Origin: Vulcanimicrobiota bacterium
Lineage (GTDB): Bacteria; Vulcanimicrobiota; Xenobia; Xenobiales; JADMJV01
Assembly (NCBI GenBank): GCA_050250895.1
Contig: JBFWNU010000001.1
Coordinates: 3,848,992-3,912,991, forward strand
DNA length: 64,000 nt
Direction: 5' to 3'
Position numbers and translations under genes: made by a program
Part shown: positions 1 to 64,000 of the stretch, in pieces
Layout: the number at the start of each line of letters is the position of its first letter
Position numbering within the stretch: position 1 is the first letter of the stretch
The notes under the pieces: generated by a model
Databases searched by the model: none
Told to the model about the DNA's origin: nothing
Seen by the model: only the letters and a program-made list of their open reading frames with translations

Positions 1-1872
1 GTTGAGCAATTGGGCCGAAGCCGAGTTGAGGCCTTGATCGCAGAGCAGGTGACCTGGCTCGAGTGGCGGGGCATCCACCGTGTCGACCACCACCAGTTCG
101 CGCTCGTGGCCCTGAAAGCGGTGCACTGTCGAACAGGTCACCCTGCCTCCGTCCAGGTTTTCGGCTCGCAAGAGGCGCTCGATGACCCGGACTTGCTCGC
201 GGTACGGAGTGATGATGGCGATGTCCTCCACGCCATCCCCCAGGGCCTTGCGAGCGATGGCCACGGCCACTTCGGCCGACTCTTCGTTGTAGCGGCTTTT
301 GCTATTGGGCGGTCGCTGGCAAGTGCTCTTGCCGGCCAGATCGACCACCGTCACGCCCCGCCCGGGAAAAGGCTCGCGACCGGTCTTCTCGGCTAGTTCG
401 CCGGTCGAGTCGGCGTTCTTGAGATTGCCCTCGTAAAACAGCCGGCTGACCAGCTCACCGATCTCGGGAGCCATACGATACTGGGTGTCGAGCATCGAGA
501 CCAAAGGACTATTGCTCGGGTCGGGCACCGTCACCTCGAAGATGCTGCGCCCCAGAATGCGCCGGGCCGTCTGGTTGCGGCTGCTCAGGATCGAGGGCAG
601 CTGGCGGGGGTCGCCCACCACGATGACCTGCTGGCTAGCCCGGGCAGCGGCCAGAAAGACAGCCGGCAAGACGGCCATACCGGCCTCTTCGATGACCACC
701 GTGTCAAAGGTCGCCCCTTCCAGCAGGGGATGCACCGACAGGTTAGCCAGGGTCGAAAAGACTACTCGGGCGGATTTGGCCACCGACTCGCGGCTCTCTT
801 TGAGGGTCTGGCGGATCTCGAGCACGCGTGCTTTGGCTTCGGTCAACTCTGACTGCAGCTGGTTCGACAGCTCGTCGAGAGTGGCCAGCTGCTCTTCGGC
901 CGGCAGGTCGACCACCTGGTCGAAGGCCTGGCCGTCAAGAATCTCGCGCAGCTCGCGCCGTTCCAGGCCGGGGTTGCCGCCGCCGAAAAGATCGAGCTGT
1001 TCGGGCTCGACCTGGCTGTGTAGCTTGACCACCGCTTTCGCCACCTTGCCCAATCGCTCTTGCAGGGCCGAACGCCGGTCGCGGCAGTCGACCAGTTCTT
1101 CGACCAGGGAGCGATAGCTGGCCTTGACCACGTTGCCCAGAGCGCAGGGCTCGTCGGGCTCGGTCTGGCCCAGGCGCAACAGCTTGCCCTGGCCGGCCAG
1201 TTCGGCCGTATCGGGTTGGCGTTTGAGGTGGGCCAGCACCTGGTCGATGGCGGTGTTGGTGTTGGAGACCACCAGAATGCGCCGGTCCTGTTCCAGGATG
1301 CGGGTGATGAGGCGGGCCAGGGTGGTGGTTTTGCCGGTGCCGGGCGGTCCCCACAGAAACGAGAGCTGATGATTGAGGCCGTGCTCGACGGCCTGTTTCT
1401 GAGCGGGGTTGAGGGTTGGCTCGTCGAGGCCAGCGGTCTGGCCGATGCGCTCGACGGGCAGCTTGCCGAAGGTGCGCAAGGCCATCTGGGGATGGTAGCC
1501 GTGGTCTTCCTCGGGCAGCCGCTTGAGGTCTTGCTGCATCTTCTCGTAGAGAAACCAGGGCACCACCTCCAGACCATAGTCGCTGGCGCTCGGATCAAAG
1601 GCCACCTCAGACTTGAGGACGACGTGGTCTTCGGCTAGTTCTTCGACCGTGACCGGGGTCCGGGCGCCGTCGCTTGCCACCAGCACCCCGCTCTGTCCGG
1701 CCGAGAGGCGATCCAGGCCGCGCTGGCAGTGGAAGGTGTAGAGGTCGTCGCTCTTTTGGCCGCGCCCCACGCGAATGAGGGTCTCTTGCAACTGCTCGCG
1801 GATCGACTCCATCTCGAGTTCAAGCCCCTGCAAGAAGGTATCTACAAAGCGTTGGACCAGTTCGGCACTCAC
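1..1872 (-). CDS. Superfamily 1 (DNA2/NAM7/Upf1-like, AAA_11/AAA_12) helicase, 3' end outside window
   Basis: Manual translation of the minus frame (absent from ORF track because no stop in window): LWGPPGTGKTT Walker A, VVIEEAGM, VGDPRQL, LDTQYRM, STVHRFQGHERE. GTG start at 1872 is tentative. Confidence 0.9.
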   Translation of the reverse strand, partial: MSAELVQRFVDTFLQGLELEMESIREQLQETLIRVGRGQKSDDLYTFHCQRGLDRLSAGQSGVLVASDGARTPVTVEELAEDHVVLKSEVAFDPSASDYGLEVVPWFLYEKMQQDLKRLPEEDHGYHPQMALRTFGKLPVERIGQTAGLDEPTLNPAQKQAVEHGLNHQLSFLWGPPGTGKTTTLARLITRILEQDRRILVVSNTNTAIDQVLAHLKRQPDTAELAGQGKLLRLGQTEPDEPCALGNVVKASYRSLVEELVDCRDRRSALQERLGKVAKAVVKLHSQVEPEQLDLFGGGNPGLERRELREILDGQAFDQVVDLPAEEQLATLDELSNQLQSELTEAKARVLEIRQTLKESRESVAKSARVVFSTLANLSVHPLLEGATFDTVVIEEAGMAVLPAVFLAAARASQQVIVVGDPRQLPSILSSRNQTARRILGRSIFEVTVPDPSNSPLVSMLDTQYRMAPEIGELVSRLFYEGNLKNADSTGELAEKTGREPFPGRGVTVVDLAGKSTCQRPPNSKSRYNEESAEVAVAIARKALGDGVEDIAIITPYREQVRVIERLLRAENLDGGRVTCSTVHRFQGHERELVVVDTVDAPPLEPGHLLCDQGLNSASAQLLN

Positions 1873-1930
1873 CGAGGCTGGTTTGAGGCACGACCACGGC
1901 CTCCTGCCGAACGTTGGTGCGACCCCAAGC

Positions 1931-1956
1931 AAAAGGCCCCCGCCAGAGCGGGGGCC
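1931..1956 (-). terminator. Rho-independent terminator
   Basis: GGCCCCCGC-CAGA-GCGGGGGCC stem with TTTT on the minus strand, just after stop of 1970..3205. Confidence 0.8.
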
Positions 1957-1969
1957 AGGGAAGGGTTGA

Positions 1970-3205
1970 CTACTGTGCGTAGACAGACAGCGAGAGGCGG
2001 TAGTGGGCTTTGCCGTTGCCGAAGTCGAAGGTGAAGTGTTTGGGTTTGCCCGGACGGATGTCGCGTAGCTGGTTGTAGTTGAGCAAGACGTGGCTATGGC
2101 CGACATAGTCGTCGGGGTCCACCACACCCGGCGCGCCGAAGGGGGTGATGGCTTCTTTTAGGGTCTGGTCGGTGGCCACATCGATGGCCACTTGGCGTAG
2201 TCTCTCTCCGATCGCCTCGACCTTGGGGTTTAAAGAGGCCGGGTTCAGCAACCCTCCAAGCAGATTGAGTCCGTTGTTCTTGAAAGCGTTGACCTCGCTC
2301 TTCAGCGCACTGAGAACGGCCGAGCGCGTTTTGTCGGCGGCGGTGTTCGAGGTGGCATCTTCTTCGAGGGCGGCCACCAGGATGGTCATCAGAGGGGCCT
2401 GGTCATACTGCTGCGGGCCGAGCGGACGGATCTGCGTCTTGACCGTCGAAGCGTAGCCGGGGACCGGGATCTTGTCGCCCTCTTTCCAGTGGGTCTTGGC
2501 GGGATACGAACTCAGATTGCCGTGGGTTCGGTTGGTGAAGGTCAGGATTCTGACCGGTGAGCTGGGCAGGTTGGCCGGGTCGATGGTGGTGCCGTCCATA
2601 CACAGCACGCCGGCCAGTAGGTAGGGCTCGTCCTGAGATTCGTCGGCTTTGACGATCTCGAGGGAATTCAGGTGAATCAGCAAATTCATCACGTCAGGTC
2701 GCGGGTCAAGGGTTGGTGGCTTGGTGGGAGCTGCTTTAAACGCGATGTGCACGGTGTTGGTGTGATAGGTCTTTCCGTCGCGGGTAAAAGCCTTCATTCT
2801 GACGGTATAGGTGTGGCCCGCCGTCAGTCCGTAGTTGGCCAGGGGCAGGTTGAACTCGGCGAAGTAGCCGGGCTTGGAGGGGAAGCTGTTGACATAACCG
2901 GCGGCCTTCGGACTACCCTGGGGCTTGGCTCCCTGAAAGAGCTCCCAGGTCGCCGTTTTGAGGCCTGACCCGTTGAACCGCCACCGCAGCAGCACGGTTT
3001 CGGGACCCACCACGACGCGTTTGTCACCCCAGGTGCCGAAGTCCTTGCTGTTCAAACTCTTGATTTCGAGCTTGGCGACCCTCAGGCCGGCCTTGGGACC
3101 ACGGGCAGACGAGTTAGGCAGGGTCGGTTGCTGGTCTTGGGCCAGGGCCGGCCCGAACAACAGGCTGACCAGGAATATCCAGAGGGTGAAGTATCGGATT
3201 GTCAT
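1970..3205 (-). CDS. Secreted hypothetical protein
   Basis: 411-aa ORF, signal peptide ending ALA-Q, followed by terminator. Confidence 0.8.
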   Translation of the reverse strand: MTIRYFTLWIFLVSLLFGPALAQDQQPTLPNSSARGPKAGLRVAKLEIKSLNSKDFGTWGDKRVVVGPETVLLRWRFNGSGLKTATWELFQGAKPQGSPKAAGYVNSFPSKPGYFAEFNLPLANYGLTAGHTYTVRMKAFTRDGKTYHTNTVHIAFKAAPTKPPTLDPRPDVMNLLIHLNSLEIVKADESQDEPYLLAGVLCMDGTTIDPANLPSSPVRILTFTNRTHGNLSSYPAKTHWKEGDKIPVPGYASTVKTQIRPLGPQQYDQAPLMTILVAALEEDATSNTAADKTRSAVLSALKSEVNAFKNNGLNLLGGLLNPASLNPKVEAIGERLRQVAIDVATDQTLKEAITPFGAPGVVDPDDYVGHSHVLLNYNQLRDIRPGKPKHFTFDFGNGKAHYRLSLSVYAQ

Positions 3206-3256
3206 TTTGAGACTCCATTTCGTTTGAATTGCGGGCGCAAGCGGAGTCAGTCTGTA

Positions 3257-4102
3257 TTAGTTCAAACCTTGGGTGACCACCACGGGATTGCTCCAACTGG
3301 TGCCGTCAGGCCCGTCGAGGCGAAGGATGATGACCGACGAGGTACTGTCGGGGACATACTCACCCGGGTCCAGAACGAAGGAGTTCTCGTCCACGGGGCC
3401 TTGAAAGACCTGGCCGTCGGCCACCAGTATCCACGAGATCGAGGTGGCCTTGGCACCCGTCTCCCATTGCAACTGCAGCGGCCCGGTCTGGTCGAGCACG
3501 AGCGACTCGGTCCACTCGTCACCGCCGAGAACCTTGAGCCAGGTGCTTCCCGGTGCGGCTTTGGTTTGGAATGTAGTATTTGCTTCGGGGCCGAGCGGGA
3601 TGCTAACGTTCACGCCGGGAAGCGAGATGTGGATGCCGCTGGCGGGCTGGCCAGAATCTTCTTCGTAGTATTCGTTTTCTTCATCGTCCGGCTGGTAGAA
3701 GTCGTCTTCGGCGAAGGTTGGCGGGTCAACCGGAGTCTCGACCTGAGGGACCTCGGGCTTTCCGAGAGGACCTGGAAGCCGCAGTTCGGGCGGGGTGGGC
3801 ATCTCGGTGAGCACCTTCGTTGGAGGCTTCTTGGTCGAGTAGCGAAGGATTCCCGGTGATGGCTGCTGGGGCGCCTTGACGGGCTTCACTGGATAGTGGA
3901 CACGGGTGCGGCCGGAAAGGTTGCGGTTGAGGAGCTTTCGGCCAGGGCCAGAGAGCCGGGTATTGCCAGGAGGCCGGGGCTTGGGGCTGACGACTTCGGC
4001 TCGATTGCTTTTCAACTGCCCCAGGCGACCCTGGGCCTGAGCAGCGGGGCCCACAAAGAGGCTGACGATCAGAAGGGCGAGGATGTAGATGCGTGTTTTC
4101 AC
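3257..4102 (-). CDS. Secreted Pro-rich/acidic hypothetical protein
   Basis: GTG start gives (M)KTRIYILALLIVSLFVGPAAQAQ signal peptide; the longer track ORF extends into mqo and is not credible. Confidence 0.7.
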   Translation of the reverse strand: MKTRIYILALLIVSLFVGPAAQAQGRLGQLKSNRAEVVSPKPRPPGNTRLSGPGRKLLNRNLSGRTRVHYPVKPVKAPQQPSPGILRYSTKKPPTKVLTEMPTPPELRLPGPLGKPEVPQVETPVDPPTFAEDDFYQPDDEENEYYEEDSGQPASGIHISLPGVNVSIPLGPEANTTFQTKAAPGSTWLKVLGGDEWTESLVLDQTGPLQLQWETGAKATSISWILVADGQVFQGPVDENSFVLDPGEYVPDSTSSVIILRLDGPDGTSWSNPVVVTQGLN

Positions 4103-4233
4103 TTTGATGCACTCCGTATTCTGTGAATTCGGGTTTGCAAGCGTCGTGAACCATACGTCGCAATTTTCTCCGAGGTTCATTATTTGCGCGTAGTAATAGG
4201 ATACTATTTTCCTATAGTAAAATTGTTGGGTGG

Positions 4234-5721
4234 TCAGATCAGCCGCAGCAGTTGGGTGGAGCGCTCGCGCATGGCCAGTGCCAGGGCCTCGTCGCCGGCT
4301 AACGAGCGACCATAAGAGGGGATGAGCTCGCGCAGGGTGGACTGCCAGCGCTGGCTGGCCAGCTGCTCGGGAAAGCACTGTTTCAAGGTCTGTAGCATGA
4401 TCGACACCGAGGTCGAGGCCCCCGGCGAGGCTCCCAGCAAGGCCGCCAGCGAGCCATCGGCGCTGGAAACGAGCTCGGTGCCGAACTCCAGAATACCGCC
4501 GAGGTGCTTGTCCCTCTTGATGATCTGGACGCGCTGACCGGCCAGTTCCAGACGCCAATCCTCTAACCGGGCAGTCGGCACGAACTCGCGCAGGGTCTCG
4601 AGTCGCTCCTGGTCCGACTGAGTGACCTGGTCGAAGAGATAGCGGGTGAGGGCCAGGTTCTGCAAGCCAGCCGAAACCATCGGAGCGATATTGTCGAGGG
4701 TGATCGACCCTGGCAGGTCGAGCAATGAGCCCTGCTTGAGAAAGCGGGTGGAAAAGCCCGCGTAGGGACCGAATAGCAAGGCCTTTTCGCCTGCGATCCG
4801 TCGGGTGTCGAGGTGGGGGACCGACATGGGCGGAGCGCCCACTTTGGCCTGTCCGTAGACCTTGGCGCTGTGGCGAGCGATCACGGCTGGATCGCGACAA
4901 ATCAGCCACTGCCCGCTGACGGGAAAGCCGCCGTAGCCGCTGGCTTCGGGAATTTCCGAGCGCTCCAGCAAGGGCAAAGCACCGCCGCCGGCCCCGATGA
5001 AGACGAAGGGCGCGCTGAGCCAGCGGCGGCTCCCGTCGGCCAGAGCCTTCACGCTCAGGTGCCAAAGGCCATCGCCGCCCCGGTCGAGGTCGCGTATCTC
5101 GTGGGCACAATGCAGCTCGAAACCTTCCTGGGAGGCCAGGTAGGCGAACAGGGCCCGGGTGAGGGCCCCGAAATTGACATCGGTCCCGATCTCCATGCGG
5201 GTGGCAGCCAGGGGAGTTCCGGGCTCGCGCCCATCCATGATCAGGGGGATCCAGGCTTCGAGTTGACTCCGGTCCTCGGAATAGAGCATATCCCGGAAGA
5301 GAGCGTGCTGGGTGAGGGTTCGATGGCGAGTGCGCAGATAGTCCACGCCCTGGTCACCCCAAACGAAGCTCATGTGGGGCACCCGGCAGATGAACGAACC
5401 CGGGTCAGGCAGAATCTCGCGTTCGACCAGAGAGGCCCAGAGCAGTTTGGAGGTCTCGAATTGCTCGGCGATTTTCAGGGCCTTGGCGATGTCCACGCTA
5501 CCGTCAGCCTGCTGCGGCGTGTAGTTCAGTTCGCAAAAGGCGGAGTGTCCCGTGCCGGCGTTGTTCCAGGCATCGGAACTCTCGGCCGCCACCTCGGGAA
5601 GGCGCTCGAAAACCTGGATGGTCCAGTCGGGTTCCAGAACTCTGAGGAAAAGTCCGAGCGTGGCGCTCATGATACCGCCGCCGATCAGAACCACCGAGGC
5701 ATGGGTTTCCTGGGCACGCAT
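4234..5721 (-). CDS. mqo: Malate:quinone oxidoreductase
   Basis: LIGGGIMSATL, ESSDAWNNAGTGHSAFCELNYTP, PPMSVPHLDTR, LLGASPGASTS motifs. Confidence 0.97.
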   Translation of the reverse strand: MRAQETHASVVLIGGGIMSATLGLFLRVLEPDWTIQVFERLPEVAAESSDAWNNAGTGHSAFCELNYTPQQADGSVDIAKALKIAEQFETSKLLWASLVEREILPDPGSFICRVPHMSFVWGDQGVDYLRTRHRTLTQHALFRDMLYSEDRSQLEAWIPLIMDGREPGTPLAATRMEIGTDVNFGALTRALFAYLASQEGFELHCAHEIRDLDRGGDGLWHLSVKALADGSRRWLSAPFVFIGAGGGALPLLERSEIPEASGYGGFPVSGQWLICRDPAVIARHSAKVYGQAKVGAPPMSVPHLDTRRIAGEKALLFGPYAGFSTRFLKQGSLLDLPGSITLDNIAPMVSAGLQNLALTRYLFDQVTQSDQERLETLREFVPTARLEDWRLELAGQRVQIIKRDKHLGGILEFGTELVSSADGSLAALLGASPGASTSVSIMLQTLKQCFPEQLASQRWQSTLRELIPSYGRSLAGDEALALAMRERSTQLLRLI

Positions 5722-5943
5722 GGCTAGTGTACATACCGTGGCCAGAGCATGAGCAAACCCGCCCGCTGATGGCCGTAGAAGGCGGGCCTTCGTCGCACCT
5801 TACGACCAAGAGCTGAGCAAAAGCAGTCCCAACCGGCCCTGGTCGAGCTTTTCAGAGTGGCTTGAGCGTCTCGTTCTACACTCACAAAGGGGAGAGGAGC
5901 CAGCCGCCGACAGCTTTTGAACCGGCCAGGCTGACAGAGGAAG

Positions 5944-7155
5944 TTGAAGAGATTCGCAGTTCTGCTGATCGGTCTGTCGGCGGGAGGCCTGCTTGGACTG
6001 AGCATCCTGTCGTTGCTGGCGTTTGACTGGATTTTGCAGAAAGATCTTGCGACGCGCTTTCAACACCGCAGAGAGGCTGGCCTCGAGGTGGTCAAGGCCG
6101 AGCCTGAGCGCGTCGATCAGGCCAACGAAGGCCAAATCGTCTTCTTGACCGGCCAGTTGCAAGCCGAGACTCGCCGGGACCCGGTCCTGGGTGCCCAGGC
6201 CCAGGCTCTGGCCCTGGACCGGCGCGTAGAAGGCTATCAACGACGGCAGGTAACGCGCAAGCGCACTACCGGCCGCGGTGCCGGACAAAGCCATACCGAA
6301 AGTAGCCTCGATTGGCACTTCAGGGGCTTTGAGCCAGCTTCAAGAACTTCGCCGAGTCTCGACAGCTTGAACTCGCTTCGGATCGGCACGGGGTATGACG
6401 ACCACCTGGGCCAACCCGGAGGGCCTCAAGGGGTCCGACTGGGCGCCTACGAACTGGCGCCGGCCTTGCTCGAACCACTCCTGGAGTTCGAGCCGGCGCC
6501 CCTCTCGAAAGTGCTGCTCCAACTGCCCCAGTTCTCGACTTCTGGCCCGGTCCGCCGGGTTGGCGACCGGTATTTGACGAGCATGCGTGACGAATCCCAA
6601 CCCCAGCCGGGTGATGTGCGCATCTGGTTCGAGACGGCGCCGCTGGGTCAGGTCAGCCTGGTGGCCCGCCAGCGCGGGGGACGACTCGAGCCGGCGGGGA
6701 CAGGCTGGATTCGGCGCGGTCTCCACCATCCCGCCGAGGTCCTGTCGGCGTGGCAACTCTTGCGCAGCACCGAATTCTGGAGAAGCCACCTGCTCAGCCT
6801 GCTATTGCTGCCTATCCCCGTCTATCTCGTGGTGCTGCTGTTGGGATGGCTCGATGGCGAATTCTGTATGCCTGAACCGCTGCTGAAGGGGGCGCAGCGG
6901 CTGGCCTCGATGCCTCGTAATCTTCTCTTCTGTCTCTTGCTCCACGCAAGCCTTGGGGCCGTCGTCTGGGTCGAGCATGACCCGACTGTGACCGCCTTCT
7001 ACGTGGCCATCGGCTGGCCTATGGTGATGGGCCTGCTTCGCCTGCCACCCCCTGAGCGAGAGGCCGCCCGGTCGGGCGGGCGCACTAGTTGCGATCCCGA
7101 ACACGGCGGTCGACCAGAGCCCGGAACCGGACCTGGGAGTGGAGCGCCCGCTTGA
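5944..7155 (+). CDS. TMEM43 (DUF1625)-like membrane protein
   Basis: N-terminal TM, ANEGQIVFLTG and PQPGDVRIWF motifs, three C-terminal hydrophobic helices. Confidence 0.65.
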   Translation: MKRFAVLLIGLSAGGLLGLSILSLLAFDWILQKDLATRFQHRREAGLEVVKAEPERVDQANEGQIVFLTGQLQAETRRDPVLGAQAQALALDRRVEGYQRRQVTRKRTTGRGAGQSHTESSLDWHFRGFEPASRTSPSLDSLNSLRIGTGYDDHLGQPGGPQGVRLGAYELAPALLEPLLEFEPAPLSKVLLQLPQFSTSGPVRRVGDRYLTSMRDESQPQPGDVRIWFETAPLGQVSLVARQRGGRLEPAGTGWIRRGLHHPAEVLSAWQLLRSTEFWRSHLLSLLLLPIPVYLVVLLLGWLDGEFCMPEPLLKGAQRLASMPRNLLFCLLLHASLGAVVWVEHDPTVTAFYVAIGWPMVMGLLRLPPPEREAARSGGRTSCDPEHGGRPEPGTGPGSGAPA

Positions 7156-7300
7156 GATGCGCCAGAGCCAGGTCGGCCTGGGCCAGCATGATCTCGGGAA
7201 TCGTTCCACCCGCGCCGGACAGGGCGCAGAGATAGTCGTCTAGAGCGGTGCGCGGGTCCTGAGTGCGAACCAGCAGGTCTTCAAAGTTCGAGAATCGCAT
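7085..7300 (-). CDS. Small hypothetical protein
   Basis: 71-aa ATG ORF with plausible composition; convergent overlap with 5944..7155. Confidence 0.35.
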   Translation of the reverse strand: MRFSNFEDLLVRTQDPRTALDDYLCALSGAGGTIPEIMLAQADLALAHLKRALHSQVRFRALVDRRVRDRN

Positions 7301-7462
7301 GGCTCAAGCCTAGGCGGCTCGCGTGACAGAAGTTGGCAGCGGACACAATTTCTCTACATTTGGGCCAAGCTTTGACAAGGTTTGCTGGCACAATCACACC
7401 TAGCATATGACCTTGTAGAGTGTCTGGAGAGCCCGCCCGAAGGGCTCTCCAGACCAATCCCC

Positions 7463-8305
7463 CTACGCTGCGATGAGCGCTTCCTGTTTGGGATGGTCTC
7501 GATCGTAGCGTTCTTTGATTTCCTCGAGCTCGCGCGAGTAGCGCTCCATGGTGCGGTGGGCCGAATCCATACTCTGGTCGAAGTCCTCATAGGCTCCATC
7601 GGTCTCGAACGGGCCGTACTGGGGGGCTCGGGTGATGTCGATCTTGATGGGCGTCTCCTCATCCCACATCTGGTGGATCCACTCCTCGGCTTTCAGGGGA
7701 TGGTCGGCCATGCTCGGGTCCATGATGTAGGCCGAGACCTGGTGGGACTCGTCTTCGGCAAACACCAGGGGAGCTACGTGATACCACCACTCGGCGTGCA
7801 TATACTTGTTGTCGGCCTCGAGTCGTCCCGGGTTGCCGATGTCTTCAAGCATCACGAACATCTTGCCGCAGTTGACCTGATCTTCGCGCATGGTTTCGCA
7901 CATCTTGTGGGCTCGGGCGTAACAGCCGTCGGTGATATATTCGAAGGGGATCTCGGGATCGCCGGCCAGTTTGTGAAACTCGGCGAAGAGCTGATCGCTG
8001 GTCAGGATACGCCCTTCTAACCGCGACACGTCCTGATGATATTGAATGCGAGCGTCCTCGCCCAGGTCGCCGAGCAGGCGTTGCTCGAGGGCGCTCTGAT
8101 TTAGATCGCGGTTGGAAGGCTCTTCGTTGAAGTCGTCATCGCCACCACTGACAAGCTCCCCGTGGGTGAGCAGCCACTCGCGGTGAGTGGCAAAATCAGC
8201 ACTGCGACCCAGCTCGAGGGTATCGGCGAAGGCCTCTTTTGGCGTGGTCTCGATTCGGCGTGGCGTGAGCGTTGGCGTGTGACCTCGATGACCGATCGGA
8301 TTCAT
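7463..8305 (-). CDS. Protein-glutamine glutaminase domain protein
   Basis: DGCYARAHKM (Cys), WWYHVAP (His), MDPS (Asp) triad motifs; RBS GAGGGGGA. Confidence 0.88.
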   Translation of the reverse strand: MNPIGHRGHTPTLTPRRIETTPKEAFADTLELGRSADFATHREWLLTHGELVSGGDDDFNEEPSNRDLNQSALEQRLLGDLGEDARIQYHQDVSRLEGRILTSDQLFAEFHKLAGDPEIPFEYITDGCYARAHKMCETMREDQVNCGKMFVMLEDIGNPGRLEADNKYMHAEWWYHVAPLVFAEDESHQVSAYIMDPSMADHPLKAEEWIHQMWDEETPIKIDITRAPQYGPFETDGAYEDFDQSMDSAHRTMERYSRELEEIKERYDRDHPKQEALIAA

Positions 8306-8321
8306 ATGTTCCCCCTCGTTG

Positions 8322-9698
8322 TCAGGCCGTCTGTGCCGGCCCTCGTTCTAAGACGTTGCTGATACAGCGGATGGCTCCCCGCCACGAGGTCAGGGCCGGC
8401 AGTTTGAGGGGGACGACCTCAAAGCCGAGCGATTCATAGACCTGACTGGCGCGGCGGTCCAAAGCCGGCAAATCGTAAGTGGGCAAGAAGACGCGCTTTA
8501 CCTGGTTGCCGCCGTCGTCGATGTAGTTCTCCATCAGGCAGTTGTTATAGGTCACCCAAGAAAGTTCGGGCGGGCCCTGGAGATAGGGCAGCCGCACTAC
8601 GTTGTAGCCACGCTCGCGCATCAGCTGGGCGTTGTGGTCGAACTGATGCTGCAGCAGCGGGTCACCCTCGGTGTTCTGATGGACCAGCGCGGCCAGGTGG
8701 TCCTGACCCTCGGTGCCCAGATTCTCGTTGAGGCGGCGGTTGTGGTCGGCGTATTGCTCGGGGCTGAGGCTGGCCACGGTCGAAAGGGCCCAGCTGGGAT
8801 CGCCCACCAGGATGGTGTGGTCATCCACAGGGGTCAGCCCCATGTCGATGTGGAAGGTGGCCGGCACCTCCAGTTCGGGCGTTTTCGGGTCGTCGGCCCC
8901 CACCACGGTGACCGGGCGCCCGTATTTCTCCTCGAAGATGCCCTGAGCCAGACCCAACCAGTGCTCTTCACCGGGACCCCGGGTCGATTTGTAGAGGTTG
9001 GGTTCGAAGTGATAGCCGACCTTGGTGTTGTCTTCGACCATCCTCACCGAGAACGGCGTGGTCGATTGGCCGGGGTGCTCTTCGTCGTACAGCTTCTTGG
9101 CCGTCAAATAGAGCGAGGTGAAACCTAGAAAGCTCTCGTTGCTGTTCGAGACCTCGTCGCCACCGTCGGTGACCAGGCGCTTGTCTGCGTCGAGTTCGAC
9201 TCCGGCGAATTCGGCGATGCGCGGGGGCAACAGCTCGTCGTCGCCGTGGGGTCGCATGGTGGTCTGGCCGAGCAGGCGCGAGGTGCCGTTGGCGTTGCGC
9301 AAGCCGACCATCTGATCGCGAGCCCACATGGTGATGTCGAGGCCATCGTTGACCATCAAGCCGAAACGCTCGCGGTTGGGAATGTTGCGCTCTTCCAGGC
9401 GTTGGGCCAGGGCCTGGCGGTCTTCGTCAGACTCGAGCACGATGGTGAAGCGCGTCTTGTCGTCCATGGTCTCGAACACCTGGAACCAGGCGTTGAAGAC
9501 CTCGTTGCGGATGTTGGTGGGCACGTCGTGATCCAGCTGCAGAGCCAGGTGGCGAATTTTGCCAAACGGCTCGGAGTAGACGCGGGTGGGAGCCTCGCTC
9601 AGGCTGACCTGATCGGTGGCCACGGCCGGTCCCTGGGCGGGACGGTTTGCGGGTCTAACGGAAAGCGCCGGACGTTGGGTGACAGCCGAGATCTGCAT
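8322..9698 (-). CDS. Peptidylarginine/agmatine deiminase-like (amidinotransferase fold) protein
   Basis: MWARD, DGGD, FHIDM and C-terminal GAIRC motifs. Confidence 0.8.
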   Translation of the reverse strand: MQISAVTQRPALSVRPANRPAQGPAVATDQVSLSEAPTRVYSEPFGKIRHLALQLDHDVPTNIRNEVFNAWFQVFETMDDKTRFTIVLESDEDRQALAQRLEERNIPNRERFGLMVNDGLDITMWARDQMVGLRNANGTSRLLGQTTMRPHGDDELLPPRIAEFAGVELDADKRLVTDGGDEVSNSNESFLGFTSLYLTAKKLYDEEHPGQSTTPFSVRMVEDNTKVGYHFEPNLYKSTRGPGEEHWLGLAQGIFEEKYGRPVTVVGADDPKTPELEVPATFHIDMGLTPVDDHTILVGDPSWALSTVASLSPEQYADHNRRLNENLGTEGQDHLAALVHQNTEGDPLLQHQFDHNAQLMRERGYNVVRLPYLQGPPELSWVTYNNCLMENYIDDGGNQVKRVFLPTYDLPALDRRASQVYESLGFEVVPLKLPALTSWRGAIRCISNVLERGPAQTA

Positions 9699-9785
9699 AG
9701 GCTGAGACTATGCCGAGGTCTGCTCGACGGGTTGAACGATTTGTTAATTTCCGTGAGCAAGCTCGGGCCGGACCCGAATCGGTAG

Positions 9786-10235
9786 TTAATTTCGGCTTTT
9801 GAGCCAGTGGACGTAGCCCAACTCGGGGGCAGGGTTCGGGCAAGCGGGACCGGTCGGACCCAGCCAATACTCCTGCCCTTTAGAATCGGAGTCGTAGGCG
9901 CCGGCCAGTTGATGGCCCGGGCAGGTCGGAATCTGCCTTAGATAGTCCGGCGTCAACAAGCTCAACCGGGCCGGAGGAGCTTGAAAATCCGCAGCGTACA
10001 ACTCGACTGCCACGGCCAGGTTCTTGAGATTGCTCTGGCAGGCCCGTTGACGGCCCTCGAACATCAGGCGATCGGCCCGATAGGCGCCATAGGTGGCAGC
10101 CAGAGGGAGGGCGACCACCTCGAGGCCCACCACCACGGCCAGTTTGATCGCTGGGGTCTGGCCGCGGGTCAGGCCCAGGGCCACCACGGCGGCGCTGCCG
10201 GTGATCAGCAGAAAGAAAAAGGCGGCCGTCATCAT
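9786..10235 (-). CDS. Membrane protein with pilin/pseudopilin-like 'ACQSNLKNL' domain
   Basis: Two TM segments then RACQSNLKNLAVAVELY...YLRQIPTCP. Confidence 0.7.
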   Translation of the reverse strand: MMTAAFFFLLITGSAAVVALGLTRGQTPAIKLAVVVGLEVVALPLAATYGAYRADRLMFEGRQRACQSNLKNLAVAVELYAADFQAPPARLSLLTPDYLRQIPTCPGHQLAGAYDSDSKGQEYWLGPTGPACPNPAPELGYVHWLKSRN

Positions 10236-10268
10236 ACGGCCGCCTTTTCGGCGCTCCGGCTGGGTGTC

Positions 10269-11342
10269 CTAGTTAAACGACAACCCGTAGCGGTTGAAGC
10301 AATACATGGGCAGTTGCTGTTCGAGTTGCTCGAGCATCGCCCCCGGCAACTGGGTCTGCTCGGGATAGATGCAATGGGCCAGCTCAAGGCCCTGATAGAT
10401 GGTCTCGCCAGCGACGACGAATCGCTGCAGAGTCTGTTGGACGCGGCTCTTGATCACGGTGAGCATGGTCTCGATGTGGTCCTCGGGGGACTGCTCGGCC
10501 AGGATGATGACAAAGGTCTGCTCGTCGATGCGACCCAGCACGTCGCTGCCCCGAAGCAATCCGGCCAGGCGTCCAGCCGCGAAGCTGAGCACCCTGGGAG
10601 AGGCATCCGGTAGCGACACTCCGACCAGGGCTACTCGCTGGCGATAGCGCTGGGCTCGCTTGATCAACAAATCGAGCAAGTGGAACGTCAGAGCCCGGTT
10701 GGGAAGACCAGTGATGGGGTCGTCTAGTCGTTGCAGGGTTTCGTGGGCCAGATGAGCCTCGACCCGCGAGGCGCGTTCTTCGGCGGCCCGCACCCTTCGC
10801 TCGGCCAGTAACCATTCGCTCTCGGCCAGGTAGGCTCGCTCTTCCGCTGTCTCGACCTGGGCCTCGAGGTCGTTGGTGCGTTGGCGCGCTCGCGCCAATT
10901 GGGCTTCGGCTCGCCTCAGTTCCTCGTGTAGCTCTTCGCAATCCAGGCGAAGCAACAGCCTCGAGCTGGCTTCCTCCGCTTGCTCCTCGGCAAAGGCCAT
11001 GGCCTCGCGCACGTTCGCCCGGGCGTGATCAAGGCGCTCTTCCATCTCGCGAATGTGTTCTTCAAGACGCCTGGTCTGGGCTCGCGACACTTGCATCTCT
11101 TTGGCCGTGCAGTACGGCGTCAGGGTCACCAGGAGCGCCGGATTGCCGTCCCAATCGAACATCTGCAAGCGCACCTGTTCCTGGCCAAGGCGCGGCAACA
11201 CGGTGCCCGTCAACCTGCCCAACGGCTTGCCCAAAAAACTGGCCGCGGCGGGATTGGCATAGCGTATCTTTCGGGCTGCATCAACCACCATGACGGGGTC
11301 GGGCAGGCTCTCGAGAATGCGAACGGAGTCAGTCTTCTTCAT
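10269..11342 (-). CDS. PAS + coiled-coil + degenerate GGDEF protein
   Basis: ILESLPDPVMVVD..YANPAA PAS start; DPITGLPNR; active-site position reads GRIDEQTF. Confidence 0.8.
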   Translation of the reverse strand: MKKTDSVRILESLPDPVMVVDAARKIRYANPAAASFLGKPLGRLTGTVLPRLGQEQVRLQMFDWDGNPALLVTLTPYCTAKEMQVSRAQTRRLEEHIREMEERLDHARANVREAMAFAEEQAEEASSRLLLRLDCEELHEELRRAEAQLARARQRTNDLEAQVETAEERAYLAESEWLLAERRVRAAEERASRVEAHLAHETLQRLDDPITGLPNRALTFHLLDLLIKRAQRYRQRVALVGVSLPDASPRVLSFAAGRLAGLLRGSDVLGRIDEQTFVIILAEQSPEDHIETMLTVIKSRVQQTLQRFVVAGETIYQGLELAHCIYPEQTQLPGAMLEQLEQQLPMYCFNRYGLSFN

Positions 11343-12291
11343 CTCTAACCTCCCTCTTGCAACTTGAGGCCACCACTTCCATCAACTCTTTGCCGAAGGG
11401 GTCAACGAAGATATAGCGCTTGCAACCGCGGATGGTGGGTCGGGTGAGCATGTCTCCCACCAACGACCGGGTGCTGGCTTCGCCGGCCCTGTCCACCAGA
11501 CCGCGCACGCCCTCAAAGCGGTACTCTACCAGATTCCCTGAAGGCTCGCTAAGACGCACCGTCAGGCCCTTCGAGTTGCGTTCATAGCCTCGCAGTCGAC
11601 CCTCGTGCCCACTGCCGGTGAAATACTCGTGGGACGGTTCTACCTCGAGCGGCACATCGGGAGCATAGGCATCTTCAAAATGTAACTGGTGGTCGATGGG
11701 AGCGTTCTGGCGCTGACGGGCGATTTTTTCGTAGCGGCGCAGGGCGAGCCGGTTTTCGGGGCTGACGCGGACAAACTGTAGTCCGACCTTGAACAGGTTA
11801 CGCAGCCATTCTTTGCACCACACCACCTGGGCGCAACATTCGATGGGGGGCAAGCTGTCGACATCAAACTCCAGTCGCAGCAACACCGAGGCCCCGTGGG
11901 CCACTGCCTCGGGCAAGACCAGTTGCAGACCGCCCTGACTGAAGTCAAGGGTGTTGGTCCGATAGCCCGGCAGGTCTTTCGAAACCACGCAGAGTTGGCA
12001 TTCGACGCGTTGGTAGGCTCGCAAGGCGGTGTCGTCGTGCCCTGTCTGGCCCCAGGCTGGCAGAGGCTCGTTTCCCAAGAGCACTGCCACCAGGGCAAAC
12101 CCACCTCCGGTCAGGTTGCGGCAACTCTCGACGACCACTTGCATGGGGCGGGTGCGACTGGCATCGGGTAGATTGATGCGGACCATCAAGATCTTCCCGC
12201 GTGCGTAGAAGCGGTCCGACCGCAACACCAACAGTCTCTGTTCACCGTCGAGGTAGTCGACAACCGGACCGGCAAGAAAGTCTAAAAGCAT
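11329..12291 (-). CDS. PilZ domain protein
   Basis: RAYQR (RxxxR) and DFSQGG (DxSxxG) motifs; overlaps the downstream PAS-GGDEF gene. Confidence 0.85.
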   Translation of the reverse strand: MLLDFLAGPVVDYLDGEQRLLVLRSDRFYARGKILMVRINLPDASRTRPMQVVVESCRNLTGGGFALVAVLLGNEPLPAWGQTGHDDTALRAYQRVECQLCVVSKDLPGYRTNTLDFSQGGLQLVLPEAVAHGASVLLRLEFDVDSLPPIECCAQVVWCKEWLRNLFKVGLQFVRVSPENRLALRRYEKIARQRQNAPIDHQLHFEDAYAPDVPLEVEPSHEYFTGSGHEGRLRGYERNSKGLTVRLSEPSGNLVEYRFEGVRGLVDRAGEASTRSLVGDMLTRPTIRGCKRYIFVDPFGKELMEVVASSCKREVRDEED

Positions 12292-12484
12292 GATTGGTGC
12301 CCCTTCCGTCGATCGCCCTACCCAATTAACTTACCCCGATGTCCAAGATTTTACTCTGTTCGAAAGGAATCTTTTTCTCGAGGTAAGAATGAAGCCGGCT
12401 TTTTGGGTTGGCCTGGAACGGCGCTGGGTAGCGACGTGCCGGTCCGGCAGGAATAAGCCTGCCCCGTGTGCGACGTTACCCGCC

Positions 12485-13351
12485 ATGAAAAGATACCTTT
12501 TGCTGATGCTTACCACCCTCGGATTAGCGGCCATGGCCTCTCCTGGCGCCGGAAACGTCGAGCTGGCCGGGGTTCGCTGGCAATCCTGGGAAGAGGCTCA
12601 GGGGCGGGCCCGGCGCGAAGGCAAACCGATTCTGCTCTTTGATATGGTGGGGCGCCTCGACGAGCGCTGGTGCTGAACCAACGCACGCACCGTGAGGGCC
12701 GTGCTGCTCTCCGACACCAAAACCGCTCGCTATCTCGATGAACATTTCATCCTGGCCTGGAATAGCGTCAGGCCCGCTCCGAAAGTCAGGATCGACTTCG
12801 GCAACGGTAGGGTGCTCGAGCGCACCCTCAAGGGAAACACAGTGTTCTATGTTTGCAACAGCCAGGGGCGGGTCGTCGACGCTCTGCCCGGAGTCTATCT
12901 GCCCGGCGATTTCCGGGCCGAACTGGCGCAGAGCCTCGAGCTTTTGGCTCAGGACCCCGAACAGGTTCGTCGCCGTCACGACCAGGCTGGGGTCGCTATG
13001 GGAATGGCCATGGTCGGCAAGGGCTTCGTCGAGGCTCCACTTTTGCAGGCACTCGATGCGCCCGCCCACAAGACGGGCGCCATTCGCGACATCAGTGGCG
13101 AGCCCCATAGTCGGCAAGAGCTAGAAGCCTTGATCCCCGGCCAGGGCGAGTTGGCCGGGCGGGCGCTCCAGGCCGACTCGAAGGCCAGCCGCGAGGTCTT
13201 GCGCCCGGCCGCCCATCGTCTGTTGGCGGGGTTCTCGACCCTGCCTCGGCCGGAGGACTGCCGCCAGCAACTCTATCGCGACGTGCTCAAGGTGGACCTC
13301 GACGATCCGTATCTGGGCCTCAAGCTCGAGGGAATGCCCGGCACACCGTAA
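12485..13351 (+). CDS. Putative selenoprotein, SelN-like thioredoxin-fold, secreted (UGA 12674-12676 read as Sec)
   Basis: Signal peptide MKRYLLLMLTTLGLAAMA; WEEAQGRARREGKPILL thioredoxin-like start; TGG TGC TGA ACC AAC continues in frame into ORF 12692..13351. Confidence 0.82.
12683..12704 (+). promoter_or_regulatory. Candidate bacterial SECIS hairpin
   Basis: GCACG-CA-CC-GTGA-GG-GC-CGTGC stem-loop beginning 6 nt after the UGA, G-initiated apical loop about 15 nt downstream. Confidence 0.6.
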
Positions 13352-13382
13352 GGTTGTCGGCGCGTAATGTGAACCGAGTGCC

Positions 13383-13811
13383 TCAATCGGTTTCGCAGGC
13401 CAACAATTCGCCGCGGCCGTAGATGCCTTCTTCGACCATCAGGTAGCCGGCCTGAAGAAATTCAGGCTGGTCCTGGTCGATGCCCATCAAGATCAGGCTG
13501 TAGCCCTCGATGATCGAATCCAGACAGTCGTTCCAGCCTTGGGCCAGCTGGGGGAACTCGGCGAACGGGTTGTCGTGGACTTCCGCTTCCCACTCTTCGA
13601 GATCGGTGCGCAGCTCTTTCACGGTCTCTTCGCGGCTCTCTTCGCCGGTCATGAAGTCGTCGAGCAGCAGGCGCAACTCCTCGAGTGCGCTCTCGCGAGC
13701 CCCGTCGAGTTCCACTTCGAGATCCTCGGTGTCTAGTTCGTCGAGGTCAATCGGGGCCGGCTGCCAGGGGCTGCTGATCTCGATCTCGAGGCCGGTCTCA
13801 GGATCCAGCAT
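13383..13811 (-). CDS. Acidic helical hypothetical protein
   Basis: ATG with GAGGAG upstream; MLDPETGLEIEISS..., very D/E-rich. Confidence 0.75.
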   Translation of the reverse strand: MLDPETGLEIEISSPWQPAPIDLDELDTEDLEVELDGARESALEELRLLLDDFMTGEESREETVKELRTDLEEWEAEVHDNPFAEFPQLAQGWNDCLDSIIEGYSLILMGIDQDQPEFLQAGYLMVEEGIYGRGELLACETD

Positions 13812-14079
13812 CCTGGTTCTCCTCTTGTGGTTGCTGCTGCTGCTTGCGCTTGCGCTTGCGGCCGCGGCGTCTACGAGCCTTGCGTCCGGCCATGCGCTTG
13901 AGTTTGCGGGTCTCGACCAGTTTGCGCAAGAGCACGTTCTCGCGCTTGGGAACGCCCCGGGCGCCGCCGGCCTTCTTAGGGGTGGCCGTCTTCTTCTGGG
14001 TGGCAGTCTTCTTGGCCGCATCGGCTTCTTTGCCGTGCCGGACGTGGCCCGCGGGGTGGTGGCCACCAATCGAGGTCAT
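13798..14079 (-). CDS. Small highly basic hypothetical protein
   Basis: 93 aa, KKTAT repeats and RKARRRRGRKRKRK tract; stop overlaps start of the next gene. Confidence 0.6.
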   Translation of the reverse strand: MTSIGGHHPAGHVRHGKEADAAKKTATQKKTATPKKAGGARGVPKRENVLLRKLVETRKLKRMAGRKARRRRGRKRKRKQQQQPQEENQDAGS

Positions 14080-14188
14080 TGCTCAAGGATTCCTGTCGTC
14101 AAGCCTTTCGGCCTGCCCAAAGAAGCCGGTCAACGACCGGCTTCTGACACTTTTTCTGACAGACTCGGGCCCGAGCCTCGAGTCGTGT

Positions 14189-14638
14189 CTAGGGGGCGGG
14201 AATTTCTGGTTCCACCAGCCTGGCTAGATATTCCAAGGATTGTTGCCAGCCCAGGTAACATTGCTCAGCGGGAATGGCGGCCGGGATCCCTTCCTGGACG
14301 ATGTTGAGTTCGGTCCCGCAGCTGACGGCCCGTAGCTCGACCGTGGTGACCATCTCGCCTGGCAGATTGGGATCGTCGAATACATCGGTGTAACGGAGCT
14401 TCTCGTTGGGCACGAGTTCCTGATAAGTACCGCCGAAAGAGTGGCCGTTGCCGGTGGTGAAGTTACGAAAGGTCATGCGAAATTGGCCGCCCACCCGGGC
14501 CTCGAGCTTTTCGACCGAGCAGGTGAACCCGTGCGGAGGCAGCCAGCGAGCCAGCGCGTCGGGCTCGAGAAAAGCCCGGTATACCTTCTCGGGTTTGGCG
14601 GTCAGCACGCGATGTAGTTTTACAGTTCCAGTAGCCAT
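14189..14638 (-). CDS. SRPBCC/AHSA1-like (START-like) protein
   Basis: KLHRVLTAKPEKVYRAFLEPDALARWLPP...CYLGWQQSL; RBS AAGGAG. Confidence 0.92.
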   Translation of the reverse strand: MATGTVKLHRVLTAKPEKVYRAFLEPDALARWLPPHGFTCSVEKLEARVGGQFRMTFRNFTTGNGHSFGGTYQELVPNEKLRYTDVFDDPNLPGEMVTTVELRAVSCGTELNIVQEGIPAAIPAEQCYLGWQQSLEYLARLVEPEIPAP

Positions 14639-14825
14639 GGTTTGAGTCTCCTTTGTCTGATTAGCCCCTCCACCATGTGGTCGTTCGGCGAGCGGCTGGA
14701 TCGACATTCTCCGAAAGAAGGTGACTTCAAGGCAAGAACTCGAGACCGACGACCGACTTGCCGCCGGCCAACGGAGCAGACCAGGCGACCCGAGCCGGGC
14801 ACTTGTCCCGGCGTCGCAAAATGAA

Positions 14826-14851
14826 AGAAGCCGGCCATCCGGCCGGCTTCT
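14826..14851 (-). terminator. Rho-independent terminator after ahcY
   Basis: AGAAGCCGGCC-ATCC-GGCCGGCTTCT stem followed by a T-rich tail on the minus strand. Confidence 0.75.
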
Positions 14852-14866
14852 AAGCGGGCGGCGGGG

Positions 14867-14908
14867 GGTACTACCCCACTGCCGTCTACCGTCTGCTAAC
14901 TACCGTCT
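14867..14908 (-). repeat. AG-heptamer repeat (AGACGGT) element, copy 1
   Basis: Minus strand AGACGGT-AGTTAGC-AGACGGT-AGACGGC-AGTGGGG-TAGTACC; related copy at 61603. Confidence 0.7.
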
Positions 14909-14910
14909 GA

Positions 14911-16227
<1,317 letters not shown>

Positions 16228-16295
16228 TCAAAGGTGTATCTCGATAATAGGGGGCCGGAGGGGCCCCCGCATCCCCGTGATCGGGTAAATGACTC

Positions 16296-16323
16296 TACCT
16301 GATCTAATACCTGATTTCAGGTA
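16296..16323. promoter_or_regulatory. Candidate operator in divergent ahcY / metallophosphoesterase promoter region
   Basis: TACCTGA-TT-TCAGGTA inverted repeat (16308-16323) plus extra TACCTGAT half-site at 16296. Confidence 0.45.
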
Positions 16324-16356
16324 GGCCAAACTTCGCTCTCTGTCAAAGCCTCGCTC

Positions 16357-17001
16357 GTGCGCGTTCTCTTCATGGCCGACTTACACTGGGCGGGTCAGCG
16401 AGGGCTAGAGTGGCCTGACGAGCAGGCCGACCTGGTCTTGCTCGGCGGCGACCTGACCAACTTCTGCGGCGGAGCCATCGTCGCAAAGGTGATTGATGCG
16501 GCCGCCGCTCGCTATGGCAAAGTGATGGCTGTGTGCGGCAACTGCGACCTGCCCGAGGCCGAGGCCACCTTGCGCGAACTCGATGTCGACCTCGACGGGC
16601 GGGCCCGCGACCTCGCCGGGGTTCGCTTTCTGGGGCTCTCGGGGGGGTTGCCTTTTGGCAATTGTCCCTACGAACGCAGCGAAAACAACTATCGCGATCT
16701 GGCCGCCGAACTCTTTGCCGAGGCTCACCCCCGGCCGCTCGTTCTGGTCTCGCATCAGCCCCCGCACGGAGTGGCCTGCGATCTGACCCGAGGCCGTCAT
16801 GTAGGCTCGACCGCCCTGCGCCAGGTCATTCAAGACCATCAGCCCGACCTGGTTCTCTCAGGCCATATCCACGAAGGCATTGGCACCGATCAGGTGGGCC
16901 GCACCACCATCGCCAACCCCGGCCCCTGGATGGCCCGCCGTTATCTCACCTTCGACGCCGACTCGGCTGGGGTCTCAAACCTCGTCCTGCATCACGGCTG
17001 A
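16357..17001 (+). CDS. Metallophosphoesterase (calcineurin-like, Icc-related)
   Basis: ADLH, GGDLT, CGNCD, SHQPP, SGHIHE, NPG motifs. Confidence 0.92.
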   Translation: MRVLFMADLHWAGQRGLEWPDEQADLVLLGGDLTNFCGGAIVAKVIDAAAARYGKVMAVCGNCDLPEAEATLRELDVDLDGRARDLAGVRFLGLSGGLPFGNCPYERSENNYRDLAAELFAEAHPRPLVLVSHQPPHGVACDLTRGRHVGSTALRQVIQDHQPDLVLSGHIHEGIGTDQVGRTTIANPGPWMARRYLTFDADSAGVSNLVLHHG

Positions 17002-17011
17002 GCGCAGGCCC

Positions 17012-17992
17012 TTAGTAGCCCCGATAAGCTCCACCCTGACTCATGCTCTTCACGCCCGGCACGTTCGAGGTCGAGCCGTAGCGCGCGACGGCATACTTCA
17101 CGGCGGCCACGATGTTGTGGACGGGATTCCAGATGTCGTCATGACCGGGCGACTTGTATTGATTGAAGGTGCTGTCGATGCACTGCATGATGCCCTTGGA
17201 AGGATGCCCCGCCTTGGCGTTGCTGTCCCAGTTGTTCTGGGCGTTGGGGTTGCCTCCCGATTCCTTTTGAATCATCAGATAGATGTCTTGCTCGCGCACT
17301 TTGGACATGTCCACGCCATCTTGTTGGAGAATCTGCATCGCTTGAGCGACCCACTCTCTGACGTTGCCAGAAGGCTGGGTAGTAGGGGCCGGACCCGAGG
17401 CGGGGCCGGCCTCTTGAGGTCCGCCGCCACCCTGGGGGCCTCCGGCACCTTGGGGTCCTCCCCAGTCTTGCTGCTCGCGACGCCAGGGGGTTCGGGCGGC
17501 CGGGTTATTGTCGCCACCGGCTACCGGTGCGCCACCTTCGGCTCCACCCGCCTCGCCAGCGTTCTGCCCGTCCTGGGCCTGATCGCCGCCGTCGACCTTG
17601 GTGAGGTCCGCCTGAAGCTTGGCTAGCTGCTCTTCGAGCGCTTTTTTCTTTTCGGGATCTTTTTCGGCCTCGATCTGTTGCTGCAGATCTTGAATCTGCT
17701 GATTCAGGTCGGTCTTCTGTTGCTCGGGAGTCTTGGGTGGGTCAGATTCTTTGGCCTTCTCGCCCTGGTCCGCAGCCCTGGCCTCTTCAGACTCAGGCCC
17801 GAAGTTGCCCTTCAGAGCGTCGACATGCTTGGAAAGGCCGGGTTCCTTTTTCTCGCCTTGCGTGTTCGTGAGGGAGACTTTCTCCTCGGGGGCGGCCTTG
17901 GGGGCCTCTTTGGGGGCTGGCGTCTCGGTCTTCTTCGGCTGGACCGGCCGGGCTTGGGTCGTTTGATGGTTGTTGACTTTGGGCGTGCTCAT
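17012..17992 (-). CDS. Lytic transglycosylase (SLT) domain protein with low-complexity N-terminus
   Basis: IQKESGGNPNAQNNWDSNAKAGHPSKGIMQ..STF catalytic region; RBS GGAGGAG; no signal peptide. Confidence 0.9.
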   Translation of the reverse strand: MSTPKVNNHQTTQARPVQPKKTETPAPKEAPKAAPEEKVSLTNTQGEKKEPGLSKHVDALKGNFGPESEEARAADQGEKAKESDPPKTPEQQKTDLNQQIQDLQQQIEAEKDPEKKKALEEQLAKLQADLTKVDGGDQAQDGQNAGEAGGAEGGAPVAGGDNNPAARTPWRREQQDWGGPQGAGGPQGGGGPQEAGPASGPAPTTQPSGNVREWVAQAMQILQQDGVDMSKVREQDIYLMIQKESGGNPNAQNNWDSNAKAGHPSKGIMQCIDSTFNQYKSPGHDDIWNPVHNIVAAVKYAVARYGSTSNVPGVKSMSQGGAYRGY

Positions 17993-18119
17993 CCAATCGT
18001 CTCCTCCGAAATTCTTGTTACCAGTAAAGCACAGGGTGGTTGCCAGACCAAGCGTTTTCAGGTTGTCATTCCGTAATAAATGTGAGCATCAGGTTGCCGT
18101 TCTTGCCATTTCGTGCCGT

Positions 18120-18509
18120 TCAGGCCAGGAGCAAGCCAACATGATCAAGGTAGGTGCTGGCCTGTTGCAAGGCTTCCTCAGCCATTCTCTGGGTGAAGAC
18201 GGCGGCCGTCTCATCGTCAGCATCTTCCCGGGCCGTCTGCAGGGTGCGCAGATAGCGGGCAATGGCCGGATCGAGTTGGCCCGGCTCGACGAAATGCTGG
18301 TAGACGAGGTGAGAGACCCCGGTATGGGTGCGGGCTTCCATCCCGACGCTGAGCAAGAGTGCCCGGGCCGCATGCAGCGCGGCAAAGTAGGCCCGCGACA
18401 CCGCGCCTTTCGTCTTGTCGTGGTCTAGCAACAGGCGCGCTTCCTCCAAGGCCTCCCGGGCCTCGCTCCATTGCTGGGCCTGATTGTGGCGGCGGTTCTC
18501 TTCGGTCAC
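18120..18509 (-). CDS. HEPN domain protein (UPF0332-like)
   Basis: AVSRAYFAALHAARALL, THTGV, REDAD motifs; coupled to upstream MNT. Confidence 0.9.
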   Translation of the reverse strand: MTEENRRHNQAQQWSEAREALEEARLLLDHDKTKGAVSRAYFAALHAARALLLSVGMEARTHTGVSHLVYQHFVEPGQLDPAIARYLRTLQTAREDADDETAAVFTQRMAEEALQQASTYLDHVGLLLA

Positions 18510-18844
18510 AGCGGGATTCCGTCGTTGAGGATATCGCGAGCCAGGAGTCGTTCTCGGCGCACCAGTTCCTCAAAGTGGGCTCGAGCCATGATGCGGGGCG
18601 AGACCAGGAACGGAAAGCCGAGTTCTTCCTCTACACTGCAGGCCGCCTCGATGATAGCGCGGTCAAGCTTGGGGTCGCGCTGGTCGACCATGACGAAGAT
18701 GTCCAGGTCTGACCCGGCGTGGGCCTCTCCCCGGGCCATCGAGCCAAACACGCGAAACTCCAGAATGCGCTCTCCGCCCGCATCCTCGGCGCGGGACTTG
18801 AAAGTGCGAGCGGCCTGCGCGGCCAGGGGCGAAAGCGAGTCCAT
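18506..18844 (-). CDS. Minimal nucleotidyltransferase (MNT)
   Basis: FGSMARGEAHAGSDLD (GSx10DxD). Confidence 0.9.
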   Translation of the reverse strand: MDSLSPLAAQAARTFKSRAEDAGGERILEFRVFGSMARGEAHAGSDLDIFVMVDQRDPKLDRAIIEAACSVEEELGFPFLVSPRIMARAHFEELVRRERLLARDILNDGIPL

Positions 18845-18883
18845 CCCAGAGAACTTCCCCGCTGGTTCCGGCTGGCCTTCTGC

Positions 18884-20659
18884 CTACGACACCGCCTGGC
18901 GAGCCACGATGGCGTCACCTTCGACCCGCAGGTCGCAACTATTGGTGATGTAGCCGACCACATGCCGGGCGGCCTGTTCAAGGTCGTCGATGTAGATGTG
19001 CTCCATACCGGTGTGCATGTCGCGCTCGCCAGCGCCCACCGCCAGGCTACGGATATGACCGCTATTGAAGCCCACGGTGTTAGCGTCAGAGCCTGCTCCG
19101 GTCAGGATGGGGGCGTGAATGGGCCGGGGCTCGAGACCGGCCCGGGCCATCGACTGGAAGACCACCTGGATCAGCGGGTCTTCTTGCGAAAACTGATATT
19201 TGATCGAATCGGGATTGACGATGACCGCGTCGTTGGTCAGATGCACGTCCTTGACGCTCAGCGAGTCGACCACGAATCCGAGCGTCGGGCGGGTCGAGAT
19301 GTCTTCGGGCTTGAGTCGGCTGGCTCCGCGCAGGCCGCGTTCTTCATCGACCGGGAAGACCAGCTTGATTTCAGGATGGTCGAGCTGTTGCTCCAACACG
19401 CTGGTCACGCCTTCGAGAATCTCGGCCAGTCCGGCCCGATCGTCGGCCCCCAGCACGTGGCGCCCGTCGGTGTAGATGCGCTTGCCGTCGTTGCGGATCG
19501 AACCGGGGTTGGTGGGCTCGACCGTGTCTTGATGGGCGCTCAGCATGACCGTCGGTGCGTCTTGCTGGCCGGGGCTGGCCGGCAGGGTGCCGATGAGGGT
19601 GCCGTCTTCTTTGCGCTCGACCGCAAAGCCCAGGGCCTGCATGCGGGTGGTGAGTTCGGCCGTCACCGCCTGCTCTTTCCCTGAGGGTCCGTAGATGCCC
19701 GTCAGGGACACGAAGTTGTCGACCAGTCGCTGGCGATTGACTTTGGGTTCGGGACGGTCGTTAAAGTGGATGTTCTGGACCGGTTTTTCAGCTAGCAAAC
19801 GGTTGGTGGTCAAAGTGGTGTCCACCAGAAAGCCGACGATCGGCTCGGCAATGGCTCCGTTGAGCTTGAGAAAGCCCTTCTTGAGCGCCCCGGGCTCTTT
19901 GACGGCGGGTTGGCGGACGGGAGCTTTCACCCCGGCTGCCGACAGGCCGGTGCCGACCAATTCGCCAGCGGCCCGACCGATTCCGAGAAAGTTCTCTTCG
20001 AGGCCGCCGATGACCATGCCGGCCAGGGGGCCGACCATGCTCCCCATGACCTGCCCCACCAGCGAGTCGTAGCCGAACATGTTCGTGACCAGGTTGGGCA
20101 GTCCGTAGGCGCATACGAGCGTGCCAGCGGTGGCTCCGATCCCCTCGCCGATCTCGACCACCTTGTTGCGGGCGGGGGCACCGCCCTGGGCTCGGTGGAG
20201 CAGCGAGGGCAGCAGGGCTTCGCGAGGGGCGGCACCCGTAGCCGGCGCCTGGGCTAAAGTGACCGGGCCCGGAGTGGTTTCGGCCTTCGAGCCCAGAATG
20301 TGGCGGGCGGCGCCGACTCCGGCGCCCACGGCGCCCAGGGCCAGCTGACCCACTTTTTTGCCGATGCCGAGATAGCGCTCCTCCACCGAGACGGCGGCCA
20401 TGGTGCCGATGGACAGGGCGATGGCGGCGGGGATAGGAATGTCTGGCAGGCGCATCATCACCTGGAGTGGGACTTGCGAGGTGGCGTAGGCGACCAGACC
20501 GAGAGCTCCGAGTTTTTTGCCCTGGTGGCCCCAGCTCTGGGCGTGCTCCTGAACCGATGAAAGAAAGGAGTCTTCGGGCAATGCGGCCGCTGGGGCCGCC
20601 TGAGGACTGGCGTGAAGGTTTGCCCTTGGCGTAGGCAGGGGGAAAGATGCAATTTTCAC
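18884..20659 (-). CDS. M20/M42-family metallopeptidase with long hydrophobic N-terminal extension
   Basis: SAHQDTV, LGADDRAG, DEERGLRG, GSDAN, DMHT metal-binding motifs in the C-terminal half. Confidence 0.85.
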   Translation of the reverse strand: MKIASFPLPTPRANLHASPQAAPAAALPEDSFLSSVQEHAQSWGHQGKKLGALGLVAYATSQVPLQVMMRLPDIPIPAAIALSIGTMAAVSVEERYLGIGKKVGQLALGAVGAGVGAARHILGSKAETTPGPVTLAQAPATGAAPREALLPSLLHRAQGGAPARNKVVEIGEGIGATAGTLVCAYGLPNLVTNMFGYDSLVGQVMGSMVGPLAGMVIGGLEENFLGIGRAAGELVGTGLSAAGVKAPVRQPAVKEPGALKKGFLKLNGAIAEPIVGFLVDTTLTTNRLLAEKPVQNIHFNDRPEPKVNRQRLVDNFVSLTGIYGPSGKEQAVTAELTTRMQALGFAVERKEDGTLIGTLPASPGQQDAPTVMLSAHQDTVEPTNPGSIRNDGKRIYTDGRHVLGADDRAGLAEILEGVTSVLEQQLDHPEIKLVFPVDEERGLRGASRLKPEDISTRPTLGFVVDSLSVKDVHLTNDAVIVNPDSIKYQFSQEDPLIQVVFQSMARAGLEPRPIHAPILTGAGSDANTVGFNSGHIRSLAVGAGERDMHTGMEHIYIDDLEQAARHVVGYITNSCDLRVEGDAIVARQAVS

Positions 20660-20757
20660 AGTGAGATGACCTTTGTTTGATTTTTATCTATATGTGGCTC
20701 TATCTTCACACGACCCGCTTAAAGGAACCTGAAGTCGACCGGACCGAACGGCTGGGC

Positions 20758-22617
20758 ATGCGTAACTGTTTGCTGCTGGCTCTGCTGCTGGTCGGGTCCG
20801 CCTGGGGCGATCCGCGCCAGACCCACGAGGCCCTGTTCGAGCTGTTCTATCCAGCCGGGATGGAGGGGCGCGATCAGCTGACGGAGTCCGCCTGGCAAGC
20901 GTTCGGGTCCGGGCTCGACCTGAGGGGATTGGAGGGGCTCGCCGGCCCGCAACTGGGCCGGCGCCTGGCCGCCATGGCCGGGTCCGAGCGCGCCGACCTT
21001 CGGTTTCAAGCGGCCGCCTTGCGCCAGTTGTATGTCGGATTTATCTACTCTTCGCCGATCGGCTGGCAGCTGGCCCGCACCCAGGCCCCCTCCCTCGAAG
21101 GGGACGGGATGGAGTGGCCCCGCCTGCCGCCGGGCAACCTGGACAACCTCGACTTCGTGGTAGTCGGGAGCGGCCCGGCCGGCTCGGTCATCGCCCACGA
21201 ACTGGTCGGCTACGGCTATAAGGTGGCTCTGGTCGAACGCGGCAGTCTGGTCCGTCCAGGCTTTGTCGACACCCGCGAGGTCGCGCGCCTGAAAGAAGGT
21301 GGAGGCGCCGTGCCCACAGCGGATGGGTCGGTCCTCGTGCGCAACGCCGAGGTGGTGGGCGGAGGCACCACCGTCAATATCGACCTGGCCTTCGCTCCCA
21401 CCCTCGACCTGGTCCGCACGCGCCTGGACGCCTGGGGGGTCGAATGGGCCACGGCCGAACGGGTTGCCAACGCCTATACCTGGGTGGAGGAGAAAGTGGG
21501 CACGCGCTCTCCGGACCGGGCCGAGGTCAATGCCAACAACGACATTCTTTGGCAGGGAGCTGAGGCCATCGGGCTCGAGCCGCGTCTTTATGACCTGAAC
21601 ACCTACCCCCCCGGGCAATCGCCCTGGGTAGCCACCGATAAGCGCTCATCGGTCGAGTCGCTGCTCGTGCCCGCTTTCGAGCAAGGCCTGGTGATGCTGC
21701 CCGACGCCGAGGTGGAGCGAGTGGTGGTGGAAGAGGGAAGGGCCGTCGGAGTCGAGGTCCGCGGTCTCGAGCCCTGGCCGAACCGGGGGGTGGTGGTCGA
21801 CCCCTGCCAGTTGGGACTCGCTCCCGGGCAACGACGAGAGATTCGGGCCCGGCAGACGATTCTATGTGCTGGCGCGAAGGGCTCGGCCACCGTCCTGCTG
21901 CGCTCGGGTTTAGGTGGCCCCGAGGTGGGGCGCGGCGTGGTGCTGCACCCCTCCATCCCTCTCATCGGTCGGTTCGACCGAGAAATCAAGAACCTCGAGG
22001 GAACGCCTTCGACGGTCTATGTTCCCGAGGGCGATCTGCTGTATGAATGCATGGCCGCCGGACCCGGCTATGCGGCCGTGATGATGCCCGGCAGCGGGCC
22101 CGAGATCGCCGAACGGATCAAGGCGTTTCCGCATTTGGGCGGCTTCGGCGTGCTGGTGGTGGACGAGCCTCATCCCGAGAATCGGGTGGAGCTGGTCGAG
22201 GGCCGTCCGGTCGTGCGCTATAGCTTGCATCAGAAAGACAAGCAGAAGCTCGCTCACGGCGTGGCTCAATCAATCCGCATGCTGTTCGCGGCCGGAGCCC
22301 GCGAGGTATATCTGCCCACCTGCGAGCCGTTGCTGCCCGGTCAACAGCCGGGCCACCTGCTGGTGCTCACCAGCCCCGAACAGGCCGAGACGATAGAGCA
22401 AAATCTGCGCTTTATCAGCGCTTCGACGGTGCTGACCTCGGCCCACATGCAGTCGAGCTGCAAGTTGGGGGCCGTGGTCGACGAGCACTTTCGGGTGAAG
22501 GGAGTCGAGGGACTCTACCTGTGCGACTCGAGCGTGTTTCCGACCTCGGTGGGAGCCAATCCGATGCAGACCATCTACACCGTGGCCAAGCTGTTCGTAG
22601 AAGGCTTCGCGCCTTAG
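20758..22617 (+). CDS. GMC family FAD oxidoreductase, signal peptide
   Basis: VVGSGPAG, VVGGGTTVN, SAHMQSSC, DSSVFPTSVGANP. Confidence 0.9.
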   Translation: MRNCLLLALLLVGSAWGDPRQTHEALFELFYPAGMEGRDQLTESAWQAFGSGLDLRGLEGLAGPQLGRRLAAMAGSERADLRFQAAALRQLYVGFIYSSPIGWQLARTQAPSLEGDGMEWPRLPPGNLDNLDFVVVGSGPAGSVIAHELVGYGYKVALVERGSLVRPGFVDTREVARLKEGGGAVPTADGSVLVRNAEVVGGGTTVNIDLAFAPTLDLVRTRLDAWGVEWATAERVANAYTWVEEKVGTRSPDRAEVNANNDILWQGAEAIGLEPRLYDLNTYPPGQSPWVATDKRSSVESLLVPAFEQGLVMLPDAEVERVVVEEGRAVGVEVRGLEPWPNRGVVVDPCQLGLAPGQRREIRARQTILCAGAKGSATVLLRSGLGGPEVGRGVVLHPSIPLIGRFDREIKNLEGTPSTVYVPEGDLLYECMAAGPGYAAVMMPGSGPEIAERIKAFPHLGGFGVLVVDEPHPENRVELVEGRPVVRYSLHQKDKQKLAHGVAQSIRMLFAAGAREVYLPTCEPLLPGQQPGHLLVLTSPEQAETIEQNLRFISASTVLTSAHMQSSCKLGAVVDEHFRVKGVEGLYLCDSSVFPTSVGANPMQTIYTVAKLFVEGFAP

Positions 22618-22663
22618 GGCCTTTCCGGAAACAACTCGTGCCTTCGGGGAGCCTGACAGGCCC

Positions 22664-24916
22664 TTAGTCTGCCGGGGTCAGGCCGTGGTCCGAGGCCCAG
22701 CGGGCCGCGGCTGTACGCGACGGCACCCCGAGCTTGCGATAGATCGAGCGCAGGTGGACCATCACGGTCTGGGGGCTGATCGAAAGAGCCTCGGCGATTT
22801 CTTTGTTAGAGACCCCGGTGGCCGTCACTCGCAACACCTCGACTTCACGACTGGTCAGGCCTTCGAGCCCCTCGAGCTGATGAGAGTCAAGCTCTTTAAG
22901 CAAGGCTTCTAAGCCGATGTTCTCGGTGCGCACCTGGGCCAGCGACGCGCCCAACGCCTTGCGCAGGCGCGATTCGATCTCGCCGTAGTCCTGGCTGTCA
23001 GAGGCCTCTAGCTTGACCCCGATCGAGGCCAGAAGCTGGTCGGCGGCGCCTAAGAATCTGGCTCCCAGGCGGTCGCGGCCCTGGCCCGCCAACACTCCAG
23101 CCAAACCGATCAGACACAGGGCCAAACCGTGGCGGGCTCCGGCCCTGCGCCACAGGCCCAGAGCCTCGCGAAAGCCGTTGCCGGCCTCCTCCCAGCTCTG
23201 TTGACTCAGCTCGACATAGGCCAGATTCTGCAGGGCCAGGGCGGCCAGCGAGAATTCGTGCAGCTCGGTGAAGAGATCGGCGGCCGAGCGAAAGTGGCGG
23301 CTGGCCTGGCCCCGCTCGCGACGGCTGCGATGGACCTCGCCCAGGGCGTTGTGGGCCCAGGCTTCTCCCAGGGGATATTCTTGCTGCTGGGCCAGGCGCA
23401 GGCTCTGGTGCAAAAGATCGACCGCTTCGTCCAGGCGACCCTCGACCCAGGCCACCCGTCCCAGGCCGTTGAGAGCATCGACCTGGCGCGGATAATCGCC
23501 CTGCTGGCGGGCCGTTTCAAACAGTTCGCCCGCGGCGCGATAATCGCCCTCGCGAAAACGCAGTTGAGCCAGGCCAGAGAGGGTTTCCGAGGCACGGGCC
23601 TGATCTTGCCACAGTTCCAAGGCCCGGCGATAGTGGCCGCCGGCCCCGATATAGTCCCCCTGGTGGCGCATCAGGGTGGCTAGAAAGTGCAGCGCCAGGG
23701 CAGACTCGCCTTGCGACAGCAACCCTTCGATGGCGCGGCGACCTTCTTCGAGCAGGCTGCAGGCCTCCCAATACCAGCCTAGCAATCCGGCCAGCTCGAG
23801 GGCTTGAGGCCCCTCGAGTTGCTCGAGGGCCTGCATCAGGTTGGCCCGCTCGAGGGCCAGGCGCTTCAACCCGGCGGCGTGGCCCCGACCGCCGCGCCAG
23901 GCTTCCAACTCGCCGGCCAGGTCGAGATAGTGGCGGGCGTGGGCCTGGCGCACCTCCGGGGCCTCTCCCAGGCGCTGGCCGACGTAGGCTCTGACTGTTT
24001 CTAGCAAGGCAAAGCGGCTCTCTCCGGCCAGGCTGTGGCGGGTGGCCACCAGGCTCTGGTCGGCCAGTTCGAGCAAGTCGGGGCGGGGGCAGCCGACCTC
24101 GGCCGCGGCCTGGTGAGTAAAGCTGCCGCGAAAGACGGCCAGCCGCAAGAACGACTGCTGCAGGGTGGGGCTCAGCAAGCCGAAGCTCCAGTCGAGGGTG
24201 TTGGCCAGGGTTTGCTGGCGGGCGGGCCGGTCGGGGCCGCCCCCACTGAGCAACTCGATGCTGTCTTCGAGACTGGCATTGAGTTCGACCAGCCCCAGGT
24301 GGCGCAGTCGCGCCGCCGCCAGTTCGAGGCACAGGGGAATGCCGTCAAGGCGCCGGCACAACTCCTCGACTGCCTCGCGGTTCTGGTCGTTGACCACAAA
24401 ATCGGGACGCACCGCCCGAGCCCGCTCCATCAACAACCGGGTGGCCGTGGCCTCATCGAGGGGGTCGAGATGCAACAGACGTTCACCGGCGAGCAACAGA
24501 GGCGCGCGGCTGGTGGTGAGCAGGCGCAGTTGGGGGTGGCGTTCGAGCAGTTCGGTCAGTTGTCCGGCCTCTTCGCGCAGGTGCTCGAGATTGTCGAAGA
24601 CGATCAGGGTCGAACCGGATAACACCGTGTCCAGCCGGGTGTGCCACTCATCCCAGCCACACTCGGGTAGCTCGAGGGTTTGGCCCAACCGCGATAACAG
24701 AGCGTGCTCGCCCGGGCGCACGTCTTCGAGCCGAACCCAGGCCAGGGCCTGACCCCAGAGGCTGGTTGCTTCTTGAGCTAGCCGCGTCTTGCCAATGCCG
24801 CCCGGACCCACCAGGGTCATCAGCCGCACTCCGGGATCGCCCAGCCAGGTCTTGAGCTGGGCCAGTTCAGAGCGACGCCCGACCAGCGGATAGGCCGGTG
24901 AAGGGAGGCGAGCCAT
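22664..24916 (-). CDS. ATPase (NB-ARC-like)-TPR-LuxR transcriptional regulator
   Basis: [30 protein letters not shown], TPRs, LTSREVEVL...SNKEIA HTH. Confidence 0.93.
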
Positions 24917-24921
24917 CGGCT

Positions 24922-25137
24922 CTAGAGGACCTCGGTGAGCAGCTCTTCGCGCGGCTTTTGGATCACCTGGGCCCCGGCCTCGACGGCGCTCTGCATGTGG
25001 GCCACCGAGAACGACTCGAGGATCCCCAACGCCTGCGTCTGGCCCCGCGGGGGGGTGGCCACAACCCCCAGACTCTTGAGCTGCTCTGTCAGCATCACGG
25101 TCAGTTCGCCCGCTCGCAGGGTTGCCCTCTTCGCCAC
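24922..25137 (-). CDS. Small hypothetical protein
   Basis: 71-aa ORF ending 5 nt before the LuxR gene start. Confidence 0.45.
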
Positions 25138-25180
25138 TTACAAGACAGGTAGGCCGGCCCCTCGTGAGGAAAAGCGCACG

Positions 25181-27025
25181 ATGTCCCGCTTTGATTCAAC
25201 TTACGATCCCGTCCCCCTAAAACGCTGGGCCGAGTCGGCCCCTATCAAGACGCTGCCGGGCCTGATGGCCCGGGCCGTGGCCGAACACGGCGATGTCCCC
25301 TTTTTGGGTTGGAAGGAGGGCAAGGGTTACCTCTATCACACCTATCGCGAGACCCTGCGGGAGGCCGAGCAGTTCGCCGCCGCCCTCATCGAGCTGGGTG
25401 TCGAGCCCAAAGACCGAGTGGCCTTGATGTCGTCGAATCGACCGGAGTGGGTCATTACCGACATCGGCGCCATGCAAGCCGCCGCCATCAACGTTCCCCT
25501 CTATCCCACTTTATCCGAGCAGGCGGTCGAATACATCCTGAACGACTCGGCCGCCCGGGTGGCCGTGGCCGCCACGGCCGACCACGCCCGCAAGATTCTG
25601 GCCGCCGAGGCCGACGACCTCGAGGTACTGGTTTGTATGGAGGGCATCGACGGTCTCGGGAGCGACAAACGTCTCTTTGATTGGACGGGCTTTCTCACGT
25701 TCGGCGCCGGCTTGCTCGAGACCCACCGGCCCGAGATCGAGCGGCGCATCGCTGCCATCGAGGCCACCGACGTGTGTAGCCTGGTCTATACCTCGGGCAC
25801 CACCGGCGATCCCAAGGGAGCCATGTTGATGCATGGCAATTTCGTCTCGAACTGCACGGCCGTCCTCGACCACCTGGGCATCACCCCCGGCGAGGTGCAG
25901 CTGTCTTTTCTGCCCCTGTCGCACGTGTTCGAGCGGGTCGTCTATTACACAATGATGGCCAGCGGGGCCACCATTTGCTATGCCCAGAGCATCGAAACCG
26001 TGCGCGACGACATCCTCGAGGTTAGACCTCACTTGATGCCGGCTGTGCCGCGCCTGTACGAGAAGATTCACGCCGGGGTGATGGCCCGGCTGGCGGCCGG
26101 CTCGTCGGCCAGGCAGCAAGTTTTCACGGGCGCCATGGAAGTGGGCAAGAAATACTTCGACGCTCGTTGCCAGGGCAAGGTGCCCCGGGCCCTGAAGCTG
26201 GCCTATGCCATGGCGTTCAAATTGGCGCTCAAGAAGATCCATCAGGCCATGGGCGGTCGCATGCGCCACCTCATCTCGGGCGGAGCCCCGCTTCGAGTCG
26301 ATGTCGGGGAGTTCTTCCTTCACGCTGGTTTCTCGCTCATCGAGGGCTACGGCCTCACCGAGACCAGCCCCGGCATCACCTTCAACCCCCCGGACCGGCC
26401 CAAGATCGGAACGGTCGGCAAATGCCTCGAGCATGTCGAGGTAAAGATCGCCGACGATGGCGAGATCCTCTCCCGCGGTCCCAACACGATGCTCGGCTAC
26501 TTCAACAACCTCGAGGCCACTCGGGCGGTGATCGATGACGACGGCTGGTTCGCCACCGGGGATGTGGGCGAACTCGACAGCGACGGCTATCTGCGCATCA
26601 CCGATCGCAAGAAAGAGATTCTGGTGATGTCCAACGGCAAGAACGTGGCTCCCGCCCCGATCGAGCAGGCGCTCAAGTCCAGTCCCTATATAGAACAGGC
26701 AGTGCTGATCGGTGATAATCGCAAGTTCATCAGCGCCCTGGTGGTGCCGTCCTTCGCCAGCCTGGAAAGCTTCATCAAAGACCGTCAATTGCCGGCCGAA
26801 CCAGAACAATTGGTCGAGCATGAGACCCTGCGCGGCTTTCTTTTGGAAGAATGCCAACGGGTCTTGCGCGAGTTTTCGAACTATGAGCAGGTCAAGAAGA
26901 TCGCTTTGTTGCCGCGGGAGTTGACTCAGGAAACCGGCGAACTCACCCCCAAACTGAGCGTCAAACGCCGGGTGGTGGCCGAGAAATTCGCCGACCAGAT
27001 CGAGGGGCTCTACGCCACCGAGTAG
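25181..27025 (+). CDS. Long-chain acyl-CoA synthetase (AMP-binding)
   Basis: [42 protein letters not shown]; RBS GAGG. Confidence 0.95.
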
Positions 27026-27056
27026 CCCAACACTGGGCACCTCTTGCGCAGCCCCG

Positions 27057-27614
27057 CTAGCCGCCGGAGTTGGTCTGGAGATACCAGAAGGTGAAGCCGG
27101 CGCCGACCAGACAGAGCAGGGCCAGGCTGCCCACGATCAGAGCCCACAGGCTGATACGCCGCGGCTTGCGCTGGCCTTTCGAGGTCTCTGCCAGCAACTG
27201 GATACGGCGCTTGTCGAAGGCGGCGGCCATCTCTTTGAGCTGGCCGAAGTGGCGGTCGAGCGCGCCGGGTCGGGTGTGGTCACAATAGAAAAAGCCCAGG
27301 GGCTCGCCGGTGATGGAGCGCAGCGGCACGCAAGCGGCAGCGCGGTGGGTGGGATTGAAGCGGATCTGAGGGCGCTCGCGCAGGTCAGAACACAGGACCG
27401 TCTTGTTCTTGTGGAGGACCTGCTCGAGGAGCGGGCGATAGATGGTCGGCTCGCGCCAGATGTCACCCTCGAAGCCGTAGATGCCCAGGCTGGGTGGCTG
27501 GCTGGTGGGCTGCTCGGCGAAGACCACCACGGCGCGTTCGGCATGGAAGTCATTGACCATCACGCGGATGGCCGTCTTGACCATCTTGGTCAGATCGGGG
27601 GCGGTGTCGAACAA
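27057..27614 (-). CDS. GAF-like domain protein with C-terminal TM helix
   Basis: AAACVPLRSITGEPLGFFYCD GAF strand; hydrophobic C-terminus; start codon uncertain. Confidence 0.65.
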   Translation of the reverse strand: MFDTAPDLTKMVKTAIRVMVNDFHAERAVVVFAEQPTSQPPSLGIYGFEGDIWREPTIYRPLLEQVLHKNKTVLCSDLRERPQIRFNPTHRAAACVPLRSITGEPLGFFYCDHTRPGALDRHFGQLKEMAAAFDKRRIQLLAETSKGQRKPRRISLWALIVGSLALLCLVGAGFTFWYLQTNSGG

Positions 27615-27730
27615 ACTGGTTGATGGCCCTCCCGCTCCATCGTATCGGGTGCTCGCCGGTAGGAGAAGACACCAAATGTTAAAATTTGCGTTCGACCAGG
27701 GGCGGCCGCAGGGGCGGAGAAACTGCCGCG

Positions 27731-29071
27731 ATGATACCCAGCGATGCCGCCGCCACCCGGGCGGCAAAGGCTTTTCGTGGCTTGCTCGAGGCCGACCCGG
27801 TCGGGACCCGCCAGCAATACCAGCAGTTTTGTGATCAGCTGCGCCAGCAGCATATCATGGTGGGCGACGATGTGGCTCCCTTTTGCTTTGCTCCGGCGGT
27901 CATCTCGCAAAAGCGTTACGCCCCGATCAAGTCTCAGGTAGCTCGGCTGATGCGCATCCTGACTCGGCTCGAGCCGATGCTGCTGCGGCCGCGCTGGCTC
28001 GAAGCGCTGGGGATTTCTGAGGCCGAACAAGACCTGATCCGGCTACCGGCGGGCTTCGGGCTGGGTATTCACGTGAGCCGGGTGGACGGCTTTCTAGGCC
28101 CCGCCCGGGGCAAAGACACCGGATTTCGCATCGTCGAGCTCAATGTGGATAGTCCCGGCGGAGCCGCCTATCTCGACGCCTGTGGCGAGCTGCTGCTCAA
28201 GACGCCAGCCTGGAAGCAGTTTCGGGCCAAGTTTCCGGGTGGGTGCCTCAAGGCCGGCAAAAGCATCCTCGAGCTGCTGCTCAAGGCCTGGAATCTGTGG
28301 GGCGGCATCGGGACACCTCGGGTCGGCATCGTCGACTGGGTGACGGTCAGCACCGTGTCGGAGTTCGATGTGCTCAAGCGCCAGTTCGACCGGGCGGGCA
28401 TCGAGACGGTGGTGGCCGACCCTCGCGAGCTGGAGTTCTCGAAGGGAAAACTCCGTGACTATGATGGCAAGCCGCTGGACCTGGTCTATCGGCGGGTGCT
28501 GGTCGAGGACATTCTGGCGCACGGGGGCGACGCTAGAGCCTTGCTCGATGCCTATCGAGCCGGGGCGGTGTGCCTGGTCAATCCCTTTCGTTGCAAGCCT
28601 TTGACCGTCAAGTCCCTGCTGGCCGTCTTTCACAACCCCGAGATGGCCGAGTTGCTGACCAGATCCGACCTGAAGTTCTTGCATTCTATCGTGCCCTGGA
28701 CGGCCGTGGTCGAAGACGGGCCGAACCTCGAGCGCATCGAGAGGGAGCAGCAGGAACTGGTGCTCAAGCCGGCCGACAGCTGGGGCGGCCAGGGATTGTA
28801 TCTGGGCTGGGAGATGGGCTCCAGCCAGTGGCGCCAGGCCATGGACGAGGCGCTCAAGGGTCGTTATGTGGCCCAGCAACGGGTTCATATCCCTCAGGCC
28901 GAGTTTCCGGTGGCGGTGGATCACGGGTGGGAATATCACGATTTTCGCATCGACTTCGACCCCTACACCTTCTCGACCAGGGTGGGCACGCCGCTCATGC
29001 GGCTTTCGGCTAGCGATATGCTCAACATCAAGGCCGGTGGCCAGATGTCGGTCACTTACATCCTGAAATAG
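27731..29071 (+). CDS. Circularly permuted ATP-grasp (glutathionylspermidine synthetase-like) ligase
   Basis: SRVDG, ELNVDSPGG, DLVYRR, VLKPADSWGGQG, YVAQ, LNIKAGG. Confidence 0.85.
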   Translation: MIPSDAAATRAAKAFRGLLEADPVGTRQQYQQFCDQLRQQHIMVGDDVAPFCFAPAVISQKRYAPIKSQVARLMRILTRLEPMLLRPRWLEALGISEAEQDLIRLPAGFGLGIHVSRVDGFLGPARGKDTGFRIVELNVDSPGGAAYLDACGELLLKTPAWKQFRAKFPGGCLKAGKSILELLLKAWNLWGGIGTPRVGIVDWVTVSTVSEFDVLKRQFDRAGIETVVADPRELEFSKGKLRDYDGKPLDLVYRRVLVEDILAHGGDARALLDAYRAGAVCLVNPFRCKPLTVKSLLAVFHNPEMAELLTRSDLKFLHSIVPWTAVVEDGPNLERIEREQQELVLKPADSWGGQGLYLGWEMGSSQWRQAMDEALKGRYVAQQRVHIPQAEFPVAVDHGWEYHDFRIDFDPYTFSTRVGTPLMRLSASDMLNIKAGGQMSVTYILK

Positions 29072-29140
29072 TTACAATCGTTAACGGGATGTTCAACTTG
29101 GCGGCTTGTCGCGGCTTGCCGGCGTCGGGATAGATAGAGT

Positions 29141-31246
29141 ATGGGTCCAACCATCCACAGCTTGCCCGCCGGCAAGGTTCTGCCGCCGCGTACCGCGCCA
29201 CCCGGGGCCACCCCTCAGGCCGAGCCGGCTGCGATTGACCAGGCGACCCTGACCCCCTCGACCGATGTCCGCCCGAGACGGCGCAGAGCCCTGAAGTGGT
29301 TCTTGCGCGGCGGCGCCATGTTAGCGGCCAGTCTATCGGGCCTGGCCGGCATCGGCTACTTTGGCAATCGGGCCGCTCTGCAAGAACCACCACGCCTGTC
29401 GATGACCTTGCCGCTGGAAGCGCACTTCGGGCCGCCCGCGAAGGAATCGTCCCCGGCACCCGTGGCGCATTCGCGGGTGACCACCAGCGGTGGCGCGGTC
29501 CAGACCACCGAGCAGTTGCGGCCTCCTACCGGTGGCGTGTCCATCTTGCTGCCGCAGGGCTCGACCACCAGATTTTCGCGACAGCTTCGCGCTCACCCTG
29601 AGGTGCAGAAGCAACTCGAGCAGGTGGCCCGAGATCTCAACCAGGCCCTGGCCCGAGTCGAGATTCCCAAGACCGAGCTGCTGCTGGATCTCGAAGCGCC
29701 CCTGCCGGTGGGTCAGCAGGCCTTCTTTCACGTGGGAGGAGTCGATCTTCCTTCGCTGGGCTTTCGTCAGCTCGAGCGGACCAGGTTGCCACTGGCCCTG
29801 GAATTGGCGATCGACCCCATCGAATCGGGACTCAAGCTCGAGGTCGGACCCACCGAAACGGATGCTCCGGTTCGTCCTGATAGTCTGAAGGGTCCCGGTG
29901 TTTACCTCGGCTCGGTCGAGTTGTCGATTCGGGCCGAGAAGCCCGAGGTGGACCTTTCGGGGTCGGCCCAACTCAAGCTCGACCTCGATGGAGCGGCCAC
30001 CAGGGCCCGCTTGCCAGGGCAGTCCGGGGCCGCTCGTCAGGCCCTCGAGGGCCGTCTCGAGAGCGCCAGAAAATTGCGCGAGATCGGCGCCGAGAGTTCT
30101 TTTGGCTCGTTGCTGCGCGAGGGCTTCGAAGCGCAGGATGCCCAGTTCTCGGTGGCGCTCAAGAGCGCCCGAGAGCAATTGGCTTCGGTACGTTTTGATG
30201 TCTGGCTGGGCCAGGATGTCACCGGCGACGGGCAGAGCGATCTGCATCTGGCCCAGCAGGCCAACACCCAGGGTCTGGATGCGCTCGACATCAGCCTGTC
30301 CCGGCTCGAGCGACAGGGCCATTCCCAGGCCGGCTGGCTGGGCCAAACCGTCAACGATCAGGTGCATCAACAGTTTCATCAAGGCATTCGCGACGGGGTG
30401 GGGCAGGCCGTGGCCCAACTGCGCGGGCGCGCCGAAGAGATGGTTGCTCAGGGTCTTGACCGCGGAGTCAGCCTGCTATCAAAGCACGGCAATCAAGAAC
30501 TCGAGCAGCTCTATGGGCGGGCTCGCGGTATCGACCTGGGCAATCTCGACCTTCGTTTGTCCAGTCTGCGCATGAGCGACCAGGGGGTGCTGGTCGGACT
30601 CAACGGTAAAACCCTCGACGAAGGGGTGGTGCCGGTCCTGCCGGCCAGCTTCTCGCAACACCCCGAGGCGGTGGTGGTCACGGTCGCCTCGAGTGAACTC
30701 GAGGCCCGAATGGAAGGTCTCGATTGGCCCGCGATCATGGCCAAAGTCAATCAGGCCAATTCGGGCTATTCCCTCGCCCTGGCCCAAAAAGACGGCCAAC
30801 CGGTACTGCCCCGGCTGATCTGGCACGACGGGCAGCCAGCTCTGATGGCCGAGGTGGTGGCCACCCAGAAGGCGGCGTCCAAGCCAGGCCTGGGCTCGCT
30901 GCTGCAGAGCGTCACCCCGAGCACGGTGGAAGCCAAAGCCCTGGTTCCATTCGCTCTGGGCGTGGAGGATGGCCAGTTGAAGGTGACTCCCGATCTTGAG
31001 CATTTCGAACTCGAGCGCCATCGCCAGGGCCAGGGATTTCAGCTGGCCGACCTGTTGCCAGACAAAGCGCTGGCCGGCATCATCCGGTCTGTGGTCGGCG
31101 AGGCAGGAGGCTCGCTCAAGCTTCCGCTCGGGCAAGAGGGGGTCGAACTGGTGGGGGCCGCCGCCAGCGAGGGTCCCAAGAGCACCGTTCGTTTTCACGT
31201 GCAGGCCCAGCTTGGCCCAGAAGTCCTGGGACGAATTTCCCAGTAA
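29141..31246 (+). CDS. Large hypothetical protein, one N-terminal TM
   Basis: 701-aa ORF, Pro/Ala-rich N-terminus then hydrophobic helix. Confidence 0.8.
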   Translation: MGPTIHSLPAGKVLPPRTAPPGATPQAEPAAIDQATLTPSTDVRPRRRRALKWFLRGGAMLAASLSGLAGIGYFGNRAALQEPPRLSMTLPLEAHFGPPAKESSPAPVAHSRVTTSGGAVQTTEQLRPPTGGVSILLPQGSTTRFSRQLRAHPEVQKQLEQVARDLNQALARVEIPKTELLLDLEAPLPVGQQAFFHVGGVDLPSLGFRQLERTRLPLALELAIDPIESGLKLEVGPTETDAPVRPDSLKGPGVYLGSVELSIRAEKPEVDLSGSAQLKLDLDGAATRARLPGQSGAARQALEGRLESARKLREIGAESSFGSLLREGFEAQDAQFSVALKSAREQLASVRFDVWLGQDVTGDGQSDLHLAQQANTQGLDALDISLSRLERQGHSQAGWLGQTVNDQVHQQFHQGIRDGVGQAVAQLRGRAEEMVAQGLDRGVSLLSKHGNQELEQLYGRARGIDLGNLDLRLSSLRMSDQGVLVGLNGKTLDEGVVPVLPASFSQHPEAVVVTVASSELEARMEGLDWPAIMAKVNQANSGYSLALAQKDGQPVLPRLIWHDGQPALMAEVVATQKAASKPGLGSLLQSVTPSTVEAKALVPFALGVEDGQLKVTPDLEHFELERHRQGQGFQLADLLPDKALAGIIRSVVGEAGGSLKLPLGQEGVELVGAAASEGPKSTVRFHVQAQLGPEVLGRISQ

Positions 31247-31329
31247 CCCGGCGGGCTGCCGTCGGTCTGTTGTCTATGAAGGAGGGAGATCACGCCTTCA
31301 AGATGATGACCAATAGCCGTTATTGCCTC

Positions 31330-32046
31330 ATGATGGGACGCCAACTCCTGATGATCGGATTGCTCTTGACCACCCTCGCCGGGGCCGACCCCACCACGGT
31401 CGAGCAAGAGATCGTGGACCGCTGCAACCAGATTCGCGCTGCTCACGGATTGCCGACTCTGAAGACCCATCCGCGCTTGCTCGAGGCGGCCCGCCAACAC
31501 TCGAGCGAGATGCTCGAACTCGGCTATTTCGGGCACACCTCTCCGACGAAGGACCACCGCCGTTTGCGCGATCGATTATTGATGAGCCGCCACTTCGACC
31601 TCACTTTCGGAGAGAACATCTATAAGTGCCGCGGCTACGATGAGCCCGACCTGGCTCGCAAAGCCGTCGACGCCTGGATGGCCAGCCCGGCGCATCGCAA
31701 GAACCTGCTCAATCCGCGCTTTAACAGGATTGGCGTCGGAGTCGTCGGACAGGGAGACACCTTCCTCTTCACCCAGGTCTTCAGTTATCAGACGGTGGAG
31801 ATCCTCGAGCAAGTCTATACGCCCCAGGGCTCAGCGATGCGCCTCGACTTGCGAGGCCGAGTCCACGAAGGTCCTCGGACCGGCGCCCTGTTGGTCGGCG
31901 GTCACAAGGTGGCCGAGTGGAAATCCGACGCCACCGGCCACTTCGCCGTCTCGGTCCGCCTCGAGGGGCCGGCTCCGGTCGGGGTCGGTCAAACGACCTC
32001 TCCCTACCATTGGCGCATCGAGACCGAGGTCAGGCCTCGACTTTGA
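31330..32046 (+). CDS. CAP (SCP) domain secreted protein
   Basis: NQIRAAHGL, AARQHSSEM..YFGH, GENI, WMASPAHRKNLL. Confidence 0.9.
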   Translation: MMGRQLLMIGLLLTTLAGADPTTVEQEIVDRCNQIRAAHGLPTLKTHPRLLEAARQHSSEMLELGYFGHTSPTKDHRRLRDRLLMSRHFDLTFGENIYKCRGYDEPDLARKAVDAWMASPAHRKNLLNPRFNRIGVGVVGQGDTFLFTQVFSYQTVEILEQVYTPQGSAMRLDLRGRVHEGPRTGALLVGGHKVAEWKSDATGHFAVSVRLEGPAPVGVGQTTSPYHWRIETEVRPRL

Positions 32047-33940
32047 CCTCGAACCCACCTACGCGCACCAGGTCATTCTCGGTTTCGAGCCGGGCGTCGC
32101 TGGTCGTCATCGTCTTGACCAGGTCAGAAATGGTCGCCTCGGGCCGGGATTGAACCAGTTCCACCAGTTCGTCGACCTGCTTGAGGAAGGCTTCCTGACG
32201 AATCTCTTGCTTTTGACTGAGCACTTCGGCGGGGGTGGCCACCAGCAGGGCGCAGCCCAGTTCGAGCGCTCGTTCGAGCGTGGCCGGGGCGAGGGCACCG
32301 GTCAGCAGCGTCTCGGCGGTCGCATGCCAATCGCGGCTGGCCAACTTGCGGCTGCCGCAGAGCGTGCCCAGCTGGTGGCGAACCTTCGCGAGCTGGTCTG
32401 GCGTTCCGCCTTTGAGGGCGAAGACGGCGGCCGGGAAGATGAACTCCGGCGAGCCTTGATGGAGTTGCTGCCGGGTCGCCTGCCCCAGAGCGTCGAGGGC
32501 CTCAGGGGCCGACTTGCCCGTGGCCAGGATTTTCTCGTAGTCTTTTTCGAGGTCATAGCGACGGAACCGGTCTTGTGACTTCTGGTGGTAGGCCAGCATG
32601 GTCACCAGGTCCACCTGGTCTGACAGGGTCGCGGCGGTCGAATTGAGCGAGGCCTTGGAGAGCAGCGATTCGGCGTCGCTGCCGGGCCCAATGATCTTTT
32701 CCAGCCGACCGAGCAGGCCGATCGCAGTTGCTTCGTCGACCTGCCGCAAGGCATCGTCGGGTTTGAGCTTGCCGAACATGATGGCCTGCTCGGCCGCCCG
32801 GGGAGTGCGCTTGAGCCAGCTGCAAGTGAGACCCACCGCCTGCTCGAGGCGCTGGCCGTCGAAGTTCTTGCGCAGCGATTCGTAGCGGGACAGGGCGCCG
32901 CTCAGGCGGCGGTCGTCCTCGGGAGCGTGAGTGAAGAGCTGCTTGACGAACTCCAGTTGAGAACCGGGGGTGTGGCCCTGGCAAGGCGTGTTGACCACCT
33001 GATAGACGGCTGGCAGGCCCGCCATTTCCGACGGTCCCAGCCCCGGGATGAGCTGGCTCTGGACAAACTGCAATCCCGCGCGGGCCTGGTCGAGGGCCTC
33101 ACGCAAGCCCTCGGGGTCGGGAGTGGCCACTTTGGCCAGGTGAAAGGTCGTCTTGTCGATGGTCCAGGCGATGCTCGGCTGACCACCTCGTTCGGCCGAT
33201 TCGTAGAGGGCCACCGGGTCGTTGCCCATCAGACTCCCCTGACTCTCCAACTGCTTGAGTTCGCGGGCAAGCTCTGGTTTCTCGAGCAGGTCCTCAAGTC
33301 CACTGCCTCTGAAATAGTCGGCCGCCACCGTGGACCAGCCGCTATAAGAGTGCCCTTCGCGCTCGAACGAGGCCGAGCGGCCGTCGAGCAGATACGAGAG
33401 TTTGGAGGAACCCGAATCGAAGCCCGACTCCCACAGGCGGTGGGCGGCCCGCAACTGACGGCCGCGGTCGAGCGTGACCGGCTCGGCTCCCAACAGCCCG
33501 ACATCCAACGATTCGAGTTGTCTCAGGCTGCGCAAGTAGTCATATTCTGGCTGGGAAGACAGGCGCACTCGAATGGCCTCGTCGCCGGCCGAGGTCAACT
33601 CGTCAAAGATCTCGTTGCCATCCAGGTGGCGTTCTTTGCCCAGCAGACGACTCAAGCCCGACCGGTGCTGATAGAACTCGACCCCGGCTTGCTTGAGGTC
33701 GCGCACCACCTCGACCACGGCCTGACGGTGGGCCTGGGTCAAGACCAGACCGGTGGGGCCACCGACACTGCTGGCCGTGGTGCTTTCTACCGCCTGTTGA
33801 AGCGACTTCCAGAGCCAGCTACGGTCCGTGCGGGGCTTGGACAGGCTGACCGAATCGACCGCTCCCGGCGGGTTCGGTCGAACAGCAGGCCGACACGGCG
33901 CCGGGCCGGGCGTGCCCAGGCGAGACCCCTGAATCCTCAT
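32030..33940 (-). CDS. Hypothetical protein (putative exported effector-like N-terminus)
   Basis: 636-aa ORF; MRIQG...AVDSVSLS N-terminus; TATTCT 6 nt before ATG. Confidence 0.8.
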   Translation of the reverse strand: MRIQGSRLGTPGPAPCRPAVRPNPPGAVDSVSLSKPRTDRSWLWKSLQQAVESTTASSVGGPTGLVLTQAHRQAVVEVVRDLKQAGVEFYQHRSGLSRLLGKERHLDGNEIFDELTSAGDEAIRVRLSSQPEYDYLRSLRQLESLDVGLLGAEPVTLDRGRQLRAAHRLWESGFDSGSSKLSYLLDGRSASFEREGHSYSGWSTVAADYFRGSGLEDLLEKPELARELKQLESQGSLMGNDPVALYESAERGGQPSIAWTIDKTTFHLAKVATPDPEGLREALDQARAGLQFVQSQLIPGLGPSEMAGLPAVYQVVNTPCQGHTPGSQLEFVKQLFTHAPEDDRRLSGALSRYESLRKNFDGQRLEQAVGLTCSWLKRTPRAAEQAIMFGKLKPDDALRQVDEATAIGLLGRLEKIIGPGSDAESLLSKASLNSTAATLSDQVDLVTMLAYHQKSQDRFRRYDLEKDYEKILATGKSAPEALDALGQATRQQLHQGSPEFIFPAAVFALKGGTPDQLAKVRHQLGTLCGSRKLASRDWHATAETLLTGALAPATLERALELGCALLVATPAEVLSQKQEIRQEAFLKQVDELVELVQSRPEATISDLVKTMTTSDARLETENDLVRVGGFEVKVEA

Positions 33941-34170
33941 ACCGAAAGAATAGTGGGAGCCTCTGAACGAACACTGAATGGCGAAAAGTGTCAGGTCGAG
34001 GGCGTGTTTTTTGGTAGGTGTGGACCAGATTCTGTCGAAAGGGCTTGTTTCAACCGGGCGCTATCAGGTAGAATCACGATTACGTGGTCCGTCGAAAAGG
34101 TCTTAGCTGAAAGTCAAGACGTCGATAGCCTCGAAAATCTCATGGCCGTTTATTAGGAGGCTAAAGAAAA

Positions 34171-34608
34171 ATGTCTTTCGTAGACCGAACGCTGACTTGC
34201 GTCGAGTGTAAGGCTCCCTTCGTTTTCACCGCAGGCGAGCAAGAGTTCCACGCGTCGAAAGGTTTCGACAACGACCCTAGTCGTTGCCCTGCCTGTCGCG
34301 CAGCGCGCAAGCGAGCGGGTGGGGGACGTCCCCGCCACAACGACTCCCGTGGTGGTGGAGGGGGAGACGGCGGACGCCGTGAAATGCACACCGCGATTTG
34401 TGCCGATTGTGGCAAAGAAGCTCAGGTTCCCTTCGTTCCGAGCGGTTCTCGTCCCGTATATTGTCGTGACTGTTTCTCTAGACAGGGCGGCGGCCGCAAG
34501 ACCGGCGGCGGCGGCGGTGGCTTTGGCGGCGGCGGCGGTGGCGGCGGCGGTGGCCGGCGCGGCGGAGGTGGTGGCCGAGGCCACGACCGTGACCGCGACC
34601 GCTACTAA
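34171..34608 (+). CDS. Zinc-ribbon (CxxC-x17-CxxC) protein with Gly/Arg-rich tail, probable RNA-binding
   Basis: LTCVECKAPFVFTAGEQEF, CPACR, CADCGKEAQVPFVP..VYCRDCF; RBS AGGAGG. Confidence 0.93.
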   Translation: MSFVDRTLTCVECKAPFVFTAGEQEFHASKGFDNDPSRCPACRAARKRAGGGRPRHNDSRGGGGGDGGRREMHTAICADCGKEAQVPFVPSGSRPVYCRDCFSRQGGGRKTGGGGGGFGGGGGGGGGGRRGGGGGRGHDRDRDRY

Positions 34609-34627
34609 GACGCAGGTCTATTAGCCG

Positions 34628-34660
34628 AAAGGGACGGGCCCAGCCCGTCCCTTTTTGTTT
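34628..34660 (+). terminator. Rho-independent terminator
   Basis: AAAGGGACGGGC-CCA-GCCCGTCCCTTTTTGTTT. Confidence 0.9.
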
Positions 34661-34724
34661 TAGGTTTCTAAGGTAGGAGTCGGTCAGAAGATCTTAGAAG
34701 AGTCCCTGACTTTTAGGGGGGACC

Positions 34725-36914
34725 ATGAGAGCCAAACTTCTACTCGCGAGCCTGTTAGTCGCACTTCTTTTCGCCTGCAACGGCGACAGCGCCGATAACG
34801 AAACCTCAGGGCAGGCGGGGCAAGCAGGCCCCACTGCCAACGTCGCCTTTCTGTTCACGCTCGCGCGCGGCAACGGGATTGTCCCTGCCGATGTCGACAC
34901 GTTTCGCGCTACCGGAATGGACGGCAACGGTGCTGTCCTCTTTTCGCAGACCTTCACCAAGCGGAACCGACTGGATCTCGAGGTGCCTATCACCCTGCAG
35001 GAGATCCGTCTCCAGTTCCTGAGCAATTCGGCGCTTCGTTGCGAAGGTTTGTTCGGTTTTGACCTCCAGGCCGGCGAAACGGTGCAAGTGGACAACCCCA
35101 TCCTCGACCTGGTGGCGCCGGTCGGCGTGACGGGGCTTGCCGCCTCGCCCAATCCGGCCAACGTCGAGGCGGGGCAACCCTTTGACCTCCAGGTGGTGGG
35201 ACAGGGCCCGAATGTCGATGTGACGCCCTTTGTCGTCTTCAGTTCGACCTCCCCCAATGTTGTTTTCCCCGCTCAAGGGCAGGCTCAGGCCACGGCCGGC
35301 GGTCCGTTCACTATCAACGTGGACTATCGGGCGCCGGCCGGGAACGTGCTAGTCAGCGCCGGCGGACCAAACTCTTTGGTAAAGGCTTTCGACGGCGCTA
35401 TGCCCGACCAGGGCGTGTTGGGTCAATTCTTCGGCTTTGACCCTTCCTTCCAGGGCGGCGCTCGCGTGGCCAGTGCCGACATCAACGGAGATGGAATCCC
35501 TGACACGGTGGTGGGGGCGGGCCCTGGGGGCGGACCCCACATCAGAGTGATCGATGGCCGAAGCGGCGAAGAGGTGCTAAGTTTCTTCGCTTTCGAACCT
35601 CAGTTTCAGGGCGGAGTGTTCGTGGCGGCCGGCGATGTGAACGACGACGGACGGGCCGACCTCATCGTTGGCGCAGGGGCTGGGGGCGGACCCCAGGTGC
35701 GGGTGTTCGATGGCCAGAACGGCAGCCAGTTGCGCGACTTCTTCGCCTTCGACGCCAGCTTCACGGGGGGCGTTACCGTGGCGGCGGGCGACGTGAACAA
35801 CGACGGGCGAACCGACATTATCACTGGCGCCGGCCCCGGGGGCGGACCCCAGGTCCGGGTGTTCGACGGCCAGAACGCAAGCCAATTGCAAGACTTCTTC
35901 GCCTTTGACCCGCAGTTCCAGGGCGGAGTATTCGTGGCCGGGGGCGATGTCAATAATGACGGGTTCGACGACCTCATCGTGGGAGCAGGCCTCGGCGCCG
36001 GCAGTGGCCCGCGGGTGCGGGCGTTCTCTGGTAGCAACCTTCAGCCGATTCACGATTTTTTCGCTTTTGACAACGGCTTTACCGGCGGCGTGCGGGTGGC
36101 CGCGGGCGATGTGAACGGCGACGGGGTCGACGACATCGTCGCCGGTGCCGGCCCGGGCGGAGTGCCTTCGGTGAGAGTCTTCGACGGTGACACCGGCAAC
36201 CAGTTGACCCAGGTGATCCCCTTTCCAGCAGGCTTCACCGGTGGCGTCTTCGTGGCTGCCAATGACCTCCGAGGTGACCAGTTCAGCACCACCATCAACG
36301 GTACGGCCACGGCTCAAGGTCCCCTGGTACTGACCGGAACCCTCGAGGATTTTTTCCACTTTGTCGGGCTGACCGCTTGCCCTCAGAACACGGGCATCTT
36401 CTCGCTTACCAACAATGGTGCCAATCCTATCAATGTGGTGGTGGATAGCTCGATCCCCACCGGACTTCCCGGCCGAGTCCTGGAATTCCAGGAGCAGGGC
36501 ACTCCGACTGCCCTGCCGATCCTGACCACTACCATCGGAGCCGGCGACACCATCGGCATCGAGGCCTTTTTTAACTGCTCGACCCAGAACCCGTTCACCA
36601 CCACCGTGGAGATTACCGGGCAAGAAGGGATGACGGTGGTGTTTCAGCGCCAGTTCGTAGTCAATGCCGATATTGGCGTGCCTCAGGCGGGCGACAACCG
36701 CCTGTCGGTCCTGCTCGATCAGACGGTGGGTCCCTTTGCCCAGAACACTTTGATTAGCCTGGACCGCATCGCCGGCGGGGTGGTCACCGACGGCGCCCCC
36801 TGTTTCAACTTCCACCTGGAAGGAACCATCACCATCGATGGTCAGGGGCCGTTCGCAAACCCCAATCCGGGCGGCTGCGGTTTTGGCCAGCTTCAGCCTA
36901 CCGTTGTTCGCTAG
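34725..36914 (+). CDS. FG-GAP/VCBS repeat lipoprotein
   Basis: Lipobox LFAC; five F.GGV.VAAGDVNxDG..D.I.GAGPGGGP repeats. Confidence 0.9.
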   Translation: MRAKLLLASLLVALLFACNGDSADNETSGQAGQAGPTANVAFLFTLARGNGIVPADVDTFRATGMDGNGAVLFSQTFTKRNRLDLEVPITLQEIRLQFLSNSALRCEGLFGFDLQAGETVQVDNPILDLVAPVGVTGLAASPNPANVEAGQPFDLQVVGQGPNVDVTPFVVFSSTSPNVVFPAQGQAQATAGGPFTINVDYRAPAGNVLVSAGGPNSLVKAFDGAMPDQGVLGQFFGFDPSFQGGARVASADINGDGIPDTVVGAGPGGGPHIRVIDGRSGEEVLSFFAFEPQFQGGVFVAAGDVNDDGRADLIVGAGAGGGPQVRVFDGQNGSQLRDFFAFDASFTGGVTVAAGDVNNDGRTDIITGAGPGGGPQVRVFDGQNASQLQDFFAFDPQFQGGVFVAGGDVNNDGFDDLIVGAGLGAGSGPRVRAFSGSNLQPIHDFFAFDNGFTGGVRVAAGDVNGDGVDDIVAGAGPGGVPSVRVFDGDTGNQLTQVIPFPAGFTGGVFVAANDLRGDQFSTTINGTATAQGPLVLTGTLEDFFHFVGLTACPQNTGIFSLTNNGANPINVVVDSSIPTGLPGRVLEFQEQGTPTALPILTTTIGAGDTIGIEAFFNCSTQNPFTTTVEITGQEGMTVVFQRQFVVNADIGVPQAGDNRLSVLLDQTVGPFAQNTLISLDRIAGGVVTDGAPCFNFHLEGTITIDGQGPFANPNPGGCGFGQLQPTVVR

Positions 36915-37052
36915 GAGTTGGCTCGTTCCATCAGTTGATTGCGCACATCGGTCAGGCCTAGCAGCAACGCGCCGACGTCTTTGGTCGGGTGGGGTGGCCG
37001 GCGCGTTAGGGGGCCTGGTGGCGTGGTAAGTTCGCGATCTTCATGCCTCGAG

Positions 37053-37454
37053 CTAATCAGTCGCCTCGGAAAGAGTCCTTAAGCACTGGTCACAAAACGC
37101 GTTCGCCCACTGTAGCGCCTCCGTTGCGGCCTTCTCGGTGAAGACAGCGGCGCGGTCATAATCGGCTGCCTCCCGCTCGGCCTGGAGTCGAGTGAGCAAT
37201 CTAGCCACGTCGGGCGGAACCCGGCCCTCCCGGACGAAGTGCAGGTTAAACAACTGACTGACGCCCAGGTGAGTCTTGGTTTCAAGCCCGTCCAGCAACA
37301 GAACCGCTCGGGCCGCATGGAGCATGGCGTAGTACGCCCGCGAGACCGAATCAGCGTATTCTCCGTGGCTGGCCAACAGTTCGGCCGAGCGCAAGGCGGC
37401 CTGCCATCGCTCTTGCTCTAGCGCGATGTTCTTGCGTCGGTTTTCGCTGGTCAT
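37053..37454 (-). CDS. HEPN domain protein (UPF0332-like)
   Basis: SVSRAYYAMLHAARAVL, KTHLGV, REAADY. Confidence 0.92.
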   Translation of the reverse strand: MTSENRRKNIALEQERWQAALRSAELLASHGEYADSVSRAYYAMLHAARAVLLLDGLETKTHLGVSQLFNLHFVREGRVPPDVARLLTRLQAEREAADYDRAAVFTEKAATEALQWANAFCDQCLRTLSEATD

Positions 37455-37783
37455 ATCACCACTCCGTGTTGTTGGATGTCGCGCGCATAGAGCGTCTCTA
37501 GTGCCAGGAGGCGTTGGAAGTGGCTGCGACTCATCACCTGGAGCGAAGCTGGGTAGGGCAGTTCCAGTTCATAGGCGATGTCCCAGCCCAGATCGAGCAG
37601 GGCCGTTCGCGTGTCGCGATCCTCGCCATCTCGCAGCACGAGCACGTCAAGATCGGAATCCTCGTGATGGTCGCCTCGGGCGCGCGAGCCGAAGAGCCGA
37701 ATCTCGATACGATCATCTGGAAAGCGCCCTCGAGCAGCCGCGCCCAGACGCCGGGCGAACTCTAGATCAAGCTGGCTAGGCAT
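37451..37783 (-). CDS. Minimal nucleotidyltransferase (MNT)
   Basis: LFGSRARGDHHEDSDLDVLV; 4-nt overlap with HEPN. Confidence 0.92.
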   Translation of the reverse strand: MPSQLDLEFARRLGAAARGRFPDDRIEIRLFGSRARGDHHEDSDLDVLVLRDGEDRDTRTALLDLGWDIAYELELPYPASLQVMSRSHFQRLLALETLYARDIQQHGVVI

Positions 37784-38567
37784 AGGGTGGTCTGGGTTGG
37801 CAAGGTAGCGAGAGGACCTCGAACACCGGCTGGTGTCCTTCGGTCACGAAGCGGTAGTGGCGCCAACGCTTGTTGCCCCGCGACTCGAGCTTGCGCAGAG
37901 CCTCGGAGCCATAGGTGGCAAACATCCCCACCACCGGCGCAGCGGTGGCCACGGCCGCGTCGGTCACCCACTGGCAGTCGGGAAAGTAGAGGCTGTAGGC
38001 GGACTGCCCCTCGCTAAAGCGCAATTCGAGGCAGCCACCGGCCCACTGGTAACCGGTCAGGGTGACGTTGAGCGGAATGAGCACCCCGATGTGCTGCATG
38101 GGCCGGGTCTGGCGGCTGGGCTTGCGCCCGACCACCCGTTGGAAGGTGTCGGATCGTTCTGGATCCAGCCGCTTGGCCTCTTCGAGCAGGTCTTCGAGGT
38201 CGGCTTCAGAGCGAGTCTGCAGGATCGTCGCCATCAACGATAGGCTGCGCCGGGTGGCATCGTCCTGGGGCTCGAACGAAAGCCCGGCTCGAAAGCGCGA
38301 GCGGCGGTCGCTGCCATCGGGTTTGGCCCACATTACCCGAGCCGGACACGAAAAGTCGGCCAGTTGCTCATGGTCGAACTCGAGATCGAGTTGCAGCACT
38401 TTGCCTGTGGGCAAGATCTCTTCGGTCTCGAGCTGCAGACCGGTGCGGCTGACATCGAGGGTGATGGCGCGGTAACCGGGCAGGTCGCGAGAGCGAACCC
38501 TCAGGCTGATGTCGTGACGCTCGGCCGCGCGGTCGGCGGCTGTCTTCTCGGCTTTCTTGTTCCACAT
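37776..38567 (-). CDS. PilZ domain protein
   Basis: RAAER and DVSRTG motifs; start overlaps TerB stop. Confidence 0.85.
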   Translation of the reverse strand: MWNKKAEKTAADRAAERHDISLRVRSRDLPGYRAITLDVSRTGLQLETEEILPTGKVLQLDLEFDHEQLADFSCPARVMWAKPDGSDRRSRFRAGLSFEPQDDATRRSLSLMATILQTRSEADLEDLLEEAKRLDPERSDTFQRVVGRKPSRQTRPMQHIGVLIPLNVTLTGYQWAGGCLELRFSEGQSAYSLYFPDCQWVTDAAVATAAPVVGMFATYGSEALRKLESRGNKRWRHYRFVTEGHQPVFEVLSLPCQPRPPYA

Positions 38568-38938
38568 CAGCGTCCACCGGTCACTTTCTGGCGCACCTGC
38601 TCCAACTCGGCGGCGCTCAAGCCCATGCGCACCACCAGGCCTTCGATGTAACCTGCCTCTTCGGGCTGCAGAACGCCGTCGGCATAGCACACCGTCAGCA
38701 GTGATTGAAGGGCCAGCAGATGGGCCTCGCGGTCGTCAAAGTATTGATCGAGGGGGATCGGGGCGCCCTGGGGCGGTTCGGCCAGGTTTTCGTCCAGCAG
38801 GCAGATCACCTCGGGTAAAGCCAGTCCGAAATGGCGCAGGATATTGGTCAGCGCGTGGACCTCGACGGGGCTCACCACCTGATCGGCCCAGGCCACTTGA
38901 AAGAGCGCTCGGATAACAGCTTGTAACGACTCAGACAT
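38567..38938 (-). CDS. TerB-like protein
   Basis: VAWADQVVSPVE and VCYADGVLQPEE repeated ADG motifs. Confidence 0.85.
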   Translation of the reverse strand: MSESLQAVIRALFQVAWADQVVSPVEVHALTNILRHFGLALPEVICLLDENLAEPPQGAPIPLDQYFDDREAHLLALQSLLTVCYADGVLQPEEAGYIEGLVVRMGLSAAELEQVRQKVTGGR

Positions 38939-39000
38939 CGATACCCCCTTCGGGAGCTTCGGCGGAGGATCCCCTATGGGGTCGAACCGAAGTCGCCAAC

Positions 39001-57284: not shown

Positions 57285-59252
57285 CTAGAAGCTACTATCG
57301 ATACGCACGCGACCGAAAACGGGCTCACCATTCTCGTCGGTGCCGTGAAAGTCCATCGACAAAACGTTGACTTTACCGTTGTCGAGAGCCTGCATCTCGT
57401 GGATCTTGAAGCCGCCCTGGATGGAGGTGCCGTTGACCACGATCGTTCCTTTGTGGGTGCCGGGGTCAGGTTCTTTACCACTCTGGGTTCGCACCGACAC
57501 CGTCCAGGGCTTGCCCGTGCCTTTGGCCTCGACGTTGAGAGCCGGGGTCGAATCCTTTTCTCCCGTGGCGATCTTGGCTTTGAACTTGGCTTCGTCCCCC
57601 AGAAAATACTCGCCGCCGTGGCCGAGTTCGTTTTTGGGTGAGTCGCTAAGCAAGTAGAAGGCGCTGCGGGCACCCCCCGAGCCCGAGGTCGCGGGAAACG
57701 AGAAGCTGCCCTGGATGGCTTTGCGGGAAAGGCGGTTCTTGGCGGCCCGATTGACGGAGGCCACCTTGTTCTGGATCTCTTCGCTGTCGGGGGCCAGTTT
57801 GGCCGCCTCTTTGATCGTATCTTCACCGGCTCCGAACCGACCGGACTCGATCAGGATGTCGCCTTTGAGGGCAAGCGCGTCAGCCAGGCGCTCGGGCTCG
57901 CCCTCGTGGTCGCGCAGGCTGGTGATGGCTTTGTCGACCGAAGCCTCGGCCATCTCGACTGCGCCGCGACGCAAGCCGCGCCGAGCCTGGTTTAACAGCT
58001 GGTCTACGTCGCGCAAGGCCAGGGCTCGCTTGACCCGGCCCAACCCCTCTTCATCCTTGAGCTCCTCGTAGACCTTCTTGGCCCCGTCATAGTTTTCTCC
58101 CCCGAGATAGCCTTCGGCGATGACCTGGAGGATTTCCTTGCGTAGCTCACCCTGGGCGCCAGCGTCAAGGCCTTGCTCGCCTTCGCGAACGGCCAGAACC
58201 CACTGTTTCTCCTCGAGGGCCTTCTTAGCGGCAGCCAGCTTCTCTTCGGCTGTGGCCTTGCTCGAGGCCGACATCGGAGTGGCGCTGGGAGTCGCCCCCG
58301 GTGTGGCGGGAACGGCGATGGGCGTGTTTACGGGCGTGGGGGTGTCGACGGCCACCGGACCACCGCCTTCGCGGGTGGCAAACTTGTAGCCGCCGAAACC
58401 GAGCCCGGCCAACACGACCAGCCCCACCACCGCTTTGACGATGGTACCGCCGCTCCCGCCGCCGGAGGAGGCGGTCTGGCCGGCCTGGCCCCGAAAGGCC
58501 AGAAAGGAGGAGTATCGGCCTTTGGTGGCTGGCTTCTCGGCCTTCTTCGACATCGGCTTGCCCGTTTGAAAGAGGCGGTTGGCCGAGGCCAGATCTTCGC
58601 GGCTGGCGCACAGTCGCCCGACTTCGACCAGCAGGTCGCAGCCAACATCGGGCTCCATGCGGGGAGCGCCGGCAGAAATGTGTCGCACCAACTGCTTGAG
58701 CCCGTCCTCGTCTTCGGCTTTACAAAGCGTCACGATGGCGTCGATGGTCTCGTTGGCAGGAGCGCCAGCCTGTAGCGAACTCAGGTGTCTTTTGACCGTG
58801 GTCTCGGTGGACTCTTTTGGCAGCGAGGCTGCGCCCGGCCCCTCTTTGCCGCCATAGCGGCGCAGAGCCGCGGCCACCGTATTCTGGTTGGCGGCCGTAG
58901 CCAGGTCGAGGGCGGTCACGCCCTGAGCGTTCGTGGCATTGACATCGGCCCCCAGGCGCAACAGGTGCTCGATCGTTTTGACCTTCTCTTGCGAGGTATC
59001 TCCGGTCTTCCACTCTTTGACCGCGTAGTGCAGTGGTGTCGAGCCGTCGCCACTGCGAATGGCCAGGTCAGCCCCAGAGCTGTCGAGAAAGGAGATCATG
59101 TCACGGTCGTTGGTGCCGATGGCCACATGGATGGGCCGTAGGCCGCCGCCAAGATTGGAGTTGACGTCTAGCCCCGCGGCCAGAAGTCGTTTAACAGCAT
59201 TCTTATCCCGGTTGGCGATCGCATCCTGGATGTCTTGTCGTGGATCTCCCAT
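57285..59252 (-). CDS. Ankyrin repeat - TM - TPR-like protein
   Basis: G.TPLHYA / GVTALDLA ankyrin repeats, central TM, Pro/Thr linker, TPR-like helices. Confidence 0.85.
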   Translation of the reverse strand: MGDPRQDIQDAIANRDKNAVKRLLAAGLDVNSNLGGGLRPIHVAIGTNDRDMISFLDSSGADLAIRSGDGSTPLHYAVKEWKTGDTSQEKVKTIEHLLRLGADVNATNAQGVTALDLATAANQNTVAAALRRYGGKEGPGAASLPKESTETTVKRHLSSLQAGAPANETIDAIVTLCKAEDEDGLKQLVRHISAGAPRMEPDVGCDLLVEVGRLCASREDLASANRLFQTGKPMSKKAEKPATKGRYSSFLAFRGQAGQTASSGGGSGGTIVKAVVGLVVLAGLGFGGYKFATREGGGPVAVDTPTPVNTPIAVPATPGATPSATPMSASSKATAEEKLAAAKKALEEKQWVLAVREGEQGLDAGAQGELRKEILQVIAEGYLGGENYDGAKKVYEELKDEEGLGRVKRALALRDVDQLLNQARRGLRRGAVEMAEASVDKAITSLRDHEGEPERLADALALKGDILIESGRFGAGEDTIKEAAKLAPDSEEIQNKVASVNRAAKNRLSRKAIQGSFSFPATSGSGGARSAFYLLSDSPKNELGHGGEYFLGDEAKFKAKIATGEKDSTPALNVEAKGTGKPWTVSVRTQSGKEPDPGTHKGTIVVNGTSIQGGFKIHEMQALDNGKVNVLSMDFHGTDENGEPVFGRVRIDSSF

Positions 59253-59306
59253 TACGGAAGACCTTGGCCAGCGGGCGCTTTCAGACCTCCTAGGAGAAGG
59301 GGATCT

Positions 59307-60737
59307 TCACAGTCTTGTGAGAGTTTTTAGGAGCAGTCGCCAGAACTTTTGCACCGAGCTGATCTGGACCCGTTCGTCAGGCGAGTGAGCTCCTCGAATA
59401 TTGGGTCCGAACGAGATCATTTCCATGGTGGGATAGTTCTTGCCGATGATCCCGCATTCAAGCCCGGCGTGACAAGCATTCACGTGGGGGTCGTGGCCGA
59501 ACATCTCGCGATAGGTCTCGCGCATGACCTTGACCACCTTCGACTCGGGTTCGGGCGCCCAGCCGGGATAGGCGCCGGAAGTCTTCACCTCGGCGCCGAG
59601 CAGTTCGAGGCTGCAGCGGATGGCCCGGGCCAGGTCCATCTTCTCGGTGTCCACCGAGCCCCGGCTCAAGCAGGCCAGGCTAAAACGGCCCTCGGCCACC
59701 TCGATCCGGGCCAGGTTGTTCGAGGTCTGCACCAGGCCTTCGACCTCGGGGCTGAGGCGGTGGATACCGTCGGGGATGGCGTAGATCACCCTTAGCAGGC
59801 GGTCTTGGAAGCCCTGCTCGAGCACCGGGCCGGATGGCTCGACAGCCTCGCAGTGGATGACCAGATCGGGGTCGGTGCTGGCATACTCGTGCCGGATCGA
59901 GTCGGCCAGCTCTGCCAGGGCGCTCTTCAAATCGCCTGAGGTGGTCACGACGGCCACCGACTCTCGAGGAATGGCATTGCGCAAGCCGCCACCGTCAATA
60001 CTGGCCACACGCGCACCCTGACTGGCAGCTTCAAAGAGCAGACGGTTCATCACCTTGTTGGCATTGGCCCGACCCAGGTGAATATCCATCCCGGAGTGGC
60101 CTCCGGTGAGACCACTCACCTCGAGCCGCCAGAATCGAGAGCCGGACGGAGCCTCGGTGGTGGCATAGGTGCCCTGCCCAACGACATCGACCCCTCCGGC
60201 ACAACCGATCGTCAACTCGCGATCGTCCTCGGTGTCGAGATTGAGCATGTAGCTTGCTTGAAGCCAACCCGGCTTGAGCCCTTTGGCGCCGGTCATGCCG
60301 CTCTCTTCATCGATAGTGAAAAGCGCCTCGAGGGGCGGATGGGCCACGTCCCTGGCAGAAAGTATGGCCATCATGGCGGCCACTCCGATCCCGTTGTCGG
60401 CTCCCAGGGTGGTACCCCGAGCCCGCACCCAATCGTCCTCGACCACCATCGCGATGCCCTGGCTGGCGAAATCGAAATCGGTCTTAGCGTTCTTCTGATG
60501 GACCATGTCGAGATGACTCTGCAAGGCCACGGTCGGGTGGCTTTCGAAGCCGGCCGAAGCAGCCTTTTTGACCAGTACATTGCCGGTTTCGTCGGTCAGA
60601 GTCTCAAGACCCAATCCCTCGGCGAACTTCTGCATGAACGCGATCACTCGCTCTTCTTTCTTGGACGGGCGAGGCACGGCGTTGAGGTCGGCAAAGTGGC
60701 GCCACAGCGCCTGAGGTTCTAGCTCCTGAATCTGCAT
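59307..60737 (-). CDS. pepD: Aminoacyl-histidine dipeptidase (peptidase D)
   Basis: LQSHLDMV, TTLGADNGIG, DEESGM, GGHSG.DIHLGRAN, HAGLECG, AHSPDE. Confidence 0.95.
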   Translation of the reverse strand: MQIQELEPQALWRHFADLNAVPRPSKKEERVIAFMQKFAEGLGLETLTDETGNVLVKKAASAGFESHPTVALQSHLDMVHQKNAKTDFDFASQGIAMVVEDDWVRARGTTLGADNGIGVAAMMAILSARDVAHPPLEALFTIDEESGMTGAKGLKPGWLQASYMLNLDTEDDRELTIGCAGGVDVVGQGTYATTEAPSGSRFWRLEVSGLTGGHSGMDIHLGRANANKVMNRLLFEAASQGARVASIDGGGLRNAIPRESVAVVTTSGDLKSALAELADSIRHEYASTDPDLVIHCEAVEPSGPVLEQGFQDRLLRVIYAIPDGIHRLSPEVEGLVQTSNNLARIEVAEGRFSLACLSRGSVDTEKMDLARAIRCSLELLGAEVKTSGAYPGWAPEPESKVVKVMRETYREMFGHDPHVNACHAGLECGIIGKNYPTMEMISFGPNIRGAHSPDERVQISSVQKFWRLLLKTLTRL

Positions 60738-60779
60738 GGCCGCCTATTCTGAAGGGGCGTCGGGCATTCCCTCTGCAGG

Positions 60780-60820
60780 TTTACAATCCGGCAATCATTT
60801 TGTGATACCAGGTTAACAAA
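60780..60820 (+). promoter_or_regulatory. AT-rich upstream motif (TTTACAATCCGGCAATC, GTTAACAAA)
   Basis: Matches motif at 46442-46489 and partly 29071 and 9739. Confidence 0.45.
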
Positions 60821-60900
60821 TTTGGGGTCGGTCCGTTCCCCGTCCAACCTCAAAAGGCGACCATAGGGATAAGACTTCACCTCTTGGAGGATATCGATCC

Positions 60901-61593
60901 ATGGCGATCTTTGGCTTAGGTAGCCCTATGGGAGTCGGCGGTTTCCCCGGCTTCGGACAGCGCCCCAACCCCCTGATGGGCATGTTGCAGATGGTGCTGG
61001 GGCTCTTTATGGGTCTTTTGACCGGCGGCTTACTAGGACGGCTGCTCAATCCGGGCGGGGAGAATGCTTTCTCTCCCTTGCAGAACCCCGGCTTCGGAGG
61101 AGGCAGCTTTCCCGGCGGTAGTCCGGCTGGCAATATGGGTGGCTCAGCCACCAACTTCCTGGGCGCGCCGGGCTCGCCGGGCTTTGGCAACAGCAACGCT
61201 CCCGGCGTGAACATGAACGACATCAAAGGCGGCACCGAGTGGGGTCGGGCCCTGGCTGCCGACGCCGGTTCCAACGCTAACGGCCCCGGCGGCTACTGCT
61301 ACAAGTGGGTGGGCCAGGCGCTGGCCCGCCACGGAGTCAATGTCAGCGGCGCCAGTGCCTATATGGGAGCTGACCAACTGGCCAAGAATCCCAAGTTCCG
61401 CGAGGTCAGCGTGCCCGCCGACCAGCTCAAGAGCCTGCCCCCGGGCGCGGTCGTCGTCTGGAACAAGGGCCCGGGTCACCCCCACGGCCACATCTCGATT
61501 GCTCTCGGTGACGGGCGCGAGGCCAGCGACAAGATTCGTAACCAGATCACCAACTACGGAACCTCGCACCGGGTGTTCATTCCGGCGGGCTAG
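60901..61593 (+). CDS. Gly-rich N-terminus + CHAP/NlpC-P60-like cysteine amidase
   Basis: GYCYKWVGQAL (Cys), PGAVVVW, HPHGHISI (His); RBS GGAGG. Confidence 0.8.
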   Translation: MAIFGLGSPMGVGGFPGFGQRPNPLMGMLQMVLGLFMGLLTGGLLGRLLNPGGENAFSPLQNPGFGGGSFPGGSPAGNMGGSATNFLGAPGSPGFGNSNAPGVNMNDIKGGTEWGRALAADAGSNANGPGGYCYKWVGQALARHGVNVSGASAYMGADQLAKNPKFREVSVPADQLKSLPPGAVVVWNKGPGHPHGHISIALGDGREASDKIRNQITNYGTSHRVFIPAG

Positions 61594-61602
61594 TGGCCTT
61601 TA

Positions 61603-61639
61603 AGACGGTAGTCGACAGACGGTAGACGGTAGTAGTACC
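61603..61639 (+). repeat. AG-heptamer repeat (AGACGGT) element, copy 2
   Basis: AGACGGT-AGTCGAC-AGACGGT-AGACGGT-AGTAGTACC. Confidence 0.75.
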
Positions 61640-61678
61640 GGCTGCCGTTTTGTTTGTTGGGCTCGGGTCGTGGCGCCC

Positions 61679-61830
61679 GGCTTTGCCTGCGGCCGCGGGG
61701 CTGGGCCGGCTTGCCTGGGTTTCGGCGGTCCAGGCTTTGCTTTGCGGGGGCGGGGGCTGGGCCGGGTTGCCTGGGTTTCGGCGGTCGAGGCTTTGCTTCG
61801 CGGGGGCGGGGGCTGGGTCGGGCTTGCCTG
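61679..61830. repeat. ~55-bp G-rich tandem repeat (about 2.7 copies)
   Basis: GGCTTTGC...GGGGCTGGGCCGG.TTGCCTGGGTTTCGGCGGTC units at about 61679, 61733, 61789. Confidence 0.8.
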
Positions 61831-61920
61831 CGGGGAGCGGGCATTGGGCGGCACCCACTGCCGGATGGGCTGACCCAGCTAGGTCACATTTCTGTTCCCC
61901 AACCGGCCTACGAACACAAG

Positions 61921-63132
61921 TCATCCCGAGCGTGACCTGGTGCGCCGGCGCTGCACGGCGTTGTTCCGGGCGGCCTTCCAGTCTGGCCGAGTCGCAAAGT
62001 CTTTGTCGTGCACGAGGGCGTGGCAACTCGGGCACAGCAACTCTAGATCCTCCAGTCGGTGTAGCCTGGTTTCGGACCAGGCCCGAACGTGGTGCACCAC
62101 TAGATTGCCGCCGGTGTATGAGCATCGCTCACAGCGGCCGAAAGCGCGGGCGTAGACTGCTCGCACCAAACCCACGGGAAGCCCCGGCCGGCCCGACCGA
62201 CTCGGCAGTAGGGGCAACTGTTTGGCCTGACTAGTTTCTGCAGGAACTTCGGGCGGGCTACTTCCAGCTGGAAGTTCGAGCTGGGAACAAGCCACCACGA
62301 TGCCGCTTTGCTTCATAGCCTCGTCGACGGCTTCGGGCTCGGCCGGCAACAGTCCCCGGTCGGTATCATAGAAGCCCTCGCCCGTCTCACCGTTTACGTG
62401 CACGATGACCTGGTGACGCACTTTGCTGCGGTTGTCTGCTGAGGCGAGAAGGGCCCTGCTCATCTCGGCCACGGCCGCCTCTTTGCTCACGCGTTTGCCC
62501 CGGCGTGCCTCGACCAGTTTCTTCGCCTGTTCCAAGACGGCAAAATCTTCGGGGGTCATCAGCAGAGTGACCTTTCTCAACGGGGACACCACAGGGACCG
62601 GCGCTGGCTGCGCTACGGGCGCGGGCTCTGTGGGTTGCTCAGCGAAGGTCAACTCGGGCTGACTCTGGCGAGCTTCGAGCGAGGCTTTCAAAGCCTGGCC
62701 GCGCTTGTGCTGGGTGGGAGTCAGAGCCACGGCGCGTTCGACTGCCTGGGCTTTGTTCTTGAGTGCGAATTCCAGCATCTCGCGTTCGTTCTCGGGCGTG
62801 CTGATCCGCTTGAGAGCGCGGGCTTTGCTCCAGCAAAGCTTGCCTTCGCGAAAGGCTTCTGAGATCAGAGGCAGTTGCTCGAAGACCCTGGCCAGGCTGA
62901 GGAGTTCGCCCGCCTTCTGGGGATGCAGCTTGAGGTGGGTAATGGCGTAGCCCACCGTACTTCCACTTCCCATGCGACGATAGAGACCGCTGCGTTCGGT
63001 GGCCAAAAGGTGGGCGGCCAGCTCCCATTCGCAGCCGAAAGAACGCTTGCCCGCCTGGCAGTTTCTCTGGTGCAGCTCCTGGTGAGGGAGTTGCTGCAGT
63101 GAGTGGGAAAGTCCCGATAGTGTCAAAGACAT
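61921..63132 (-). CDS. DUF222-like / HNH endonuclease
   Basis: C-terminal GRCERC...VVHHVRAW...LELLCPSCHALVH; N-terminal LPLISEAFREGKLCWSKARAL; RBS GGAGG. Confidence 0.9.
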   Translation of the reverse strand: MSLTLSGLSHSLQQLPHQELHQRNCQAGKRSFGCEWELAAHLLATERSGLYRRMGSGSTVGYAITHLKLHPQKAGELLSLARVFEQLPLISEAFREGKLCWSKARALKRISTPENEREMLEFALKNKAQAVERAVALTPTQHKRGQALKASLEARQSQPELTFAEQPTEPAPVAQPAPVPVVSPLRKVTLLMTPEDFAVLEQAKKLVEARRGKRVSKEAAVAEMSRALLASADNRSKVRHQVIVHVNGETGEGFYDTDRGLLPAEPEAVDEAMKQSGIVVACSQLELPAGSSPPEVPAETSQAKQLPLLPSRSGRPGLPVGLVRAVYARAFGRCERCSYTGGNLVVHHVRAWSETRLHRLEDLELLCPSCHALVHDKDFATRPDWKAARNNAVQRRRTRSRSG

Positions 63133-63496
63133 AGCCGACCTCCGAGTAGAAGAAGAATCAAGGAATGATCCCATTTTACTCAAGAAGATCTTCCCGGTCA
63201 ACGCGAAAGATCGGCTTGGTTATAGGGTTCTGCGCGCGCTTTGCAAGTGGCCGCGAGGAGGGTTTTTGACTAGAAAACGATTTTGCCGTCCTCGACGACA
63301 CAGAGATTGGCCTGATAGTCCTATTGAGGGTCCTCGCGTCACGTTTAGGGTCGAACTATCATTCAGGCGACTCCATACCTTAGAGATGTTAAGGTATCGC
63401 AATATTTGGCGGCGCCGGGTTGGCAATTCCAGCTGGAAGTCGTTCTAAGCGGGATGGTTAGCACGGGTTCCATCTCGACTTCGGCTTGACTGGAAC

Positions 63497-64000
63497 GGCG
63501 CCCAGGCCTTGCGTTCCCAGCCGGCTCGCCGCGGCCCACAGGCGCGGCTGGCTCGCGGCGGATCACCGACTGGCCGGCGCCGCCCGCCCCGGAGCCGGTC
63601 GCCGTCAAGCGAGTACTTCCAGCTGGAAGTATGACTCGAGAGAAGCGCGCGAGACGCCGCCCTCGACGCCTTGAGTTTCCTGCCGCCGCGCTCGTCGTGG
63701 CCGGGTCGGCAACACCGCGTCCACTCGCCGCGATTCACCAGCCCCGGCTGATGCGGCGGTCTGGGCAATCTCGGCGGGCGCCCAGGCCTTGCGTTCCCAG
63801 CCGGCTCGCCGCGGCCCACAGGCGCGGCTGGCTCGCGGCGGTCTGGTAATCACCGACTGGCCGGCGCCGCCCGCCCCGGAGCCGGTCGCCGTCAAGCGAG
63901 TACTTCCAGCTGGAAGTATGACTCGAGAGAAGCGCGCGAGACGCCGCCCTCGACGCCTTGAGTTTCCTGCCGCCGCGCTCGTCGTGGCCGGGTCGGCAAC
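63497..64000. repeat. ~280-287-bp direct tandem repeat containing palindrome TACTTCCAGCTGGAAGTA (second copy truncated by window end)
   Basis: Copy 1 63497-63776; copy 2 from 63777, identical over the visible part except a 7-nt insertion TCTGGTA; palindrome at 63614 and 63901. Confidence 0.95.

Follow-up and report, generated by a model that had tools for sequence, protein, structure and literature searches.

A putative exported selenoprotein gene with a thioredoxin-like domain, split by an in-frame UGA, in the genome of a Vulcanimicrobiota bacterium

Proteins in which a cysteine directly precedes a selenocysteine (Sec) include thioredoxin reductase, whose C-terminal redox centre is G-C-U-G. 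A vicinal selenenylsulfide has been described for this G-C-U-G end and has also been suggested to form at S-C-U-G in selenoprotein N (SelN). Bacterial "CU" selenoproteins are named in a 2026 review, among them SaoL, SaoC, HgcA, MbdU and KCU-star. According to the passages cited here, SelN resides in the lumen of the ER and carries S-C-U-G as its active-site motif (PMC12839072), substitutions of R466 and R469 of the human protein cause myopathy (PMC12839072, PMC3541580), and a stem-loop next to the UGA of the animal SEPN1 mRNA, the Sec redefinition element (SRE), promotes read-through at UGA as well as at UAG (PMC2248747). The SRE lies just after the UGA and is described as spanning codons U+1, U+4 and U+7, at which mutations cause myopathy. 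Lobanov 2007 considers SelN to be animal-specific. Among the full texts searched (the main text in the case of the BSepDB and the 2016 Planctomycetes papers), no paper links SelN to bacteria, and neither SelN nor Planctomycetes is named in BSepDB's main text.

The locus described here lies in a stretch of 64,000 nucleotides from a Vulcanimicrobiota bacterium, which is referred to as the window and supplies all coordinates. Direct reading confirms the original prediction that the open reading frame ending in GRLDERWC-TGA and the one starting at GTG 12692 share a frame, joined by the five open codons ACC AAC GCA CGC ACC: from ATG 12485 to TAA 13349-13351 there is a single frame whose sole interruption is TGA 12674-12676, which immediately follows a Cys codon. 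If this TGA is read through, the product has 288 residues and contains the dipeptide C63-U64. The following features, all on the plus strand, are distinguished:

12485-13351, plus strand: complete putative selenoprotein gene, 288 codons and a TAA stop, Sec at codon 64, frame open if the TGA is read through
12485-12538, plus strand: probable Sec-type signal peptide, residues 1-18, with basic MKR, a hydrophobic core and A-M-A before S19, read by eye
12551-12961, plus strand: thioredoxin-like domain (approximately residues 23-159), a relative of SelN's C-terminal domain
12671-12676, plus strand: putative active-site dipeptide, TGC (Cys63) followed by TGA (Sec64)
12694-12711, plus strand: candidate SECIS, a 6-bp stem (12694-12699/12706-12711) with the 6-nt loop CGUGCU (12700-12705), its start 17 nt 3' of the UGA
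12962-13348, plus strand: mostly helical C-terminal domain ending in conserved D-D-P-x-L-G-L, without a Pfam or NCBIfam match, helical in the predicted model of a homolog (P0021)

The gene is solitary and flanked by two minus-strand genes; its neighbours (PilZ, GGDEF/PAS, AHSA1, AdoHcy hydrolase) give no functional hint. A scan of 12200-13500 for promoters and terminators found nothing, no tRNA genes are present in the window, and inspection by eye of the 15 nt upstream of GTG 12692 revealed no AGGAG-like run. No RNA run matching the stretch was found among public sequencing runs; seven DNA runs match, with 5-9% of words.

The distribution of the TGA codon, the Sec machinery of the genome and a conserved hairpin strongly support the reading that UGA 12674-12676 most likely encodes Sec and that the two "hypothetical" frames are one gene. 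Nine of 60 relatives possess an ortholog, and in all nine exactly one TGA is found, at the Sec column; a sample of 401 genomes of the phylum yielded ten matches, again with one TGA in each, and five further TGA forms occur in named MAGs of Planctomycetota and Obscuribacterales. A read error, one conceivable objection to the original prediction, can be dismissed, as 14 other genomes have the same TGA. The orthologs align with the window protein from the signal-peptide Met through the C-terminus and have an in-frame stop just 5' of this Met. The four residues after the UGA, T-N-A-R, are kept in all 15 genes of this type (TGA stands at the column in 15/15), while synonymous positions vary, with Ala specified by four different codons; frame continuity across the linker is therefore more than chance. 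In the contigs of wider homologs the column reads TGC or TGT at 75 of 80 loci, TGA at five and any other residue at none; because S-C was part of one of the two patterns used for the search, the ratio of Cys to TGA is biased, whereas the absence of other residues is unaffected. A column that alternates with Cys only is the classic signature of Sec. A natural Cys-Cys homolog, P0021, has also been found.

That the UGA is simply a stop, preceded by the gene of a short exported peptide and followed by a separate gene from GTG 12692, or that the locus is a decaying pseudogene, appears extremely unlikely. Public gene callers do annotate the region in this manner, as had been anticipated for standard pipelines: the downstream parts, of 216 and 219 amino acids, are stored as unnamed proteins (P0002, P0126), and the hairpin has no Rfam match. 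Against a true stop speak the TGA of the 14 other genomes, the strong amino-acid conservation on both sides, the synonymous evolution of the five linker codons and the homologs that continue with Cys at the column. A stop at this position would moreover split the thioredoxin-like domain, and a pseudogene would not keep one exact stop across Planctomycetota and Obscuribacterales, as judged from the tree.

The reading as Sec is likewise supported by the coding capacity of the genome. A tRNA-Sec with anticodon TCA scores 73.3 bits and is also called by ARAGORN as tRNA-SeC (anticodon tca); selB, selA and selD reach profile scores of 383, 517 and 358 bits, respectively, and are mutually adjacent. 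All four components score over the curated cut-offs, so that the machinery on which the prediction depends is present. The SelD is of the Sec type, and its gene contains one in-frame TGA itself. It seems very improbable that the hairpin stimulates a near-cognate tRNA (for Trp, Cys or Arg), and not Sec-tRNA, to decode the UGA. Downstream hairpins can stimulate read-through generally, and the SEPN1 stem-loop does so for UGA as well as UAG in the account of PMC2248747; against this stand the complete Sec machinery with its Sec-type SelD, a column that alternates with Cys and never with Trp or Arg, and a hairpin that is confined to TGA forms and whose apical loop contains G and U.

Sec insertion would also depend on this hairpin. 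The original prediction had placed a SECIS-like stem-loop at 12683-12704, which does exist as the minimum free energy structure of the window RNA; its z-score against shuffles is -0.19, only 76% of its cells are paired in the set of 21 genes, and neither the number of its pairs nor that of its pair types with changes on both sides exceeds the shuffled controls; it was rejected as the SECIS. The conserved element is instead the overlapping hairpin 12694-12711, which lies inside the ORF a short distance 3' of the UGA and shows covariation. Across 21 Sec-form genes, 125 of 126 stem cells are paired (99.2%), and four of the six pairs have changed on both sides (G-C to C-G or A-U, A-U to C-G, G-C to A-U); none of 500 shuffles was as good, in a control that takes no account of the relatedness among the genes. 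Some of these compensatory changes are coupled to amino-acid changes, and in the TGA form L060 the pairing register is displaced by 2 nt. In the same register, the 75 Cys forms are paired to 44% and never in more than four of the six positions, i.e. the hairpin is absent from them. Codons +7 to +9, within stem and loop, show little synonymous variation: Arg is AGG or AGA only, Ala GCC only and Val GTG only. The hairpin overlaps strongly conserved codons (R-A-V-L-L-S), so selection on the protein accounts for part of its conservation. Folded in isolation, it has an energy of -10.3 kcal/mol; the G and U of its apical loop may be compared with the loop consensus of bacterial SECIS elements. Extensions of the lower stem in two registers were considered and are not conserved, leaving a conserved stem of 6 bp only. 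Rfam returned no SECIS family, neither for the whole window at the gathering threshold nor for 12640-12780 at E <= 10. The search of 12640-12780 gave one chance match to an sRNA (E = 0.23).

The encoded protein is presumably exported. Its basic and then hydrophobic N-terminus recurs in ten of ten aligned orthologs, several of which have a Cys just after the hydrophobic core, in a lipoprotein-like manner. Downstream of the signal peptide, Pfam detects a weak match to Thioredox_DsbH over residues 29-89, spanning the UGA; the scores for Thioredox_DsbH (PF03190, 20.3 bits) and Thioredoxin_7 (PF13899, 13.6 bits) are below the Pfam gathering threshold of 27, and the NCBIfam model DsbH does not reach its cut-off (14.9 versus 190). 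A search of the PDB by sequence with the window protein gave chance-level matches only. The AlphaFold model of the Cys-Cys homolog P0021, which is 36% identical to the window protein, has a pLDDT of 79 (core >90) and places C73-C74, the equivalent of the active-site pair, directly before helix 75-85. The best PDB folds for this model are DsbD-like, DsbH, AGR2/AGR3 and UAS domains (3f9u, 7tkv, UBXD7 UAS), with weak E-values: the best is 1.4e-3, with a TM of ~0.55 on the target, and none is at E <= 0.001. Thioredox_DsbH/DUF255, Thioredoxin_7, 3f9u, 7tkv, AGR2/AGR3 and the UBXD7 UAS domain may be of the same thioredoxin-like fold subclass as the window protein, the weak sequence matches covering the strand, the active site and the helix; in contrast to Thioredox_DsbH and Thioredoxin_7, the window protein lacks a C-x-x-C motif and has the vicinal C-U as its putative redox pair.

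The original prediction had also drawn an alignment with animal SelN around the U, and the resemblance is borne out by sequence comparison. SelN was represented by P0125, a UniRef protein of 564 amino acids from the sea star Patiria miniata, titled only "EF-hand domain-containing protein", which was assigned to SelN by architecture (a transmembrane segment read by eye, a Pfam EF-hand and the motif) and not by name, and which prints C at the Sec column. BLASTP against this protein gives 36% identity over 73 ungapped residues (pairwise E = 2e-10), with C-U on C-C/U, and hhalign of residues 27-134 against a SelN-type profile gives a probability of 98.3% and E = 1.7e-14 over 108 columns. The likeness to the animal protein includes the Cys directly before the Sec column, the Arg residues at U+4 and U+7, which are invariant in the T-N-A-R-type genes and correspond to R466 and R469 of human SelN, an oxidising extracytoplasmic compartment (the ER lumen there, presumably the cell envelope here), and, in both mRNAs, a stem-loop that closely follows the UGA on its 3' side, in animals the SRE.

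Beyond residues 27-134 there is no alignment. The window protein has no transmembrane anchor, its N-terminus resembling a cleavable signal peptide, and no EF-hand (Pfam), lacks the middle domain of ~270 residues (P0125 ~130-400) and possesses a different, helical C-terminal domain. Its motif W-C-U-T-N-A-R has just C, U and the U+4 Arg in common with S-C-U-G-S-G-R of SelN, and the 3'-UTR SECIS of animal SelN is replaced by a bacterial hairpin within the ORF. The likeness to SelN covers the homologous thioredoxin-like domain and does not extend to the motif, the middle domain, the anchor and the EF-hand. Judged by sequence, the window protein is a member of a sister family with a related thioredoxin-like domain and not a SelN ortholog, because the remainder of SelN is missing.

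Closer counterparts of SelN are found among the bacteria themselves. Genes of the SelN type (S-C-U-G-S-G-R) are present in the relatives G001, G007 and G009; like the window gene, they have TGA in frame at this column, encode an N-terminus of the lipoprotein or signal type and form a hairpin in the same register, 17 nt downstream (GAGAGC-AGGUCU-GCUCUC). Unlike the window protein, their products carry the SelN middle domain (P0122 versus P0125, E = 3.9e-25 database-wide, 83% coverage) and lack the D-D-P-x-L-G-L C-terminal domain. A search of the window genome with one query, P0124, found no gene of the SelN type. Neither Pfam nor NCBIfam assigns a family to bacterial SelN-type protein or to two Cys forms, and in the sea-star protein they find the EF-hand only.

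The C-terminal domain is instead common to a family of ~440-aa Cys forms with the motif S-C-A-N-S-R, which occurs in Acidobacteriota, Verrucomicrobiota, Planctomycetota, Cyanobacteriota and Myxococcota and has no Pfam or NCBIfam model. Both domains are homologous at 33-36% identity, with Cys exactly on the Sec column, and full-length Cys forms reach database E-values down to 1e-38. A full-length alignment of the window protein to 12 members has 35 invariant columns, and the homology includes the C-terminal D-D-P-x-L-G-L motif; the invariant residues of the C-terminal domain are K179, E183, D231, Y264, D274, P275, L277, G278 and L279. The Cys forms differ by having Cys in place of Sec, Ser in place of the vicinal Cys, ~100 additional N-terminal residues and no hairpin. 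They form a separate clade (100% SH-aLRT), and the window gene falls into the clade of short Sec forms. ESM Atlas, queried with the Cys form P0032, returned "hypothetical protein" clusters only.

Taken as a whole, the locus is very probably one gene for an exported thioredoxin-fold selenoprotein of ~30 kDa, with hairpin-directed Sec at the UGA and a probable role as a selenol oxidoreductase of the cell envelope. Comparison with the related genes suggests the following course of events. During translation, the hairpin 12694-12711, located 17 nt 3' of UGA-64, may recruit SelB-GTP-Sec-tRNA(Sec), upon which UGA 12674-12676 would be decoded as Sec instead of stop. Sec64 would then be positioned where the fold's first helix has its N-terminal end, beside Cys63, which is the position of the nucleophile in thioredoxin-like oxidoreductases. 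After Sec-dependent export, the protein would most likely act as a selenol-based oxidoreductase in the cell envelope, a redox function assigned by analogy, in which a client's oxidised cysteines, present as disulfides or sulfenic acids, may be the target of Sec64. Within this clade, resolution of the intermediate could fall to Cys63 through a vicinal selenenylsulfide, a bond that the adjacent Cys-Sec pairs of thioredoxin reductase (G-C-U-G) and of the bacterial CU selenoproteins are able to form; their folds and contexts are unrelated to those of the window protein, which matches no NCBIfam model of these CU families at E <= 1. As a general mechanism, the selenenylsulfide is weaker because the vicinal Cys is not conserved family-wide, being Thr in two of the 15 T-N-A-R-type genes and Ser in the Cys forms. 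Since sister genes thus have Thr-Sec or Ser-Cys, the only indispensable group appears to be the single Sec or Cys, with the vicinal Cys as an accessory. The helical C-terminal domain probably provides recognition of the client or of a partner.

A genuine selenoprotein of this kind could also serve as a periplasmic sensor or accessory of a two-component system, or bind a metal or chalcogen, rather than acting as a general thiol oxidoreductase. We consider this unlikely, though less so than the two alternative readings of the UGA: 27 of 89 family loci (a raw count), in several phyla, have a gene for a histidine kinase, an OmpR-type response regulator or both within 3 kb, often directly downstream on the same strand, the wider family has a single Cys and no resolving partner, and the C-terminal domain is large, conserved and without a known function. 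The nearest PDB folds, furthermore, include AGR2/AGR3, which are client-binding proteins with a single Cys. On the other hand, the examined flanks of the window gene and of nine orthologs contain no two-component neighbour. Two-component genes are common and OmpR-type regulators all cluster by BLAST, so that the association may be partly due to chance. An envelope selenol oxidoreductase is retained as the preferred function.

The family adds to the current catalogues and annotation models, from which it is absent: Pfam and NCBIfam lack a model for it, and the 119 prokaryotic selenoprotein families tabulated in May 2026 do not include it. Consequently, the gene is mis-split and the selenoproteome under-counted in genomes of this lineage. 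The Sec branches W/F-C-U-T-N-A-R, S-C-U-G-S-G-R and R-C-U-P-G/A-G share the hairpin, which keeps one codon register 3' of the UGA in all of them; this makes three paralogous Sec families a natural data set of SECIS covariation within coding sequence. Tentatively, and with considerable doubt, they may be read as branches of one exported superfamily with at least three Sec lineages, in which Sec and the SECIS within the ORF would be ancestral and the Cys forms derived; the catalytic domain of SelN would then be of bacterial origin and the SRE of animal SEPN1 a relic of a bacterial SECIS. The bacterial hairpin provides a testable link to the animal redefinition element. The catalytic domain of human SelN has simple exported relatives in bacteria, in Sec and Cys versions, which are tractable proteins for studying the chemistry of the C-U site and the disease-linked arginines. 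The Cys branch, which comprises 2347 clusters at 50% identity (E <= 0.001), is a large family that now has a candidate active site.

At 12485-13351, two ORFs lie in the same frame and are joined across a TGA by open codons, as described in the original prediction. The upstream ORF, whose N-terminus as translated from ATG 12485 is basic and then hydrophobic, ends ...G-R-L-D-E-R-W-C immediately before the TGA; the five following codons are open (T-N-A-R-T), and the frame runs on into the ORF beginning at GTG 12692. The observation of one continuous frame interrupted by a TGA is confirmed, and its read-through product comprises 288 residues with the pair Cys63-Sec64:

12485-13351, + strand: putative selenoprotein gene (ATG 12485, TGA 12674-12676 read through, TAA 13349-13351)

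Gene callers split it, as had been anticipated: the protein database holds the downstream part alone, as two unnamed proteins of 216 (P0002) and 219 (P0126) residues. Judged by sequence comparison, the locus is very probably a genuine Sec-decoded gene; the selenoprotein interpretation is supported, with corrections to the hairpin coordinates and to the relationship with selenoprotein N (SelN).

A six-frame search revealed an ortholog in 9 of 60 relatives (E 7e-84 to 3e-55) with exactly one TGA per match in all nine; the extracted frames read ...L-D-E/Q-x-W/F-C-[TGA]-T-N-A-R-T/I-V/L-R-A-V-L-L-S/F-D.... When 401 genomes of the phylum were scanned with a profile built from Cys forms only, 10 were matched, including the window genome, each with one TGA. 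Among 185,579 species genomes, relatives are encoded in 373 stretches, 80 of which were kept; the active-site columns encode Ser-Cys (TGC or TGT) in 75 and TGA in 5, a Cys:Sec ratio that is biased because S-C was part of one of the two scan patterns. The bias leaves unaffected the absence of Trp, Arg and other residues: at this column, the 80 loci hold Cys or TGA and nothing else, in keeping with the predicted selenoprotein. The five TGA loci are from MAGs of Planctomycetota and Obscuribacterales, and the preceding residue is Cys in three (one His-Cys) and Thr in two. A natural Cys-Cys form exists as well (P0021, 328 aa). The four codons after the UGA, intergenic in current annotation, are T-N-A-R in 15 of 15 genes with varying third positions (the Ala uses GCA, GCG, GCC and GCT), a pattern of purifying selection on translated sequence. 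This comparative evidence shows a single gene whose UGA is selected as a sense codon and exchanges only with Cys. A maximum-likelihood tree of 55 rows (15 Sec forms, P0021 and 39 Cys forms, the latter restricted to odd-numbered loci of >=250 residues without X, leaving out even-numbered Cys loci) splits with 100% SH-aLRT into a short clade, containing all 15 Sec forms and the Cys-Cys form, and a Cys clade that carries an extra ~100 N-terminal residues.

The SECIS-like hairpin proposed to follow the UGA is present, but not at the predicted 12683-12704; the conserved hairpin overlaps that interval and starts 17 nt after the UGA:

12694-12711, + strand: SECIS candidate hairpin, 6-bp stem (12694-12699 with 12706-12711) and 6-nt loop CGUGCU

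In 21 TGA-containing genes, 125 of 126 cells of this stem are standard pairs, and both-side changes occur at four of the six pairs; none of 500 shuffles approached this support, and no slid register came close. Among the compensatory changes are G-C to C-G, accompanied by Ser to Cys in the protein, A-U to C-G, accompanied by Ser to Ala with an AGA to CGA codon switch, and G-C to A-U. A control set of 75 Cys-form homologs shows 44% pairing in this register, with at most 4/6 pairs in any one gene; the comparison shows the hairpin to be specific to TGA forms. Codons +7 to +9 (12695-12703), which form stem and loop, have frozen synonymous variation in 15 genes: Arg +7 is only AGG or AGA, whereas Arg +4 is CGN in 14 of the 15, Ala +8 is only GCC and Val +9 only GTG, while a few codons upstream these residues are encoded in many ways. 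By their codon usage, these positions are a clear case of RNA constraint over coding constraint. Folded in isolation, the hairpin has an energy of -10.3 kcal/mol; its 6-bp stem is short, with no conserved lower-stem extension found in one register and no match of the region to an Rfam SECIS model. In one MAG locus (L060) the register is shifted by two bases and the loop is a CGUG tetraloop. The 12683-12704 structure is the MFE of the window RNA but of ordinary energy (z = -0.19), and across the 21 genes it is only 76% paired, with both-side changes in pairs and pair types no better than in shuffles.

The decoding machinery, of which selA, selB, selD and tRNA-Sec were to be looked for, is shown by homology to be complete. 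The 9.5-Mb assembly containing the window has a tRNA-Sec (73.3 bits, above the Rfam cut-off; ARAGORN call tRNA-SeC, anticodon tca), and selD, selA and selB (L008, L016 and L018) are adjacent on one strand at G000:C1:698421-702633, each above its curated cut-off. One in-frame TGA lies inside selD, making it a Sec-type SelD; at least one other gene here therefore depends on Sec decoding. SelB would bind the 12694-12711 hairpin and deliver Sec-tRNA. A candidate SECIS of selD, GGAGC-AGGUGCU-GCUCC, starts 26 nt after the selD UGA and resembles the window hairpin, with which it has the run GUGCUGCUC in common.

Likeness to SelN around U, the basis on which the protein had been called SelN-like, proved to reflect a homologous thioredoxin-like domain rather than orthology. 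Weaker matches of the ortholog search led to SelN-type genes in the relatives G007, G001 (same genus) and G009:

L031:1246-2439, - strand: SelN-type gene of this set, S-C-[TGA]-G-S-G-R
L033:234-1352, - strand: SelN-type gene of this set, S-C-[TGA]-G-S-G-R
L035:718-1941 and L035:1973-3220, + strand: SelN-type genes of G009, two tandem copies, S-C-[TGA]-G-S-G-R

They read ...L-N/D/T-D-Q-S-C-[TGA]-G-S-G-R-T/S-L-R-A-G-L-L..., and in each the N-terminus is lipoprotein-like and the middle domain of SelN is present. One of them read through (P0122, 397 residues, lipoprotein-like) matches, among 5.8 billion proteins, a 564-residue sea-star protein (P0125, Patiria miniata; E = 3.9e-25, 83% of length) named in UniRef only 'EF-hand domain-containing protein'. 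The latter has an N-terminal hydrophobic anchor and an EF-hand, and in the sequence tool, which displays U as C, its Sec column reads C; its architecture and S-C-U-G motif are those of SelN in excerpts of reviews (PMC12839072). The window protein aligns with P0125 ungapped over residues 30-102 (36% identity, pairwise E = 2e-10), its C-U falling on the C-C/U, and profile-profile comparison of the window family with the SelN type gives 98.3% probability (E = 1.7e-14, window residues 27-134). In contrast to SelN, the window family lacks middle domain, anchor and EF-hand and has a C-terminal domain of its own; with only the catalytic domain in common, it is therefore a sister family. A single SelN-type query (P0124) found no SelN-type gene in the window genome. 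The Arg residues at U+4 and U+7, invariant here, are the counterparts of human R466 and R469; substitution of these leads to SEPN1-related myopathy according to excerpts of PMC12839072 and PMC3541580.

In Pfam, the only matches are to Thioredoxin_7 and, across the UGA at residues 29-89, to Thioredox_DsbH, both below threshold; NCBIfam yields nothing useful, the window protein matching no curated selenoprotein model. A structure model of P0021, built from a 77-row alignment (mean pLDDT 79, >90 in the core), has a strand, a helix and a strand followed by a loop with C73-C74 at its end; helix 75-85 comes next, then four or five more strands and finally helices. The Sec/Cys column is therefore at the N-terminal end of the first active-site helix, a modelled position matching the nucleophile of thioredoxin-like enzymes. 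The best PDB fold matches, all weak (best E = 1.4e-3), are 3f9u (DsbD-like exported domain), 7tkv (Thioredox_DsbH protein), AGR2/AGR3, a UAS domain and DsbD-gamma. The C-terminal part of the protein (residues ~160-288) is a helical domain; its D-D-P-x-L-G-L motif is invariant, and its known relatives all belong to the family. The protein is presumably exported (signal peptide by eye; several orthologs lipoprotein-like), Sec64 may be the nucleophile of an envelope oxidoreductase, and Cys63 in the short clade would resolve the intermediate as a vicinal selenenylsulfide. For this specific redox mechanism, the chances appear evenly balanced; the pair is Thr-Sec or Ser-Cys in sister genes, so the chemistry of the family cannot depend on the vicinal Cys. 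An alternative role, in partnership with two-component sensors, is suggested by a raw count of 27 of 89 family loci with a response regulator of OmpR type and/or a histidine kinase within 3 kb. In these loci (e.g. L069, L075, L099, L103, L105, L110 and L125 among L048-L127), which come from Planctomycetota, Verrucomicrobiota, Acidobacteriota and Myxococcota, the two-component gene often follows immediately downstream in the same orientation; no two-component neighbour was seen at the window locus, where other genes lie on the opposite strand:

10269-11342, - strand: PAS/GGDEF gene, upstream, divergent
11329-12291, - strand: PilZ-domain gene, directly upstream, divergent
13383-14069: unknown 228-aa ORF, downstream
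14189-14707, - strand: AHSA1/SRPBCC gene, downstream
14911-16212, - strand: S-adenosylhomocysteine (AdoHcy) hydrolase gene, downstream

The PilZ and PAS/GGDEF genes are a cyclic-di-GMP signalling pair.

The window gene and its orthologs, the T-N-A-R family, are rated a real, uncatalogued selenoprotein family of the thioredoxin-fold, SelN-domain superfamily, since no SelN-like or thioredoxin-like C-U family of this kind stands in Table 1 (119 families) of a May 2026 prokaryotic selenoprotein review, NCBIfam release 20.0 holds no matching model, and full-text search, with supplements (BSepDB families, 2016 Planctomycetes candidate table) outside its reach, turned up no paper dealing with relatives of SelN in bacteria. 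In an excerpt of an older survey, SelN seems specific to animals (PMC2375036). A third TGA-containing type, in the genome G040, has the same hairpin register:

L032:1246-2526, + strand: third TGA type
L036:206-1366, - strand: third TGA type

It reads R-C-[TGA]-P-G/A-G...R-A-V-M-L-C-D, preceded by D-x, followed by ~300 residues of unrelated C-terminal sequence, and the closing pair of its hairpin is a compensatory C-G. That three paralogous Sec families have a common hairpin in the same codon register suggests that Sec and its SECIS are older than their divergence. Animal SEPN1 mRNA, according to excerpts of PMC3541580 and PMC2248747, carries, immediately 3' of the UGA, a stem-loop termed 'redefinition element', with disease mutations at codons U+1, U+4 and U+7, the last of which corresponds to the 5' arm of the bacterial stem; this element could be a relic of a bacterial SECIS.

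The Cys branch (~440 aa, S-C-A-N-S-R; listed members P0128-P0277) is a large one. Among 1.84 billion cluster representatives, a profile matched 2347 proteins (clusters at 50% identity) with E <= 0.001, 1096 of them with E <= 1e-30. Neither Pfam nor NCBIfam has a model for this branch, and the sources examined give it no name; its likely active-site Cys is now pinpointed.
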